A stretch of DNA of 64,000 nt from Ruania alba (GCF_900105765.1 NZ_FNTX01000001.1:1086387-1150386), one strand, 5' to 3'. Positions 1-64,000 are shown, numbered from the stretch's first letter. The notes: generated by a model not told the origin, from the letters alone. Made by a program: numbers and translations.

Positions 1-265
1 ACCCGACCAGCAGCGCCAGGACCAGCGCCACCAGCACGACGACCGCACCGAATACCCGGTTGCCGAACTCCACGTACGGGTGAATCGAGGTGGCCTCGTG
101 GAACGCCGGACTGAACTCGCCCGGTTCGCAGTTCGGCCACGACGAGCAGCCCAGCCCGGACCCGGTCAGGCGCACCGCACCGCCGGTGACGATGATCGCG
201 ATCTGGGTGATCAGGTTCGCCACCACGACGATGCCGATGAGGCGACTCAGGGTCTGCGGGCGCAC
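1..265 (-). CDS. ctaA: heme A synthase (CtaA/COX15 family), N-terminal part only; gene continues past window start
   Basis: Reverse-strand translation from GTG at 263-265 reads VRPQTLSRLIGIVVVANLITQIAIIVTGGAVRLTGSGLGCSSWPNCEPGEF..., the TM1 and Cys-pair loop signature of CtaA. Absent from the ORF track because it is open at the window edge. Conserved synteny with ABC-2 and suf genes as in mycobacteria. Confidence 0.6.
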   Translation of the reverse strand, partial: MRPQTLSRLIGIVVVANLITQIAIIVTGGAVRLTGSGLGCSSWPNCEPGEFSPAFHEATSIHPYVEFGNRVFGAVVVLVALVLALLVG

Positions 266-326
266 TCTCTTACGGTATCGGCGCCGCGCAGGCACCGGCG
301 CCGCTGGGACCGGAGCACAGGTGTGA

Positions 327-1097
327 TCAGTGCCACCGGAACCAGCGCGCGGTCGCAGCGGCGAACACCACAGTCCAGCCGGCCAGCACCGCCAGGGACA
401 CCCACGTGGTGGCGGTGATCGCGCCTGTGAGCGAGGACCGGAACGCCTCACCGAGCGCACCGGAGGGCAGGTACCGGGTGAAGCCGGTGGCCGGCAGCAG
501 CACACCGCCACCGACCACCAGCAGCAGCCAGAGCAGGTTCGCTCCGGCGAGAACGGCCTCGGCCCGCAGCGTCCCCGCGAGCAGCAGCGCTAGGGAGGTG
601 AAGCAGGCCGTGCCGAGCAGCACGGCCAGCAGAGCGGGTCCGACGCCCGCCAGAACTGGTTGCCAGCCCAGGACGAATGCGAGCGACCCGAGCACCGCCA
701 CCTGGACGACCTCCATGGCGAGCACCCCGACCACCTTCCCCCCGAGCAGGCCGGTGCGGCCCAGGGGAGTGGTGGCGAGCAGTCGCAGCGCGCCCGCGCG
801 CCGGTCGAAGCCGGTGGAGATCGCCTGCGAGGTAAAGGCCGTCGACATCACCGCCAGCGCCAGTACGCCCGGAGCGGCCACGTCGACCGGGGCCAGCCCG
901 CCGGCGTCCAGGCGGATGAGCGTGGTGCGCGCCAGTACCACCAGCACCAGCGCCGGCAGGATCAGGGTGAGCAGCAGCTGCTCGCCGTTGCGGAGCAGGT
1001 TGCGGAGTTCAAAGCCGGCGTGGGAGAGCACCCGGGTGACCCATGGACTGGCGCCGGCATGTGGGCGGGGGCGGGCCGCCGTCGGGCTGGTGCTCAT
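327..1097 (-). CDS. ABC-2 type transporter permease
   Basis: ORF 327..1466 has about 123 N-terminal codons of Arg/Pro-rich read-through. The real start MSTSPTAARP... is ATG at 1095-1097, overlapping the stop of the upstream ATPase (ATGA). Multi-TM hydrophobic body. Confidence 0.8.
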   Translation of the reverse strand: MSTSPTAARPRPHAGASPWVTRVLSHAGFELRNLLRNGEQLLLTLILPALVLVVLARTTLIRLDAGGLAPVDVAAPGVLALAVMSTAFTSQAISTGFDRRAGALRLLATTPLGRTGLLGGKVVGVLAMEVVQVAVLGSLAFVLGWQPVLAGVGPALLAVLLGTACFTSLALLLAGTLRAEAVLAGANLLWLLLVVGGGVLLPATGFTRYLPSGALGEAFRSSLTGAITATTWVSLAVLAGWTVVFAAATARWFRWH

Positions 1098-1981
1098 CGC
1101 AGGCTCCGTCCGGTCAGCTCCAGGAACACGTCTTCGAGGGTGCGTGCGCCGACGGCGGACGGCCCGGTAGGGCTGTTCTGGTGCAGGTGGAGGCCGTGCC
1201 GGGTGGCGAGGTCCTCGACGTCGGCCCTCGCCTCCGGTGTGATCGTCCCGGTGAGGTGGATGGCGCCCGGGGCGGGGGTGCGGCTGTCCGGTGCCGTGTT
1301 CTTGGATGCGCTGCGTCGCGTCAGCTCGGGCACGCTGCCCTCGGCCAGGACCCGACCGTGGTCGATGATGACGACCCGGTCGGCCAGCTGGGCGGCCTCG
1401 TCCATCAAGTGGGTGCTCAGCACCACACTCACGCCGTCGGCACGCAGGCCCCGGACCAGGTCCCACACTGCCAGGCGTGCCTGCGGGTCCAGGCCGGCGC
1501 TCGGCTCGTCGAGGAACACCAGCTCGGGACGGCCCACCAGCGCGATCGCCAGGGCGAGACGCTGGCGTTGCCCACCGGAGAGACGACGAACGGAGGTGCG
1601 CGCGAACGGTGCGAGACCGAGCGCCTCGACGAGCTCATCGACGTCCCGTGGCTGGTCGTACAACCGGGCCACGTGGTGCAACAGCTCGACGGCGCGAGAC
1701 ATCACCGGGAGCCCGCCGTCCTGAACCATCACGCCGACTCTGGGCCGCAGCGCACCGGCGTCGGAGCGGGGATCGCGGCCGAGCACGCGCACCGTCCCGG
1801 CGTCCGGGCGCTGCAACCCTTCGCAGATCTCCATCGCGGTCGTCTTGCCGGCACCGTTGGGGCCGAGGACGGCCGTGATGGACCCTGCCGCGGCACGTAG
1901 CGAGAGTCCGGCGAGGGCACGGGTGGTGCCGAAGGACTTCTGGACGTCCGTCAGCTCGACACAGCAGGTCACGGCGGTCAA
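1094..1981 (-). CDS. ABC transporter ATP-binding protein (ABC-2 partner)
   Basis: Walker A GPNGAGKTT, signature LSGGQRQRLALA, Walker B VFLDEPSAGLD. Confidence 0.9.
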   Translation of the reverse strand: MTAVTCCVELTDVQKSFGTTRALAGLSLRAAAGSITAVLGPNGAGKTTAMEICEGLQRPDAGTVRVLGRDPRSDAGALRPRVGVMVQDGGLPVMSRAVELLHHVARLYDQPRDVDELVEALGLAPFARTSVRRLSGGQRQRLALAIALVGRPELVFLDEPSAGLDPQARLAVWDLVRGLRADGVSVVLSTHLMDEAAQLADRVVIIDHGRVLAEGSVPELTRRSASKNTAPDSRTPAPGAIHLTGTITPEARADVEDLATRHGLHLHQNSPTGPSAVGARTLEDVFLELTGRSLR

Positions 1982-2061
1982 GCGTACGCGCTGACGGCGA
2001 TGCGACGACCACCGTGGCCTACCTCACTAAGGCTCGCCTTGCTTGCGGTAGGTCATTTGAG

Positions 2062-2075
2062 CAACGAGAATGTTC
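2062..2075. promoter_or_regulatory. CAAC-N6-GTTC motif in AT-rich sufR promoter (SufR-box-like)
   Basis: Seen directly, 55-70 bp upstream of the sufR start. Resembles the CAAC-N6-GTTG SufR operator described in other phyla. Confidence 0.25.
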
Positions 2076-2129
2076 ACTAAATCAGATGTTGCGGGAACCC
2101 CCGCACGAGTCGAGCGGAGGTGAGCACCT

Positions 2130-2823
2130 GTGGACCACATGGAAGACAGTGAAGCCACCACGCGCGACCGGGTGCGTGACCTGATCATCGAGTTCGGGCC
2201 CATCACGGCGGCCGACATGGCCGACCGGTTGGACCTGACCTCGGCGGCCGTGCGTCGTCACCTGGCGCAGCTCGAGCGTGCCGGTCAGATCACCGTGCGG
2301 GAGGACACCACCTCCACCCCGCGCGGCCGAGGACGCCCGGCCAAGCGTTACATCGCCACACCGGCAGCACACCCGCAGGCGGGTGAGGCCTATGCCAGGC
2401 TCGCGGTGCTGGCGCTGCAGCAGCTCGGCGCGGAGGTCGGCCCGAGGCCGTGGAGGAGTTCGCGCGGTTGCGCGCCGACGAGCTCGTCCAGCGGTACCGG
2501 TCACTCGTCGACGCCGCCGGCCCCGACGTGCACGACCGCACCGAGGCGCTCGCGGAAGTGCTCAGCGAGGACGGGTACGCGGCCACCTCGCGCCCGATCG
2601 GCGCGACGGACACGATCGCCGTCCAGCTCTGCCAAGGGCACTGCCCGGTGCAGCAGATTGCCGCCCAGTTCCCGCAGCTGTGCGAAGCCGAGACCCAGGC
2701 GTTCTCCGACCTGCTCGGAGTGCACGTCCAACGACTGGCCACCCTTGCCGGTGGCGAGCACGTCTGTACCACCCACATCCCCGTGACGATCCCGACTCGC
2801 GCCGAAGGAATGAGAGTGCGCCC

Positions 2824-2827
<4 letters not shown>
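2130..2827 (+). CDS. sufR: SufR, ArsR-type Fe-S-cluster transcriptional repressor; apparent -1 frameshift at C-run 2441-2443 (pseudogene only if the indel is real)
   Basis: N-terminal winged-HTH frame runs 2130..~2440. C-terminal frame (ORF 2450..2827) carries the SufR Cys ligand motifs QLCQGHCPV...QLCEAE...HVCTTH. Restoring one C in the CCC run at 2441-2443 gives a continuous ...[15 protein letters not shown]... Stop overlaps the sufB ATG. Confidence 0.75.
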
Positions 2828-4274
<1,447 letters not shown>

Positions 4275-4275
<1 letters not shown>

Positions 4276-5549
4276 TGTCGACCACCACCACCGATCAGGG
4301 TCTGACGACCGACCACACCCGGGCGACCGCGGACGAGGCGCACAGCCACGGCACCGCGCCGCAAGGTTCACGCGCCGACCGGGCGACGTCTTTCGCACTC
4401 GCCGACTTCGACGTCCCGAACGGGCGTGAGGAGGAGTGGCGCTTCTCCCCGATGAACCGGCTGCAGACGCTCACCTCCGGTGTGCTCACCGGAGCGGGCC
4501 CGACCGTTGAGGTCGAGGCCGACGCCGGCGTGCGTGTGGAGCACGTGGACCGCAGCGACGAGCGACTCGGCAAAGCCGGCGCCCCCGGTGACCGGATCGC
4601 CGCGGTGGCCTGGGAGTCCTTCGCCGAAGGGCTGCTGGTGACCGTGCCCGCCGAGCACGTCGCCTCCGCCGAGACCATGATCACCGTGCGCGGGACGGAC
4701 AGCGCTCCGGCCGCCCAGCACATCACGATCGTCGCCGAGCACCACAGCGAGGCCGTGGTCGTGCTGGACCACCGTGGCCTCGCCGAGCTTGCCCAGACGG
4801 TGGAGGTGCACGTCCATGACGGCGCCTCGCTGCGGGTGGTCTCGGTGCAGGACTGGGATGCCGGTACCGTGCATGCCTCCACCCACCGCGCCCGCATCGG
4901 CCGGGACGCCACGCTCAAGCACGTGGTGGTCACCCTCGGTGGCGACGTCGTCCGGCTCGCCCCGGAGGCGGCATTCACCGCCACCGGCGGAGACGTGGAG
5001 ATGAACGGTCTCTACTTCGCCGACGCCGGTCAGCACCAGGAGCACCGCCTGTTCGTCGACCACGCGGTGCCGCAGTGCACCTCGCGAGTGACGTACAAGG
5101 GCGCGCTCCAGGGCGACGATGCGCACGCGGTGTGGATCGGGGACGTGCTGATCCGCAAGGAGGCCGAAGGGACTGACACCTACGAGCTGAACCGGAACCT
5201 GGTGCTCACCGACGGTGCGCGTGCCGACTCGGTGCCGAACCTGGAGATCGAGACCGGCGAGATCGAGGGAGCCGGGCACGCCTCGGCGACCGGCCGGTTC
5301 GACGACGAGCAGCTCTTCTACCTGCGCTCCCGCGGGATCCCCGAGGCTGCGGCCCGGCGCCTGGTGGTGCGTGGCTTCTTCGCCGAGATGATCACCAAGA
5401 TCGGCGTACCCGCCGTCGAGGAGCGGCTGCTGGCCTCGATCGACGCCGAGCTGGACGCCGTCATGGGCGAGCTCACCGGGGATGACCAGGTCGAGCAGAC
5501 CGTCAACGAGGTCATCGCAACCGGCGAGCAGGTTCAGGAGGACCGATGA
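4275..5549 (+). CDS. sufD: Fe-S cluster assembly protein SufD
   Basis: SufBD family paralogue, TGATG overlap with sufB. Confidence 0.9.
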
Positions 5550-5902
5550 CGGCGCAGCTCGTCGCCGCCCGGGAAGACCTGGAGCCGGGTGAGGCGATGC
5601 GGCTCGAGCTCGACGCCGCCGACGGCTCGCTCGTCGAGGTGGCGCTCGCTCGGGCCGAGGACGGCACCTACTACGCACTCGCGGACGTCTGTTCGCACGG
5701 GCAGGTCTCCCTCTCCGAGGGGGAGGTGGAGGGTGACACGCTCGAGTGCTGGTTGCACGGGTCCACCTTCGACATGAAGACCGGTCGCCCCTTGTCCCTT
5801 CCGGCCACCCGGCCGGTCCCTGCCTATCCGGTGAGCTATGACGGCGACAACGTCTTCGTGGACGTCGATGCACCGCTCACCGTCACTGCCGATCAGAACT
5901 GA
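5546..5902 (+). CDS. Rieske [2Fe-2S] ferredoxin (non-heme iron oxygenase ferredoxin-like) embedded in suf operon
   Basis: CSHGQVSLSEG...LECWLHGSTFD Rieske CxH...CxxH boxes. ATGA overlap with sufD. Confidence 0.85.
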   Translation: MTAQLVAAREDLEPGEAMRLELDAADGSLVEVALARAEDGTYYALADVCSHGQVSLSEGEVEGDTLECWLHGSTFDMKTGRPLSLPATRPVPAYPVSYDGDNVFVDVDAPLTVTADQN

Positions 5903-5916
5903 GAGAGAAGAAACGA

Positions 5917-8479
<2,563 letters not shown>

Positions 8480-8493
8480 AGGCGAGGAAGACT

Positions 8494-8889
8494 ATGACTG
8501 AGACGAGTAACGCCCCCGACACCGAGGCACCGGAGCAGGCTGCACCGGCTAGCGAGCCTGCTGCGCCGGCCAGCGACGCGGTGCCCACCGCGGCCGACGT
8601 CGAGGAAGCGCTCCGTGACGTGATCGACCCCGAGCTCGGGATCAACGTGGTGGATCTGGGCCTGATCTATGGGGTTACCCTGGACCAGAACAACCACGCG
8701 GTGATCGACATGACGCTCACGTCCGCTGCGTGCCCGCTCACTGACGTGATCGAGGACCAGGCCGCGCAGGCGCTCGAAGGGCTCGTGGCCGGGCAGCGGA
8801 TCAACTGGGTCTGGATGCCGCCGTGGGGCCCGGAGAAGATCACCGATGACGGTCGCGAGCAGTTGAGGGCGCTCGGCTTCAACGTGTGA
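8494..8889 (+). CDS. sufT: SufT / DUF59 Fe-S assembly protein
   Basis: DUF59 core ...VIDPELGINVVDLGLIY...TLTSAACPL... Confidence 0.85.
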   Translation: MTETSNAPDTEAPEQAAPASEPAAPASDAVPTAADVEEALRDVIDPELGINVVDLGLIYGVTLDQNNHAVIDMTLTSAACPLTDVIEDQAAQALEGLVAGQRINWVWMPPWGPEKITDDGREQLRALGFNV

Positions 8890-9221
8890 CCTCCATGACT
8901 GATCGCGCCGGTGACGATCCAGTGCCTTCCGATGGATCCACCAAGCGCGCTCGTGACCTGGTGTGGCCGCTTGCGGTGCTGCTGTTCGTGACGCTCGGGC
9001 TCGGTCTTGTCATGGGCCACGGTCTGGGTTCCGGTCTCTGGCAGGAACAGCCGACGTTCGTGGGTGTCCTTCCGTTCCTGGTGGCTGGTTGGCTGGAGAG
9101 CCTGCGCCGGCTTGTCGCGAGGACGTCCGGTCGGGATGTACCGGGGTTGCGGATCGCCGGTTCCGCGCTGCTGGGCATTGGAGTGCTCGGTGCCCTGATC
9201 CTCCTTGTCGTTCAGCTCTGA
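8886..9221 (+). CDS. small hydrophobic membrane protein (2-3 TM), function unknown
   Basis: GTG 8886 overlaps the sufT stop (GTGA). Two long hydrophobic stretches. Alternative ATG at 8895. Confidence 0.5.
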   Translation: MTSMTDRAGDDPVPSDGSTKRARDLVWPLAVLLFVTLGLGLVMGHGLGSGLWQEQPTFVGVLPFLVAGWLESLRRLVARTSGRDVPGLRIAGSALLGIGVLGALILLVVQL

Positions 9222-9297
9222 TCGAACCTCTGGGTCGCCTCGGACATGCCGAGGTCCCCGTCGACGGGTGGTGTCGGCGGGGTTCGGGGCGGGGTGG

Positions 9298-10914
9298 TCA
9301 GACTGGTGGTGGGTCGGTGTGGCCAGGCAGGTCCGGGTGCGGCGGGTCCGTGACCGTTTCGCTGCGTGGATAGACGAGTCCGCTCTCGGGCGGACTGCTG
9401 CCACGGGGGCTGCCCCGTCCGTTTCGTGCCCCCACGCTGGTGCCGGCGGTGGGGATGGGGTAGGTGCCGGAAGGCGTCACCAGATAATGGACACCATCGG
9501 GTGCGGCCCAGTAATAGACCCCGGGTGTGATCATGGAATATGACCATCCGGCATGGGTTTTCGCTCGGTGGTGCCGGCGGCACAGGATCGCGATATTGGT
9601 TGAGCTAGTGGGGCCACCCTGGTCGTAGGGGATAATGTGGTCCTGGTCCCCGGAACGAGCGCTGCGGTTGCAATACGGAAACCGGCACCGACCATCGCGC
9701 TGAATGATCTGTTCGCGCAGGTTCGGGCTGGCCTCATAGGTACTCGCATCGATGTGACCGGCCAGGTCGATCACCGGGCGGACGAGTATTCGGCCGGCGG
9801 TGGCGCACCAGTGGCGAATCTGCTCTTTCGAGACCGGTGATTTGGTGTTTTCGCACCGGCCCACGATCCCGGAACCGAACACGCTCCCGACGTCGTCCGC
9901 CCCTGGGCCGTTGTGGTCGTTGAGGGCGTCGGCGGGCAGGTGGAGGTAGAGCATCACAGTGCGCCTCATCCCGCCCGCTTCGCCGGGTGCCCCTGTCGGA
10001 ACGGTGGCGCCAGTGGTCGCGTCGGGGATGGGGAGTGTGGTGTGTCCGCGGGCGAGGTCACCGATGGCGATGGAACGACGCACATCCTCACTCGTGCCGG
10101 GCAGGAACCCTGCCAACGTGCGGGCCTGGTCGGACACCGCAGCCTCAAGATCCAACGCGTCAGCAAGGTCGAGGCCGCCCTCGACCCGCACCACCGACCC
10201 CACACCCACCCCCAGTCCCGGTCCTGGTGCCGCGGTGGTGCCTGCCTCATCGAGACGGATGTCGAAGTGGCGCCCCTCCAACGCTGCTTCCTCATCCTTG
10301 GCGGCTTGGTCGGGATCAAACGTGGCCATCGCGGCACTCACGGTGCGTTCGATCTGCGCGGTCGTGCAGGACCCGATCGTCCACGCCACCTGGGCGTCCA
10401 CCCAGGCCGCCCCCGCGAACGGGAGGCGTTTCGTCATCCGGGTCACTGCCCGTGCCCGGTGGATGCTGACCTGCCCGGCTCGCACCCGTTCCCAGAGTTG
10501 GGGGAGCCGGTAGGCCAGTTCCACGATGGCGCCCACATATCCCAGTGCGGCGTCGTTGGACTGTCCCAGTGCGGTCGCCAGGCGGGTGAACTCCAGATCG
10601 GACACGAACGGGGCACCATCCCCGGCCAGACGCATCGGCTGCTCCGTCCCCGGCAATCCTGCACGCTCACCCGGCAGACCGGCATGCTCGTCCGGGTCTG
10701 GGAGGCCGGGGTGCTCGTCCGGGTCGAACACCGGCCCACCCCTCAAGGTGCCCAGGGTGGCCGGGTCGATCGCCCGCTCACCCACCCACTCCACCACCAG
10801 CTCAGCACGCTCGACATCAACAGCCCGAGCCGTGGTGACGTTCTCCCGCAGGGCAGCCAGCACTGCCTTCCCAGCCGGAGCCGAGAATGCCGTACCAGTG
10901 GCTGTCGATGTCAT
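9298..10914 (-). CDS. DUF222 domain HNH endonuclease (REP13E12-type)
   Basis: C-terminal HNH: CRFPYCNRSARSGDQDHIIPYDQGGPTSSTNIAILCRRHHRAKTH. Long Ala-rich DUF222 N-terminus. Confidence 0.85.
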   Translation of the reverse strand: MTSTATGTAFSAPAGKAVLAALRENVTTARAVDVERAELVVEWVGERAIDPATLGTLRGGPVFDPDEHPGLPDPDEHAGLPGERAGLPGTEQPMRLAGDGAPFVSDLEFTRLATALGQSNDAALGYVGAIVELAYRLPQLWERVRAGQVSIHRARAVTRMTKRLPFAGAAWVDAQVAWTIGSCTTAQIERTVSAAMATFDPDQAAKDEEAALEGRHFDIRLDEAGTTAAPGPGLGVGVGSVVRVEGGLDLADALDLEAAVSDQARTLAGFLPGTSEDVRRSIAIGDLARGHTTLPIPDATTGATVPTGAPGEAGGMRRTVMLYLHLPADALNDHNGPGADDVGSVFGSGIVGRCENTKSPVSKEQIRHWCATAGRILVRPVIDLAGHIDASTYEASPNLREQIIQRDGRCRFPYCNRSARSGDQDHIIPYDQGGPTSSTNIAILCRRHHRAKTHAGWSYSMITPGVYYWAAPDGVHYLVTPSGTYPIPTAGTSVGARNGRGSPRGSSPPESGLVYPRSETVTDPPHPDLPGHTDPPPV

Positions 10915-11125
10915 GCCTTGATTCTCCCAGAGAGCACTGACATTGGCCCTGCCGGAGTCGCGGCTTGTGGAAAAGTCTCTGCGGTGCCCAGTCCGCTGTC
11001 GGTGGACGAGAGAAAGGCACCGGGAAGATCCAGAATGGTGGCGGTGTGACGTGAAACAAGCGGCATCGCCGGATGCACCTGCCGAATATCACCCCGCACA
11101 GCAACCACCCGCATCTCGGCTAGTG

Positions 11126-11220
11126 CCGAGAATGCGATACCAGGGGATATCGAGGTCATACCGAAATTCTTCCAGGCACCACTGACATTGCGCGTGACGG
11201 AGTCAGGCTGGTGGAAGAAG
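11126..11220 (-). repeat. degenerate duplicate of the promoter/5' end of the DUF222-HNH gene (copy B; copy A = 10881..10975); includes ATG 11159 and about 11 homologous codons (ORF 10911..11159)
   Basis: About 75 % DNA identity over 95 bp, including the shared motifs ccgagaatgc, cactgacattg and tggtggaa. The fragment ORF starts MTSISPGIAFSA versus MTSTATGTAFSA of the intact gene. Confidence 0.6.
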
Positions 11221-11246
11221 TGCGCCGATCGGAACCGCTGTTGGCC

Positions 11247-12212
11247 TCACCCGGTGGCGACGATCCGGGTCTCGGTGACCAACTCTGCTGACCCGACCGC
11301 CAGCAGGTCGTCCACGACTGTACTCAGTGGCGTCATCGCGTCATCCACCTCCAGCTGCACCGGGTACCGAGCAGCCACCATGGCGAGCAGCTGACGCACC
11401 GCCGCACGTGTCTTGGCCTCGTTCGCCTCCGGCGGGTACCCGAGGAGCACCTCGGTGGGCCGGTCCGGATCTGGCTCCGCGGGTGCGGCGTTGGGGTCGG
11501 GTGCGGCGTCGGGGTCGTCAGGGTCGAGCACCGGCGGGTCGTAGGCGATCGCGAAGGCGAGGAGTGTTCCACCGGCGTCCTTCGGCCGGTCCCGGAGCAC
11601 GATCGCACTCCTGGCCCCGGTCGACGGGGCCAATAGCAGGTCCTGCGCGCGCCCGAGCGTCATCTCGGAACGATCCCAGGGCGCGTGCGTGGCGTCGTAG
11701 AAGCCCATCACCGCCTTGGTGAGCTCCACCGAGCCGGTCGCCAGATCCTCCAGCGCTGGGCCGGTCGGACCGAACGTCGGCACGTCCAGAGCGCCCGGCC
11801 GCACCACGACTTGGCGCGAACGCTGGATCGGCGCCATGCCGAGCGACACCGCAAATCCAGCCGCATGCTCGGCGTCCGCCGTGAACCGTGCACGGAGCGC
11901 CTGTGTTCCGGACGGTGCCTGCTCGGTCCGGAGCCTGCGGACCAGCTCGGTGCCGATCCCACGCCGTCGATGGGAGTGGGCAACCTCCACGTAGACCCAC
12001 AGCCGGTCCGGGTGCAGGCGCGCGTCACTGACCGCGCCGGCCCCGACCACCTCACCGTCGCTCTCCGCCACCAGGCAACGGCGCCACGGATCTTCGGCGT
12101 CCAGACCGAGCAGGGGGCGGTCGAGCCCTGCCTCCGGCGTGTCGGGTGCACCGAACGATGCGGCAGCGGCGATCTCGTCGCCCTCGCGCCAGGGTCGGAA
12201 AGTGACGGTCAC
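11247..12212 (-). CDS. GNAT family N-acetyltransferase (two-domain)
   Basis: Acetyl-CoA binding motif RRRGIGTELVRRL, typical GNAT fold length. Confidence 0.7.
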   Translation of the reverse strand: MTVTFRPWREGDEIAAAASFGAPDTPEAGLDRPLLGLDAEDPWRRCLVAESDGEVVGAGAVSDARLHPDRLWVYVEVAHSHRRRGIGTELVRRLRTEQAPSGTQALRARFTADAEHAAGFAVSLGMAPIQRSRQVVVRPGALDVPTFGPTGPALEDLATGSVELTKAVMGFYDATHAPWDRSEMTLGRAQDLLLAPSTGARSAIVLRDRPKDAGGTLLAFAIAYDPPVLDPDDPDAAPDPNAAPAEPDPDRPTEVLLGYPPEANEAKTRAAVRQLLAMVAARYPVQLEVDDAMTPLSTVVDDLLAVGSAELVTETRIVATG

Positions 12213-12399
12213 GATGGCCTGCCTCCAGGGCGTGCTCGCGGACGGATGGCTGTGCCCAGGCTATCGCTCGGATCCGCCCGCGGGCTGACCTGCCGATCCA
12301 CCCACCGCCTGATGCGCCGCCCGGCACCCGTTTCTACGGTGGGCAGATGAGCGCTCTCACCCAGCACGTCACCATCACGCACGCGGTAGCCTCGCTCCG

Positions 12400-13350
12400 G
12401 TGACGTCCCAGACTCCGACGGCCCCGGCCCGCCCTCGCCCGTGGACCGCTGTACTGCACCTGCTGCGGGGATTCCTCATCGGTTCGGCCGAGCTTGTGCC
12501 CGGTGTCTCCGGTGGCACGGTCGCCCTCGTCACCGGCGTCTATGACCGCCTCATCGATGCGGCCGCACACGTGCTCGCCGCCGCTCGTCGGCTCCTGGCA
12601 GGCCCGGACCGCCGCAGCTTCACCACCGAGCTGCGGCGTACCGACTGGTGGCTCGTGGCGCCGGTGCTCCTCGGCATGGTGGCAGCGGTGCTCACCGCCG
12701 CCGGCGTGATGGAAGCGTTCGTGACCTCGCACCCCGAGCACGCCCGCGGCCTGTTCTTCGGTCTGGTGGCCGCCAGCATCGTCGTCCCGGTCCGGATGCT
12801 GCCGCCTGACGGGGTGCGCCGCGTGCGGGACACCCTTGTGGTGGTGCTGGCCGCAGTGGTCGCCTTCGTGCTCATCGGCTTCGCCGGTGGCCAGACGCAG
12901 TCGGACCCGCCGATGATCCTCGTGTTCTTCGCCGCAGCGATCGCCATCTGCGCCCTCGTGGTGCCCGGAGTCTCCGGCGCGTTCTTCCTGCTCGCGATCG
13001 GGCTGTACTCGACCACCCTGGGCGCCGTGCACGACCGTGACCTTGGCTACATCGCCGTCTTTGCTGCCGGGGCCGCCGTCGGCCTGGCGACCTTCGTGCA
13101 GGTGCTGCGCTGGCTGCTGCACTCGCGACGCAGACTCACGCTGCTGGCCATGATCGGCCTGATGATCGGATCCCTGCGGGCGCTGTGGCCCTGGCAGGCG
13201 GACGGGGGCGGCGACGAGTCCGGCGTCGGTCAGCTGATCGCCCCGCACGCCCCGATCGGCGGGCCGATCGTCCTCGCGGTGCTGGGGGCAGCCGTCGTCG
13301 GACTATTGATTATTCTCGAACTGCGACGGGCGGTACAGTCGGCCCAGTGA
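12400..13350 (+). CDS. DUF368 family membrane protein (PopT/UptA-like polyprenyl-phosphate transporter family)
   Basis: LVPGVSGGT...VVPGVSGAFFLL duplicated GVSRSG-type motifs, multi-TM. Confidence 0.8.
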   Translation: MTSQTPTAPARPRPWTAVLHLLRGFLIGSAELVPGVSGGTVALVTGVYDRLIDAAAHVLAAARRLLAGPDRRSFTTELRRTDWWLVAPVLLGMVAAVLTAAGVMEAFVTSHPEHARGLFFGLVAASIVVPVRMLPPDGVRRVRDTLVVVLAAVVAFVLIGFAGGQTQSDPPMILVFFAAAIAICALVVPGVSGAFFLLAIGLYSTTLGAVHDRDLGYIAVFAAGAAVGLATFVQVLRWLLHSRRRLTLLAMIGLMIGSLRALWPWQADGGGDESGVGQLIAPHAPIGGPIVLAVLGAAVVGLLIILELRRAVQSAQ

Positions 13351-14945
13351 TTATTGCGCAGGGCGTCGGACTCAGGATCGGTGCTCGGCAACTGCTCGGT
13401 GCCTCCAACTTCCGGATCGACTCCGGAGATCGCATCGGTCTGGTCGGGCGGAACGGGGCAGGCAAGACCACCCTCACCAAGACGCTCGCAGGTGAAGGCG
13501 AACCGACCGAAGGCACCATCACCCGGACCGGGACGGTCGGGTACCTCCCGCAGGACCCACGCACCGGCAACCTCGACCAGCTCGCCCTCGATCGTGTGCT
13601 CTCCGCCCGCAACCTGCACGAGGTGCTGCGCCGCGTGCGCAAGGCCGAGACGGACATGGCCAGCGAGGACGACGCCGTCCGGGCGCGCGCCATGGACCGG
13701 TACACCCGGCTGGACGCCGAGTTCAGTGCCCAGGGTGGCTGGGCAGCTGAGAGCGAAGCGGCGCGGATCACCTCCAACCTCGGCCTGCCCACCTCCGTGC
13801 TCTCCCAACCGCTGCACACCCTCTCCGGTGGGCAACGCCGTCGGGTGGAGCTGGCCCGCATCCTCTTCTCCGACTCCCAGACGCTGCTGCTGGACGAGCC
13901 CACGAACCACCTCGACGCCGACTCGATCGTCTGGTTGCGCGAGTTCCTGGCCAGCTACCCGGGCGGGTTCATCGTGATCAGCCACGACACCGGCCTGCTC
14001 GAAGCCACGGTGAACAAGGTGTATCACCTGGACGCCAACCGTGCCGAGCTGGACATCTACAACCTCGGCTGGCACGCCTATCTCGAACAGCGTGAGACCG
14101 ACGAGCGACGCCGCAAGCGGGAGCGGGCCAACGCCGAGAAGAAGGCCTCCGCTCTGATGGCGCAGGCGGACAAGATGCGCGCGAAAGCCACCAAGGCCGT
14201 GGCGGCACAGAACATGGAGCGCCGGGCGCAGCGGATGCTCGCCGGACTGGACGAGGCCCGTGCCTCCGACAAGGTCGCGAAGCTGCGTTTCCCGGACCCC
14301 GCACCATGCGGGAAGACGCCGATGCGCGCCGAGCGACTGTCCAAGTCCTACGGCTCGCTCGAGGTGTTCACCGACGTCGACCTCGCCATCGATCGCGGCT
14401 CCAAAGTGGTGATCCTCGGGCTCAACGGTGCCGGCAAGACCACCCTGCTTCGCCTGCTGGCCGGCGTGGAGACCAGTGACACCGGTGGCGTACTCCCCGG
14501 GCACGGGCTCAAGGTCGGCTACTACGCCCAGGAGCACGAGACGCTCGACACCAGCCGCACCGTCGTGGAGAACCTCCGATCCGCCGCCCCGGACCTCACC
14601 GATACGCAGGTGCGGAGCGTGCTTGGGTCCTTCCTGTTCTCCGGTGACGATGCCGAGAAGCCCGCCGCGGTGCTCTCCGGCGGGGAGAAGACCAGGCTGG
14701 CGCTCGCCGTCCTGGTGGTTTCCCAGGCCAACGTGCTGCTGCTGGACGAGCCCACGAACAACCTCGACCCGGCCAGCCGCGAGGAGATCCTCGCCGCGCT
14801 GCGCAGCTTCACCGGAGCGGTCGTACTGGTCACGCACGACGAAGGAGCGGTTCAGGCCCTCGAGCCGGAGCGGGTGCTGCTGCTCCCGGACGGTGATGAA
14901 GACCTGTGGAACACCAACTACCTCGAGCTGGTCTCGCTCGCCTGA
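13347..14945 (+). CDS. ABC-F family ATPase (two NBDs, no TMD; ribosome-associated type)
   Basis: GTG 13347 overlaps the DUF368 stop (GTGA). Two Walker A motifs (GRNGAGKTT, GLNGAGKTT), two LSGG signatures, charged linker. ORF 13185..14945 trimmed to 532 aa. Confidence 0.85.
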   Translation: MIIAQGVGLRIGARQLLGASNFRIDSGDRIGLVGRNGAGKTTLTKTLAGEGEPTEGTITRTGTVGYLPQDPRTGNLDQLALDRVLSARNLHEVLRRVRKAETDMASEDDAVRARAMDRYTRLDAEFSAQGGWAAESEAARITSNLGLPTSVLSQPLHTLSGGQRRRVELARILFSDSQTLLLDEPTNHLDADSIVWLREFLASYPGGFIVISHDTGLLEATVNKVYHLDANRAELDIYNLGWHAYLEQRETDERRRKRERANAEKKASALMAQADKMRAKATKAVAAQNMERRAQRMLAGLDEARASDKVAKLRFPDPAPCGKTPMRAERLSKSYGSLEVFTDVDLAIDRGSKVVILGLNGAGKTTLLRLLAGVETSDTGGVLPGHGLKVGYYAQEHETLDTSRTVVENLRSAAPDLTDTQVRSVLGSFLFSGDDAEKPAAVLSGGEKTRLALAVLVVSQANVLLLDEPTNNLDPASREEILAALRSFTGAVVLVTHDEGAVQALEPERVLLLPDGDEDLWNTNYLELVSLA

Positions 14946-15874
14946 GCACCGTCCGAGGAGTCCGGCGGGCGCATCGCTGCCAGCTGGGCGTCGATCATCG
15001 CGTCCTCTTCCTCCTCCGCGCTGGGCCGCCGAGGCCGGCGGGGCGTGTCACGATTCCCGACGGCGTCCGGTCGCCTCGCCGAGGCACCGTCAGCCAGTGC
15101 AGCCGCCTCCCGGCGGGCGAGCACGACGAATCCGACCAGTGAACCGATCGCGAAGACCCACCACTGGAAGGCGTAGGAGAGATGGTTGCCGACGTCCACG
15201 GACGGGCGCGGCAGCGGTGCCGGGGGACGGGCCGTCGTCGGGCTCTCCTCGGCCAGCACACCGTAGGTGCCGGAGACGATCGATCCGGCGACGGCCGCTC
15301 CTGGCGCCGCCTCCTCGAGCACCTGACCGGGGTGGATCGCGCGCACCGACCCGGCAGCCAGCTCACGGTCAGAGGCAGGTTCGGCCCCGCGCAGGCGGAC
15401 GGTGAGGGTGACGTTCCCGTCCGGTAACTCGCGCTCAGCCGCATGATCGCCGAACGCGTCGGTGCGATACCACCCACGATCGATCGCCAACAGCCACGGT
15501 TGCTCCGGATCGCCCGAGTCAGCGACAAAGATCCCCAGCACGTGGTCGGCCGGTGATCCCTCGATCGGGCGCTGGGGGAGCAGCACCGACGGCGTCAGAT
15601 AGGTCCCGCTCACCTGCACCCGGCGCCAGGTGAGGTCGTCGTCCCAGGGGGCGTCCGCCGTCGGGAGCAGTTCGGACAGCGGCACCGGCGCGGCTTCGTA
15701 GTTCGCGGTGACCAGCGCGGCAGCGTCGGCCTTGCCCTGGTAGCGGGTCAGCTGCCAGTGCCCCAGGAGGGTGCACGCCAGGCACACCACCAGCGTGACC
15801 GCCCCGATGCCCGCCCACCGGCGTGATCGGAGGAAGGCGTACCGGGAACCGACCGCTGGTGACGGTTCGGTCAT
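14918..15874 (-). CDS. SURF1 family protein (cytochrome oxidase assembly)
   Basis: N-terminal TM, C-terminal HLSYAFQWWVFAI motif. Start ATG 15872-15874 overlaps the stop of the upstream small gene. Confidence 0.8.
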   Translation of the reverse strand: MTEPSPAVGSRYAFLRSRRWAGIGAVTLVVCLACTLLGHWQLTRYQGKADAAALVTANYEAAPVPLSELLPTADAPWDDDLTWRRVQVSGTYLTPSVLLPQRPIEGSPADHVLGIFVADSGDPEQPWLLAIDRGWYRTDAFGDHAAERELPDGNVTLTVRLRGAEPASDRELAAGSVRAIHPGQVLEEAAPGAAVAGSIVSGTYGVLAEESPTTARPPAPLPRPSVDVGNHLSYAFQWWVFAIGSLVGFVVLARREAAALADGASARRPDAVGNRDTPRRPRRPSAEEEEDAMIDAQLAAMRPPDSSDGAQASETSSR

Positions 15875-16080
15875 GGAGCGGGCAGCTCGGAGACGGGGAC
15901 GGTCTCGCACAGGAAAGATCGTGCCCCGAGGAACTGCTCCAGGTGCTGGCGGTGGTCCTCACACGCCAGCCACGTTTTGCGCCGGTCGGGGGTGTGCAGG
16001 CGGGGGTTGTTCCAGCGCAGTCCCCACGCCGCGGTGGCGCGGCACCCCTTCGCGCTGCAGATCAGCTCGTCGTTCGGCAT
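15871..16080 (-). CDS. small Cys-rich (zinc-ribbon-like) protein, 69 aa
   Basis: MPNDELICSAKGCRATAAW...WLACEDHRQH...FLCE: four Cys arranged as C-x4-C and C...C. Forms the C-terminal segment of ORF 15871..16899. Start 16078-16080. Confidence 0.55.
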   Translation of the reverse strand: MPNDELICSAKGCRATAAWGLRWNNPRLHTPDRRKTWLACEDHRQHLEQFLGARSFLCETVPVSELPAP

Positions 16081-16100
16081 GTTCGCGGGGCTGGTGTTGC

Positions 16101-17227
<1,127 letters not shown>

Positions 17228-17294
17228 GCCGCATCAGGCTCCAGGGACGCTAGGCTCGGCGCCGGATCAACTCATCATCACGGAAGGACACCCC

Positions 17295-18062
17295 ATGGGA
17301 CTGCTCGAGGGGAAGACCCTGCTCGTCACCGGCGTGCTCATGCAGAGCTCGATCGCGTTCTCGGTGGCACGCCTGGCTCAGGAACAGGGCGCCACCGTGG
17401 TGCTCTCCTCGTTCGGTCGCCAGCTCAAGCTCACCCAGGCGATCGCGCGACGCCTCCCGCAGCCCGCGCCGGTGGTCGAGCTCGACGTCACCAACGAGGA
17501 GGATCTGGCTGCCCTGGCCGATCGTGTGTCCGAGCATGTCGACCACCTCGACGGGGTGGTGCACTCGATCGGGTTCGCCCCACAGTCGGTGATGGGCGGC
17601 AACTTCCTCGCCGGTGAGTGGAAGGACGTCTCCACCGCAGTGGAGGTCTCGGCGTTCTCGCTGAAGTCCCTCGCGGTGGCGGCCAAGCCGCTGCTCACCC
17701 GTGGATCGGGCGTGGTGGGCCTGACCTTCGACGCCCAGTACGCCTGGCCGGTCTACGACTGGATGGGCGTGGCCAAGGCCGCGTTCGAGGCCACGGCCAG
17801 GTATCTGGCTCGGGACCTCGGCCCGGACGGGATCCGGGTGAACCTCGTCTCCGCCGGTCCGCTGCGTACCACCGCGGCGAAGTCGATCCCCGGCTTCGAG
17901 GAGATGGAAGGGGGCTGGCCGGACCGGGCACCGCTCGGTTGGGATGTCTCCGACGCCGAGCCCACCGCCCGTACGATCGTGGCCCTGCTCTCGGACTGGT
18001 TCCCGGCCACCACCGCGGAGATCGTGCACGTCGACGGTGGCGTGCACGCCATGGGGCTCTAG
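17295..18062 (+). CDS. inhA: NADH-dependent enoyl-ACP reductase (InhA/FabI)
   Basis: MGLLEGKTLLVTGV...SIAF... and the YDWMGVAKAALE catalytic region typical of InhA. Confidence 0.9.
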   Translation: MGLLEGKTLLVTGVLMQSSIAFSVARLAQEQGATVVLSSFGRQLKLTQAIARRLPQPAPVVELDVTNEEDLAALADRVSEHVDHLDGVVHSIGFAPQSVMGGNFLAGEWKDVSTAVEVSAFSLKSLAVAAKPLLTRGSGVVGLTFDAQYAWPVYDWMGVAKAAFEATARYLARDLGPDGIRVNLVSAGPLRTTAAKSIPGFEEMEGGWPDRAPLGWDVSDAEPTARTIVALLSDWFPATTAEIVHVDGGVHAMGL

Positions 18063-18100
18063 GTCTCGACCAGGTCGTTTTCGTGTCTGAGCGAGAGCTG

Positions 18101-18517
18101 ATGTTCCTGCTCTGCCTGACCCTTGGCCTGTGCTTCGTAGGCGGCACCGTCTGGGCCAGGCGGGGCCGGTCGTTCCGCGCTCGGAGCTGGATGTACACGC
18201 CGGCGGGCCCGATGAGGACCGAGCGGATGGTCATCCTGGGCGCGCCCACCTGTGGATTCGGTCTGCTCGCTCTGAGCGCCGTCGCGCTTCCGCCAGGGGC
18301 CTTCGGTATCGAGTTCCTCACGCCACATGTGCTGAGCGTCGTCATGGTCATGGCGATCATGCTGCTCGGCCTGCTGGCTCTCCCGTTGCTGTACTGGGTA
18401 TTGGTCTTCATCCCGATCCCGGACGTCTGCTATCCCCGATGGGCCAGGGAGGTGCGGCGCGATCGGCGACTGTTTCCGCAGACGAGTCCCGAGCAACCGC
18501 GTGATCCGAGCGATTGA
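18101..18517 (+). CDS. hypothetical membrane protein (3-4 TM)
   Basis: C-terminal part of ORF 17618..18517 after InhA stop. ATG 18101. Hydrophobic helices. Confidence 0.45.
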   Translation: MFLLCLTLGLCFVGGTVWARRGRSFRARSWMYTPAGPMRTERMVILGAPTCGFGLLALSAVALPPGAFGIEFLTPHVLSVVMVMAIMLLGLLALPLLYWVLVFIPIPDVCYPRWAREVRRDRRLFPQTSPEQPRDPSD

Positions 18518-18541
18518 CCGGGCCCAGGTTCAGGGGGCGGT

Positions 18542-19165
18542 TCAGGCTGAATCCCGCTCCACCGGCTGGCGCAGGATCGTGCGCAAGCGTTCCGCCGGCA
18601 TGCGCCGCGGGTCACTGAGGTAGATCTCGTGGTGCCTGCCGGTCCTCCGCAGCCCCTGGGCGGGGATGAACTCGGTGTGCATCGCGGCCAGCACCGGCGC
18701 CTCGTCGTCGTAGGACCCGACGTGCAGGGTCTGCACGCTCAGCCCCTCCTCCAGGGTCTCCAGGCGGACGTGGTCCAACACGGGGGCGCCTCCCTTGTGG
18801 CGCACCCGCTCCCGTGCCGTCTCGACGTGTTCCGCATCGAGCCAGTCCGGCAGGCCGATCATCACTGTCCAGTGCCAGCGTGACTTGTCCCGCTCGGTGG
18901 TGAACGCCGTCATGTCGTCGGCCCACCAGAGTGCCTCCAGGGGCGGTACCACGTAGTCCCGGTCCAGCTCGGTCTTGCTGAGGAACTTCACGACGTAGGC
19001 CACCGGGTACAGCGAGCTGACGGCGTCGGAGTAGTCCACCGACGTGTTCGGGTCGCCCTGCCCGTCGAGCATCAGGTACTGCAGTGGCGGCACCTGCATC
19101 AGGGAGAACTGGCCGTGCCGGGCGGAGTAGGAGGGGATCGTCTTCTTGAGGTCGATCTTCATCAC
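18542..19165 (-). CDS. GyrI-like small-molecule-binding domain protein
   Basis: Family-typical length and conserved ...YLMLDGQGDPNTS...HWTVMIGLPD... pattern. Confidence 0.65.
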   Translation of the reverse strand: MMKIDLKKTIPSYSARHGQFSLMQVPPLQYLMLDGQGDPNTSVDYSDAVSSLYPVAYVVKFLSKTELDRDYVVPPLEALWWADDMTAFTTERDKSRWHWTVMIGLPDWLDAEHVETARERVRHKGGAPVLDHVRLETLEEGLSVQTLHVGSYDDEAPVLAAMHTEFIPAQGLRRTGRHHEIYLSDPRRMPAERLRTILRQPVERDSA

Positions 19166-19212
19166 GCGACTCCCGGCGGTGGCGACAGCACCCGTGGACG
19201 ATACCGCGGACC

Positions 19213-20781
19213 TCAGGTGCGGATGCTTGCCGCCACGAGCCGCTGCTGCCGCTGTGCCAGGAGGTGCTCACCGGTGACCGGGCCGGTGAACGGGAGTCCG
19301 AGCCGTTCGAACTGCGACCGCGGGGCATGGTTGGCTCGCATCAGCTCGACCATCGCGTCGGCGAGGGCGAGCTCGATGTCGTCGTCGACGATGGGGTCCA
19401 GCTGCTGCGGGTCCTGCTGGAGGTCGAACAGCAACGTGCCGAAGTCGTAGGCATTCAGGTTTCCGAACGTGGTGCCCGGCATACGCAACGGTCGCACCCC
19501 CTTCGTGAACGGGAACGGGGCAGCCAGCTCGGTCTCCAGCAGCTCCTCCGGTGCGAACCTCGCCCGCATGTGGGTGGGCATCAGCGTGTGCTCCTCCAGC
19601 GGTGCATTCTCCGGAGAGACGGACGCGCGCATGTAGACGTACCGGCCGTCGGTGACGTTCACATGCCCGCCGAAGCTGCCGAACAGGGCGTGCGAACGGA
19701 TCTGGTGGTCCGCCGCGACCGTGTCGGCCAGGGAGCGGCCCTCCATGTCCGGTGTCGGGTCGCCGTCGAAGTGGTCGAGAAGAGTGGCGGGCAGATCGAT
19801 CGTCTGCACCAGTGCCGACCGACGCTCGCCACGGACACCGCTGCGGGGATCCCACACGAACAGGGGTGTGTGGATCGTCTCGTCGTACCAGGGCTGGACG
19901 ATCTTGCCCCACCATCCGTGCTCACCCAGCAGGAATCCGTGGTCGGTGCAGACGATGAGCATCGTGTCCTCCCACATATTGTGGGCGTCCATGACGTCCA
20001 GTACGCGCCCGAGTGACTCGTCGCACTGGGTCAGCAGAGCCGAGTACTCGTCCCGGGCATGCTGGACCACCTCCGGCGGCTCCGAGACCGGGGCGTAGGG
20101 CGGCCAGTCGAAGTCGGGGCCGTCGTAGTCGCGTCGGTAGTGCTCCTTGTGGCGTTTGGCGGAGAAGAACGGTTCGTGCGGGTCGAACGTCTCGATCTGG
20201 ACCAGCCACCGGTCCTGAGCAGCGTTGGTCTCGATGAACTCGATGCCGGCGTCGAATACCTTCGTCTGCGGATGGTCGGCCTCGTCGGTGAGGTACTGCC
20301 GGTTGATCGCGTCCTGCCGGCGGGCGTCGTGGGCTCCCTGATGCGCGCCGGCACCAGTGTGCGCCGAGGGCGGGGGAGAACCTTCTGTCGACGACGGCAC
20401 ATGGCCCTTCCACTTGTCGCCCTCCTGCCCGCGGAAGAGCTCGAAGGTGGAGAAGCGCTGGTGGTAGGTCGCCCCGCCGTCCTCCCAGTAGTGCTGGTGA
20501 TCGGTGACGAGGTGACTGTAGACGCCGAGCTCGCGCAGTAGCTCCGGCAATGAGTCGTCGAACGGCTCCAGCGGTCCCCACGAGCGATGCAGGAAGTTGT
20601 AGCGACCGGTGTGCAGCTCTCGACGGGCGGGCATGCACGGCATGGAGCCTGCATAGCAGTTGTCGAAGGTGACGGTGCGCTCGGCCAGTCGCTGGAAGTT
20701 CGGCGCGTATGTCGACGTGCAGCCGTACGGGGGCAGGTAACGGCGGTTCAGGGTGTCGAACATGACCACGATGGCCTTCAT
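19213..20781 (-). CDS. sulfatase (formylglycine-dependent arylsulfatase family), no signal peptide
   Basis: CMPARREL = C-x-P-x-R sulfatase signature near the N-terminus, in a sulfatase-like alpha/beta fold. Confidence 0.8.
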   Translation of the reverse strand: MKAIVVMFDTLNRRYLPPYGCTSTYAPNFQRLAERTVTFDNCYAGSMPCMPARRELHTGRYNFLHRSWGPLEPFDDSLPELLRELGVYSHLVTDHQHYWEDGGATYHQRFSTFELFRGQEGDKWKGHVPSSTEGSPPPSAHTGAGAHQGAHDARRQDAINRQYLTDEADHPQTKVFDAGIEFIETNAAQDRWLVQIETFDPHEPFFSAKRHKEHYRRDYDGPDFDWPPYAPVSEPPEVVQHARDEYSALLTQCDESLGRVLDVMDAHNMWEDTMLIVCTDHGFLLGEHGWWGKIVQPWYDETIHTPLFVWDPRSGVRGERRSALVQTIDLPATLLDHFDGDPTPDMEGRSLADTVAADHQIRSHALFGSFGGHVNVTDGRYVYMRASVSPENAPLEEHTLMPTHMRARFAPEELLETELAAPFPFTKGVRPLRMPGTTFGNLNAYDFGTLLFDLQQDPQQLDPIVDDDIELALADAMVELMRANHAPRSQFERLGLPFTGPVTGEHLLAQRQQRLVAASIRT

Positions 20782-20785
20782 CGGC

Positions 20786-21373
20786 TCACTCTCTTCTCGG
20801 TGCGATCGTCCTGTCGCTCAGGTCGTCCAGCATGCTTCGCAGGCGGACCATCCACTCCATGTAGCGGTCGGTTCGCCAGTTGCCATGTACGTGCTGCTCC
20901 TCGCGGAGCGCCTCGAGGGCAGCGATGTTCGCCTCCGGGCGAGCGAACGTGGTGTCGATCGATCGGTCGCGCCCCCGATTGCGGGCGATCTCCTCGGTGC
21001 GAAAGGCAAGCTCTTGGTCGATCAGTTCCAGCGCCCGCGGCAGGTCGAGCAAGGCGCCGACCTCGATGCGGAACTTCAGCTCCGGGTCGTCCAGGTACCC
21101 CTTCGGTGCGTAGGTGCTCGCCAGCCACTCCCGCAGCCGCTGCACTCCCGAATCGGTGATGTGGTACACCTTCGCATCCGGGGCGTTCTGTCGCTTCTCG
21201 ACCTCGAACTCCAGCAGCCCCGCCTCGTGGAGTCGGTTCAGATATCGGTACACCTGGCTCGCGTACCGGTCGTAGCCGATGAACTTCCCCTCCTGCTTGA
21301 GCCAGGCGACGATGTCGTAGCCGCTCATCCGGCGGACCAGCAGCCAGCTCAGCAGGGCGATCTCGAGCTTCAT
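20786..21373 (-). CDS. PadR family transcriptional regulator
   Basis: N-terminal winged helix LLSWLLVRRMSGYDIVAWL..., C-terminal coiled coil. Confidence 0.8.
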   Translation of the reverse strand: MKLEIALLSWLLVRRMSGYDIVAWLKQEGKFIGYDRYASQVYRYLNRLHEAGLLEFEVEKRQNAPDAKVYHITDSGVQRLREWLASTYAPKGYLDDPELKFRIEVGALLDLPRALELIDQELAFRTEEIARNRGRDRSIDTTFARPEANIAALEALREEQHVHGNWRTDRYMEWMVRLRSMLDDLSDRTIAPRRE

Positions 21374-21428
21374 CGTTCATCCTCAGGGGCGTGTGTGTGC
21401 TGGGGCAGGACCGCCTCATCGTAGGCAT

Positions 21429-22286
21429 CTACTTCAGCGCTCCACTGAGGACACCGCTGCGGAAGAACCGCTGCACCAGGAGGAAGCCGATAACGATCGG
21501 AATGCTGATTGCCAGCACGGCGGCCATCAGTAGCGTCCACTGGGTGGAGTTCTCCTGGAAGAAGATCGTCAGTCCCAGCTGGAGGGTGCGCATGTCGTTG
21601 CTGGTGGTGGATACGAGCGGCCAGAGGAAGTCGTTCCAGGCCGCCTGGAAGGCGATGACGGCGACGATCGCGGCCGCCGGCTTGACCAGCGGTGTGTAGA
21701 TGCGGGCGAAGATGTGTACCTCCGATGCGCCATCGACCCGGGCGGCATCCCCGAGTTCGGTCGGGAGACCCGCGTAGAACTGGCGCATCAGGAAGATCGG
21801 CAGGGCGCTCACCAGGTGCGGGAGCATCAGCGCCGGCAGGGTGTCCAGCATGCCGGTGCCCCCCGCACCGAGAATGTCGTTCCCGCCGAGCAACGGCACC
21901 CGCGTGATCATCACGAACAGCGGCACCATGGCAACCTCGGGCGGCACGACGAGCAAGGCGACCACGAGCAGGGTCAGGGTGTTCTTGGCCCGCACAGGGA
22001 GCAGCGCCAGTGCGTACCCGGCTGAGCAGGAGAGGAGGAGCTGGGTCAGCGTACAGACCACGGCCACGGCCACACTGTTGCCGAAGAACCGCACGAAATC
22101 GGTGCTCCCGAAGGCGTCGGCGTAGTTGCCGAGGTCCAGGTGCGTGGGCCACTGACCCAGGTTCTGCCCGCTCGGTGTCAGCGAGATCATCACGATGTAG
22201 CCGACCGGTACCGCGTACAGGGCTGCGAGGATCAGGGCTACGGCCTGCCAGATGCCGGCCGTGCGGCGTGAGGTCTTCATGGTCAT
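21429..22286 (-). CDS. carbohydrate ABC transporter permease (MalG-like)
   Basis: EAA loop DGASEVHIFARIYTPL, 6 TM. Confidence 0.85.
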   Translation of the reverse strand: MTMKTSRRTAGIWQAVALILAALYAVPVGYIVMISLTPSGQNLGQWPTHLDLGNYADAFGSTDFVRFFGNSVAVAVVCTLTQLLLSCSAGYALALLPVRAKNTLTLLVVALLVVPPEVAMVPLFVMITRVPLLGGNDILGAGGTGMLDTLPALMLPHLVSALPIFLMRQFYAGLPTELGDAARVDGASEVHIFARIYTPLVKPAAAIVAVIAFQAAWNDFLWPLVSTTSNDMRTLQLGLTIFFQENSTQWTLLMAAVLAISIPIVIGFLLVQRFFRSGVLSGALK

Positions 22287-22289
22287 GGA

Positions 22290-23216
22290 TCAGTCCTTCC
22301 TGGTCCGCAACAGCACCCGGAGCAGCACCGACAGCACCACCACGAGAACGAAGAGCATGACGGCGATCGCGCACGCGGTCCCGATGTCCAGCCGGAGGAA
22401 CGCCTCGTCATACATCAGGTAGACGAGCGTTCGAGTAGCGTTCACAGGGCCACCACCGGTCATCACGTAGGACTGGGTGAACATCTGCAACGCACCCAGG
22501 AACCAGGTGATGGCCACGAACGAGACGACCTTGGAGATCGAGGGCAGGGTCACCGCGAAGAATCGGCGCACCGGACCGGCGCCGTCCATCATGGCGGCCT
22601 CGGTGAGCTCCTCCGGAACGGACTGCAGGGCGGCCAGCACGATGATCATGAAGTAGCCGAGGTTGCGCCAAAGGCTCATCACGATGATCGACGGCATCGC
22701 GAGCGAGCTGTCCGTGAGGAAGTACACGGGGTGGTCGACTCCGAGCGCACCGAGTGCGGCGTTGATAGGTCCGACGGCCGGATCGAGGAGCAGGTTCCAC
22801 ATCAGCGCCACCACCACGTAGGACGCGGCCTGCGGGATGTAGACGATCGTGCGCATCACCGCCCCGCCGAACAGGGCCCTGTTGAACAGCAGCGCCACGA
22901 AGATGGTGACCACGATCCCGATGAGGACCTGACCGAACGCAAAGCTCACCGTGTTGCGCAACGACTCCCAGTACACGGGGTCACCGAGCACGGTGCGGTA
23001 GTTGCGAAGGCCCACCCACTGCGGAGGTTCGAGCAGGCCGTAGCTGGTGAAGCTGAGCGCGAAGGCCGCGAGCAGTGGGACGAGGGCGGTGATGACGATC
23101 CCGGTGTAGGCCGGTGCGACCAGCAGGTTGCCGGCCCGCCGCTGGCCGCTGCGGAGGTCGACCCGGCCCGTCGAGGGTGCGGACGTCGTCACCGCTGTTG
23201 CCTGATCAGTCAGCAT
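22290..23216 (-). CDS. carbohydrate ABC transporter permease (MalF-like)
   Basis: EAAMMDGAGPVRRFFAVTLP EAA motif, 6 TM. Confidence 0.85.
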   Translation of the reverse strand: MLTDQATAVTTSAPSTGRVDLRSGQRRAGNLLVAPAYTGIVITALVPLLAAFALSFTSYGLLEPPQWVGLRNYRTVLGDPVYWESLRNTVSFAFGQVLIGIVVTIFVALLFNRALFGGAVMRTIVYIPQAASYVVVALMWNLLLDPAVGPINAALGALGVDHPVYFLTDSSLAMPSIIVMSLWRNLGYFMIIVLAALQSVPEELTEAAMMDGAGPVRRFFAVTLPSISKVVSFVAITWFLGALQMFTQSYVMTGGGPVNATRTLVYLMYDEAFLRLDIGTACAIAVMLFVLVVVLSVLLRVLLRTRKD

Positions 23217-24492
23217 TGATGCCGTCGATCGTCGCGTCGAGCTGCTGGAGGGTCTCCTCGACAGACCGTTCCTGCCGGATCGCCGCCTGGAGCGCTGTGT
23301 TGATCTCCTGCTGGATCTCCAGCAGGTTCGGGGACGTCGGCAGCGCCCGTGCGTCGGCGAGGGCGGCGATCAGCTCGGGCTCGGAGTCCTCGAGGTAGGC
23401 CGCATCGGTGAGATCGGACCGGGCCGGCAGCCCGCCGAAGAACTCGGCGTAGCGCTCGGCATTATCCTTGGAAGCGAGCGTGGACACCAGCGCCCAGGCG
23501 GCGTCCGGCTGGTCCGTGGTCGCGGAGATCGCCAGCTTGTTGATCCACGCGATCGTGGTGGGCTCACTTGTCGCCGTGCCGCCTAGCGGAGGGCCGGCGA
23601 CCAGATGGTCCCGGACCTCCGGTGCGAACTCAGCGGCGTTGCGCAGTTGCGTCTGACTGCCGAAGACCATCCCTGCTGTACCCGCGATCGTGGGGCGTGC
23701 GCCGGTGCCTTGGTACACCAGATGCGGGTCGGAGAGGCCAGAGTCGAAGTAGCCGACGAGATACTCGAGCGCGGCGTGGCCTTCGGCGCTGGCGAGGGTG
23801 GAAGCGCCGTCGTCGGAGAAGAACGCCCCGCCGGCCTGGTACAGCAGCTGACTCCACGCCTGCATCATCCCTACCGCGTTGTCCTGGCTCCAGAACGTCG
23901 GGAACTCCAGAGGGCCACCGGACTCGGCGTCCAGTGCTTCGGCGACGGCGCGGTACTCGTCCCAGGTCGTCGGGATGGAGGCACCGACCTGGTCGAGCAG
24001 GTCGGTGCGGTAGAACGGTGCGCGCACGTCGGCGTACACGGGAACGGCGTAGCTGACACCGTCGTAGGTGCCGTCGGCAAGCATGTCGGGATAGATGGCG
24101 TCCTTCTCTGGCCAGTCGGCGAGGTATTCGTCGATCGGGAGGAAGGCGTTCTTGGAGGCGAGTGCGGGCGTCATCACCTGCCCGAGCATCGTGACGTCCG
24201 CGAGGGACCCGCTCGCGGTCGCGGTGAGCAGCTTCTGGAATCCTGAGCCCCAGTCGGACTGGCGAACTTCCACGTCGATCCCGTGCTCCTCGGTGAACGG
24301 CGTGAGAACGGTCTCTCGCAACCAGGTGAGAAATTCCTCGGTGGGTCCGAACAGCATGAGCGAGAGCGAGTCGCCGCTCGAGCCGGATGATGTGCCGCTG
24401 CCACACCCAGCGAGGGCGAGGCCGCCGGCGCCGGCCGCAGCCGTCTGCAGCAGGGTACGCCGGCTGATGGATGTGCGTGATGAGGAGGTCAT
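23206..24492 (-). CDS. sugar ABC transporter substrate-binding lipoprotein (SBP family 1), Tat-type signal
   Basis: SRRTLLQTAAAGAGGLALAGC lipobox/Tat signal. Confidence 0.85.
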   Translation of the reverse strand: MTSSSRTSISRRTLLQTAAAGAGGLALAGCGSGTSSGSSGDSLSLMLFGPTEEFLTWLRETVLTPFTEEHGIDVEVRQSDWGSGFQKLLTATASGSLADVTMLGQVMTPALASKNAFLPIDEYLADWPEKDAIYPDMLADGTYDGVSYAVPVYADVRAPFYRTDLLDQVGASIPTTWDEYRAVAEALDAESGGPLEFPTFWSQDNAVGMMQAWSQLLYQAGGAFFSDDGASTLASAEGHAALEYLVGYFDSGLSDPHLVYQGTGARPTIAGTAGMVFGSQTQLRNAAEFAPEVRDHLVAGPPLGGTATSEPTTIAWINKLAISATTDQPDAAWALVSTLASKDNAERYAEFFGGLPARSDLTDAAYLEDSEPELIAALADARALPTSPNLLEIQQEINTALQAAIRQERSVEETLQQLDATIDGINAD

Positions 24493-24521
24493 TCCGGTAT
24501 CTCCGTCGATAGCGGTTAGGG

Positions 24522-24543
24522 GCTAAGTGAAAAATCACTTAGC
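24522..24543. promoter_or_regulatory. perfect inverted repeat GCTAAGTGA-AAAA-TCACTTAGC in promoter of SBP-permease-PadR-sulfatase operon (candidate PadR operator)
   Basis: Seen directly. 30-50 bp upstream of ATG 24492, in an AT-rich patch. Confidence 0.4.
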
Positions 24544-24614
24544 ACGGAATGTAGGGCAAACAGGGTCGACCGGTCAAGGACTGCCGCCGGCAGGTGCACG
24601 CGTATCCTGGGTCG

Positions 24615-25145
24615 ATGAGTTCCGAGCCCAAGCGCCTGGTGCTGCTGCGGCACGCCCAGGCCGAACACGGCGCGCTCCGCGACGTCGACCGGGCGCTCAG
24701 CATCGACGGGCGCGCTCATGCACGTCTGGTGGGGGAGCGGCTACTCGCCTCGACCGGCGTGCCCGACCTGGTGCTGTGCTCGGCCGCCGTGCGCACCCGG
24801 CAGACCTGGCAGCTGGTCGCCGTCGGGATGGAGGGGGCCGCCGACGACGTCGAGGTGCGCCACCTCGACGAGCTCTACGGGGCGGACGTGACGGACATGC
24901 TCGACGTGCTCTGCGCGGCGCCCGAGGCGGCCACCCGCCTGCTGGTGGTCGGCCACGAACCGGTGACCTCCGCCGTCGCGCACCTGCTCGCCGGCCCCGG
25001 GTCCGAGGATGCTGCCACCCACCGGGTGCGCACCGGGATCTCCACCGCGATGGCGGCCCTGCTCACCCACGACGGCTCGTGGAGCAGCCTCGGCCGGCGC
25101 AGCAGCGTGCTCACCGGCCTGGTCAGCGGGCGGGAGAACGGCTGA
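24615..25145 (+). CDS. histidine phosphatase family protein (SixA-like phosphohistidine phosphatase)
   Basis: RLVLLRHAQAEHG phosphatase RHG motif. ORF track alternative GTG start at 24594. Confidence 0.7.
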   Translation: MSSEPKRLVLLRHAQAEHGALRDVDRALSIDGRAHARLVGERLLASTGVPDLVLCSAAVRTRQTWQLVAVGMEGAADDVEVRHLDELYGADVTDMLDVLCAAPEAATRLLVVGHEPVTSAVAHLLAGPGSEDAATHRVRTGISTAMAALLTHDGSWSSLGRRSSVLTGLVSGRENG

Positions 25146-25160
25146 CGGCGACCGGTCGCC

Positions 25161-25805
25161 TCAGAGCCACTCCAGCACGCGGTCCAGTCCGCCCTCGGTG
25201 ATCGCCCGGTCGGCCTGCGCCGCGACCACCGGCTTGGCGTTGAAGGCGACCCCGAGACCGGCCACTGCCAGCATGTCGAGGTCGTTCGCGCCGTCCCCGA
25301 TCGCGACCGTGTCGGCCAGGTCGATGCCCTCCTGATCGGCGAAGTAGCGCAACCACCGCGCCTTCGCGGCCCGGTCGACGATCTCACCCGTCACTCGCCC
25401 GGTCAGCGCGCCGTCGGCCACCTCCAGCCGGTTCGCCCGCACCCGGGTGATGCCGTGCCGCTCCGCCAGCGGGTCGACGATCTCGTGGAAGCCGCCGGAG
25501 ACCAGGGCGAGCGGCCAGTCCCGCTCGTGGGCCGCCGTCACCAGCTCGGCCGCACCGGCGCTGAGCCGCACCTGATCACGCACCTGCTCCAGGGCGCTCA
25601 CAGGTAACCCGGCCAGCGCGCTGACCCGCTCGGTCAGCGACGCGGCGAAATCCAGTTCCCCGGCCATCGCACGTTCGGTGATCGCGGCGACCCGGTCGCC
25701 GGTCCCGGCGCGATCGGCGAGCAGGTCGATCTGCTCACTGGTGATGAACGTGGAGTCCACGTCGACGATGATCAGACGGCGGGTCCGCGGGGCACGCTCA
25801 CTCAT
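25161..25805 (-). CDS. serB: phosphoserine phosphatase SerB (HAD family)
   Basis: IIVDVDSTFI DxDxT motif, SGGF motif. Confidence 0.85.
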   Translation of the reverse strand: MSERAPRTRRLIIVDVDSTFITSEQIDLLADRAGTGDRVAAITERAMAGELDFAASLTERVSALAGLPVSALEQVRDQVRLSAGAAELVTAAHERDWPLALVSGGFHEIVDPLAERHGITRVRANRLEVADGALTGRVTGEIVDRAAKARWLRYFADQEGIDLADTVAIGDGANDLDMLAVAGLGVAFNAKPVVAAQADRAITEGGLDRVLEWL

Positions 25806-25830
25806 GCCGCCCGATCATGCCAGCAGATCG

Positions 25831-27075
25831 TCAGTCGGCCGTGATCCGACCGTTCTTCGGGACGACCGTGATCCCGGTGTCGGTGATGGTGAACCCGCGA
25901 GCCTTGTCCCGCTCGGCATCCACCCCCACGGTGGCGCCGGCCTCGACGGTGACTCCCTTGTCCAGGATCGCCCGGCGTACGGTGGCGTGCCGGTGCACGA
26001 TCACCCCGTCCATCAGCACCGAGTCCTCCACCCGCGACCACGAGTTCAAACGAACGCCGGGGGAGAGTACCGAGCCGGACACCTCACCGCCGGAGACGAC
26101 CACACCGGGGGAGATGATCGAGTCGGTCGCGTGCCCGATCCGGTCCTCCACGGCATGCACGAACTTCGCCGGCGGCAGGCCCGTGTACCCGGTGTGCAGC
26201 GGCCACGAGTCGTTGTACACGTTGAACACCGGCTGCACGGCGATCAGGTCGCGGTTCGCTTCGTAGTAGGCGTCCAGCGTCCCCACGTCGCGCCAGTAGT
26301 CGCGGTCCCGGTCCTTCGACCCGGGCACATCGTTCTCGATGAAGTCATACAGGCCGCACTGCCCCTTGGAGACGAAGTAGGGCACGATGTCGCCGCCCAT
26401 GTCGTGCTTGGAGTCGCTCGAGGCCGCGTCCTTGGTGACGGCGTCCACGAGGGCGTCGGCGTTCATCACGTAGTTGCCCATCGAGGCGAGCACCTCGTCG
26501 GGGGAGTCCGCCAGGCCTGGCGGGTCGGTCGGCTTCTCCAAAAAGGCTGCGATCTTGCGCGGGTCGCTGGGGTCGGCGTCGATCACTCCGAACTGGTCGG
26601 CCAGCGACTTCGGCTGCCGGATCCCGGCCACGGTCATCTCCGCGCCGGAGGCGATGTGCGAGTCGACCATCTGGGAGAAGTCCATCCGATACACGTGGTC
26701 GGCACCGACTACCACCACGATGTCCGGCTTCTCGTCGTCGATGAGGTTCAGGGACTGGTAGATCGCGTCGGCGCTGCCGAGGAACCAGTTCTTGCCCACC
26801 CGCTGCTGCGCCGGCACCGGGGCCACGTAGTTGCCCAGCAGGGCCGACATGCGCCAGGTGATCGCGATGTGCCGGTCCAGCGAGTGCGACTTGTACTGGG
26901 TGAGCACCACGACCTTGAGATAGCCGGAGTTCACCACGTTGGACAGGGCGAAGTCGATCAGGCGATAGATGCCCCCGAAGGGGACGGCCGGTTTCGCACG
27001 GTCCTTGGTCAGCGGCATCAGCCGCTTGCCTTCTCCGCCGGCCAGAACGATTGCGAGAACCCGTGGTGCTGCCAT
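25831..27075 (-). CDS. glgC: glucose-1-phosphate adenylyltransferase GlgC
   Basis: [27 protein letters not shown]-terminus. Confidence 0.95.
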
Positions 27076-27169
27076 GCTCAGAACCCTAGAGTCACAAAGC
27101 AGGTCGCACCATCGGTATGGGCACCTGGTCCAAAATTGTTCATCCTCAGCCGCCAGTGAAGGAGCTCAG

Positions 27170-28365
27170 ATGCGTGTCGACATCCTCACCAGGGAGTACC
27201 CCCGCACGTCTACGGAGGTGCCGGGGTGCACGTGGACGAACTCTCCCGGGTGCTGCGTAGTCACGCGGACGTGCGGGTCCGCTGCTTCGACGGCCCCCGC
27301 GACGGCGACGGCGTGACCGGGTACGACGTGCCCGCCGAACTGGACGGGGCGAACGCCGCGCTGGCCACCCTCGGGGTGGACCTGCAGATCGCCAACGACG
27401 TCGCCGGGGCGGACCTGGTGCACTCACACACCTGGTACGCCAACATGGCCGGCCACCTCGGCGGCCTGCTGCACGGCATCCCGCACGTGCTCTCCGCACA
27501 CAGCCTGGAGCCCCTGCGCCCGTGGAAGGCCGAACAGCTCGGCGGCGGGTACGCCCTGTCCAGCTGGGCCGAACGCACGGCCTACGAAGGGGCCGAACGG
27601 GTGATCGCCGTCAGTGCCGGGATGCGCCGGGACATCCTGCGCTCCTACCCCCAGCTCAACCCGGACAAGGTGGTGGTGGTGCACAACGGGATCGACCTGG
27701 ACTCGTGGAAGCGACCGGAGGCCACCGAGGCCGCCGAGATCGCACGCAAGCACGGCGTGGACCCGGACCGGCCCGCGGTCATCTTCGTCGGGCGCATCAC
27801 CCGGCAGAAGGGACTGCCGCACCTGCTCGCCGCGGTACGTGACCTGCCCGAGGAGGTGCAGCTGGTGCTCTGCGCCGGCGCGCCGGACACCAAGGAGCTG
27901 GCCACCGAGGTCAGCGAGGCCGTCGCCGAGCTGCAGCGCACCCGGACGGGTGTGGTCTGGATCGACGAGATGCTGCCGCGGGCTGAGGTGGTCGGCCTGC
28001 TCGCCGCCGCCATGGTCTTCGTGTGCCCGTCGGTGTACGAGCCGCTCGGCATCGTCAACCTCGAGGCGATGGCCGTCGGAGTGCCCGTGGTGGCGTCCGC
28101 GACCGGGGGGATCCCCGAGGTGGTCGCCGACGGGGAGACCGGCCTGCTGGTGCCCCTGGAGCAAAGGGAGGACGGCACCGGCACGCCGGTGCACCCGGAG
28201 ACGTTTGCCGCCGACCTGACCCGTGCCCTGACCGAGGTGGCCACCGACGCCGAGCGGGCACGTCGGATGGGCGAGGCGGGCCGCCGTCGCGCAGAGGACG
28301 AGTTCTCCTGGGCGGCCATCGCCGAGCGCACTCTCGAGGTCTACCGGGCGGTCCTCGATGCCTGA
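27170..28365 (+). CDS. glgA: glycogen synthase GlgA (actinobacterial GlgM-type, GT4); apparent -1 frameshift at C-run 27199-27203
   Basis: ATG 27170 with RBS gaaggag. MRVDILTREYP then the frame breaks. The downstream frame (ORF 27226..28365) matches mycobacterial GlgA end to end. Adding one C gives EYPPHVYGGAGVHVDELSRVL, a near-identical match to the M. tuberculosis N-terminus. Confidence 0.85.
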
Positions 28366-28945
28366 GGACCCCTGGCTGCAGGTCCCCACGCTCGCTGGGG
28401 ACCGGGCCGTGCTGCGCGGCTACCGGGACCAGGATCTGGACGCCCTGGTGGAGATCCTCACCGACCCGGACGTGAACCGGCTCACCGGGAGCGTGCACTC
28501 CACGGCCGAGGCGAACACGGCCACCGCGGACCGCGCCGAGGTGCACCAGTGGTACTCCACCCGCGCCGAGCAGTCCGGGCGGCTGGACCTGATGATCGCC
28601 GAGGCCGCCACCCCCGAGGGTGCCTGCGTCGGGGAAGTGGTGCTGAACGACTGGGACGAGCAGAACTCCTCCTGCAACATCCGCATCCTGATCGGGCCGG
28701 CCGGGCGGGACCGCGGGCTCGGCAGCGAGGCGATGCGGCTGATGGTCGATCACGCATTCACGCACCTGCCGCTGCACCGGATCTCGCTCGGGGTGTTCAC
28801 CTTCAACCCCCGGGCCCAGCGGGTCTACGAGAAGGCCGGCTTCGTGGTGGAGGGCCGGGAGCGCGATGCGCTGCGCTTCGACGACGGCTGGGTGGACCAG
28901 GTGATGATGTCGCTGCTCAGGCCGGAGTGGAAGGCGGCGCGCTGA
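28358..28945 (+). CDS. GNAT family N-acetyltransferase (RimJ/RimL-like)
   Basis: RGLGSEAMRLMVDHAF acetyl-CoA motif. ATG overlaps the glgA stop region. Confidence 0.75.
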   Translation: MPEDPWLQVPTLAGDRAVLRGYRDQDLDALVEILTDPDVNRLTGSVHSTAEANTATADRAEVHQWYSTRAEQSGRLDLMIAEAATPEGACVGEVVLNDWDEQNSSCNIRILIGPAGRDRGLGSEAMRLMVDHAFTHLPLHRISLGVFTFNPRAQRVYEKAGFVVEGRERDALRFDDGWVDQVMMSLLRPEWKAAR

Positions 28946-29792
28946 CCGTGGCTGAGACCATCGCGCGCCGCGCCGCGGCCGCCACGTGCCGCATGGCCGC
29001 GCTGCGCTGATCCACCTGCCAGACGTTCACCGCCGCGCCGTCGTCCTCTGTGGCCAGGTCCACGATGGCGTTCAGCCGTGCGGCCCGCACCAGCAGGTCG
29101 AGCCGGCGCCCGTCCAGTCCGCCGGGAAGGCGCAGGTGCAGCTCGGGTGGCACGGTAGCCGAGGCCAGCATTGCGATGTCCTCGGCCGCCTCGGGTCGCC
29201 ACCGCGCGACGTCCATCCGAGTGAGTGCGTCGATCGCCAGCTCCAGGGCCTCGGTGAGGCTGCGCCGGGCGTCTGCCGGTGAGTCCGGCACTCCCGTGTT
29301 GCCCTCGCACCGGTGCACCGCCCAGGTCACCATCGCACCGGGTTCCAGTGCCGAACCGAAGGTCTGTACGTGCGGGAGGGCCACCACGGTGGTCTCACCA
29401 GGATTCCCGACGGCGACCACCGCCTCTCCCGTCTCGATCGCCTCCTGCGCCACGGGGGCAGGCACACCGACCTCCCCGGGCACCGGCAGCGCAGCGTGTA
29501 CCACCCCGGGATGTGCGGCCAGCCGGTCCAGGACGGTCGGCACGGCTGTGCGCAGCCCCGAGCGGCCGACGCTCAGCGGCACCTCGGCGGTGGGTGCCTC
29601 GATGAGCGTGTGCGGCTCGTCCTCGCCCTGGATGGCCGGCACGGCGGCGGCGGTGAGCTCGTCCGTCCCTGGACCGTGCGGGCCGCCGACAGCACGCAGC
29701 TCAGCCACCCACAGTGCGGTGAGGACGGAGCGGGGGAGATCGATCGGCACACGCCAGAACTTAGGTGAGCACGCGCCAGGTGTCACATCCAC
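28917..29792 (-). CDS. hypothetical protein (Ala-rich, cytoplasmic)
   Basis: ORF only. Protein-like composition. Convergent 29-bp overlap with the GNAT gene. Confidence 0.4.
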   Translation of the reverse strand: MDVTPGACSPKFWRVPIDLPRSVLTALWVAELRAVGGPHGPGTDELTAAAVPAIQGEDEPHTLIEAPTAEVPLSVGRSGLRTAVPTVLDRLAAHPGVVHAALPVPGEVGVPAPVAQEAIETGEAVVAVGNPGETTVVALPHVQTFGSALEPGAMVTWAVHRCEGNTGVPDSPADARRSLTEALELAIDALTRMDVARWRPEAAEDIAMLASATVPPELHLRLPGGLDGRRLDLLVRAARLNAIVDLATEDDGAAVNVWQVDQRSAAMRHVAAAARRAMVSATVSAPPSTPA

Positions 29793-29879
29793 GGCACGGG
29801 TGAATCTCCGCCGTCACCGGGTGCGGTTGCCTCGCCAGGACGTCCCGGAGGATGCTCCCGGGCCGATAGGCTCACCTGC

Positions 29880-30707
29880 ATGGGTGACGTGCTTCAGTTC
29901 GACGACGTGACCGTCCGGCGTGGCCAGAAGTTGATCCTCGACTCGGTGTCGTGGTCGGTCGAAGAGGGTGAACGGTGGGTGGTGCTCGGCCCGAACGGCG
30001 CGGGTAAGACCACGATCATCCAGCTCGCGGCGGCGCGGATGCACCCGACCGGGGGCCGGGTGACCGTGCTCGGCGAGGAGCTCGGTCGCATCGACGTCTT
30101 CGAGCTCCGCCCGCGGGTGGGTCTGGCCAGCGCCTCCCTCGCCGACCGCATCCCGGGCAGTGAGCGCGTGCTCGATGTGGTGCTCACCGCCTCCTACGGC
30201 GTGACCGGACGGTGGCGGGAGTCCTACGAGCAACTCGACGAGGGTCGAGCGCGGGACCTGCTGGGCGTGTTCGGGATGGCCGCCTTCGCCGACCGACTGT
30301 TCGGCACCCTCTCCGAGGGAGAGCGCAAGCGGGTGCAGATCGCTCGCGCGATGATGACCGACCCCGAGCTGCTCATCCTCGACGAGCCGGGCGCCGGCCT
30401 CGATCTGGGTGGCCGGGAGGACCTGGTGGCCGCCCTCGGCGAGCTGGCCGCGGATGTGAGCTCGCCGGTGCTGATCCTGGTCACCCACCACGTGGAGGAG
30501 ATCCCGCCCGGGTTCACCGACGGCCTGCTGCTGCGCGAGGGGAAGACGGTCGCGGCGGGGCAACTGGAGACGGTGATGACCCCGCAGCATCTCTCGGAGA
30601 CCTTTGGGCTGGACCTGGTGGTCGAACGTCACGGTGCCCGCTGGACCGCCCGCGCACTGGCCTCGGAGAGCGGAGCACACACGGCCGGACATCCACCCCG
30701 GTGGTGA
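29880..30707 (+). CDS. ABC transporter ATP-binding protein (orphan NBD)
   Basis: GPNGAGKTT, LSEGERKRVQIARA, LILDEPGAGLD. Confidence 0.85.
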   Translation: MGDVLQFDDVTVRRGQKLILDSVSWSVEEGERWVVLGPNGAGKTTIIQLAAARMHPTGGRVTVLGEELGRIDVFELRPRVGLASASLADRIPGSERVLDVVLTASYGVTGRWRESYEQLDEGRARDLLGVFGMAAFADRLFGTLSEGERKRVQIARAMMTDPELLILDEPGAGLDLGGREDLVAALGELAADVSSPVLILVTHHVEEIPPGFTDGLLLREGKTVAAGQLETVMTPQHLSETFGLDLVVERHGARWTARALASESGAHTAGHPPRW

Positions 30708-30727
30708 GGCGCCGCCGGGGAGTTCTG

Positions 30728-30746
30728 CCCGTCTGGAGACGGGTTT
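30728..30746 (+). terminator. hairpin CCCGTCT-GG-AGACGGG followed by TTT
   Basis: Seen directly, 20 bp after the ABC ATPase stop. Confidence 0.35.
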
Positions 30747-30810
30747 CCACACCCGCGTGAGCAGGCGCGTCCCGTAGACTGATCAATACGACGATGGGGA
30801 GAGGTTCACG

Positions 30811-31296
30811 ATGGATCTGGGCTGGCTGTGGTGGCTGGGCGCCGCGTTGGTGCTGGGCGTCGTGGAGATGCTCACCGTAGACCTGTTGTTCCTCATGCTC
30901 GCCGGTGGCGCGGTCGCCGCCGCATTCGCCGGCCTGCTCGGAGCTCCCCTCTGGCTGGAGATCCTCGTCGCCGCCCTCGTCTCGGTGCTGCTGTTGTTCG
31001 GCGTGCGCCCGTGGGCCTTGGCGAAGCTGAAGTCGACGACACCGGACGCCAAGACGGGTGTGGACGCTCAGATCGGGCGACCGGCCACCGTCGTCGCCGA
31101 TGTGAGCGACCGCGCGGGTCGGGTCAAGCTCTCCGGTGAGGTCTGGACGGCGCGGATCGAACGGACCGGGGTGGTCCTCCCCGCCGGCACCGACGTGGTC
31201 GTCGTGCGTATCGAGGGGGCGACGGCGTACGTCGCCCAGCCGGAGACGCCAGCAGATCCGAGTCAGCCGTACGGCCCTGCCACACAGGGATTCTGA
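30811..31296 (+). CDS. NfeD family membrane protein (partner of SPFH/stomatin)
   Basis: Two N-terminal TM helices plus a C-terminal OB-fold segment VKLSGEVWTARIE...VVVVRIEGATAYV. Confidence 0.8.
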   Translation: MDLGWLWWLGAALVLGVVEMLTVDLLFLMLAGGAVAAAFAGLLGAPLWLEILVAALVSVLLLFGVRPWALAKLKSTTPDAKTGVDAQIGRPATVVADVSDRAGRVKLSGEVWTARIERTGVVLPAGTDVVVVRIEGATAYVAQPETPADPSQPYGPATQGF

Positions 31297-31399
31297 ACGC
31301 TCCAGCGGATCCACCGCATGGCGCCCGACAACACCATCACAGACGAAGCAGGGACCCGGCGTCAGCTCGGGTCCACCACCACCATCGAAGGGGTAACCA

Positions 31400-32602
31400 G
31401 TGGGTGACGCAGGAGCCATCATCGGCTTGATCATCATCGCCCTCGTCGCGTTGTTCGTGATCGTCGCGATCTCGCGTGCGATCCGCATCGTGCCGCAGGC
31501 CGGTGCGCTGATCATCGAGCGGCTCGGCCGCTATCAGTCCACCATGTATGCGGGTCTGCACTTCCTTATCCCGTTCGTCGACCGGATCCGTGCCGGGGTC
31601 GACCTGCGTGAGCGCGTGGTGCCGTTCCGCCCGCAGCCGGTGATCACCTCCGACAACCTCGTGGTGAGCATCGACACCGTCGTCTACTACCAGGTGACGG
31701 ACCCGAAGGCGGCCACCTACGAGATCGCGGACTACATCCAGGCGATCGAGCAGCTCACCGTGACCACGCTGCGTAACATCATCGGTTCGATGGACCTGGA
31801 GCAGACCCTCACCAGCCGTGACCAGATCAACGGTCAGTTGCGTGGTGTGCTCGATGAGGCCACCGGTCGGTGGGGTATCCGCGTGAACCGGGTCGAGCTC
31901 AAGGCGATCGACCCGCCGCCCAGCGTGCAGGGCGCGATGGAGCAGCAGATGCGTGCCGAGCGGGACCGTCGTGCGGCGATCCTGACCGCTGAAGGTGTGA
32001 AGCAGTCCGCGATCCTCACCGCTGAAGGTGAGAAGCAGTCCGCGATCCTGACCGCCGAGGGCCAGGCGCAGGCCGCCATCCTCAAGGCGCAGGGTGAGTC
32101 CCGCGCGATCCTTCAGGTCTTCGACGCGATCCACCGCGGCGACGCCGACCCGAAGCTGCTGGCCTACCAGTACCTGCAGATGCTGCCGGAGATCGCCAAC
32201 GGCACCTCGTCCAAGCTTTGGGTCGTTCCCACCGAGCTCACCGCCGCCCTTGGGTCGATCTCCTCGGCCTTCGGCGACGGCGGGCCCAGCGGTGGCGGCG
32301 GCGTCAGCGGCGGCGGAGCCCCCTCCTCGGGTGGCGGCGGCGAGACTCGCCGCGAGAAGCGCGAGAAGGACCTCGAGCACATCGAGGGGCTTGACGTGGA
32401 ACTGCCGGAGACATCCCTGCAGGACCCTGCGGAGGCCCTTCGCGAGGCCCGCGGCCAGGCGACCGAGGCGACTGCTGAGGCCACTCAGGCTGGCGAGACC
32501 TCCGGACGTCCGTTCGACCCGTCCAGTGCAGCAGGTCAGCGTCCGCCGGAGGGCGAGGAGCCACCGCCCGCCCCGCAGGAACCGTGGCAGCCGCACCAGT
32601 GA
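31400..32602 (+). CDS. SPFH/band-7 (stomatin/slipin) family protein with tandem 11-aa repeats and Gly/Pro-rich tail
   Basis: N-terminal TM, SPFH core, repeats AILTAEG(V/E/Q)KQS x3-4 encoded by 33-bp DNA repeats near 31975-32110. Confidence 0.85.
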   Translation: MGDAGAIIGLIIIALVALFVIVAISRAIRIVPQAGALIIERLGRYQSTMYAGLHFLIPFVDRIRAGVDLRERVVPFRPQPVITSDNLVVSIDTVVYYQVTDPKAATYEIADYIQAIEQLTVTTLRNIIGSMDLEQTLTSRDQINGQLRGVLDEATGRWGIRVNRVELKAIDPPPSVQGAMEQQMRAERDRRAAILTAEGVKQSAILTAEGEKQSAILTAEGQAQAAILKAQGESRAILQVFDAIHRGDADPKLLAYQYLQMLPEIANGTSSKLWVVPTELTAALGSISSAFGDGGPSGGGGVSGGGAPSSGGGGETRREKREKDLEHIEGLDVELPETSLQDPAEALREARGQATEATAEATQAGETSGRPFDPSSAAGQRPPEGEEPPPAPQEPWQPHQ

Positions 32603-32635
32603 CGGGGCAGGAGCCTCGAGGCTGACGCTCTCTCA

Positions 32636-32692
32636 CGCGAATCCCTCGTCGATCTGGTCGGTGACAGCCGCCAGATCGACGGGGGATTCGCG
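32636..32692 (+). terminator. 22-bp-stem inverted repeat (one mismatch) with 13-nt spacer downstream of the SPFH gene
   Basis: cgcgaatccctcgtcgatctgg ... ccagatcgacgggggattcgcg. No U-tract, so an I-shaped terminator typical of high-GC actinobacteria. Confidence 0.4.
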
Positions 32693-32738
32693 TATGCGGC
32701 GTGGAAATTGCTTTCCTGACGCGGTGTAAGTTCGTGGG

Positions 32739-34469
32739 GTGCTCGGTCTTCTTCGCACCTCGCTGACCCCGTATCGCGGTGCTATCACCCTGGTCTGCCT
32801 GCTGCAGCTGGTGCAGACGCTCGCGGCCCTGTATCTGCCGAGCCTGAACGCCGACATCATCTCCCAGGGGGTGGTGCTCGGGGACACCGATCTGATCTGG
32901 CGGATCGGTGGCCTGATGCTGGCCGTCAGCGCCGTGCAGGCCGTGACGAGTGTCGTCGCGGTCTACTTCGGCGCTCGGACGGCCATGTCGCTGGGTCGAG
33001 ATCTGCGCGACGACCTGTTCACCCGCGTGATGCGCTTCTCCACCCAGGAGATGTCCGCGTTCGGGACACCGTCGTTGATCACTCGCTCGACCAACGACGT
33101 GCAGCAGGTCCAGATGTTCGTGTTCATGTCCCTGACGGTGGTGATCATGGCGCCGATCATGCTGATCGGTGGCGTGATCATGGCGGTGCGGGAGGACCCC
33201 GGACTGTCGTTGCTGCTGGTGGCGGTGGTGCCGGTGCTCGGCGTCACGATGGCCTTGGTGGCGATGCGCATGGTGCCCTACTTCCGCTCCATGCAGAAGC
33301 GGATCGACCGGGTGAACGGCATCCTGAGGGAGCAGATCACTGGGATCCGGGTGGTACGCGCTTTCGTGAAGGAAGCCGACGAGGCTCTCCGGTTCGGTAG
33401 CGCCAACGCGACCTTGCGGGACGTGGCCGTGAAGGTCGGGCGCGTGATGGCGTTCGCGATGCCGATGGTCATGCTGATCGTGAACATCGCATCGGTGGCG
33501 GTGATCTGGTTCGGTGGCAGGCGGGTGGACGCGGGCCTGGCCGATATCGGTTCTCTGGTGGCCTTCCTCTCGTACCTGATGTTCATCCTGATGGCCGTGA
33601 TGATGGCCACGATGATGTTCATGTTCGCCCCTCGAGCGGCCGTCTCCTCGGAACGGATCCAGGAGGTGCTCAGCTCGGAGCCGACCGTGCACCCGCCGCA
33701 GCAGGGACAGCGACCCACGCACGTTCGGGGTCTGGTGGAGATGGCGGGTGTGACGTTCCACTACCCGGGCGCCGAGAACGACGTGCTGCACGAGATCGAC
33801 CTGACCGCACGCCCCGGAACCACCACCGCCATCATCGGTTCCACCGGGTCGGGGAAGAGCACGCTGCTGCACCTGGTGCCGCGCCTGTTCGACGTGACCT
33901 CCGGTGCGATCGGGATCGACGGGGTGGACGTGCGCGACCTCGACCCGGCGGTGCTCTCCTCGGTGATCGGACTGGTGCCGCAGAAGCCGTACTTGTTCAC
34001 AGGGACCGTCGCGTCGAACCTGCGGTACGGACGCGCGGACGCCACGGACGACGAGCTCTGGGAGGCGCTGCGGGTCGCGCAGGCGGAGAACTTCGTGCGC
34101 TCCATGGACGGCGGGCTGGACGCAGCGATCGCGCAGGGCGGGACCAACGTCTCCGGTGGGCAGCGGCAGCGGATCGCGATTGCACGTGCCCTGGTGCGCC
34201 GGCCGGCTGTGTACCTGTTCGACGACTCCTTCTCCGCCCTGGACTATGCGACCGACGCGGCGCTGCGCGCTGCCCTGTTCCCGCGCACCCGCCAGGCGAG
34301 TGTGATCGTGGTGGCGCAACGGGTGGCCACGATCCGTGGGGCGGACGAGATCCTGGTGCTCGAGCACGGCCGCGTGGTGGGGCGCGGCACCCATGAGCAG
34401 CTGCTCGCCGAGAATCCGACCTATCAGGAGATCGTGGCGTCCCAGCTCACCGCGGAGGAAGCAGCATGA
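32739..34469 (+). CDS. ABC exporter, fused TMD-NBD half-transporter (first of a pair)
   Basis: 6 TM, GSTGSGKST, VSGGQRQRIAIARAL, LFDDSFSALD. Confidence 0.9.
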   Translation: MLGLLRTSLTPYRGAITLVCLLQLVQTLAALYLPSLNADIISQGVVLGDTDLIWRIGGLMLAVSAVQAVTSVVAVYFGARTAMSLGRDLRDDLFTRVMRFSTQEMSAFGTPSLITRSTNDVQQVQMFVFMSLTVVIMAPIMLIGGVIMAVREDPGLSLLLVAVVPVLGVTMALVAMRMVPYFRSMQKRIDRVNGILREQITGIRVVRAFVKEADEALRFGSANATLRDVAVKVGRVMAFAMPMVMLIVNIASVAVIWFGGRRVDAGLADIGSLVAFLSYLMFILMAVMMATMMFMFAPRAAVSSERIQEVLSSEPTVHPPQQGQRPTHVRGLVEMAGVTFHYPGAENDVLHEIDLTARPGTTTAIIGSTGSGKSTLLHLVPRLFDVTSGAIGIDGVDVRDLDPAVLSSVIGLVPQKPYLFTGTVASNLRYGRADATDDELWEALRVAQAENFVRSMDGGLDAAIAQGGTNVSGGQRQRIAIARALVRRPAVYLFDDSFSALDYATDAALRAALFPRTRQASVIVVAQRVATIRGADEILVLEHGRVVGRGTHEQLLAENPTYQEIVASQLTAEEAA

Positions 34470-34643
34470 GCGCGAGGAGCCCCCGCGTAGGTACGGCGAG
34501 GAACGAGGTGTGCCGGAGTGAGGCACCGCAGTGCTCAGGCAAGGAGAGCACAGCATGAGCGCGAGGAGCCCCCGCGTAGGTACGGCGAGGAACGAGGTGT
34601 GCCGGAGTGAGGCACCGCAGTGCTCAGGCAAGGAGAGCACAGC
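34466..34643 (+). repeat. perfect tandem duplication of an 89-bp unit (34466..34554 and 34555..34643) between the two ABC half-transporter genes; each copy is a 30-codon ORF MSARSPRVGTARNEVCRSEAPQCSGKESTA
   Basis: Seen directly. Units are identical except for the last base (ATG becomes GTG, which is the start codon of gene 2). Junctions: gene1 TGA/ATG, ORFa TGA/ATG, ORFb TGA/GTG of gene 2. All three junctions are 4-nt overlaps. Confidence 0.8.
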
Positions 34644-36665
34644 GTGAGTGATCCGAACGACGTCACCGCCGGGGAGCGTGCCGACGACTCCGAGCTGCAG
34701 GCGCAGGCGAAGGTCGAGGAACGGCCCCGCCCGGGGGGCGGCCCTGCCGGCGGTCTGGCGATGCCGACCGAGAAGCCCAAGGATCTGCTCGGTGCGGCAC
34801 GCCGGATCGTCGGTGCGCTGCGGACGGACCGCATCTGGGTGCTCGTGGCCGTGCTGCTCGGGGTGGTCGGCACCGTCCTGACCGTGATCGGTCCGAAGAT
34901 GCTCGGCAATGCCACGAACATCATCTTCGACGGTCTCGTCGGCCGCGAGCTCGATCCGCAGATGACGCGGGAGGAATGGATCGACGCGCTCCGTGCGTCT
35001 GGGGAGCACACGCGGGCGGACACCCTCGAGGGGATGCCGAACCTGGTCCCGGGCCAGGGAGTGGACTTCGATCGGCTCGCCGCCAGTCTCGGGATCGTGG
35101 TGGTCGTCTATGCCTGCGCCTTCCTGTTCACCTGGTTGCAGGGGCGCATCACCACCACGGTGGTGCAGCAGGTGGTGTTCCGGCTCCGGGAACAGGTGGA
35201 GACGAAGCTGAACCGCCTCCCGTTGCGCTACTTCGACCGGCAGGCCCGCGGTGAGGTGCTCTCCCGGGTGACCAACGACATCGACAATATCGCCCAGAGC
35301 CTGCAGCAGACGCTCTCCCAGCTGATCACGTCGGTGCTGACCGTCGTCGGAGTGGTCGCCATGATGCTGTGGATCTCCTGGCAGCTCGCTTTGGTGGCGC
35401 TCGTGACCATCCCGCTCTCCGCCGTCGTGGTGGGGCAGATCGCGAAGCGGTCGCAACCCGAGTTCGTGGAGCAGTGGAAGCGCACCGGAACGGTGAACTC
35501 CCACGTGGAGGAGATGTACACCGGGCACGACCTGGTGCGCGTGTTCGGCCACGAGCAGGCGGCGGTGGACACGTTCCAGGAGGAGAACGAGCGGCTCTAC
35601 CGTGCCTCGTTCCGAGCCCAGTTCATCACGGGCACCATCCAACCGGTGATGGGCTGGATCGCGAACCTGGGGTACGTGGCGATCGCCGTGCTCGGAGCGT
35701 TGCGGGTGGCCTCGGGCACCATGTCGCTCGGTGACGTGCAGGCGTTCGTGCAGTATTCCCGGCAGTTCTCCCAGCCGATCACTCAGATCGCGTCGTTGAT
35801 GAACCTCATGCAGTCCGGCGCTGCCTCCGCCGAGCGGGTGTTCGACCTGCTGGACGCCGACGAGGAGGATGCCGACCCGCGTGCTCCCGAGACGCTCGGC
35901 CCCGTCTCCGGGCGGGTGGCGTTCGAGGACGTGTCCTTCTCCTACACGCCCGAGCGCCCGCTGATCGAGGACCTCTCCTTCGTGGCGGAGCCGGGTCAGA
36001 CGATCGCGATCGTGGGGCCGACTGGTGCCGGGAAGACGACACTGGTGAACCTCATCATGCGGTTCTACGAGGTGCAGGGTGGTCGAATCACCTTCGACGG
36101 GACCGATACCCGTCACCTGACCCGGGGCGAGCTGCGGTCCAACATCGGCATGGTGCTGCAGGACACCTGGTTGTTCGGCGGCACCATCGCCGAGAACATC
36201 CGGTACGGCTCGCACCGGGAGGTCAACGACGCCGACCTCGTCGCCGCCGCCGAGGCCACCGGTGTGGACCCGTTCGTACGCACCCTGCCCGACGGGTACG
36301 AGACCCGGATGGACGACGAGGGTACCGATGGGACGGCGGTGAGTGCGGGGGAGAAGCAGCTGCTCACGATCGCCCGCGCGTTCCTCGCCGACCCTGCGAT
36401 CCTCATCCTGGACGAGGCCACCAGCTCGGTGGACACCCGCACCGAGGTGCTCGTCCAGGATGCGATGAACGCGCTGCGCAAGGGCCGGACCAGTTTCGTG
36501 ATCGCGCACCGGCTCTCCACCATCCGCGACGCCGACGTGATCCTGGTGATGGAGTCGGGCGCGATCGTGGAGCAGGGCAATCACGCGGACCTGCTCGCCG
36601 CCGGCGGTGCGTACGCACGCCTGTACCAGGCCCAGTTCGCGGCCGCCGCCGCCGAGGTCGAGTAG
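34644..36665 (+). CDS. ABC exporter, fused TMD-NBD half-transporter (second of the pair)
   Basis: GTG 34644 preceded by aaggagag. GPTGAGKTT, VSAGEKQLLTIARAF, LILDEATSSVD. ORF track 34620 start is read-through of the repeat. Confidence 0.9.
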   Translation: MSDPNDVTAGERADDSELQAQAKVEERPRPGGGPAGGLAMPTEKPKDLLGAARRIVGALRTDRIWVLVAVLLGVVGTVLTVIGPKMLGNATNIIFDGLVGRELDPQMTREEWIDALRASGEHTRADTLEGMPNLVPGQGVDFDRLAASLGIVVVVYACAFLFTWLQGRITTTVVQQVVFRLREQVETKLNRLPLRYFDRQARGEVLSRVTNDIDNIAQSLQQTLSQLITSVLTVVGVVAMMLWISWQLALVALVTIPLSAVVVGQIAKRSQPEFVEQWKRTGTVNSHVEEMYTGHDLVRVFGHEQAAVDTFQEENERLYRASFRAQFITGTIQPVMGWIANLGYVAIAVLGALRVASGTMSLGDVQAFVQYSRQFSQPITQIASLMNLMQSGAASAERVFDLLDADEEDADPRAPETLGPVSGRVAFEDVSFSYTPERPLIEDLSFVAEPGQTIAIVGPTGAGKTTLVNLIMRFYEVQGGRITFDGTDTRHLTRGELRSNIGMVLQDTWLFGGTIAENIRYGSHREVNDADLVAAAEATGVDPFVRTLPDGYETRMDDEGTDGTAVSAGEKQLLTIARAFLADPAILILDEATSSVDTRTEVLVQDAMNALRKGRTSFVIAHRLSTIRDADVILVMESGAIVEQGNHADLLAAGGAYARLYQAQFAAAAAEVE

Positions 36666-36746
36666 TAGCGGCAGCGTCGTGATCGGCGCGGGGCCATCGG
36701 CGTCACTCTTTAGGGTGAGTGAACACAGGCAACATCCGCCTCTGGG

Positions 36747-37958
36747 GTGATCCGTTCTCGCGCCCCGATCTGCCACGATGCTCGTGTGCGCATCGCTGTG
36801 GTCGCCGAGTCGTTCCTTCCGCAGGCCAATGGGGTCACGGTGACCCTGCTGCGGTTGCTGGAGTACCTTGCCGCGAACGGGGACGAGGTGATCGTGCTCG
36901 CGCCCGCGGCGGGCCGTGGCCAGGACTCCGTGAGCGTTTACGCCGGTGCCAGCGTGCGGCGTTTCCGTGCCGTCCCGCTGCCGGGGTACAGCGAGCTGCG
37001 ACTCTCCACACCGCGGGTGCGCACGCTGGAGGAGCACCTGCGGTGTTTCGACGCCGACGTGGTGCACCTGGCGGCGCCGTTCATGCTCGGATGGCAGGCG
37101 ATCGGTGCTGCGCACACCCTGGGCCTGCCCTCGGTCGCGGTCTACCAGACCGAGGTGCCCAGCTACGCCAAACGGTACAAGGTGCGCCAGATCGAACCGC
37201 TGCTGTGGCGCCGGATCGAGGACATCCACAAGAGCGCCACGCTCTCCCTCGCGCCGTCCAGCTACGCCTGCCAACAGCTCATCGACCGCGGCGTGCACCG
37301 GGTCGCCGTGTGGCCGCACGGGGTGGACCGGGAGAGGTTCTCCCCGGTGCATCGTGACGAGGCACTGCGCACGTCGTTGCTCACCGATGGTGAGGTGCTC
37401 GTCGGTTACGTCGGACGCCTGGCACGGGAGAAGCAGGTGGAGGACCTGGCGGTGCTGCAACAGCTGCCGGGCGTGCGGGTGGTCGTGGTCGGTGACGGCC
37501 CGCGGGAGGAGTGGTTGCGTCGTACGCTCCCTGGTGCCGTGTTCACTGGCCGGCTCGACGGCGCTGAGCTGCCCCGGATGATGGCCTCCCTCGACATGTT
37601 CGTGCATACCGGCGAGATGGACACCTTTGCGCAGACGATCCAGGAGGCGCAGGCCTGCGGGGTTCCGGTGATCGCCCCGGCCCGGGGCGGTCCGATCGAC
37701 CTCGTCCAGCACGGCGAGACCGGCTTCCTCTACCAACCCGGCCAGCTCGACGCGATGCGCCAGTACGTCGCCACTCTGGCCGCGAACCCGGTGCGACGGG
37801 CAGAGATGGGCCTGGCGGCGCGGGACTCGACGGCGGAACGCACCTGGGAGGCCGTCAACCACCAGGTCACCGTGCACTACCGGAACGCCATCTCCTTCTC
37901 CGCGCGGGACCGTGCCGCGGGCCACCGTCCGGCCCGCCGCTGGTTGCTCACCCGCTGA
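36747..37958 (+). CDS. GT4 family glycosyltransferase (PimB/MgtA-like mannosyl/glycosyl transferase)
   Basis: GT-B fold with the E-x7-E region FVHTGEMDTFAQTIQEAQACGVPVIA. Alternative GTG start at 36786. Confidence 0.8.
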   Translation: MIRSRAPICHDARVRIAVVAESFLPQANGVTVTLLRLLEYLAANGDEVIVLAPAAGRGQDSVSVYAGASVRRFRAVPLPGYSELRLSTPRVRTLEEHLRCFDADVVHLAAPFMLGWQAIGAAHTLGLPSVAVYQTEVPSYAKRYKVRQIEPLLWRRIEDIHKSATLSLAPSSYACQQLIDRGVHRVAVWPHGVDRERFSPVHRDEALRTSLLTDGEVLVGYVGRLAREKQVEDLAVLQQLPGVRVVVVGDGPREEWLRRTLPGAVFTGRLDGAELPRMMASLDMFVHTGEMDTFAQTIQEAQACGVPVIAPARGGPIDLVQHGETGFLYQPGQLDAMRQYVATLAANPVRRAEMGLAARDSTAERTWEAVNHQVTVHYRNAISFSARDRAAGHRPARRWLLTR

Positions 37959-38017
37959 ATCGTGCGCCCGCCACGGTGGGCGGGCGGTGCGTGGATCCGG
38001 CCCTATAGGGTCTGCTG

Positions 38018-38896
38018 GTGCCTTGTCTCACTCTCACTGCCGACGACCTGAGTGGCGACCTGCTCGCCGACTACACCCGGCTGACCGACGTGGCCCTGCG
38101 CCGTCGGCTGGAGCCTGAGCGCGGGCTGTTCATGGCCGAGTCCTCCACGGTGATCCGGCGCGCAGTGCGGGCGGGCTACCGGCCGCGGTCGTTCCTGATG
38201 GCGCCGCGGTGGCTGCCTGACCTGCAGGACCTGCTGCGTGAGGTGGGCGCCGGCGAGCACGGGGAGATCCCGGTCTACCTCGCCGAGGAGGACCTGCTGC
38301 GCACGATCACCGGCTTCCACCTGCACCGCGGGGCGCTCGCGGCCATGCACCGGCCGGAGCTCCCGCCGGTGGCCGATGTGGTGGATCACACGAAGGTGAA
38401 CGGTTCCAACGTGCGCGAACGACCTTCACCAGCGGCCAACTTACGACGTTCACGTATCGCGATTCTCGACTCCTTGGTCGACCATACGAACGTTGGCGCG
38501 TGTTTTCGCTCGGCTGCAGCCATGGGTGTCGACGCCGTGTTGGTGACACCGCGCTGTGCGGATCCCCTCTATCGCAGAGCCATCCGCGTGTCGATGGGCA
38601 CGGTCTTCCAGGTGCCGTGGACGCGGATCGATCCGTGGCCGAGCGGTGTCGAGCAGCTCAAGGCGGCTGGTTACGTTGTCGCTGGCATGACCCTCGGGGA
38701 CGGCGCGATCACCCTCGACGAACTGGTCGCCGAGGACCATCAGAAGCTGGCTCTGGTGTTCGGGACCGAGGGACACGGGCTTGGGCCGCAGACGGAGAAG
38801 GTACTCGATCGAAGGGTGACGATCCCGATGATGGGCGGCGTCGACTCTCTCAACGTCGCGGCGTCGTCAGCCGTCGCGTTCTACGCGACGCGGTGA
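38018..38896 (+). CDS. SpoU/TrmH family RNA 2'-O-methyltransferase
   Basis: SPOUT motifs ILDSLVDHTNVGACFRSAAAMG and LVFGTEGHGL, VPMMGGVDSLNVAASSAVAFY. Confidence 0.8.
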   Translation: MPCLTLTADDLSGDLLADYTRLTDVALRRRLEPERGLFMAESSTVIRRAVRAGYRPRSFLMAPRWLPDLQDLLREVGAGEHGEIPVYLAEEDLLRTITGFHLHRGALAAMHRPELPPVADVVDHTKVNGSNVRERPSPAANLRRSRIAILDSLVDHTNVGACFRSAAAMGVDAVLVTPRCADPLYRRAIRVSMGTVFQVPWTRIDPWPSGVEQLKAAGYVVAGMTLGDGAITLDELVAEDHQKLALVFGTEGHGLGPQTEKVLDRRVTIPMMGGVDSLNVAASSAVAFYATR

Positions 38897-38942
38897 CAGA
38901 GGCGAAGCCTGGAAGCACTGCCCCTCGATCTCCTGACGAAGC

Positions 38943-39887
38943 TCAGGATTCGAGGCGCTGCACCAAGCCGGCTGCCGCTTCGAGCACGCAGAGCGCCGCC
39001 AGCCGCACGGTGCGGCCGTCGGGGGCGTCCGCAGTTGCGTCCACCTCCGCGATATCGATGCCTCGTACCCGCGCATCGGCGGCGAGTAGCCGGGTGAAGC
39101 GGCGCAGTTCGTACGCCTGGATGCCGCCCGGAATCGACGCGGGGCATCCCGGCGCGACCGAGCGATCGCAGACGTCGACGTCGAGGTCGACGTGGATGGG
39201 TCCACCGCCGCCGCCGGCCACGCACAGCGCTTCGTCCACGATCTCGGTGATCGACCGGTCGTGGAGCTCGTCTCGGTGGATGACCGTGATGCCCAGCTCC
39301 CTCGCGCGCCGCCGGTAGGCGAGCGAGTTGGCGAAGTCGGCGATGCCGATCTGCACAATGCGCCGAGGGTCGAGACCGGCCTCGACGAGACGCCGCACCG
39401 GCGAGCCGTTGCTGCGCCCGTCGCGAAGATCGTGGTGGGCGTCGAGCGTGATGAGGCCGGCTGTGGCGAGTTCGTCGCCGGCCACACCGAGCGCGGCGGG
39501 CACCGTGAGTGCATTGTCGCCGCCCAGCGCCACGACAAGCTCTGCCCGACGGGCGAGATCGGCGATCTGAGCCACAGCCACCCGCTCGCCCGTGTCATTG
39601 TCGGGGTCTGCGACGTCGCCGGCATCGACGATGCGCAATGCCTGGTCGAGGACCGTCTCCGCCTCGGAGCCACGCCTCCCGAAACGTCCCGGGGCGACGA
39701 CGTGACCCGAGTACCGGCGCAGCGTCTCGCGCACTGCTCGAGGCGTCTCGTGCGCCCGGGTCGGGGAGAGTGAGGTGCGAGAGGTCGGGATGCCGATCAA
39801 GGCCAGATCGAACTCCGGGACCTGACCGGCGCCGGGCCATCCGCCTGTCCTGGGCCAATTGGGATCATGTGAAAGGGCAAGCGGCAT
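38943..39887 (-). CDS. hutG: formimidoylglutamase / arginase-family hydrolase (HutG)
   Basis: Arginase-family Mn ligands DAHHDL, HVDLDVDVCD, SIPGG. Hut context. Start taken at ATG 39887 (ORF extends to 39944, which would overlap hutI). Confidence 0.7.
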   Translation of the reverse strand: MPLALSHDPNWPRTGGWPGAGQVPEFDLALIGIPTSRTSLSPTRAHETPRAVRETLRRYSGHVVAPGRFGRRGSEAETVLDQALRIVDAGDVADPDNDTGERVAVAQIADLARRAELVVALGGDNALTVPAALGVAGDELATAGLITLDAHHDLRDGRSNGSPVRRLVEAGLDPRRIVQIGIADFANSLAYRRRARELGITVIHRDELHDRSITEIVDEALCVAGGGGGPIHVDLDVDVCDRSVAPGCPASIPGGIQAYELRRFTRLLAADARVRGIDIAEVDATADAPDGRTVRLAALCVLEAAAGLVQRLES

Positions 39888-39933
39888 GACGTGTGGTCCT
39901 TTCGATCCGAGGCGGTGCGTCGTAGAGCCGATA

Positions 39934-41184
39934 TCAGACGTCACTGCTACTCCATGGAGAGACTACGTACTCGCCCGCTCGCCACGTGGCTACGGTGAGC
40001 GGCATGCCGGGTCGATAGGCGAGGTGCGTCACGGACGGCGCATCGAGTAGCTGTAGGTCGGCGCGCGCACCGGGACGAATCGCTCCGACGGCGGGCTGAG
40101 CGATGCCGCGCGGATCGCACCAGCCGTCCTCGTACATGCCGAGTGCGATCGCGCCGCCCATCGTCGCCGCGCGTACGGCGTCCTGGATCGTGAGCCCCAT
40201 CTGCAACACCGCGGTGGCGACGCAGAACCCCATCGACGATGTGTAGGAGGTTCCTGGATTGCAGTTCGAGGCGATCGCGAGCACCGCGCCGGCGTCGCGC
40301 AGGCGACGAGCCGGCGCCAGTGGCATCCGAGTCGACAGGTCACAGGCGGGTAGCACGGTCGCTACTGTGCCCGGATGCCCTGATCCACCGTCCCAACTCG
40401 ACCACGAATCCGCGATCGCGGCGACGTCGGCGTCGTCCAGGAAGCCGAGATGGTCGACGCTCCTCGCGCCGTACTCGACGGCGAGGAGTGCACCCGGACC
40501 GTGGCCGAGCTGGTTGCCGTGCACGCGGCGCGAGAGCCCTGCGGCGCGAGCCGACGCGAGGACGCGGCGCGATGCCTCCTCGTCGAAGGCGCCGCTCTCG
40601 CAGAAGACGTCCACCGCACTCACGTGTGGCGCGACGGCGTCGAGCATCGGACCGGTCACGAGGTCGAGATACTCTGTCGGATCCTTGCCGGAGGGAATGA
40701 CATGCGCCCCGAGGAAGGTGACCGCGTCCACGTGGCGTCCGGCGATCTCGGCGGCGCGCACCTCATCGGCGACGGTAAGGCCGTACCCCGTCTTCGTCTC
40801 GAGGGTTGTCGTGCCGCCTCGGTTCGCCTCGGCCACGAGCCGCTTGAGATTCGTCTCGAGCTCAGCGTCGGACGCTGCGCGAGTCGCCTCCACGGTCACA
40901 TTGATGCCGCCCGCGGCATATGTCTCGCCCGACATGCGAGCCTCGAACTCGGCCGTTCGATCGCCCGCGAAGATCATGTGCGTGTGCGAGTCGACCCACC
41001 CGGGCAGCACTGCCCGACCCCCGGCGTCGAGGCGTTCGTCGGCGGCGGGGGCGCGGTCGGTGGCGCCGACCCAGGCGATCCGGTCGTCCTCGACGACCAC
41101 GGCGGCGTCGCGGAGGCGCCCGCCGTTCGCTTCGTCGTTCGTCGTGAGCTCACCGATGCTCTCGATCAGCAGGGCGTTCGTCAT
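39934..41184 (-). CDS. hutI: imidazolonepropionase HutI
   Basis: Amidohydrolase fold, DSHTH metal motif, hut context. Confidence 0.9.
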   Translation of the reverse strand: MTNALLIESIGELTTNDEANGGRLRDAAVVVEDDRIAWVGATDRAPAADERLDAGGRAVLPGWVDSHTHMIFAGDRTAEFEARMSGETYAAGGINVTVEATRAASDAELETNLKRLVAEANRGGTTTLETKTGYGLTVADEVRAAEIAGRHVDAVTFLGAHVIPSGKDPTEYLDLVTGPMLDAVAPHVSAVDVFCESGAFDEEASRRVLASARAAGLSRRVHGNQLGHGPGALLAVEYGARSVDHLGFLDDADVAAIADSWSSWDGGSGHPGTVATVLPACDLSTRMPLAPARRLRDAGAVLAIASNCNPGTSYTSSMGFCVATAVLQMGLTIQDAVRAATMGGAIALGMYEDGWCDPRGIAQPAVGAIRPGARADLQLLDAPSVTHLAYRPGMPLTVATWRAGEYVVSPWSSSDV

Positions 41185-41291
41185 GGTCTCCTCCGGGTCG
41201 GCGGTGTGCTGGGCGAACGGCGACGGGATCAGGCCGCGGGCGAAACGGATCCTGCGACCGGTGCGCGCGTGGCGCAGATCGGGGCCTGGTC

Positions 41292-42989
41292 CTAGCCGGT
41301 ATCGCCGGCGTCGCGAACGGTTCCTTGCATCGGCACGCGTACACCGCGCTCGGCTGCGACGTCGACCGCGCGCTGGTAGCCCGCGTCGACGTGGCGGATC
41401 ACGCCCATGCCCGGATCGTTTGTCAGCAGGCGCTGCAGCTTCTCGGCCGCGAGCGGGGTGCCATCGGCCACCGAGACCTGCCCCGAGTGGATGGAGCGGC
41501 CGATGCCGACGCCTCCGCCGTGGTGCAGCGACACCCAGGTAGCGCCCGACGAGGTCGCCGTCAGCGCGTTGAGCAGCGGCCAGTCGGCGATGGCGTCTGA
41601 GCCGTCGGCCATCCCTTCGGTCTCGCGATAGGGCGACGCCACGGATCCCGAGTCGAGGTGATCCCGGCCGATCACGATCGGCGCCTTCAGCCGGCCCTCA
41701 GCCACAAGTTCGTTGAAGCGCATGGCTGCCGTGGCCCGTTCGCCGTAGCCGAGCCAGCAGATACGGGCGGGAAGTCCCTCGAACTCGACACGTTCCTGCG
41801 CGGCACGGATCCAGCGGTGCAGGTGCTCGTTCTCGGGGAAGAGCTCGAGGATGGCCGCGTCGGTCACGCGAATGTCCTCGGGGTCGCCCGAGAGGGCCAC
41901 CCAGCGGAACGGGCCGAGGCCCTCGCAGAAGAGCGGTCGGATGTAGGCGGGTACGAAGCCGGGGAACTCGAAGGCGCGGTGGTAGCCGGCCTGACGGGCT
42001 TCGTCGCGGATCGAGTTGCCGTAGTCGAAGACCTCCGCGCCAGCGTCTTGGAACTCCACCATTGCTCTGACCTGAGCCGCCATGGCATCGCGGGCGTCCC
42101 GCGTGAAGCCCTCAGGGTCAGCAGCCGCGCGAGCCTGCCACTCCGCGACGGTGTAGCCGGTGGGCAGGTAGCTGAGCGGGTCGTGCGCCGAGGTCTGGTC
42201 GGTCACGATGTCGATCGTGATCTCGCCTGCGCGGTGGCGGCGCAGGATCTCGGGGAACACCTCGGCCGCATTGCCCACGAGGCCGATCGACCAGCCGGTC
42301 CCCTCGTCCTTGGCTCGCTGCGCTCTGGCGAGCGCCTCATCGAGGTTGGAGACGACTTCATCGAGGTAGCGCTTGCCGGCGCGGCGGTGCAATCGGCTCT
42401 CGTCGACGTCGACGATGAGGCAGGCGCCATCGTTGAGGGTGACGGCGAGAGGCTGTGCGCCGCCCATGCCGCCGCAGCCGCCGGTGAGCGTGATCGTGCC
42501 TGCGAGGGATCCTCCGAACCGCTTGCGGCCGATCGCGGCGAAGGTCTCGAAGGTGCCCTGCAGGATGCCCTGGGTGCCGATGTAGATCCATGATCCGGCG
42601 GTCATCTGGCCGTACATGGTGAGTCCTGCGGCCTCGAGCCGGCGGAACTCGGGCCAGGTCGCCCAGTCGCCCACGAGGTTGGAGTTGGCGATTAGCACGC
42701 GCGGTGCCCAGACGTTCGTGCGGAAGACACCGACCGGTTTGCCCGACTGCACGAGCAGGGTCTCGTCCTCTTCGAGAGTGCGGAGGGTCTCGACGATCGC
42801 GTCGAACGCCTTCCAGCTGCGCGCCGCGCGGCCGGTGCCACCGTAGACGACGAGGTCGTCCGGGCGTTCGGCGACCTCGGGGTCGAGGTTGTTCATGAGC
42901 ATGCGCAGCGGAGCCTCCGTCTGCCAGCTTTTCGCGGAGAGCTCCGTGCCGCGGGGTGAACGGACGGGGCGCGCGCCGGGGAGGGCCAT
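41292..42989 (-). CDS. hutU: urocanate hydratase HutU
   Basis: [15 protein letters not shown]...GTGRAARSW urocanase N-terminus, NAD-binding [11 protein letters not shown]. Confidence 0.95.
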
Positions 42990-43043
42990 CGGGATCCTTT
43001 CGCTGGGTTCCGCCTGGTCGAGGCGGGGCCGGTAACTTCTATC

Positions 43044-43057
43044 TCAGCACGTGCTGA
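43044..43057. promoter_or_regulatory. 14-bp perfect palindrome TCAGCACGTGCTGA between hutH and hutU
   Basis: Seen directly, about 55 bp upstream of the hutU start. Confidence 0.3.
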
Positions 43058-43126
43058 CCACCCGAACAACGGGACTCTGCGCCATCGTGTCCGGATCTAT
43101 GAGGGAGTGCGGTCGCCGCGAGCCGA

Positions 43127-44701
43127 TCAGTCGAGCGGGCCGACGGCCTCCTCCGCAGCGGAGAGGATCGTCCCGGCGCAGACCATCTCCACCGCGCGTT
43201 CGATATCGGGGGAGAGGTACCGGTCCTCGCCCACGCCGGCGACCTCGGCTCGCAACGCCGCCACGACGGCGGCGGTGGCCGGTGCCGCGGCCAGAGGCGC
43301 GCGGAGATCCAATCCGCGTGCGGCCGCCATCACCTCGATGCCGATGACCCGCTGAAGCGCGTCGATCGCCCGGCGCAGCTTGCGGGCGGCGGACCAGCCC
43401 ATCGAGACATGGTCTTCCTGCATGGCGGAGGACGGGATCGAATCGACGCTTGCGGGGGACGCGAGCCGCTTCAGTTCGCTCACCATGGCCGCCTGCGTGT
43501 ATTGGGCGATCATCAGCCCGGAATCTACGCCCGGCGTCGCGGCGAGGAAGGCGGGAAGGCCGTTGGATCGGCTGGGATCCAGGAGGCGATCGGTGCGCCG
43601 TTCGCTGATCGAGGCGAGGTCCGCCGTCGCGATGGCCAGGAAGTCGAGGACGTAGCCGACCGGTGCTCCGTGGAAATTGCCATTGCTCTCGATCCGCCCG
43701 TCCGGCAGCACGACAGGGTTGTCCACAGCACTGGCTAGCTCGATGTCGGCGATGCCGGTCGCGTGAGCGATGGTGCTGCGCACGGCACCGGCAACCTGTG
43801 GTGCGCACCGCAGCGAGTATGCGTCCTGGACCACGCTGCAGTCCTCTCCGCGATGGCTGGCGACGATCTCCGAACCGGCCAGAAGCCTGGTGAGGTTCGC
43901 GGCGCTGGCGGCCTGCCCAGGATGCGGCCGCACGGCCTGCAGATCGGCGGTGAACACCCGATCTGTCCCGAGCAGAGCCTCCACGCTCATCGCCGCGGCC
44001 ACATCCGCCGTGCGCACCGCCCGGTTCAGGTCGTGGACCGCGAGTGTGAGCATGCCGAGCATCCCGTCGGTGCCGTTGATCAGCGCGAGCCCCTCCTTCG
44101 CTGCGAGGGTGAGTGGGCCGAATCCGAGCTCGGCGAGCACCTCGCCGCTCGGGCGGACGATCCCGCGCTCATCGCGCACCTCACCATCACCGATGGCCGC
44201 GAGGGCGCAGTGCGCCAGAGGGGCGAGGTCTCCAGAGCATCCGAGAGAGCCGAACTCGAACACCACGGGAGTGGCGTCCGAGTTGAGGAGGGCTACGTAA
44301 CGGTCGGCGACCTCCGCGCGGACACCGGTGCGACCGGTGGTGAAGGTCTGCAGGCGGAGCAGCATGAGCGCACGTACGACCTCCGCCTCGACCTCCGGTC
44401 CGGATCCGGCGGCGTGCGACCGAATCAGCCCGGTCTGCAGCCGCTCCCGCGACTCGACGTCGATCTTGCGGGTCGCGAGGGCACCGAACCCGGTGGAGAC
44501 CCCGTAGATGGCTCGATCGGACCTCGCGTGATCGTCGACGATGCTGCGTGCGGCGCGCATGGCGATCCGTGCGTCCTCGGAGATCTGAACGCCGGCCCGG
44601 TACCGGGCGACGGCGACGACCTGGTCGATGCTCAGGGGCGCGTCCCCGACCGTGACCGTCGACGCTGCGAGGTCGACTGCTGAGTTGGGCGCTTGATTCA
44701 T
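43127..44701 (-). CDS. hutH: histidine ammonia-lyase HutH
   Basis: ASG triad for the MIO cofactor in GSLGCSGDLAPLAH. Start ATG 44701 (ORF extends to 44758). Confidence 0.95.
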   Translation of the reverse strand: MNQAPNSAVDLAASTVTVGDAPLSIDQVVAVARYRAGVQISEDARIAMRAARSIVDDHARSDRAIYGVSTGFGALATRKIDVESRERLQTGLIRSHAAGSGPEVEAEVVRALMLLRLQTFTTGRTGVRAEVADRYVALLNSDATPVVFEFGSLGCSGDLAPLAHCALAAIGDGEVRDERGIVRPSGEVLAELGFGPLTLAAKEGLALINGTDGMLGMLTLAVHDLNRAVRTADVAAAMSVEALLGTDRVFTADLQAVRPHPGQAASAANLTRLLAGSEIVASHRGEDCSVVQDAYSLRCAPQVAGAVRSTIAHATGIADIELASAVDNPVVLPDGRIESNGNFHGAPVGYVLDFLAIATADLASISERRTDRLLDPSRSNGLPAFLAATPGVDSGLMIAQYTQAAMVSELKRLASPASVDSIPSSAMQEDHVSMGWSAARKLRRAIDALQRVIGIEVMAAARGLDLRAPLAAAPATAAVVAALRAEVAGVGEDRYLSPDIERAVEMVCAGTILSAAEEAVGPLD

Positions 44702-44807
44702 GCTCCTCCTTCGAAGGGACAGCGACGTTCTGACGTGGGCGGGCGGAAGGGTGCACATCGTCGGTGCGCAGTCATGGCCCTGCGGGTCGGTGGCCGCGGT
44801 CGCGCGG

Positions 44808-45443
44808 TCATGCCGGCGCCTGCGTATTCAGTAAGGGGCGCACGTCGATCACGTCGGCACCGGCCTGAAGCGCTGCGCGGATGCCCTGATCGCTGTCCTC
44901 GTAGACCAAGACATGGTTGCCGTTGTCGACGCCGAGATGCCGCATAGCGAGCAGATAGCCCTCCGGGTCCGGCTTGCCGTGCTGCAGGTCGTCCCGGGTC
45001 ACGATGGTGTCCAGCCGCTCTTCGAGCCCGTGCAGCCGCAGCAGTCCTTCGATGTTGGACCTGTTCGAACCGGTGACCACCCCGACCTTGCGGTCTCCAG
45101 CATCCAGGAGGACAGCGAGGACGGGTTCGACGGGTGCGATCTCGTGCAAGCGGTCCTCAGCGTAGGCGTCTCGGTCTCCGAGCACCGTGCCCGCATCCGC
45201 TCCGGAGCCAGCGATGCGTGCGGCCTCCTCGACGATCCCTCGAGCAGAGAAGCCCGAGTGTGCGTGAAACCAGTCTTCTGTGATCGCGATGTTGTGCAGC
45301 AGCAGAGCATGCCGCAACGCTCGGAAATTGAACCCGTGATTGTCGAACAGCGTGCCGTCCCAGTCGAAAAGGAGCGAGCGCACATGCTCTCGCGGCCGAA
45401 GGTCGGCGGGTTTGAAGGCAAGGGCGACTTGAGGCATGGCCAT
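44808..45443 (-). CDS. HAD-superfamily hydrolase (beta-phosphoglucomutase/phosphatase-like)
   Basis: LLFDWDGTLFD DxDGT motif. Start ATG 45443 (MAMPQ). Confidence 0.75.
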   Translation of the reverse strand: MAMPQVALAFKPADLRPREHVRSLLFDWDGTLFDNHGFNFRALRHALLLHNIAITEDWFHAHSGFSARGIVEEAARIAGSGADAGTVLGDRDAYAEDRLHEIAPVEPVLAVLLDAGDRKVGVVTGSNRSNIEGLLRLHGLEERLDTIVTRDDLQHGKPDPEGYLLAMRHLGVDNGNHVLVYEDSDQGIRAALQAGADVIDVRPLLNTQAPA

Positions 45444-45474
45444 CTTCCGGGTGGGATTGCGCCAGCGACACCGG

Positions 45475-46260
45475 CTACTGCGGCGCGAGAACGAGGCGCG
45501 GGGGAACGAACTGGGTGGCGGGATTGCTCCCACGGGGGATGGAGAACCGGAACGTGTAATGGCTGCGCCGATACAACGACCGAACGGACACGATCGGTTG
45601 CTCGTCCTGATCGACGACGGTGCCCTGCATGAGGAAGCTGGACGTTCCGGTCGGCTCGTGCAGCAGGCCCGACTGACGGCTGTCGAGATCGGCGATGTCC
45701 AGCTCGAATACGCCGATTTGCAACCTCACCCCGAACAGTTCCTCCAGGGTGTCGTAGATCGACACGCTCGCGAGATCCAGGTCGCGCAAGCCCGCGAACC
45801 GCGGCCAGGGCAGCAGAAGTCTCTCCAGGGCAACCGGCTCGTCGTTCGCCTGTCGGACACGCTCGATCGACAGGAGCTTCGTGCCCGACAGAAAGAGGTC
45901 GGGTCCGCCACCGGCAGCCTTCTCCGAATCGATGATACCGACCGCCACGACCCGGGAGCTGGGTACCCGACCGGATGCGCGGATCTGCTCGGTGAACCCG
46001 AGCAGCTCCCGTGCTGTGTAGGTGAGGCGGCGGGTCGCAACGAATGTGCCACGACCCGCCGTCCTCACCACGAGCCCCTCGTTGACCAGCCGGGTGACCG
46101 CGTGCCTGGCGGTACCGCGGCTGACGTCGAACCGCTCCGCTAGTTCCAACTCGGTGGGCAATTGTTCGCCGTCGCGGAGGCTGCCGTTGTCGATCTGCGA
46201 GCGTAACTCCTGGTACATCTTCTGATGAAGGGTGGTGCGACGCGTTCTGGCGGCAACCAT
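45475..46260 (-). CDS. GntR/HutC-family transcriptional regulator (winged HTH + UTRA domain)
   Basis: LPTELELAERFDVSRGTARHAV HTH. C-terminal UTRA-like domain. Alternative ATG start (MYQELRSQI) at 46218. Confidence 0.8.
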   Translation of the reverse strand: MVAARTRRTTLHQKMYQELRSQIDNGSLRDGEQLPTELELAERFDVSRGTARHAVTRLVNEGLVVRTAGRGTFVATRRLTYTARELLGFTEQIRASGRVPSSRVVAVGIIDSEKAAGGGPDLFLSGTKLLSIERVRQANDEPVALERLLLPWPRFAGLRDLDLASVSIYDTLEELFGVRLQIGVFELDIADLDSRQSGLLHEPTGTSSFLMQGTVVDQDEQPIVSVRSLYRRSHYTFRFSIPRGSNPATQFVPPRLVLAPQ

Positions 46261-46280
46261 GACTCAGATCATCCCATAGC

Positions 46281-47153
46281 TCAGGAGGAGGGCACGGGCA
46301 CGGCCGTACCGATGTACTTGGACGCCGTTTCGGCGACCGCACGTCGGGCGACGTCGTCGAAGGATGTGCCGACCACGATCACGTGCACCCCAGTGCCGCG
46401 GAACGCATGATAGTTGTCGGCGTTGATGCCGCCCTCTGCGAGGGTGGGCACGGACACTGCCTCGGTGAGGGCGGCCAGACGCTCCTTGATCTCGCCGGGG
46501 ATGTCCCCGGCCTCGGTGCCGCCGTAGGACATGCCGGTCATCAGGCCGATCATGTCCACGCCCTGGTCTTCCATCCGGCGCGCGACAGCGGCGACCTCCT
46601 CCGGTGTTCCCGCCGGAATTCCGAACGGGTGACGGTCGTCGGGATGGGCGATGTACGCGTCGACGGTGAGACCGTGGCTGTGCGCCATGGCCACCCAGGC
46701 GTCGAGGTCCTGGAAGCACGACTTGTGAGTGTGCAGACCGTCCGCGCCCGCGCGGGCGAGGTCGTAGAAGTGCCGTTCTCCCAGGTCCACGGGCTGCAGC
46801 TCGGTGAAGCCGCCGGGAATCCCCACGGTGACGAACACGTCTGGACCCGCCACCGCGCGCACGCCCTGGACGACGCGATCGATCTCGGTCAGATCGAGCT
46901 CGTGGCGGACGGCTTCGGCGTTGTGCATGTCCTTCACGCCGTGCAGGCCACGGGCCAGCGCGATGGCGGGGTGGTTGGGTTCAAGCATGCGCACACCGGC
47001 GTCGACGACGGCCTTGGCCAGGCGGGCGTCGTCGGCTGTGATACCCGTGCTCAGCAGAGTGGTGCCGCCGTGATCGTTGATCGCGTTCCACACCTTGGCC
47101 ATCGCGTGCTCACGGCGGCGCTCCATATCGGCGGACTGGAAATCGTTCATCAT
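46281..47153 (-). CDS. TIM-barrel protein with NanE-like (putative sugar-phosphate epimerase/aldolase) C-terminal pattern
   Basis: MIGLMTGMSYGGTEAGD...TLAEGGINADNY...VHVIVVGTSF resembles the NanE/ThiG-type phosphate-binding barrel end. Weak assignment. Confidence 0.45.
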   Translation of the reverse strand: MMNDFQSADMERRREHAMAKVWNAINDHGGTTLLSTGITADDARLAKAVVDAGVRMLEPNHPAIALARGLHGVKDMHNAEAVRHELDLTEIDRVVQGVRAVAGPDVFVTVGIPGGFTELQPVDLGERHFYDLARAGADGLHTHKSCFQDLDAWVAMAHSHGLTVDAYIAHPDDRHPFGIPAGTPEEVAAVARRMEDQGVDMIGLMTGMSYGGTEAGDIPGEIKERLAALTEAVSVPTLAEGGINADNYHAFRGTGVHVIVVGTSFDDVARRAVAETASKYIGTAVPVPSS

Positions 47154-47183
47154 TTGTGATGCCTCTCGTGCTACAGGAATGAT

Positions 47184-48803
47184 TCAGACTGCGGAAGGGA
47201 CCTGGCGAGCCTTGCGGATAGCGGCGAGGTTCGCGAGAAGCGTCAGGGTGAAGGAAAGCGCTGCGGTCGCGACCATCGCAACGACCATTCCCAGGGCGTT
47301 CGTCGCGATGAATGGGGCGACCATCGCGGGCAGATAGGCCGTCGCCTCGACGCCGAACAGCCCGACCAGAGTGCCTCCCATGGTTGCGGAAACCAATGCG
47401 ATCCCGAAGACCTTCTTGTCGCCGAACATGAACGGATAAGACGACTCCACGAATGTGCCGAAGAAGAAGTTCACGCCTGCCCCCGATCCCGCCAGCGCCC
47501 GCTCCCCGGAGGTGCGCGGCTTGACGACGTTCGCGAGGGTGATACCGAGAGACACCATGACCAGAGCGACCATGTCGATAGCGCCGAAGAAGCTGTGTCC
47601 CTTCTGCCCCATCTCGAGCAGCACGAGCGGGAGGATCACCGAGTGGTATACCCCACCAATGATCGCTGGCCACATGGCCAAGCCGGCGAGAGCGCCAGCG
47701 AGAAGCGGGCTGAAGTCGACCGTCCACTCGATGCCGTACTTCACCCATTCGCCGAGGAGGCTGGTGAACGGAGCGAGAAGGAAATAGACCACAAGGCCGG
47801 GCAGTAGACCGGCGAGCGCCCCGGTCACGATGTTCGCGGTCGTGGCCGGGAATCGGTGCGCCAAGGTCCACTTGATCAGCCACGACACAACGAGACCGGC
47901 GAGGACGCCGCCGACGAGGCCGCCAAGGATGCCCCCCTGCTGGGACAGGATGCCTGCGATGGCGCCCGCGACGAGTCCGACCTCGTCGAGGCCGCTGACC
48001 TTACGTGCGGCAACGGCCGCGACGACGATCGGGAGGCCCGCGATGAGCGCGTCGAAGACCGGAGTCAGCCCGTCCAGCCACGGAATCTTGCTGACGGCAA
48101 GCACGAGAGCCAGGGCGATGAAGGCGGGGATCGAGCCGACCATGATGCCGCGGATGCTGATGCGGCGCCACGCGGCCTCCTCCGTGGCTGCATTGGTCGA
48201 GCCCGCTGAGGAAGAGCCGAGGACCGGGCGGTACTTGACCTTCCAGTGGCGGGCGAGGCCGGAGACGTACGACACTGCGCGGGTGGAGCTCGTCGTGCCG
48301 GTGGTACCCGAGGCGGATACCAGATTGACCCCGAGCTGCTGGGCCTTGGCGATGGAGCTCCCACCGGTTCCGGCAGCGGGGATGCCGGCCTTTGCGGCGG
48401 CAGCGATCGTCTGCGCGTTCGTGTCCGTCGGATCGGCGCTCATCAGAATGAGACCGTCGATCTCGCCGGAGGTTACCTTGGCCGCCAGGCGCTCGTCGTA
48501 GGAACGGGCGATCTCATTGATCTCACCGAGAGTGCCGGTCTCGAGGACGATCGGGGTGCCGTCGTCGATCCCCCAGAGCTCGGCGGGGGTGGACTGCGAG
48601 ACGCCGTCCATCGACGACGAGGCGCTGACGAACTGCACCTCGCCGAGTGTGAATCCGGCGGCCGCGAGTTGCTGCTGCACATCGCGGATGAGCTTCGCCG
48701 GATCGTTACCGCCGTGACTGCGGAGATTTCCGCCGCTACTGCCCAGAACGGCGACGGAGTGAGTCGTCGTGCCGCTCTGCACGTCTCCATGATCATCGGC
48801 CAT
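47184..48803 (-). CDS. two-domain membrane protein: about 230-aa N-terminal soluble domain plus about 300-aa polytopic domain (transporter-like), function unknown
   Basis: N-terminal VAVLGSSGGN..., Ser/Thr/Gly linker, then 8-10 hydrophobic helices. Operon with the NanE-like gene and GntR. Confidence 0.55.
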   Translation of the reverse strand: MADDHGDVQSGTTTHSVAVLGSSGGNLRSHGGNDPAKLIRDVQQQLAAAGFTLGEVQFVSASSSMDGVSQSTPAELWGIDDGTPIVLETGTLGEINEIARSYDERLAAKVTSGEIDGLILMSADPTDTNAQTIAAAAKAGIPAAGTGGSSIAKAQQLGVNLVSASGTTGTTSSTRAVSYVSGLARHWKVKYRPVLGSSSAGSTNAATEEAAWRRISIRGIMVGSIPAFIALALVLAVSKIPWLDGLTPVFDALIAGLPIVVAAVAARKVSGLDEVGLVAGAIAGILSQQGGILGGLVGGVLAGLVVSWLIKWTLAHRFPATTANIVTGALAGLLPGLVVYFLLAPFTSLLGEWVKYGIEWTVDFSPLLAGALAGLAMWPAIIGGVYHSVILPLVLLEMGQKGHSFFGAIDMVALVMVSLGITLANVVKPRTSGERALAGSGAGVNFFFGTFVESSYPFMFGDKKVFGIALVSATMGGTLVGLFGVEATAYLPAMVAPFIATNALGMVVAMVATAALSFTLTLLANLAAIRKARQVPSAV

Positions 48804-48825
48804 CGAAGAAGTCCCTTCAGAAATG

Positions 48826-48833
48826 TGTATACA
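48826..48833. promoter_or_regulatory. TGTATACA palindrome inside AT-rich AAATGTGTATACATTTAT, immediately upstream of gene 47184..48803 (HutC/GntR-type half-site spacing)
   Basis: Seen directly, 20-35 bp upstream of start codon 48803. Confidence 0.35.
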
Positions 48834-49250
48834 TTTATGGGGACGTTAGCTCACGACCGCTCGCCCGTCAAGCGCAGTGTTACGGGCGAATCGTCCACCT
48901 CAAGGGGTGGTCCAGCTTCGGTTGGGTATTTGTATAGATGTTTGGCTGCATCGGGTGCACGAGCTCGTCGATCTCGAGGTCCACGTCGCCGACATGCATC
49001 AGCCGCGTGCTCCTGTGGCGGATCGTCGCCCCGTGACAGTGGCCGTGATCGGTGGCAGCGGTCTAGCGCCGGCCACATGTCACTCGGCATCACCGAGGAA
49101 TAGCGTGGAACCTTGCTGGTATCCAGGCTCTATCCGATCAAGCCATCGTCGGGCCATGGCGAGCGCCAGGACGGGGCCGAGACCATCGCGAGATGGGACT
49201 GCTGCGCACCTTCGACCTCTCAGGCCTTTCTGAGAGCTCGCCGCAGGGGC

Positions 49251-50411
49251 CTACTTGACCTTCTTCAGCCCCGCTTCGAGGACCGAGGCCAGGTTGTAGG
49301 AGTGATGGTCCTGCCCGCGCAGGACCGTCCTGGACGTCCTGAAGCCCTTGCTCTTGTAGAGACTGCGCCCCTGGGCAGACGCTGTGTAGGCGCTCCAGCT
49401 CTGGGCGTTCGAGCTCTGGCCGACACCGTCCTTGGACCCGACGAACCAATGCATGTCGAAGTTGCGCGTGAAGGAGCTCGGGGGAGTGCTGATGCGGATG
49501 TTCCTTCCATCGCTGCGTCCCCCACCACCGGCGAGCAGGATCGCGCCTCCGTAGCCATATGAGCCCTGAGAGCGGCGAGCCAGTTCATAGGTGATGAATT
49601 CGGCCCCACCGCTGTAGCCCATGTAGACGGTCCGGCTCCTGGTGATGTTGCCCGTCCTGCGCAAGTGCTGATCGAGCTTGCGGAGCATCACAGCATTCGT
49701 GGCGGTCCTTCCCCACCACGTGTAGCCCAGGCTTGAGATGTATCCCTGGCGGGGGATGCGCGGAATCACGAGGATCTTGTTGTCCCTGGCTGCGACCTCG
49801 GCCATGGCTGCGGCCGTCGCGCCCCTGGTGTGCTCGGAGACCGCCTGTGAATATCCGCGCCGGTAGTAGTCACCGTCGAGGAAGATGACCATGCCGACTC
49901 TCCTGCTCCAGTCGACCCCGCCGTCGATCGTGGCGTAGCTCAGACCGGCGTAGCGCTGATTGTGGGCTGTCGGGATGCGCGCGGACGACGATGACCTGGC
50001 GGACGTGCTGGAGGTCACCCTGATGACGTACCTGTGGGAGACATAGCCGGTCCTGCCCCGGTAGGTCACCTTGTACCAGCCGTTGGAGGCACGGTATATC
50101 GACGTCACCTTCGCGCCTCTGGGGAGCGTGGCCAGACGTGTGGACGAGGCCGTGGCACGCTGGCGCAGATTCAGCGGCGCAGTCGTCTGGATCGTGACCC
50201 TCGAGGTCAATCTGCCCCGACTGACGTCGACACCCGGTGCGCGAGCCGCGACGTCGAGGAAGGGGACGGTGGAAGCCGCGGATGTGGCAGGAACGGCAGT
50301 CGGTCGCATAGATGCAGACACCGAAGGAGCGCTCGTACTGAGGGTCGCAGCGGCGATCACCAATGCGGCCAGGAGGGAGCGGGCTGTGCTGGTGATTCGC
50401 TGACGTGCCAC
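49251..50411 (-). CDS. secreted SH3b-domain protein fused to alpha/beta-hydrolase (GYSGG nucleophile elbow); atypical codon usage
   Basis: Signal peptide, SH3b-like RLATLPRGAKVTSIYRASNGWYKVTYRGRTGYV, G-Y-S-G-G serine hydrolase motif. GTG start. Many AGG/AGA Arg codons and a TAG stop. GC is lower than the flanks. Confidence 0.7.
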   Translation of the reverse strand: MARQRITSTARSLLAALVIAAATLSTSAPSVSASMRPTAVPATSAASTVPFLDVAARAPGVDVSRGRLTSRVTIQTTAPLNLRQRATASSTRLATLPRGAKVTSIYRASNGWYKVTYRGRTGYVSHRYVIRVTSSTSARSSSSARIPTAHNQRYAGLSYATIDGGVDWSRRVGMVIFLDGDYYRRGYSQAVSEHTRGATAAAMAEVAARDNKILVIPRIPRQGYISSLGYTWWGRTATNAVMLRKLDQHLRRTGNITRSRTVYMGYSGGAEFITYELARRSQGSYGYGGAILLAGGGGRSDGRNIRISTPPSSFTRNFDMHWFVGSKDGVGQSSNAQSWSAYTASAQGRSLYKSKGFRTSRTVLRGQDHHSYNLASVLEAGLKKVK

Positions 50412-50430
50412 GACGACCTCTCACATGGAT

Positions 50431-50464
50431 GCGAATATCCTGAGTGGAGCGAATATCCTGAGTG
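50431..50464. promoter_or_regulatory. tandem direct repeat 2 x GCGAATATCCTGAGTG (18-bp period) upstream of SH3b-hydrolase gene
   Basis: Seen directly. A third partial copy (ctgagt) follows. Confidence 0.3.
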
Positions 50465-50612
50465 AACCTGAGTATGGCCCCTCGGAGCCAGGCCCGTGGT
50501 GCGAATCGGACCCCGATCGATCGCGGGCCAGGAACGTCGGATCGGCGCCTTCCGGTCGAACCGGAGTGGCGGGGGCAGGCGTCGCACGCCGGGGCATGGG
50601 TGATGCGTACAC

Positions 50613-50632
50613 TCCTGACACGTATCAGGAGG
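50613..50632. promoter_or_regulatory. near-palindrome CTCCTGACACGTATCAGGAG overlapping RBS of the LacI gene (candidate autoregulatory operator)
   Basis: 7-bp perfect arms. The tgacacg motif is repeated at the LacI start codon. Confidence 0.35.
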
Positions 50633-50639
50633 GAGCACC

Positions 50640-51689
50640 GTGACACGACGACCGACGAGTGCCGACGTGGCCCGCCGTGCGGGGGTCTCGCGCACGGCCG
50701 TCTCGCTCGTGCTGAACGGCCGCGACTCGGGCAACATCTCCGCCGAGAACGCCGCACGCATCCACGCCGCCGCGGCCGAGCTCGGCTACCTGCCGAACTC
50801 GGCAGCGGTGAACCTTCGGCGTCGCTCCACCGCCACCATCGGCATCGTCACTGACGAGATCACCCAGAGCCCGTTTGCCGGCCACCTGCTGCAAGGAGCC
50901 AGGGAGGCGGCGTTCGAGCGTGGATTCGTCACCATCGTGGCCGATTACGGCAACGACGCCGCCCGCGAGGAGACGCTGGTGCAGACGCTGCGTGCTCGGC
51001 AGGTCGATGCCTTCCTGCACGCGGCCATGTCGATGCGTGCGTACACGCCGCCGACGCAGATGCTCGAACTGCCCACGGTGCTCGCCAACTGCTTCAGCGC
51101 CACCGGTCCCGCCGGCGTGCTCGCCGACGAGGAGCAGGGCGGCTACCTGGCCGCCCAGGCGGTCTTCGCGCAGGGACACCGCCGCGTGGTGATGCTCGCC
51201 GGGGTCGACGAGCCCGCCGAGGGTCGCCCGGCCCGTAACCCGGCCACCGAACATCGGGTCCGCGGTTTCGAGCGGGCCGCCGCCGAGGCGGGCGCTACCC
51301 AGGCGCCGGTGATCGACGCCGGCTGGCAGATCGGCGACGGGGTGCACGGGGCCACCCAGGTGCTGGATGCGCCTGCCTCGCAGCGCCCGACGGCGATCGT
51401 GGCCGCCCGTGACCGGGTGGCCGTGGGGGTGATCCTCGCCGCCGCACGGCTGGGCTTGCGGGTGCCCGAGGATCTGTCCGTGGTGGGCTACGACGACGAG
51501 AGCCAGGTGGCGGCGGGCATGGTGCCCGCGCTGACCACCGTCGACCTGCCGCACCACCACATCGGGCGGCAGGCCATGCAGACCCTGCTCGCCCACCTGC
51601 TTGACGACACACCCCTACCGGAGTCGGACATCCTGGTGCCGTGCCGGCTCGTGGTCAGGGAGTCGGTGGGCCCAGCTCCCAGCCGGTGA
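50640..51689 (+). CDS. LacI family transcriptional regulator
   Basis: N-terminal HTH ADVARRAGVSRTAVSLVLNG, periplasmic-binding-like sugar domain. Confidence 0.9.
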   Translation: MTRRPTSADVARRAGVSRTAVSLVLNGRDSGNISAENAARIHAAAAELGYLPNSAAVNLRRRSTATIGIVTDEITQSPFAGHLLQGAREAAFERGFVTIVADYGNDAAREETLVQTLRARQVDAFLHAAMSMRAYTPPTQMLELPTVLANCFSATGPAGVLADEEQGGYLAAQAVFAQGHRRVVMLAGVDEPAEGRPARNPATEHRVRGFERAAAEAGATQAPVIDAGWQIGDGVHGATQVLDAPASQRPTAIVAARDRVAVGVILAAARLGLRVPEDLSVVGYDDESQVAAGMVPALTTVDLPHHHIGRQAMQTLLAHLLDDTPLPESDILVPCRLVVRESVGPAPSR

Positions 51690-52926
51690 CGGCGGAGCTC
51701 GCCTCGATCTGCCAGCATTCCCCGGCCTGGGGGTAGGCACGCAGGGTGGTGGCGACGCCGTCGACGAACGCCTCGATCACCGACCCGTCCACGAGCACCC
51801 GCACGTGGTCGGCGTCCGCGGGCGCGGACCAGATCTCCCGGTCGCCGGCGGCACCGGTCAGGGTGAGGTGCACCGCACCGCGGGTCTCGATCTCCCAGGC
51901 CGGCACCTCGATGGTGAGCTCGGCGTCCTGGGGGAGTGGCCGCCGGCGGAGCGCGGTGAGCTCGGCGGCGGGTGCGCTGCGCACCTGGGTGCCCTCCGCC
52001 GTCAGCTCGCGTGGGAAGGTGAGGCAGCCCGCCCAGCCGGCCGCGTCGATCTCGGCCTGTGGGCGATCGCGGCCCTCCCAGGTCCAGCCCCACAGCAGCA
52101 CACGCCCCTCGTGAGCGAGGGCCTGCGGGGCGTAGAAATCCGGACCCGAATCGAGACGGTGCCCGCCGTTCGGCACGAACTGCGGGTGCGGCCCGGTGGT
52201 GTCCAGGTCGCCGAGCAGCACCGTGACGCCGTCCAGCTGCGGCACGCCCGGTTCGTCGTGCCAGAGCGAGACGATCAGGGCCCACGTCCCGGTCCCGGGG
52301 AGCCGCACCAGCTGTGGGCACTCCCAGATCTGGGCCAAAGCGAGCTCGCTCGCGATCCGATTAGTGCCGGTGAGCAGTTCCCCGAGAAGGGTCCAGTGCT
52401 CCAGGTCGGTGGCGTCGTAGACGAGCACCAGCGGCGTGCCGTCGGTGCGCCCACCGCCGACGATCGCGTACCGGCGATCGGCGACGGTGACCAGGAACGG
52501 GTCGCGCACCTCCCGCAGGTCGGGATCGGCGGGCGGGGGAGCGGCGAAACTCTCCGCGGCCCGCCAGGTGCCGTCCTCGCGGCGCGCAAGGGCCATCCCG
52601 GCGTTGGCCGGGTCGTCCGGAACGGCCGTGTACACCAGCACTGGTTCGCCATCGGCGACGGTGGCGACCCCGCTCCACACGCCGGCGGCGTCGATGGTCC
52701 CGGCGCGGGGGCGCAGCGCCACCGGTTCGTCGGTCCACGTGACCAGGTCCGGCGAGGTGGCCAGGCCCCAGCAGATGTCGGCGTGGACCGGTGCGTCCGG
52801 GTTGTACTGGTAGAACACGTGCCACCGGTCGTCGAAGAACCCGATGCCGTTCGGGTCGTTCACCCAGCCCTGCGGTGGACGCACGTGCAGGTGCGGGAAC
52901 GGGGCGAGCGTGGTGGTGACGGTCAC
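51655..52926 (-). CDS. glycoside hydrolase family 32 (beta-fructofuranosidase / sucrose-6-phosphate hydrolase)
   Basis: WVNDPNG, FYQYNP, EVRDP and WECP motifs. Confidence 0.9.
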   Translation of the reverse strand: MTVTTTLAPFPHLHVRPPQGWVNDPNGIGFFDDRWHVFYQYNPDAPVHADICWGLATSPDLVTWTDEPVALRPRAGTIDAAGVWSGVATVADGEPVLVYTAVPDDPANAGMALARREDGTWRAAESFAAPPPADPDLREVRDPFLVTVADRRYAIVGGGRTDGTPLVLVYDATDLEHWTLLGELLTGTNRIASELALAQIWECPQLVRLPGTGTWALIVSLWHDEPGVPQLDGVTVLLGDLDTTGPHPQFVPNGGHRLDSGPDFYAPQALAHEGRVLLWGWTWEGRDRPQAEIDAAGWAGCLTFPRELTAEGTQVRSAPAAELTALRRRPLPQDAELTIEVPAWEIETRGAVHLTLTGAAGDREIWSAPADADHVRVLVDGSVIEAFVDGVATTLRAYPQAGECWQIEASSAVTGWELGPPTP

Positions 52927-53816
52927 TTGGACACTCCTGCGGTGAGGCCGGCGCGCAACGGTCGTTGACCGACCAGAAACACGACCAGCGCGGGGATCAT
53001 GGAGAGCACGACACCGGCGAGCACCACGGAGATGGAGCCGGTACCGAGGTTCCCCTGGAGCGAGACCAAGCCGAGCGGCAGCGTGAAGTTCTGCTCGCTG
53101 ATCGAGAAGATCAGGGGCCGGAAGAACTCGTTCCAGTGGAAGTTGAAGGCCAGGATGCCCACGATGGCCATCCCGGGGAGGGCGAGCGGCGCATAGATGC
53201 TGCTGAAGGTGCGCAGCGGTCCCGCGCCGTCGATCGAGGCGGCCTCACCGAGTTCGACCGGCAGTCCCAGGAAGTACTGCCGCATCAGGAAGGTGCCGAA
53301 CGCCGTCGGGAGGGCCGGGATAATCAGCGCGAGCAGCGTGTCCGACAGCCCCATCCCGCGCACCAGCATGAAGACCGGCACGATGGTCACCTGTGGCGGC
53401 ACCATCATGGTGGCCAGCACGAGGGCGAACCACAGCTGCCGGCCACGGAACTCCAACCGGGCGAAGGCATAGCCGGCCAGGGCCGCCGTCAGCATCTGCC
53501 CGGCCGCGATGATGCCCGTGACGAGAGCCGAGTTGAGGGTGAGCAGGCCCATGTTGATCTGGCTGAAGACCTCGACGTAGGGCGTGACGTCCGGATCGGT
53601 GGGGATCAGCTGTGGGGGCAGCGTGAACGATTCGGCCGGGGAACGGAGCGACGTCGAGATCGTCCAGATCACCGGACCGAGGGTGAGTGCCGCGGCCACG
53701 ACGAGGAACGCCAGCCGGGCCACCGAGGACGGTGCGGGAATGGTCCGCCGGGGCCGCGCCGTGCGGGTCCGCGGCGGGGCGGGAACGGTAGTGGTCGTCA
53801 TGACGGCGTTCCTCAC
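52923..53816 (-). CDS. carbohydrate ABC transporter permease
   Basis: EAA loop EAASIDGAGPLRTFSSIYAPL. Confidence 0.85.
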   Translation of the reverse strand: MRNAVMTTTTVPAPPRTRTARPRRTIPAPSSVARLAFLVVAAALTLGPVIWTISTSLRSPAESFTLPPQLIPTDPDVTPYVEVFSQINMGLLTLNSALVTGIIAAGQMLTAALAGYAFARLEFRGRQLWFALVLATMMVPPQVTIVPVFMLVRGMGLSDTLLALIIPALPTAFGTFLMRQYFLGLPVELGEAASIDGAGPLRTFSSIYAPLALPGMAIVGILAFNFHWNEFFRPLIFSISEQNFTLPLGLVSLQGNLGTGSISVVLAGVVLSMIPALVVFLVGQRPLRAGLTAGVSK

Positions 53817-54754
53817 TGGTAGTGGACGTAGCGTCGGGAGAGCCGGAACTGCAGTGCCGTCACGGCCATGATGAGTGCCATCAGCACCACGCCGACCGCG
53901 CTGGCGCGGCCGAACTCGAGCTGCCGGAAGGCGGACTCGTAGATCACCATCACCGCGGTCCGGGTGGTGTCACCCGGGCCACCGCGGGTGAGCACCCACG
54001 GCTGGTCGAACACCTGCAGCGCGGCGATCACGCTCATCACGCAGGCCACCAGCATCGTGGGGGAGAGCAGCGGCAGGGTGATCGTGCGCAGTTGGCGCCA
54101 CCCGGTTGCCCCGTCCAGTGAGCTCGCCTCGTAGACGTCCTCGGGGATGGCCGCGAGGCCACCGACGAAGAGCAGGAAGGTGAACCCGAACTGCTGCCAG
54201 ACGTAGACCAGCACGACCACTGCGGCCGAGGCGCTGCTGGACAACCACGGCACACCCGGGATCCCGAGGAGGGAGAGCAGCCAGTTGACCACCCCGAACT
54301 CCTCGTTGAACAGGTACCGCATCACCACCGACACGCTTGCCGCGGACAGGATCAGCGGGAAGAAGAAGACCGAGCGGAAGAACGTGCGCAACCACCCCGG
54401 CAACCGTTGCGAGACGAGGACTGCCAGGGCCAGGGAGACGGCGATCTGCAGGGAGACGGCCACCACCACGAACGCGAGCGTGTTCAGGAACGAGCGGCTC
54501 ACCGTCGGGTCTGCGGCGATGTCGGCGAAGTTCTGCAGGCCGGCGAACTCGGGCGGGCTGATGATGTCCCAGCGGAAGAACGCCAGACCGATCGACGCCA
54601 CGATCGGCAGCAGCGTGAACACGCCGATGCCGACGATCGTCGGGGCGAGGAATACCCAGATGACGGCGCGGCGCTTCCACGCCGGACCCTGCGCGACAGA
54701 GCCACCCGCGGCCGTCGGTGCCGCCGCCGAGCGGGTTCGTGCGGGTGCGCTCAT
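53813..54754 (-). CDS. carbohydrate ABC transporter permease
   Basis: ORF 53813..55066 trimmed to ATG 54752-54754 (MSAPARTRS...), which overlaps the SBP stop (ATGA). EAA loop EASSLDGATGWRQLRTITLP. Confidence 0.85.
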   Translation of the reverse strand: MSAPARTRSAAAPTAAGGSVAQGPAWKRRAVIWVFLAPTIVGIGVFTLLPIVASIGLAFFRWDIISPPEFAGLQNFADIAADPTVSRSFLNTLAFVVVAVSLQIAVSLALAVLVSQRLPGWLRTFFRSVFFFPLILSAASVSVVMRYLFNEEFGVVNWLLSLLGIPGVPWLSSSASAAVVVLVYVWQQFGFTFLLFVGGLAAIPEDVYEASSLDGATGWRQLRTITLPLLSPTMLVACVMSVIAALQVFDQPWVLTRGGPGDTTRTAVMVIYESAFRQLEFGRASAVGVVLMALIMAVTALQFRLSRRYVHYQ

Positions 54755-56151
54755 GGCTGCCTCCTCAGGGCCAGCGTCAGGTCGCGATCCAGGGCGGCCA
54801 GGGCCGGTGCCACATTGCCTGCGGTGCCGCTCACCGCGCTGGAGATGTTCTTGATGAGGGCGGACTCCACCGCGGCCTGCTGCGGAGGAGCGGGGATCGG
54901 GCCGGTCGTCGGGAACCGGTCGAGGGTGTCGTAAAAGACCTCCCAGTGCCGCGGCCCCTTCTCGGCGTACCGTGCCTCGTTCACCATCGACCGACGGGTC
55001 GGCGTGGTGGTGGGCTGCGGGTAGGCGAGCTCCATGGCCTCGCGGGAGGCGGTGAACTTCACCCACTCCCAGGCGGCATCCTTGCGCGGCGAGGTGGACA
55101 TGATGGCGTACCCGGCGGCTCCGAACTGGTGCCGCTGGCTGCGCCAGCCGGGGAAGAACTGCACGTCGAAGTCCTCGGCACCCATCCCGGCCTCGTGCAG
55201 GCCCTGCACCCAGTACCCGCCGGCGGGGGTACTCCCGATCCGCCCTGAGGCGAACAGGCCCACGAGGGCGCCACCGCCACCTTCCTCCGGACGGGTGCCG
55301 AGCCCGTCGGCCACCAGGGTCCGCAGGAACTCCACGGACTCGGCGACCCGCGGTGCCCCGGCGTTCGACTCCAGCCAGCGGTAGCCACCGCTGCGCTGCT
55401 CACCGGGGTAGAAGCGGTCCCAGAACCACTGGCCACCAGGGGCGGTGGACTCGGTGAGGAAGCTGGTCTCGTTCACGTACAGCCACGGCACGAGACCGCC
55501 GAAGAGCCGGTTCGTCCAGAAGTACGGGACGAATCCGGGCTCGCTCGCAGCGCGCATCGCGCGGAGCATGTCCACGAAGTCGTCCTTGGTCCAGTCCGCC
55601 GGGGGCCGGTCCAGCCCGGCGCGGTCCAGGGCGGAGGCGTTGTAATAGATGTTCGCGGCGTTGAAGTCCGTGGGGAGCTGGAACAGGCTCCCCTCGTACA
55701 TGAACGCCTCGAGGAGGGTGGGGTGCACGTCGTCGAAGTACTCCTCGAGCTCGTCGGCATCCCGCAGCACGTACTCGTCCAGCGGCTCGGCCATCATCGA
55801 GGCGAACAGTTGGGTGCCCTCGGTGGCCACGTTCACCACGTCCGGTGGGGTGCCGGCGGCGATCATGGTGAGGATCTTGGAGAAGAAGTCGCCCCAGTCG
55901 TTGCCCTGGATCCCCATGATCCGGACCTCGATGTCCGGGTGGATCCGAGCAAAGGCATCGACGAGCCCTTGACGTGCGGCGGCGTCCTGCGCCGTGCCGA
56001 GGACGGCGATGGTGAGGACGTCGTCGTCGCGCCCGGGGATGTCCTGGCCGCTGAGGCGTGGCCAGGCAAGGCCGAGTCCGGCCAGCCCGGCGGCGCCCAG
56101 CCCGCCGAGTGCGAGGCGCCGAGTGATCTCGGCATCGAGTGGTGGTGGCAT
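54751..56151 (-). CDS. sugar ABC transporter substrate-binding protein (Tat signal)
   Basis: ITRRLALGGLGAAGLAGLGLA Tat-type signal. SBP family 1 length. Confidence 0.85.
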   Translation of the reverse strand: MPPPLDAEITRRLALGGLGAAGLAGLGLAWPRLSGQDIPGRDDDVLTIAVLGTAQDAAARQGLVDAFARIHPDIEVRIMGIQGNDWGDFFSKILTMIAAGTPPDVVNVATEGTQLFASMMAEPLDEYVLRDADELEEYFDDVHPTLLEAFMYEGSLFQLPTDFNAANIYYNASALDRAGLDRPPADWTKDDFVDMLRAMRAASEPGFVPYFWTNRLFGGLVPWLYVNETSFLTESTAPGGQWFWDRFYPGEQRSGGYRWLESNAGAPRVAESVEFLRTLVADGLGTRPEEGGGGALVGLFASGRIGSTPAGGYWVQGLHEAGMGAEDFDVQFFPGWRSQRHQFGAAGYAIMSTSPRKDAAWEWVKFTASREAMELAYPQPTTTPTRRSMVNEARYAEKGPRHWEVFYDTLDRFPTTGPIPAPPQQAAVESALIKNISSAVSGTAGNVAPALAALDRDLTLALRRQP

Positions 56152-56166
56152 CGTCGCACTTTCTCC

Positions 56167-56200
56167 TACCTGTCACGTGTTACCTAACACGTGACAGGTA
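56167..56200. promoter_or_regulatory. perfect 34-bp palindrome TACCTGTCACGTGTTA-CC-TAACACGTGACAGGTA, 16 bp upstream of SBP start (candidate LacI operator and/or TetR-gene terminator)
   Basis: Seen directly. Shares the ACACGTG core with the site at 50613. Confidence 0.45.
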
Positions 56201-56262
56201 GCATGCACGACGCCGTGTCGGCTGTCAAGGGTGCTGGGTTGTGAGGTGACGGGCCGGTCAGG

Positions 56263-56958
56263 TCAGGCGGGAAGGCCGAGCGTGTCGGCGAGCAGGGTGA
56301 GCTGTTGCGTGAACAGCGCGCCGGGGTCGGTGAAGGTGTCGGTGCCGTACTGGCCGAAGAGTTCGGCGGTGATCGCGCCGATGAGGCCGCTCCAGGCGAG
56401 GAAGGTGCGACCGAAGGTGTCGTCGTCCCCGGTCAGGCCAAGCTCGGCGCGCATGGTCGCATAGTCCCGGGAGGGGGTGGCCGATGGGGTGGCCGGCGGG
56501 GGGTCGAGCCGGCCAGCTCGATGTGCATCCTCGACCAGAGTGGCGAGGGTCATGAGCACCCGGGTGCCGGGGCCCGTGGTCTGTTCCCCCGGGGCGTGAT
56601 AGCCCGGGACCGGGGTCCCGTACAACAGGGCGTACATCGCGGGCTCGTCCCGCGCCCAGTCGCGCACCGCTGCGCCGAGGGTAAGGAACTGCGTGCGGTA
56701 GTCCAGCGGTTCCACTGTCGCCAGGGCCTCGTCGACGGCGTCGGCCAGCTCGGTGTACCCCTCCACGAGGAGGGCGGTGAGCAACTCATCACGGCTCCGC
56801 ACGTATCGGTACACCGCGGAGGAGACCACGCCCAGGTCCCGCGCCACGGCGCGTAGCGACAGGCCGGCGGCGCCGTGACGGGCCAGATGTTCCCGGCCGA
56901 TGCGCAGGATGTCCTGCTCGGTCTGGGCGCGGGCTCGTTCGCGTGGCGTGGGGCTCAT
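56263..56958 (-). CDS. TetR family transcriptional regulator
   Basis: HTH RAVARDLGVVSSAVYRYV. Confidence 0.85.
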   Translation of the reverse strand: MSPTPRERARAQTEQDILRIGREHLARHGAAGLSLRAVARDLGVVSSAVYRYVRSRDELLTALLVEGYTELADAVDEALATVEPLDYRTQFLTLGAAVRDWARDEPAMYALLYGTPVPGYHAPGEQTTGPGTRVLMTLATLVEDAHRAGRLDPPPATPSATPSRDYATMRAELGLTGDDDTFGRTFLAWSGLIGAITAELFGQYGTDTFTDPGALFTQQLTLLADTLGLPA

Positions 56959-57000
56959 GCCTTGATCCTGACGCGTTCAGTGAGCGGGTGCAACAAGAGT

Positions 57001-57062
57001 GAGCAGTGCTCTTGTTTTCTGGCGATGGCCATGCCACTCTTGAAAGCGAGAGCAGTGCTCTC
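57001..57062. promoter_or_regulatory. two copies of GAGCAGTGCTC (57001-57011, 57050-57060), the second inside the 15-bp palindrome GAGAGCAGTGCTCTC, in the TetR/SDR divergent intergenic region
   Basis: Seen directly. The first copy is flanked by AACAAGAG/CTCTTGTT arms. Confidence 0.35.
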
Positions 57063-57097
57063 GTGTTTAGATTCGATTCGACCCCTCAGGAGACGCC

Positions 57098-58099
57098 ATG
57101 TCCTCGTTCCACCTCGTCACCGGCGCCGGGCCTGTTGGCGCCACCCTCGCTCTGCAGCTCGCCGAGGCAGGGAAGCAGGTTCGGTTGCTCACCCGGTCCG
57201 GGAGCGGGCCCGATCATCCAGGGATCGAGCGACGCAGAGTAGACGTCGCCGACCGTGCTGCGTTCGCGGCAGCGGCCAGGGGCGCACAGGCGATCCACCA
57301 CTGCATCCACGGCTCACGGTACGACGCGCGCACATGGCGCTCCGAGCTCCCGCGCGCCGAGCGGGTGGTGCTGGACATCGCGGAGGAGGCGGACGCCGTC
57401 GTGGTCTTTCCGGAGAGCCTGTATTCCTACGGCCCGGGAGATTCCGTGATGACCGAGGAAGGCTACGGACGTGCCACCGGTGGGAAGCTAGGCGTGCGTA
57501 CGGAGCTGCTCGCCGCGCGAGAGGCACATGCGGCGGCGACGGTGAGTGTCGCGGCATCGGACTTCTACGGGCCACGCGTGCGGATGGCGCATGCGGGGGA
57601 GCGGTTGGTGCCGACGGTGCTGGCCGGAAAGACGATGCGGGTCGTCGGGAGCCTCGACCAGCCGCACTCGTTCACCTACGTGCCGGACCTCACGCGCGCG
57701 ATGATCGCCGCCGCTGCTGATCGCACACTATGGGACTCGTTCCTGCTGGCTCCGACCGCTCCGGCGCTCACGCAGCGTGAACTGATCACCGCCGTGGCTG
57801 AGGCCGCGGGAGTGCGTGTGCCCCGGATGGCTGTCGTGCCGGTCGGGGTGCTGCGCGCGGGCGGGCTCATCTCGCGCGAGATGAGGGAGCTGGCCGAGAC
57901 GGGGTACATGTTCGACCGTCCGTTCGTGATGGACTCCACCGAGAGTGAACGCGTGCTCGGACTGTCCGCGACCCCGGTCACGGTGGGGCTGGATCGGACG
58001 GTGCGGTGGTGGCGCGATGTGAGCGCCGGCTGGAATGACGATGGCCCCCGAGGCGGTACGACCGTCCCGGAGGCCATCGCGAGTGAGCCGACCCCCTGA
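57098..58099 (+). CDS. NAD-dependent epimerase/dehydratase (SDR, NmrA-like) family protein
   Basis: TGAGPVGATLALQLAEAG Rossmann motif. Confidence 0.8.
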   Translation: MSSFHLVTGAGPVGATLALQLAEAGKQVRLLTRSGSGPDHPGIERRRVDVADRAAFAAAARGAQAIHHCIHGSRYDARTWRSELPRAERVVLDIAEEADAVVVFPESLYSYGPGDSVMTEEGYGRATGGKLGVRTELLAAREAHAAATVSVAASDFYGPRVRMAHAGERLVPTVLAGKTMRVVGSLDQPHSFTYVPDLTRAMIAAAADRTLWDSFLLAPTAPALTQRELITAVAEAAGVRVPRMAVVPVGVLRAGGLISREMRELAETGYMFDRPFVMDSTESERVLGLSATPVTVGLDRTVRWWRDVSAGWNDDGPRGGTTVPEAIASEPTP

Positions 58100-58122
58100 G
58101 TCAGCTCACTGATCAGGCCGGT

Positions 58123-58536
58123 TCAGAGACCGAGAACCGCGTCGCCGACGAGCTCGACGTCCACGTCCACATCGGCGTCGGCCTCGACGCTCAGGTCGTT
58201 GAGCTCGGCCTCGACCGCTGCATCGACCTCGGCCTCCAGGGTCGCCTCGAGGCTCGCCTCGAGCGTGTCGTCGAGCAGTGCCGCATCGCCCTCGACGTCC
58301 ACGTCCACGTCTACCGTCACCGTGTCGTCGGTGACGCTGACGTCCGTGGTGACGTCTCCAGCAAGGTCGGCGTCGAGGTCGCCGAGCGAGCTCTCGACAG
58401 CGGCCTCCACCGCAGTGGTGACCTCGGCCTCGACGTCGACGTCGGCCGATGCGGCCGTGGCGGATCCCAGGGCCAGGGCAAGACCGAGGGCGGGGGTCGC
58501 GATCGCTGCGGTCGTTCGTCGCTGTGTCACGCGCAT
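58123..58536 (-). CDS. small secreted extremely acidic low-complexity protein (D/V/E/A/T repeats), unknown function
   Basis: RBS gaaagga, signal peptide MRVTQRRTTAAIATPALGLALALGSATAASA, then about 105 residues with no Lys/Arg/His and DVDV/EAEV repeats. High GC3 frame. Confidence 0.5.
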   Translation of the reverse strand: MRVTQRRTTAAIATPALGLALALGSATAASADVDVEAEVTTAVEAAVESSLGDLDADLAGDVTTDVSVTDDTVTVDVDVDVEGDAALLDDTLEASLEATLEAEVDAAVEAELNDLSVEADADVDVDVELVGDAVLGL

Positions 58537-58686
58537 GGGGCATCCTTTCGTGTTCCAGCCGGCAACTCTTACCGACTGATGTGCGACGACGCGACACTCT
58601 CGGAGGGTGGAGGTCGGTCGCCCACGGTCCGTGACGGTAGTAATGCGTCGCCGCCCCCGCCACTCGAGAAGCGGGGTGTCTCACGG

Positions 58687-59658
58687 ATGAGGCAGGCTGT
58701 GCTCATGACCTCCTCTCGGCCGTCCCTGCTGCTGCTCGACACCGCCTCGCTGTACTTCCGCGCCTTCTTCGGGGTGCCCGACTCGATCACCGCACCGGAC
58801 GGCACACCCGTGAACGCCGTGCGCGGGCTGCTCGACTTCCTCACCCGCCTGATCGGCCAGTACCAGCCGACGCACGTGGCCTGTTGCTGGGACAACGACT
58901 GGCGGCCGCAGTGGCGGGTGGACCTGCTGCCCAGCTACAAGGGGCACCGCGTGGTCGAGGAGGTGCCCGCAGGATCGGACGTGGAGGAGGTCCCGGACCC
59001 GCTCGCGGTCCAGGTGCCGGTGATCGCCGAGACCCTCGCGGCGCTCGGGATCGCCGTTGTCGGTGCCGACGGGTACGAGGCCGACGACGTGATCGGCACC
59101 CTGGCCACCGGTGCACCGATGCCGGTGAACGTCGTGACCGGCGATCGCGACCTGTTCCAGTTGGTCGACGATCAAGCCCCTGGTGGGCCGGTCCGGGTGC
59201 TGTACACCGCGCGCGGGGTGGGCCGGCATGAAGTACTCACGGACGCCGTCGTGCAGGAGAAGTACGGGGTACCGGCGGCTCGCTACGCCGACTTCGCCAC
59301 GCTGCGCGGGGATACCTCCGACGGCCTGCCGGGCGTGAAGGGGGTCGGGGACAAGACGGCGGCGTCGCTGCTGGCCAGCTATGGCGACCTCGCCGGGGTG
59401 CGAGCCGCCGCGGCCGATCCGGGCACGCCGCTCGCCGCCGGGATGCGCGCGAAGATCACTGCTGCTGCGGACTACCTGGACGTTGCCCCGCAGGTGGTCG
59501 CGGTGGTGCGTGATATCGAGCTCGGTGAGCTGGACCTGCGCCTGCCCGGCACTGCTGCCGATCGCCCCGCACCGGCCGACTCGCAGGAGCTCGCGCGACT
59601 GGTCGAGCGGTGGGGGATCGGGAACTCGGTCGAGCGGCTGCTCGAGGTGCTCCGCTGA
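58687..59658 (+). CDS. 5'-3' exonuclease (FEN/Pol I 5'-nuclease domain family)
   Basis: LLLLDTASLYFRAFFGVP...GYEADDVIGTLA...TGDRDLFQLV...LPGVKGVGDKTAASLL. Alternative ATG at 58705. ORF track 58579 start is read-through. Confidence 0.85.
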   Translation: MRQAVLMTSSRPSLLLLDTASLYFRAFFGVPDSITAPDGTPVNAVRGLLDFLTRLIGQYQPTHVACCWDNDWRPQWRVDLLPSYKGHRVVEEVPAGSDVEEVPDPLAVQVPVIAETLAALGIAVVGADGYEADDVIGTLATGAPMPVNVVTGDRDLFQLVDDQAPGGPVRVLYTARGVGRHEVLTDAVVQEKYGVPAARYADFATLRGDTSDGLPGVKGVGDKTAASLLASYGDLAGVRAAAADPGTPLAAGMRAKITAAADYLDVAPQVVAVVRDIELGELDLRLPGTAADRPAPADSQELARLVERWGIGNSVERLLEVLR

Positions 59659-59659
59659 G

Positions 59660-60442
59660 TCACACGCAGGTGACCGTCAGCCCGGCGGCCTCCAGGTCCC
59701 GCACGACGCCGGGGTCGGCACCGTCGTCGGTGATCACCGTCCCGATGCGATCGATGGTGACGATCCGCGCGAACGCTCGCCGGCCGAGCTTGGTGGAGTC
59801 GGCGACGACGACCACGCGTCCGGACCGCTGGGCCAGTGCGGTCGCGACCGAGGCCTCGCCCTCGTCGTGCGCGCATGCGCCCTCAGCCACGGTCAGCCCG
59901 TTGATCCCCAGGAAGAGGGTGTCCACCGACACCTGCCCGAGCAGCAGGTCGGCGAGCGGACCGGTCAGCTCGTAGCTCATCGCGCGCACCACGCCACCGG
60001 TCATCACCACCCGTAGATGAGTGCGCACGGCCAGCTCGGCGGCGATATTGACGGCGTTCGTCACCACGGTCACCGGGGCTCGGCCGGTCTCACGGAGCCC
60101 GGGATGGACGGCCAGCTCGCGGGCCACCTCCGTGGTCGTGGTGCCACCGTTCATCCCGACCACCTCCCCGGGATGAACCAGAGATGCCGCGGCCTGGGCG
60201 ATCCGCGCCTTCTCGGCGCTCTGCCGGGCCGTCTTGTAGCGCAGGGGGAGATCAGCGGAGGACGGCGGCACGCTCGCTCCGCCGCGCGTACGCACCACGA
60301 GCTGCTGCGCCGAGAGGGAATCCAGGTCCCGGCGTACGGTGGCAGGGGAGACGCCGAGCTCGGTGACGACGTCCTCGACCTGCACGTGCTCGCGAGCGAC
60401 CACCATCTCGAGCAGGGCGGCCAGGCGATCGTGGCGATTCAT
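59660..60442 (-). CDS. DeoR/GlpR family transcriptional regulator
   Basis: HTH VEDVVTELGVSPATVRRDLDSL, DeoR C-terminal sugar-phosphate domain. Start ATG 60442. Confidence 0.85.
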   Translation of the reverse strand: MNRHDRLAALLEMVVAREHVQVEDVVTELGVSPATVRRDLDSLSAQQLVVRTRGGASVPPSSADLPLRYKTARQSAEKARIAQAAASLVHPGEVVGMNGGTTTTEVARELAVHPGLRETGRAPVTVVTNAVNIAAELAVRTHLRVVMTGGVVRAMSYELTGPLADLLLGQVSVDTLFLGINGLTVAEGACAHDEGEASVATALAQRSGRVVVVADSTKLGRRAFARIVTIDRIGTVITDDGADPGVVRDLEAAGLTVTCV

Positions 60443-60522
60443 CGGATCTCCCAAAGTGATGTTTTATGAGCGAATCATGGCTATTATGCTCACAAACACG
60501 CACTCCATGAAGGGTTTCACAC

Positions 60523-61431
60523 GTGTCGGATGCAGCAATCTCAGCCTCGGGCCAGTCACAGACAGCCATCGAGGTGGCCTCCCAGCCAGACGTGTGGGAG
60601 TGGGCTCTCGCCGAGCACGACGGCGCAACCGGTCTCCCCGCCGCCGGGGAGCGGGTGGCCGTGGTGGGCTGCGGCACCTCCTGGTTCATGGCGCAGTCCT
60701 ATGCCGCGCAGCGCGAGAGCGCCGGGCACGGTGTGACGGACGCCTTCACCGCCTCCGAGTTCCCGGCCGAGCGTTCCTACGACCGGCTGGTCGCGATCTC
60801 CCGCTCCGGCACCACCACCGAGATCGTGCACCTGCTGCAGCGCACGGACACCCCCAGCGTGCTGCTCACGGCCGTCGGGGAAGGCCCCGCGGCCGCCCAC
60901 GCCGACCATGAGATCGTGCTCGACCGGGCCGACGAAACCTCCGTGGTGCAGACCCGGTTCGCCACCACCGCCCTGGTGGTGCTCCGGGCCAGCCTCGGGG
61001 AAGACCTGACGGCGGCCGTCGCCGATGCCCGCACCGCCCTGACCCAACCGATCGAGGACGCGTGGGTGTCAGCGGACCAGCTCAGCTTCCTCGGTACCGG
61101 CTGGACCATCGGACTCGCGCACGAGGCAGCCCTGAAGCTGCGCGAGTCCTCCCAGTCCTGGACCGAGTCCTACCCCGCGATGGAGTACCGGCACGGTCCC
61201 ATCTCGATCGCCCAGCCGGGACGTGTGGTGTGGGTCTTCGGTACGGCCCCCGACGGTCTCGCCGGTGACGTTCAGGAGACCGGCGCCACCCTCGCCGTCA
61301 GCGAACTCGACCCGCTGGCGCACCTGGTGCTGCTGCACCGGGTAGCCGTGGCCCGGTCGGAGGCGCGCGGCCTCAACCCGGACACCCCCCGCCACCTCTC
61401 CCGCGCCGTGATCCTGGACACCAGCGACTGA
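60523..61431 (+). CDS. SIS-domain sugar-phosphate isomerase/deaminase (AgaS/FrlB-like)
   Basis: VAVVGCGTSWFMAQ and SRSGTTTE SIS motifs. Confidence 0.75.
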   Translation: MSDAAISASGQSQTAIEVASQPDVWEWALAEHDGATGLPAAGERVAVVGCGTSWFMAQSYAAQRESAGHGVTDAFTASEFPAERSYDRLVAISRSGTTTEIVHLLQRTDTPSVLLTAVGEGPAAAHADHEIVLDRADETSVVQTRFATTALVVLRASLGEDLTAAVADARTALTQPIEDAWVSADQLSFLGTGWTIGLAHEAALKLRESSQSWTESYPAMEYRHGPISIAQPGRVVWVFGTAPDGLAGDVQETGATLAVSELDPLAHLVLLHRVAVARSEARGLNPDTPRHLSRAVILDTSD

Positions 61432-62383
61432 TGCCGGCCAGCGACCAGACCACCCGCGACCCAGGGACGGCCACGGCCCTGGGCGTGGACGTCGGCGGCA
61501 CCACCATCAAGGTGGGCCGCGTCCGGGCAGACGGCACGCTGACCGACACGCGGACCGTCCCTACGCCGCGAGACCCGCACCACCTCGCCGATGCGATCGC
61601 CGCCGAGGTGGAGCGCAGCCCGGCACCGACAGTCGGCGTGGTCACCCCGGGGATCACCGACGAGCAGAGCGGGATCATCTCCTTCGCCGCCAACCTCGGC
61701 TGGCGGGACGTGCCGATGCGGGAGATCCTCGAGCAGCGCCTGGGCAGGCCCGTCTCGCTGGGCCACGACGTGCGCGCCGGTGCACTCGCCGAGTCGCTCT
61801 GGGGCGCGGGTTCGACCGACATGCTCTTCGTCCCGCTCGGCACCGGGATCGCCTCCGCCCTCGTGCTCGACGGTGCGGTGCGCGGCACCGGCTGGGCCGG
61901 GGAGATCGGGCAGGTGCTCGTGCCCGACCCCGACGAGCAGCTCCCACCGTCGGGCCCCACGCGGCCCAGTCGCCCCGTTCGCCGGGCGTTCGAACAGATC
62001 TCCTCTGCCTCCGCGATCGCCGACCGGTACGCCCGGCGCACCGGGAGCACCGATGTCTCGGGCGGCTCCGCTCACGTCCTGGAACGGGCGGCCGGCTCGG
62101 AGCACCACCCCGCCGACCCGATCGCGGTCGAGGTGGTGCGCACCGCCGTCGAGACGCTCGCCGACGTGCTCGCCCAGGCCGCCGGACTGCTCGGCCCGGT
62201 CCCCATCGTGCTCGGCGGCGGACTGGCGCACGCCGGAGAGGATCTCCTTGGGCCGTTGCAGGCCGGGCTGGAGGAGCGGCTCCCCGCCGAACTGCGCCCG
62301 TCGGTCCGGGGGCAGCGCTCGGCTCCTGGGCCGGTTGCCTCGGCGCCGGCGGGATCGCGCTCGACCTGGGGAGCAGCCGATGA
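61431..62383 (+). CDS. ROK family sugar kinase; apparent -1 frameshift at G-run 62308-62312
   Basis: LGVDVGGTTIKVG ATP motif. ORF 61431..62450 loses the ROK C-terminus. One extra G gives ...RGAALGSWAGCLGAGGIALDLGSSR with stop 62381-62383 overlapping the next ATG (ATGA). Confidence 0.8.
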
Positions 62384-63318
62384 TCCGTACTGTCACACCG
62401 AACCCCGCCGTGGACGTCACCTACGCGGTGCCGCACCTGAACCACGGTGAGGTGCACCGTGTGCAGCAGGTGACTGATTCGGCCGGCGGCAAGGGCGTGA
62501 ACGTGGCTCGGGTGCTCGCCGGCCTGGGGCGCGAGGTGAGCTGTTCCGGCTTCCTCGCCGGGGTGATGGGCGAACACCTGCAGGACCTGCTCGACGCCGA
62601 TCAGGTGGAGCAGGCATGGACTCTGGTGGCGGGGGAGACTCGGCGCACCGTGACCATCGTCGACGACGACGGGGTCCAGGGTGCCACGCTCTTCAACGAA
62701 CCCGGACCCACCGTGACCGCCCGGGACTGGGACCGGCTGACCCGCGCAGTGCTCGCGGGTCTGGACGGGGCCGGTGTACTGGTGATCTCGGGTTCTACCC
62801 CGCCGGGCACCAGCGATGGTGACCTTCCCGCACTGGTGCGGGCCGCCGTCGGGCGGGGCATCCCGGTGATCGTGGACACCTCCGGGCCGGCACTGCTGGC
62901 GGTGGCCGCAGAGGAGCCGGTCGTGCTCAAGCCGAACGTCGACGAGGTTCGCGAGGCGACCGGCATCGACGACCCGATCGCTGCCGCCCGTGACCTGATC
63001 GACCGTGGTGCGGGCGCCGTGCTGGTCTCCTGCGGCAGCCAGGGTGTGCTGCTGGTGACCGCTGACGGAGCGTGGCGGGCCCGCCCGCCCGAGGTGATCA
63101 CCGGGAATGCCACTGGTGCCGGGGACGCTGCCGTGGCAGCCCTCGCGATGGCAGTGGCCGACGGCGCACGTGGCGCCGACCTGGCCGCCCACCTGCCCGC
63201 GGTGGTCGCCCTCTCCGCCGCCGCCGTGCTGATGCCCACCGCAGGAGCGGCCGACCACGACGCCTACGACCGCATGCGCCCCACGATCCAGACGGAGACC
63301 ATCGATGCCCCTCGCTGA
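62380..63318 (+). CDS. PfkB-family sugar-phosphate kinase (1-phosphofructokinase / tagatose-6-P kinase-like)
   Basis: C-terminal part of ORF 61591..63318 from ATG 62380. GGKGVNVA and TGAGDA motifs. Confidence 0.85.
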   Translation: MIRTVTPNPAVDVTYAVPHLNHGEVHRVQQVTDSAGGKGVNVARVLAGLGREVSCSGFLAGVMGEHLQDLLDADQVEQAWTLVAGETRRTVTIVDDDGVQGATLFNEPGPTVTARDWDRLTRAVLAGLDGAGVLVISGSTPPGTSDGDLPALVRAAVGRGIPVIVDTSGPALLAVAAEEPVVLKPNVDEVREATGIDDPIAAARDLIDRGAGAVLVSCGSQGVLLVTADGAWRARPPEVITGNATGAGDAAVAALAMAVADGARGADLAAHLPAVVALSAAAVLMPTAGAADHDAYDRMRPTIQTETIDAPR

Positions 63319-64000
63319 CTTGACCGCCGTGGCGGGTCCACTGCGCACCGACCGAACGGGACTCGGCGCATTCAATGTGGTGCACCTCGAGCACGGCGGG
63401 GCGTTCGTGGCGGCCGCCGAACGTGCCGGCCGGCCGGTGGTGCTGCAGGTGAGCCAGAACGCCGTGAAGTTCCACGGCGCCCTGGCACCCCTCGGGACGG
63501 CGGTGCTCGCCCTGGCCCGGGCGGCGTCGGTGGACGTGGTGGTGCACCTGGATCACGCCGACGACGTCACTCTCGTCCGCGAGGCGATCGACCTGGGTTT
63601 CACGTCGGTGATGTACGACGGGTCGAAGCTGCCGGCCGACGAGAACCTGGCGACCACGGCGGAGGTGGTGCGCCTCGCCCACGACCGCGGTGTGTCCGTG
63701 GAGGCCGAGCTCGGGGAGATCGGTGGCAAGAACGGGGTGCACGACCCGTCCACCCGCACCGACCCTGCCGAGGCGGCTCAGTTCGTGGCCGAGACAGGGG
63801 TGGACCTGCTGGCCGTGGCGGTGGGCTCCTCGCATGCGATGACCTCCCGCGGTGCCGTGCTGGACACCGACCTGATCGCCGAGATCGCGGCGGCTGTGGA
63901 CGTGCCGTTGGTGCTGCACGGGTCCTCCGGGGTGAGCGACGAGGGAATGCGGGCGGCGATCGAGGCGGGGATGACGAAGATCAACGTCTCGACCCACCTG
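63305..64000 (+). CDS. class II fructose/tagatose-bisphosphate aldolase (KbaY/GatY-like), 3' end beyond window
   Basis: FNVVHLE, HLDHADD and EAELGEIGG metal/catalytic motifs. Not in the ORF track (open at the window edge). Confidence 0.8.
   Translation, partial: MPLADLTAVAGPLRTDRTGLGAFNVVHLEHGGAFVAAAERAGRPVVLQVSQNAVKFHGALAPLGTAVLALARAASVDVVVHLDHADDVTLVREAIDLGFTSVMYDGSKLPADENLATTAEVVRLAHDRGVSVEAELGEIGGKNGVHDPSTRTDPAEAAQFVAETGVDLLAVAVGSSHAMTSRGAVLDTDLIAEIAAAVDVPLVLHGSSGVSDEGMRAAIEAGMTKINVSTHL

Follow-up and report, generated by a model that had tools for sequence, protein, structure and literature searches.

The junction between two ABC exporter genes of Ruania alba holds two identical 89-nt units in tandem, each carrying a 30-codon reading frame that meets its neighbors at 4-nt stop/start overlaps. 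The unit is probably a MIRU-type interspersed minisatellite of high-GC actinobacteria at the ABC stop/start overlap, its likeness to the MIRUs being one of described anatomy. We favor an element of this type over a locus-specific spacer because the family is present at unrelated loci in other genomes. The window is the whole 64-kb stretch of R. alba DNA analyzed, and positions are counted from its first letter (Table 1).

Anatomy of the repeat array

Tandem Repeats Finder reports an array at 34462-34648 with a period of 89, 2.1 copies, and 98% matches, in agreement with the tandem duplication claimed in an earlier note on this DNA. That the units differ only in their final base, as the note has it, holds in the register from 34467 but not in the ATG register, in which 34466-34554 and 34555-34643 are identical at 89/89 positions. 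The 89-nt periodicity reaches 4 nt further to the left (CAGC) and 5 nt further to the right, and its sole mismatch is A 34555 versus G 34644. Such a perfect 89-nt duplication cannot be of chance origin. No further copy of the unit is found within the window.

ORF-a and ORF-b have identical translations (MSARSPRVGTARNEVCRSEAPQCSGKESTA, then stop). The overlaps in the array are ATGA at 34466-34469, ATGA at 34555-34558, and GTGA at 34644-34647. The suggestion that a length of 89 nt is exactly what keeps these 4-nt overlaps is circular: any unit that begins at ATGA and ends at GTGA gives them when it is duplicated from those points.

Table 1 Features of the ABC exporter junction in the window.
Feature	Position	Strand	Remarks
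Gene 1, ABC exporter half-transporter (transmembrane and ATPase domains), 576 aa	32739-34469	+	ORF list, Pfam
Left boundary repeat CAGCATGAG	34462-34470	+	Spans ATGA, the gene 1 stop/ORF-a start
Repeat unit 1, 89 nt	34466-34554	+	ORF-a 34466-34558, 30 codons and TGA overlapping next ATG
Unit 1 family core	34468-34536	+	61/69 identical to L089 unit
Unit 1 variable 3' part	34535-34554	+	SD AAGGAG 34541-34546, 8 nt upstream of ATG 34555
Repeat unit 2, 89 nt, matching unit 1 at 89/89	34555-34643	+	ORF-b 34555-34647; SD AAGGAG 34630-34635, 8 nt upstream of GTG 34644
Unit 2 family core	34557-34625	+	Identical to unit 1 family core
Right boundary repeat CAGCGTGAG	34640-34648	+	Spans GTGA, the ORF-b stop/gene 2 start
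Gene 2, ABC exporter half-transporter, 673 aa from GTG 34644	34644-36665	+	Pfam, N-terminal conservation

Flanking ABC exporter genes

Pfam confirms the two flanking genes as ABC exporter genes, both encoding ABC_membrane plus ABC_tran half-transporters (3.4e-44 and 1.3e-25 for gene 1; 3.2e-58 and 1.6e-28 for gene 2). The product of gene 1 is 100% identical to R. alba protein P0121. The gene ends with GCAGCATGA at 34469, so that the protein closes with ...TAEEAA and the stop is TGA 34467-34469; the ending AEEAA-stop is common to R. alkalisoli, R. rhizosphaerae, and R. suaedae. An SD-like GGAGGA is positioned in the gene 1 tail at 34454-34459, 6 nt upstream of the ATG of ORF-a.

Public annotation places the start of gene 2 at ATG 34761, 39 codons downstream, which gives 634 aa (P0001, 100% identity). 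The N-terminal tail of gene 2 (VSDPNDVTAGERADDSELQAQAK) is conserved in eight relatives, and the codon log-odds of 34644-34760 are +0.24 in frame and -0.88 and -1.02 off frame. We correct the start of gene 2 and assign it 673 aa, not 634 aa. Genes 1 and 2 lie in the same frame, yet a read-through fusion of the two is excluded by the in-frame stops within the units. A promoter and terminator scan finds none at the gene 1–gene 2 junction.

Orthologous junctions in relatives

The earlier note suggested looking in related genomes for a single 89-bp spacer and for conservation of the bridging frame. The spacer is absent in 9/9 relatives compared, namely R. alkalisoli (L081), R. suaedae (L082), R. 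halotolerans (L083), R. rhizosphaerae (L084), R. zhangjianzhongii (L085), R. albidiflava (L086), Ca. R. gallistercoris (L001), and Occultella (L002, L003), and the gene 1 stop abuts or overlaps the gene 2 start. Their junction is a single ATGA or GTGA overlap, or adjacent TGA and ATG in one of them, versus ATGA-unit-ATGA-unit-GTGA in R. alba. The R. halotolerans counterpart of the right boundary reads CAGCATGAGTGATCCGA, with ATGA as its tetranucleotide.

Unit nucleotides 2-20 are matched at the gene 2 start codon of R. alkalisoli and R. rhizosphaerae (4/2,700 shuffled junctions score as high), and unit nucleotides 69-89 together with GTGAGTGATCCGA match the gene 1 extension and gene 2 start of R. 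halotolerans (score 46 versus a shuffle maximum of 38). These matches point to decayed relics of the 5' and 3' ends of the unit at the orthologous junctions of these three species. The middle 49 nt of the unit have no significant match in the N-terminal coding regions of the relatives (236-442/500 shuffles score as high). A gapped GGCGAG...GAACGAGG match of the unit middle to R. halotolerans is suggestive only.

The length of the gene 2 N-terminal tail differs between species. In the outgroups, gene 2 starts with MSTE.HDPTAGE and is without SARSPR; therefore, SARSPR is not the ancestral gene 2 start.

The repeat family at other loci

A phmmer search of 1.84 billion proteins with the 30-aa peptide returns only P0241 (E 7.8e-8) and P0242 (E 2.3e-6), and the peptide motif is in tandem in both. 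The contigs of P0242 (L089-L091, metagenome) carry 2.3 in-frame 87-nt units. The 69-nt repeat core (GAGCGCGAGGARCCCYCGCGKAGGTRCGGCGAGGRACGAGGTGYGSCGGAGYGAGGYACCGCAGTGSTC) is identical at 61/69 positions (88%) between R. alba and the L089 unit, and the R. alba and L089 arrays match with a BLASTN E of 2e-39. The L089 array is located at the 5' end of an unrelated TadE-like gene, the ATG of which overlaps the stop of an upstream TadE gene in an ATGA operon junction. In the host protein, the repeats make up residues 1-70 and are outside the Rv3654c-family domain (residues 71-180). The third array, that of P0241, is tandem and in frame within an MFS-like fragment. A reading of the unit 5' end as a native gene 2 start was dropped, the core being found at unrelated loci.

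Over its last ~18 nt, the R. alba unit shows no relation to that of L089 (3/16 identical), and the boundaries of the repeat element are therefore uncertain. Both the L089 and the P0241 units measure 87 nt, are in frame, and lack internal start/stop overlaps, so the self-contained ORF is perhaps specific to R. alba. The family comprises only three independent loci found, two of them from metagenomic organisms and one from R. alba.

An additional copy of the R. alba unit is absent from 1.58 Mb of actinobacterial loci, and plasmid and phage collections contain no match by blastn or tblastn. Zero matches are returned by a 50-mer pattern in genome contigs and by 33-mer and gapped single-unit patterns in metagenome contigs, all of these patterns being too specific and predating the family consensus. 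In viral contigs, three patterns and a protein-based scan give zero matches. A dimer-alignment search for a third homolog returns P0241 only, and we find no description of this repeat family.

Coding properties of the unit

Several codons of the unit take a small share: AGG 1.9% of Arg codons, GTA 1%, AGT 5.7%, TCA 0%, ACA 3.9%, and GCA 5.9%. In accordance, the earlier note is right to call AGG, GTA, AGT, TCA, and ACA rare, but GGT, which it adds to them, is not (28.5%). The codon log-odds of the unit is -0.69, versus +0.4 to +0.7 in real genes, and codon usage is non-native in every frame. Codon differences between the R. alba and L089 units comprise 7 nonsynonymous and 1 synonymous. By these sequence measures, the peptide is without sign of purifying selection or of a native coding signature.

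Comparison with known systems

MIRUs are 40-100 bp long (PMC3184786). They reside within operons, where their ORFs overlap the flanking genes at -4 spacing (Supply et al. 1997, as summarized in PMC3184786 and PMC12548453), and they show tetranucleotide direct repeats and filled versus empty sites (PMC3184786, PMC12548453). MIRU copy number changes quickly, by about 2.7e-3 per locus per year.

The R. alba unit resembles them in its size of 89 nt, which is inside the range of 40-100 bp, and in its tandem arrangement as two identical copies. It is located between co-oriented genes of a predicted operon that abut or overlap directly in the relatives compared, and the ends of its ORF overlap the flanking stop and start at -4 spacing. 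The site is filled in R. alba, between ATGA and GTGA, and empty in the nine relatives, and the right boundary in R. halotolerans is ATGA. The host is likewise a high-GC actinobacterium, and the copy number may shift rapidly. However, the host is Ruania alba (Micrococcales, Ruaniaceae) and not Mycobacterium. MIRUs occupy tens of loci per genome, whereas we find one locus in 64 kb of R. alba and three loci overall. In addition, the other family members are not separate ORFs but in-frame modules of 87 nt joined to the gene downstream. By this comparison, the R. alba element has a MIRU-like anatomy in another bacterial order.

With the short uORFs that deliver ribosomes by termination-reinitiation (PMC12548453), the unit shares 4-nt overlaps, an SD located within the upstream ORF, and a short ORF for which handing ribosomes over to the next cistron is the one plausible role; unlike them, the R. 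alba ORF is carried by a repeat element, is present as two chained copies, and is absent from orthologous operons. The REP/BIME and ERIC-type repeats of proteobacteria are also short interspersed repeats between operon genes, but they form stable palindromic stem-loops and are untranslated, whereas the R. alba unit has no significant or conserved structure and is built around reading frames. The L089 and P0241 arrays, with units of 87 nt (29 codons) read together with the host gene, are like in-frame coding minisatellites (VNTRs). In contrast, the R. alba unit is 89 nt long, allows no read-through, and works only via its own start and stop.

Proposed origin and working of the element

The anatomy of the array, the empty sites in relatives, the presence of the family at unrelated loci, and the lack of conservation in peptide or RNA structure are read directly from the sequences; mobility, an ancestral insertion, translation with coupling, and a slippage mechanism are inferred. 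Each unit is self-contained for translation, its first codon overlapping the stop before it and its last 20 nt supplying AAGGAG 8 nt upstream of the next start. With the TGA of the unit overlapping the next start, ribosomes leaving gene 1 may re-initiate or be recruited, passing from ORF-a to ORF-b and on to gene 2. Coupling would be kept at any copy number because each unit has AAGGAG-N8-start and an overlapping TGA. The operon would tolerate the element whatever the number of units, and the 30-aa peptide would be a by-product.

A single unit probably dates back to the common ancestor of R. alba, R. halotolerans, R. alkalisoli, and R. rhizosphaerae. It may then have decayed along different routes, to a 5' relic that is joined to gene 2 or, following a 71-nt deletion, to a 3' relic that is joined to gene 1. 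In R. alba, an intact unit would have gone very recently from one to two copies, through slippage during replication or an unequal exchange within the CAGC flanks. The exchange is placed in CAGC because the middle junction carries the A variant. A recent microhomology-mediated duplication, which the earlier note listed among its possibilities, is thereby retained as the immediate cause, with 0 differences in 89 nt and the flanks CAGCATGAG and CAGCGTGAG. An insertion that predates four species fits uneasily with an 88%-identical core elsewhere and would need constraint, gene conversion, or re-insertion.

Alternative explanations

The unit could instead be of local origin, a frameshifted relic of the fast-evolving N-terminal leader of gene 2 that was later duplicated through microhomology, with no family and no mobile element. 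There are matches between the first 20 nt of the unit and the start of gene 2 in R. alkalisoli and R. rhizosphaerae (VSARSPR) and between its last 20 nt and the junction in R. halotolerans, and the gene 2 tail varies in length by species. However, the core recurs with 88% identity over 69 nt at the unrelated TadE-like gene and its peptide repeats in the MFS-like fragment, the outgroup starts lack SARSPR, and the middle 49 nt resemble no junction of any relative; we regard a local origin as very unlikely. A selected relay ORF or micropeptide would tune the stoichiometry of the ABC halves or encode a functional small protein and make the duplication adaptive; of these, the relay ORF was among the proposals of the earlier note. 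The architecture permits a relay, each unit having an SD, a start, and an overlapping stop, with perfect 4-nt overlaps throughout and good SDs at 6-8 nt spacing, and short ORFs "delivering" ribosomes downstream are a recognized mechanism (PMC12548453). An evolved, dedicated device is nevertheless improbable: the nine relatives compared do without the spacer, codon usage is non-native in every frame, changes against the family relative are mostly nonsynonymous (7 versus 1), and duplication of a unit with ATGA and GTGA at its ends yields the overlaps by itself.

The copy number itself could be an assembly artefact, the third possibility in the earlier note, the genome having one unit or another number and the perfect repeat being mis-resolved. 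Perfect tandem repeats that exceed the k-mer are ambiguous in short-read graphs, and the two-copy array is known from one R. alba contig only (P0001, P0121). Against this, the 2.28 Mb length of the source contig points to an assembly of high contiguity, tandem repeats are more often collapsed than expanded by assemblers, and the other arrays of the family also have at least two copies. We judge an artefact unlikely, and a single copy would leave both the element and the coupling architecture in place. The least credible proposal is a REP/BIME-type structured intercistronic RNA that stabilizes or processes the mRNA, to which we give almost no weight. The position is intercistronic and the unit contains a 5-bp hairpin (GTGCC-N7-GGCAC), but the RNA fold of the unit is unremarkable (z = -0.96, 31/200 shuffles folding at least as well), an Rfam search gives no match, and no terminator-like site is found. 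On inspection of the aligned units, the hairpin arms would not pair in L089, and there are no compensatory changes.

Significance

A reading bolder than that of a MIRU-type minisatellite is possible, although we hold it only tentatively: the unit may belong to an undescribed family of small mobile elements in Ruania and other non-mycobacterial actinobacteria, unrelated in sequence to the MIRUs, that targets ATGA overlaps within operons and is translationally transparent via its own SD, start, and stop or as in-frame 29-codon modules. If so, coupling-preserving selfish DNA would have arisen independently a second time. The family would further be a source of new N- and C-terminal protein extensions, a role suggested by the relics in gene 2 of R. 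alkalisoli and in gene 1 of R. halotolerans.

The array is likely a variable-number repeat and could serve to type R. alba strains. The locus illustrates how such an element may decay, the remnant lengthening the downstream protein at its N terminus in one lineage and the upstream protein at its C terminus in another. A second family with MIRU anatomy, in a distant actinobacterial order, would open the ATGA target rule and the "harmless to translation" design to comparative study.

Tandem intercistronic repeat between two ABC exporter genes

The window contains one strong tandem array (Tandem Repeats Finder), which lies between gene 1 and gene 2. Both neighbours encode ABC_membrane+ABC_tran half-transporters, each matching a Ruania alba protein at 100% identity. 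In the ATG register, the two units are identical at 89/89 positions. The periodic identity extends 4 nt leftward (CAGC) and 5 nt rightward, the latter with one A/G mismatch (34555 vs 34644). Each unit is translated as MSARSPRVGTARNEVCRSEAPQCSGKESTA*, so that ORF-a and ORF-b, the 30-codon ORFs of units 1 and 2, encode the same peptide. The gene 1 TGA overlaps the ATG of ORF-a, and the TGA of each repeat ORF overlaps the following start, the final overlap, into gene 2, being GTGA. In addition, each unit supplies AAGGAG-N8-start to the sequence downstream, and the start of ORF-a is served by the gene 1 tail (GGAGGA-N6-ATG). The tandem 89-bp duplication with chained ATGA/GTGA overlaps described in the earlier note is borne out. 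The exact unit length stressed there arises automatically from duplicating a segment bounded by ATGA/GTGA and is no sign of design. Neither the rest of the window nor 1.58 Mb of fetched loci contains a further copy of the unit.

Features of the R. alba window and of the compared loci
Feature	Position	Strand	Description
SPFH/Band_7 gene	31400-32602
33-nt tandem repeat	31976-32084		3.3 copies
Antisense open frame	32304-37925	-	1873 aa
Gene 1	32739-34469	+	ABC exporter half-transporter
Tandem array	34462-34648		period 89, 2.1 copies
Unit 1 (ORF-a)	34466-34554
Unit 2 (ORF-b)	34555-34643
Gene 2	34644-36665	+	673 aa from GTG, likely start
Gene 2 N-terminal tail	34644-34760	+	39 codons, absent from P0001
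Start of public gene 2 model (P0001)	34761	+	ATG, 634 aa
R. alkalisoli gene 2 N-terminal extension	L081 10001-10066
R. halotolerans matching junction	L083 11724-11760
R. rhizosphaerae gene 2 N-terminal extension	L084 11728-11796
Metagenome contig array	L089 688-886		2.3 copies, 87-nt unit

The start of gene 2 is likely the GTG rather than the ATG of the public model, because the tail (VSDPNDVTAGERADDSELQAQAK...) is kept in eight relatives and scores as coding only in frame (+0.24 vs -0.88 and -1.02 off frame), and because the GTG has AAGGAG 8 nt upstream and corresponds, as its orthologue, to ATGAGTGATCCG at the R. halotolerans start.

The open frame antisense to both ABC genes and the repeat most probably represents no gene but a high-GC shadow ORF, stop-free by composition. 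The 33-nt repeat within the SPFH/Band_7 gene is read in frame as AILTAEG.KQS repeats and is therefore an ordinary coding repeat.

Orthologous junction in relatives

We compared nine related loci (R. alkalisoli, R. suaedae, R. halotolerans, R. rhizosphaerae, R. zhangjianzhongii, R. albidiflava, Ca. R. gallistercoris, Occultella glacieicola, and a related MAG), in which the gene order around the ABC pair is conserved (NfeD, SPFH, ABC, ABC, GT4, SpoU). The 89-bp spacer, for which the earlier note proposed a search of orthologous ABC pairs, is absent in 9/9 loci. Instead, the gene 2 start is overlapped or abutted by the gene 1 stop, as ATGA or GTGA, or as CTGATG in R. albidiflava.

In R. alkalisoli and R. 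rhizosphaerae, gene 2 starts with a match to the 5' 20 nt of the unit (GTGAGCGCGAGGAGTCCCCG, VSARSPR), placed in register with the start codon; 4 of 2,700 shuffled junctions score equally high. The gene 2 N-terminal extension is 22-23 aa (VSARSPRPHEEA...) in these two species and 6-9 aa in outgroups. Because gene 2 of outgroup Ruania and Occultella opens with MSTE.HDPTAGE, without SARSPR, the SARSPR start is better read as a putative decayed 5' relic of the element, apparently recruited into the protein N-terminus.

The 3' 20 nt of the unit plus GTGAGTGATCCGA match the R. halotolerans junction with a score of 46, compared with a shuffle maximum of 38 (whole locus). There, the matching sequence first extends the C-terminus of gene 1 by 6 aa and then forms the gene 2 start. 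R. halotolerans gene 1 has 582 aa vs 576 aa and ends in ...AEEASRKGDTA*, and its extra residues are homologous to the codons that close the repeat ORF in R. alba (SGKESTA*). The extension looks like a 3' relic of the element recruited into the protein C-terminus. The R. alba gene 1 ending (GAGGAAGCAGCATGA, AEEAA*), common to R. rhizosphaerae, R. alkalisoli, and R. suaedae, is ancestral; the R. halotolerans form would therefore be best explained by a 71-nt deletion that joined the unit ORF's tail onto gene 1. The middle 49 nt of the unit have no match in the relatives.

Repeat family at unrelated loci

The end matches to relatives gave a first model, in which the unit was a locally derived relic of the gene 2 leader; it was dropped after the family was found at unrelated loci. 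A phmmer search of 1.84 billion representative proteins with the 30-aa peptide returned exactly two matches, P0241 and P0242, with the motif in tandem in both. P0241 carries ...LSERSPREGAPRNEVLRSEAPQRSSVGNG twice, in frame, upstream of a segment judged MFS-like by eye, for which no family match was found. P0242 has two and a third copies of SARNPRGGAARNEVRRSEVPQWSRGSDGA, encoded by in-frame tandem units in contigs from three different metagenome samples (L089-L091, 68.7% GC). The core of this unit is identical to the R. alba unit at 61/69 positions, while no relationship is seen over its final ~16 nt (3/16). When the two arrays are compared by BLASTN, the E value is 2e-39. Within the L089 unit, TRF detects a further periodicity of ~43-44 nt.

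The P0242 host gene encodes an Rv3654c-family TadE-like protein. Because the family domain is confined to residues 71-180, the repeats are read as an N-terminal add-on. They start 9 nt past an ATG overlapping the stop of the upstream gene, which is also the type of site occupied in R. alba. By sequence similarity, the R. alba unit belongs to a repeat family, of which only three independent loci were found, with no members in plasmids, phages, or viral contigs.

In the ORF frame, R. alba and L089 differ by 7 nonsynonymous codons and 1 synonymous codon, and the repeat ORF has a codon log-odds of -0.69 vs +0.4 to +0.7 for window genes. The rare codons listed in the earlier note are rare except GGT. 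The unit is conserved as DNA, not as peptide. Folding of the two-unit region is not superior to that of shuffled sequences (z = -0.96), and on inspection of the unit alignment the arms of the visible GTGCC/GGCAC hairpin would fail to pair in L089. The repeat has no Rfam match and no promoter-like or terminator-like sites.

Comparison with MIRUs and proposed mechanism

Mycobacterial interspersed repetitive units (MIRUs) measure 40-100 bp and lie within operons, with ORFs overlapping adjacent genes, tetranucleotide direct repeats, and filled and empty sites (PMC3184786). They are apparently mobile, insertion at a start codon coupling the MIRU ORF at -4 nt (PMC12548453), and their copy number changes rapidly (PMC3635867). 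The anatomy of the R. alba repeat agrees with these reviews, a likeness of build by which it is a candidate MIRU; unlike for MIRUs, the host is not a Mycobacterium. We found no description of the repeat's family. The feature is real and is best read as a recently duplicated MIRU-type intercistronic repeat element, in preference to the dedicated relay ORF listed as one possibility in the earlier note.

The flanking repeats CAGCATGAG and CAGCGTGAG would suffice to bring one copy to two, and the exchange may be placed in CAGC because the middle junction has the A variant. Given 0 differences in 89 nt, the duplication would be very recent, or the copies would be undergoing homogenisation. By analogy, the R. 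alba repeat is taken to work like a MIRU. Ribosomes could be relayed from gene 1 through ORF-a and ORF-b to gene 2 by termination-reinitiation or local recruitment. Since each unit brings its own AAGGAG-N8-start and a TGA overlapping the next start, such a relay would allow the element to be tolerated at any copy number.
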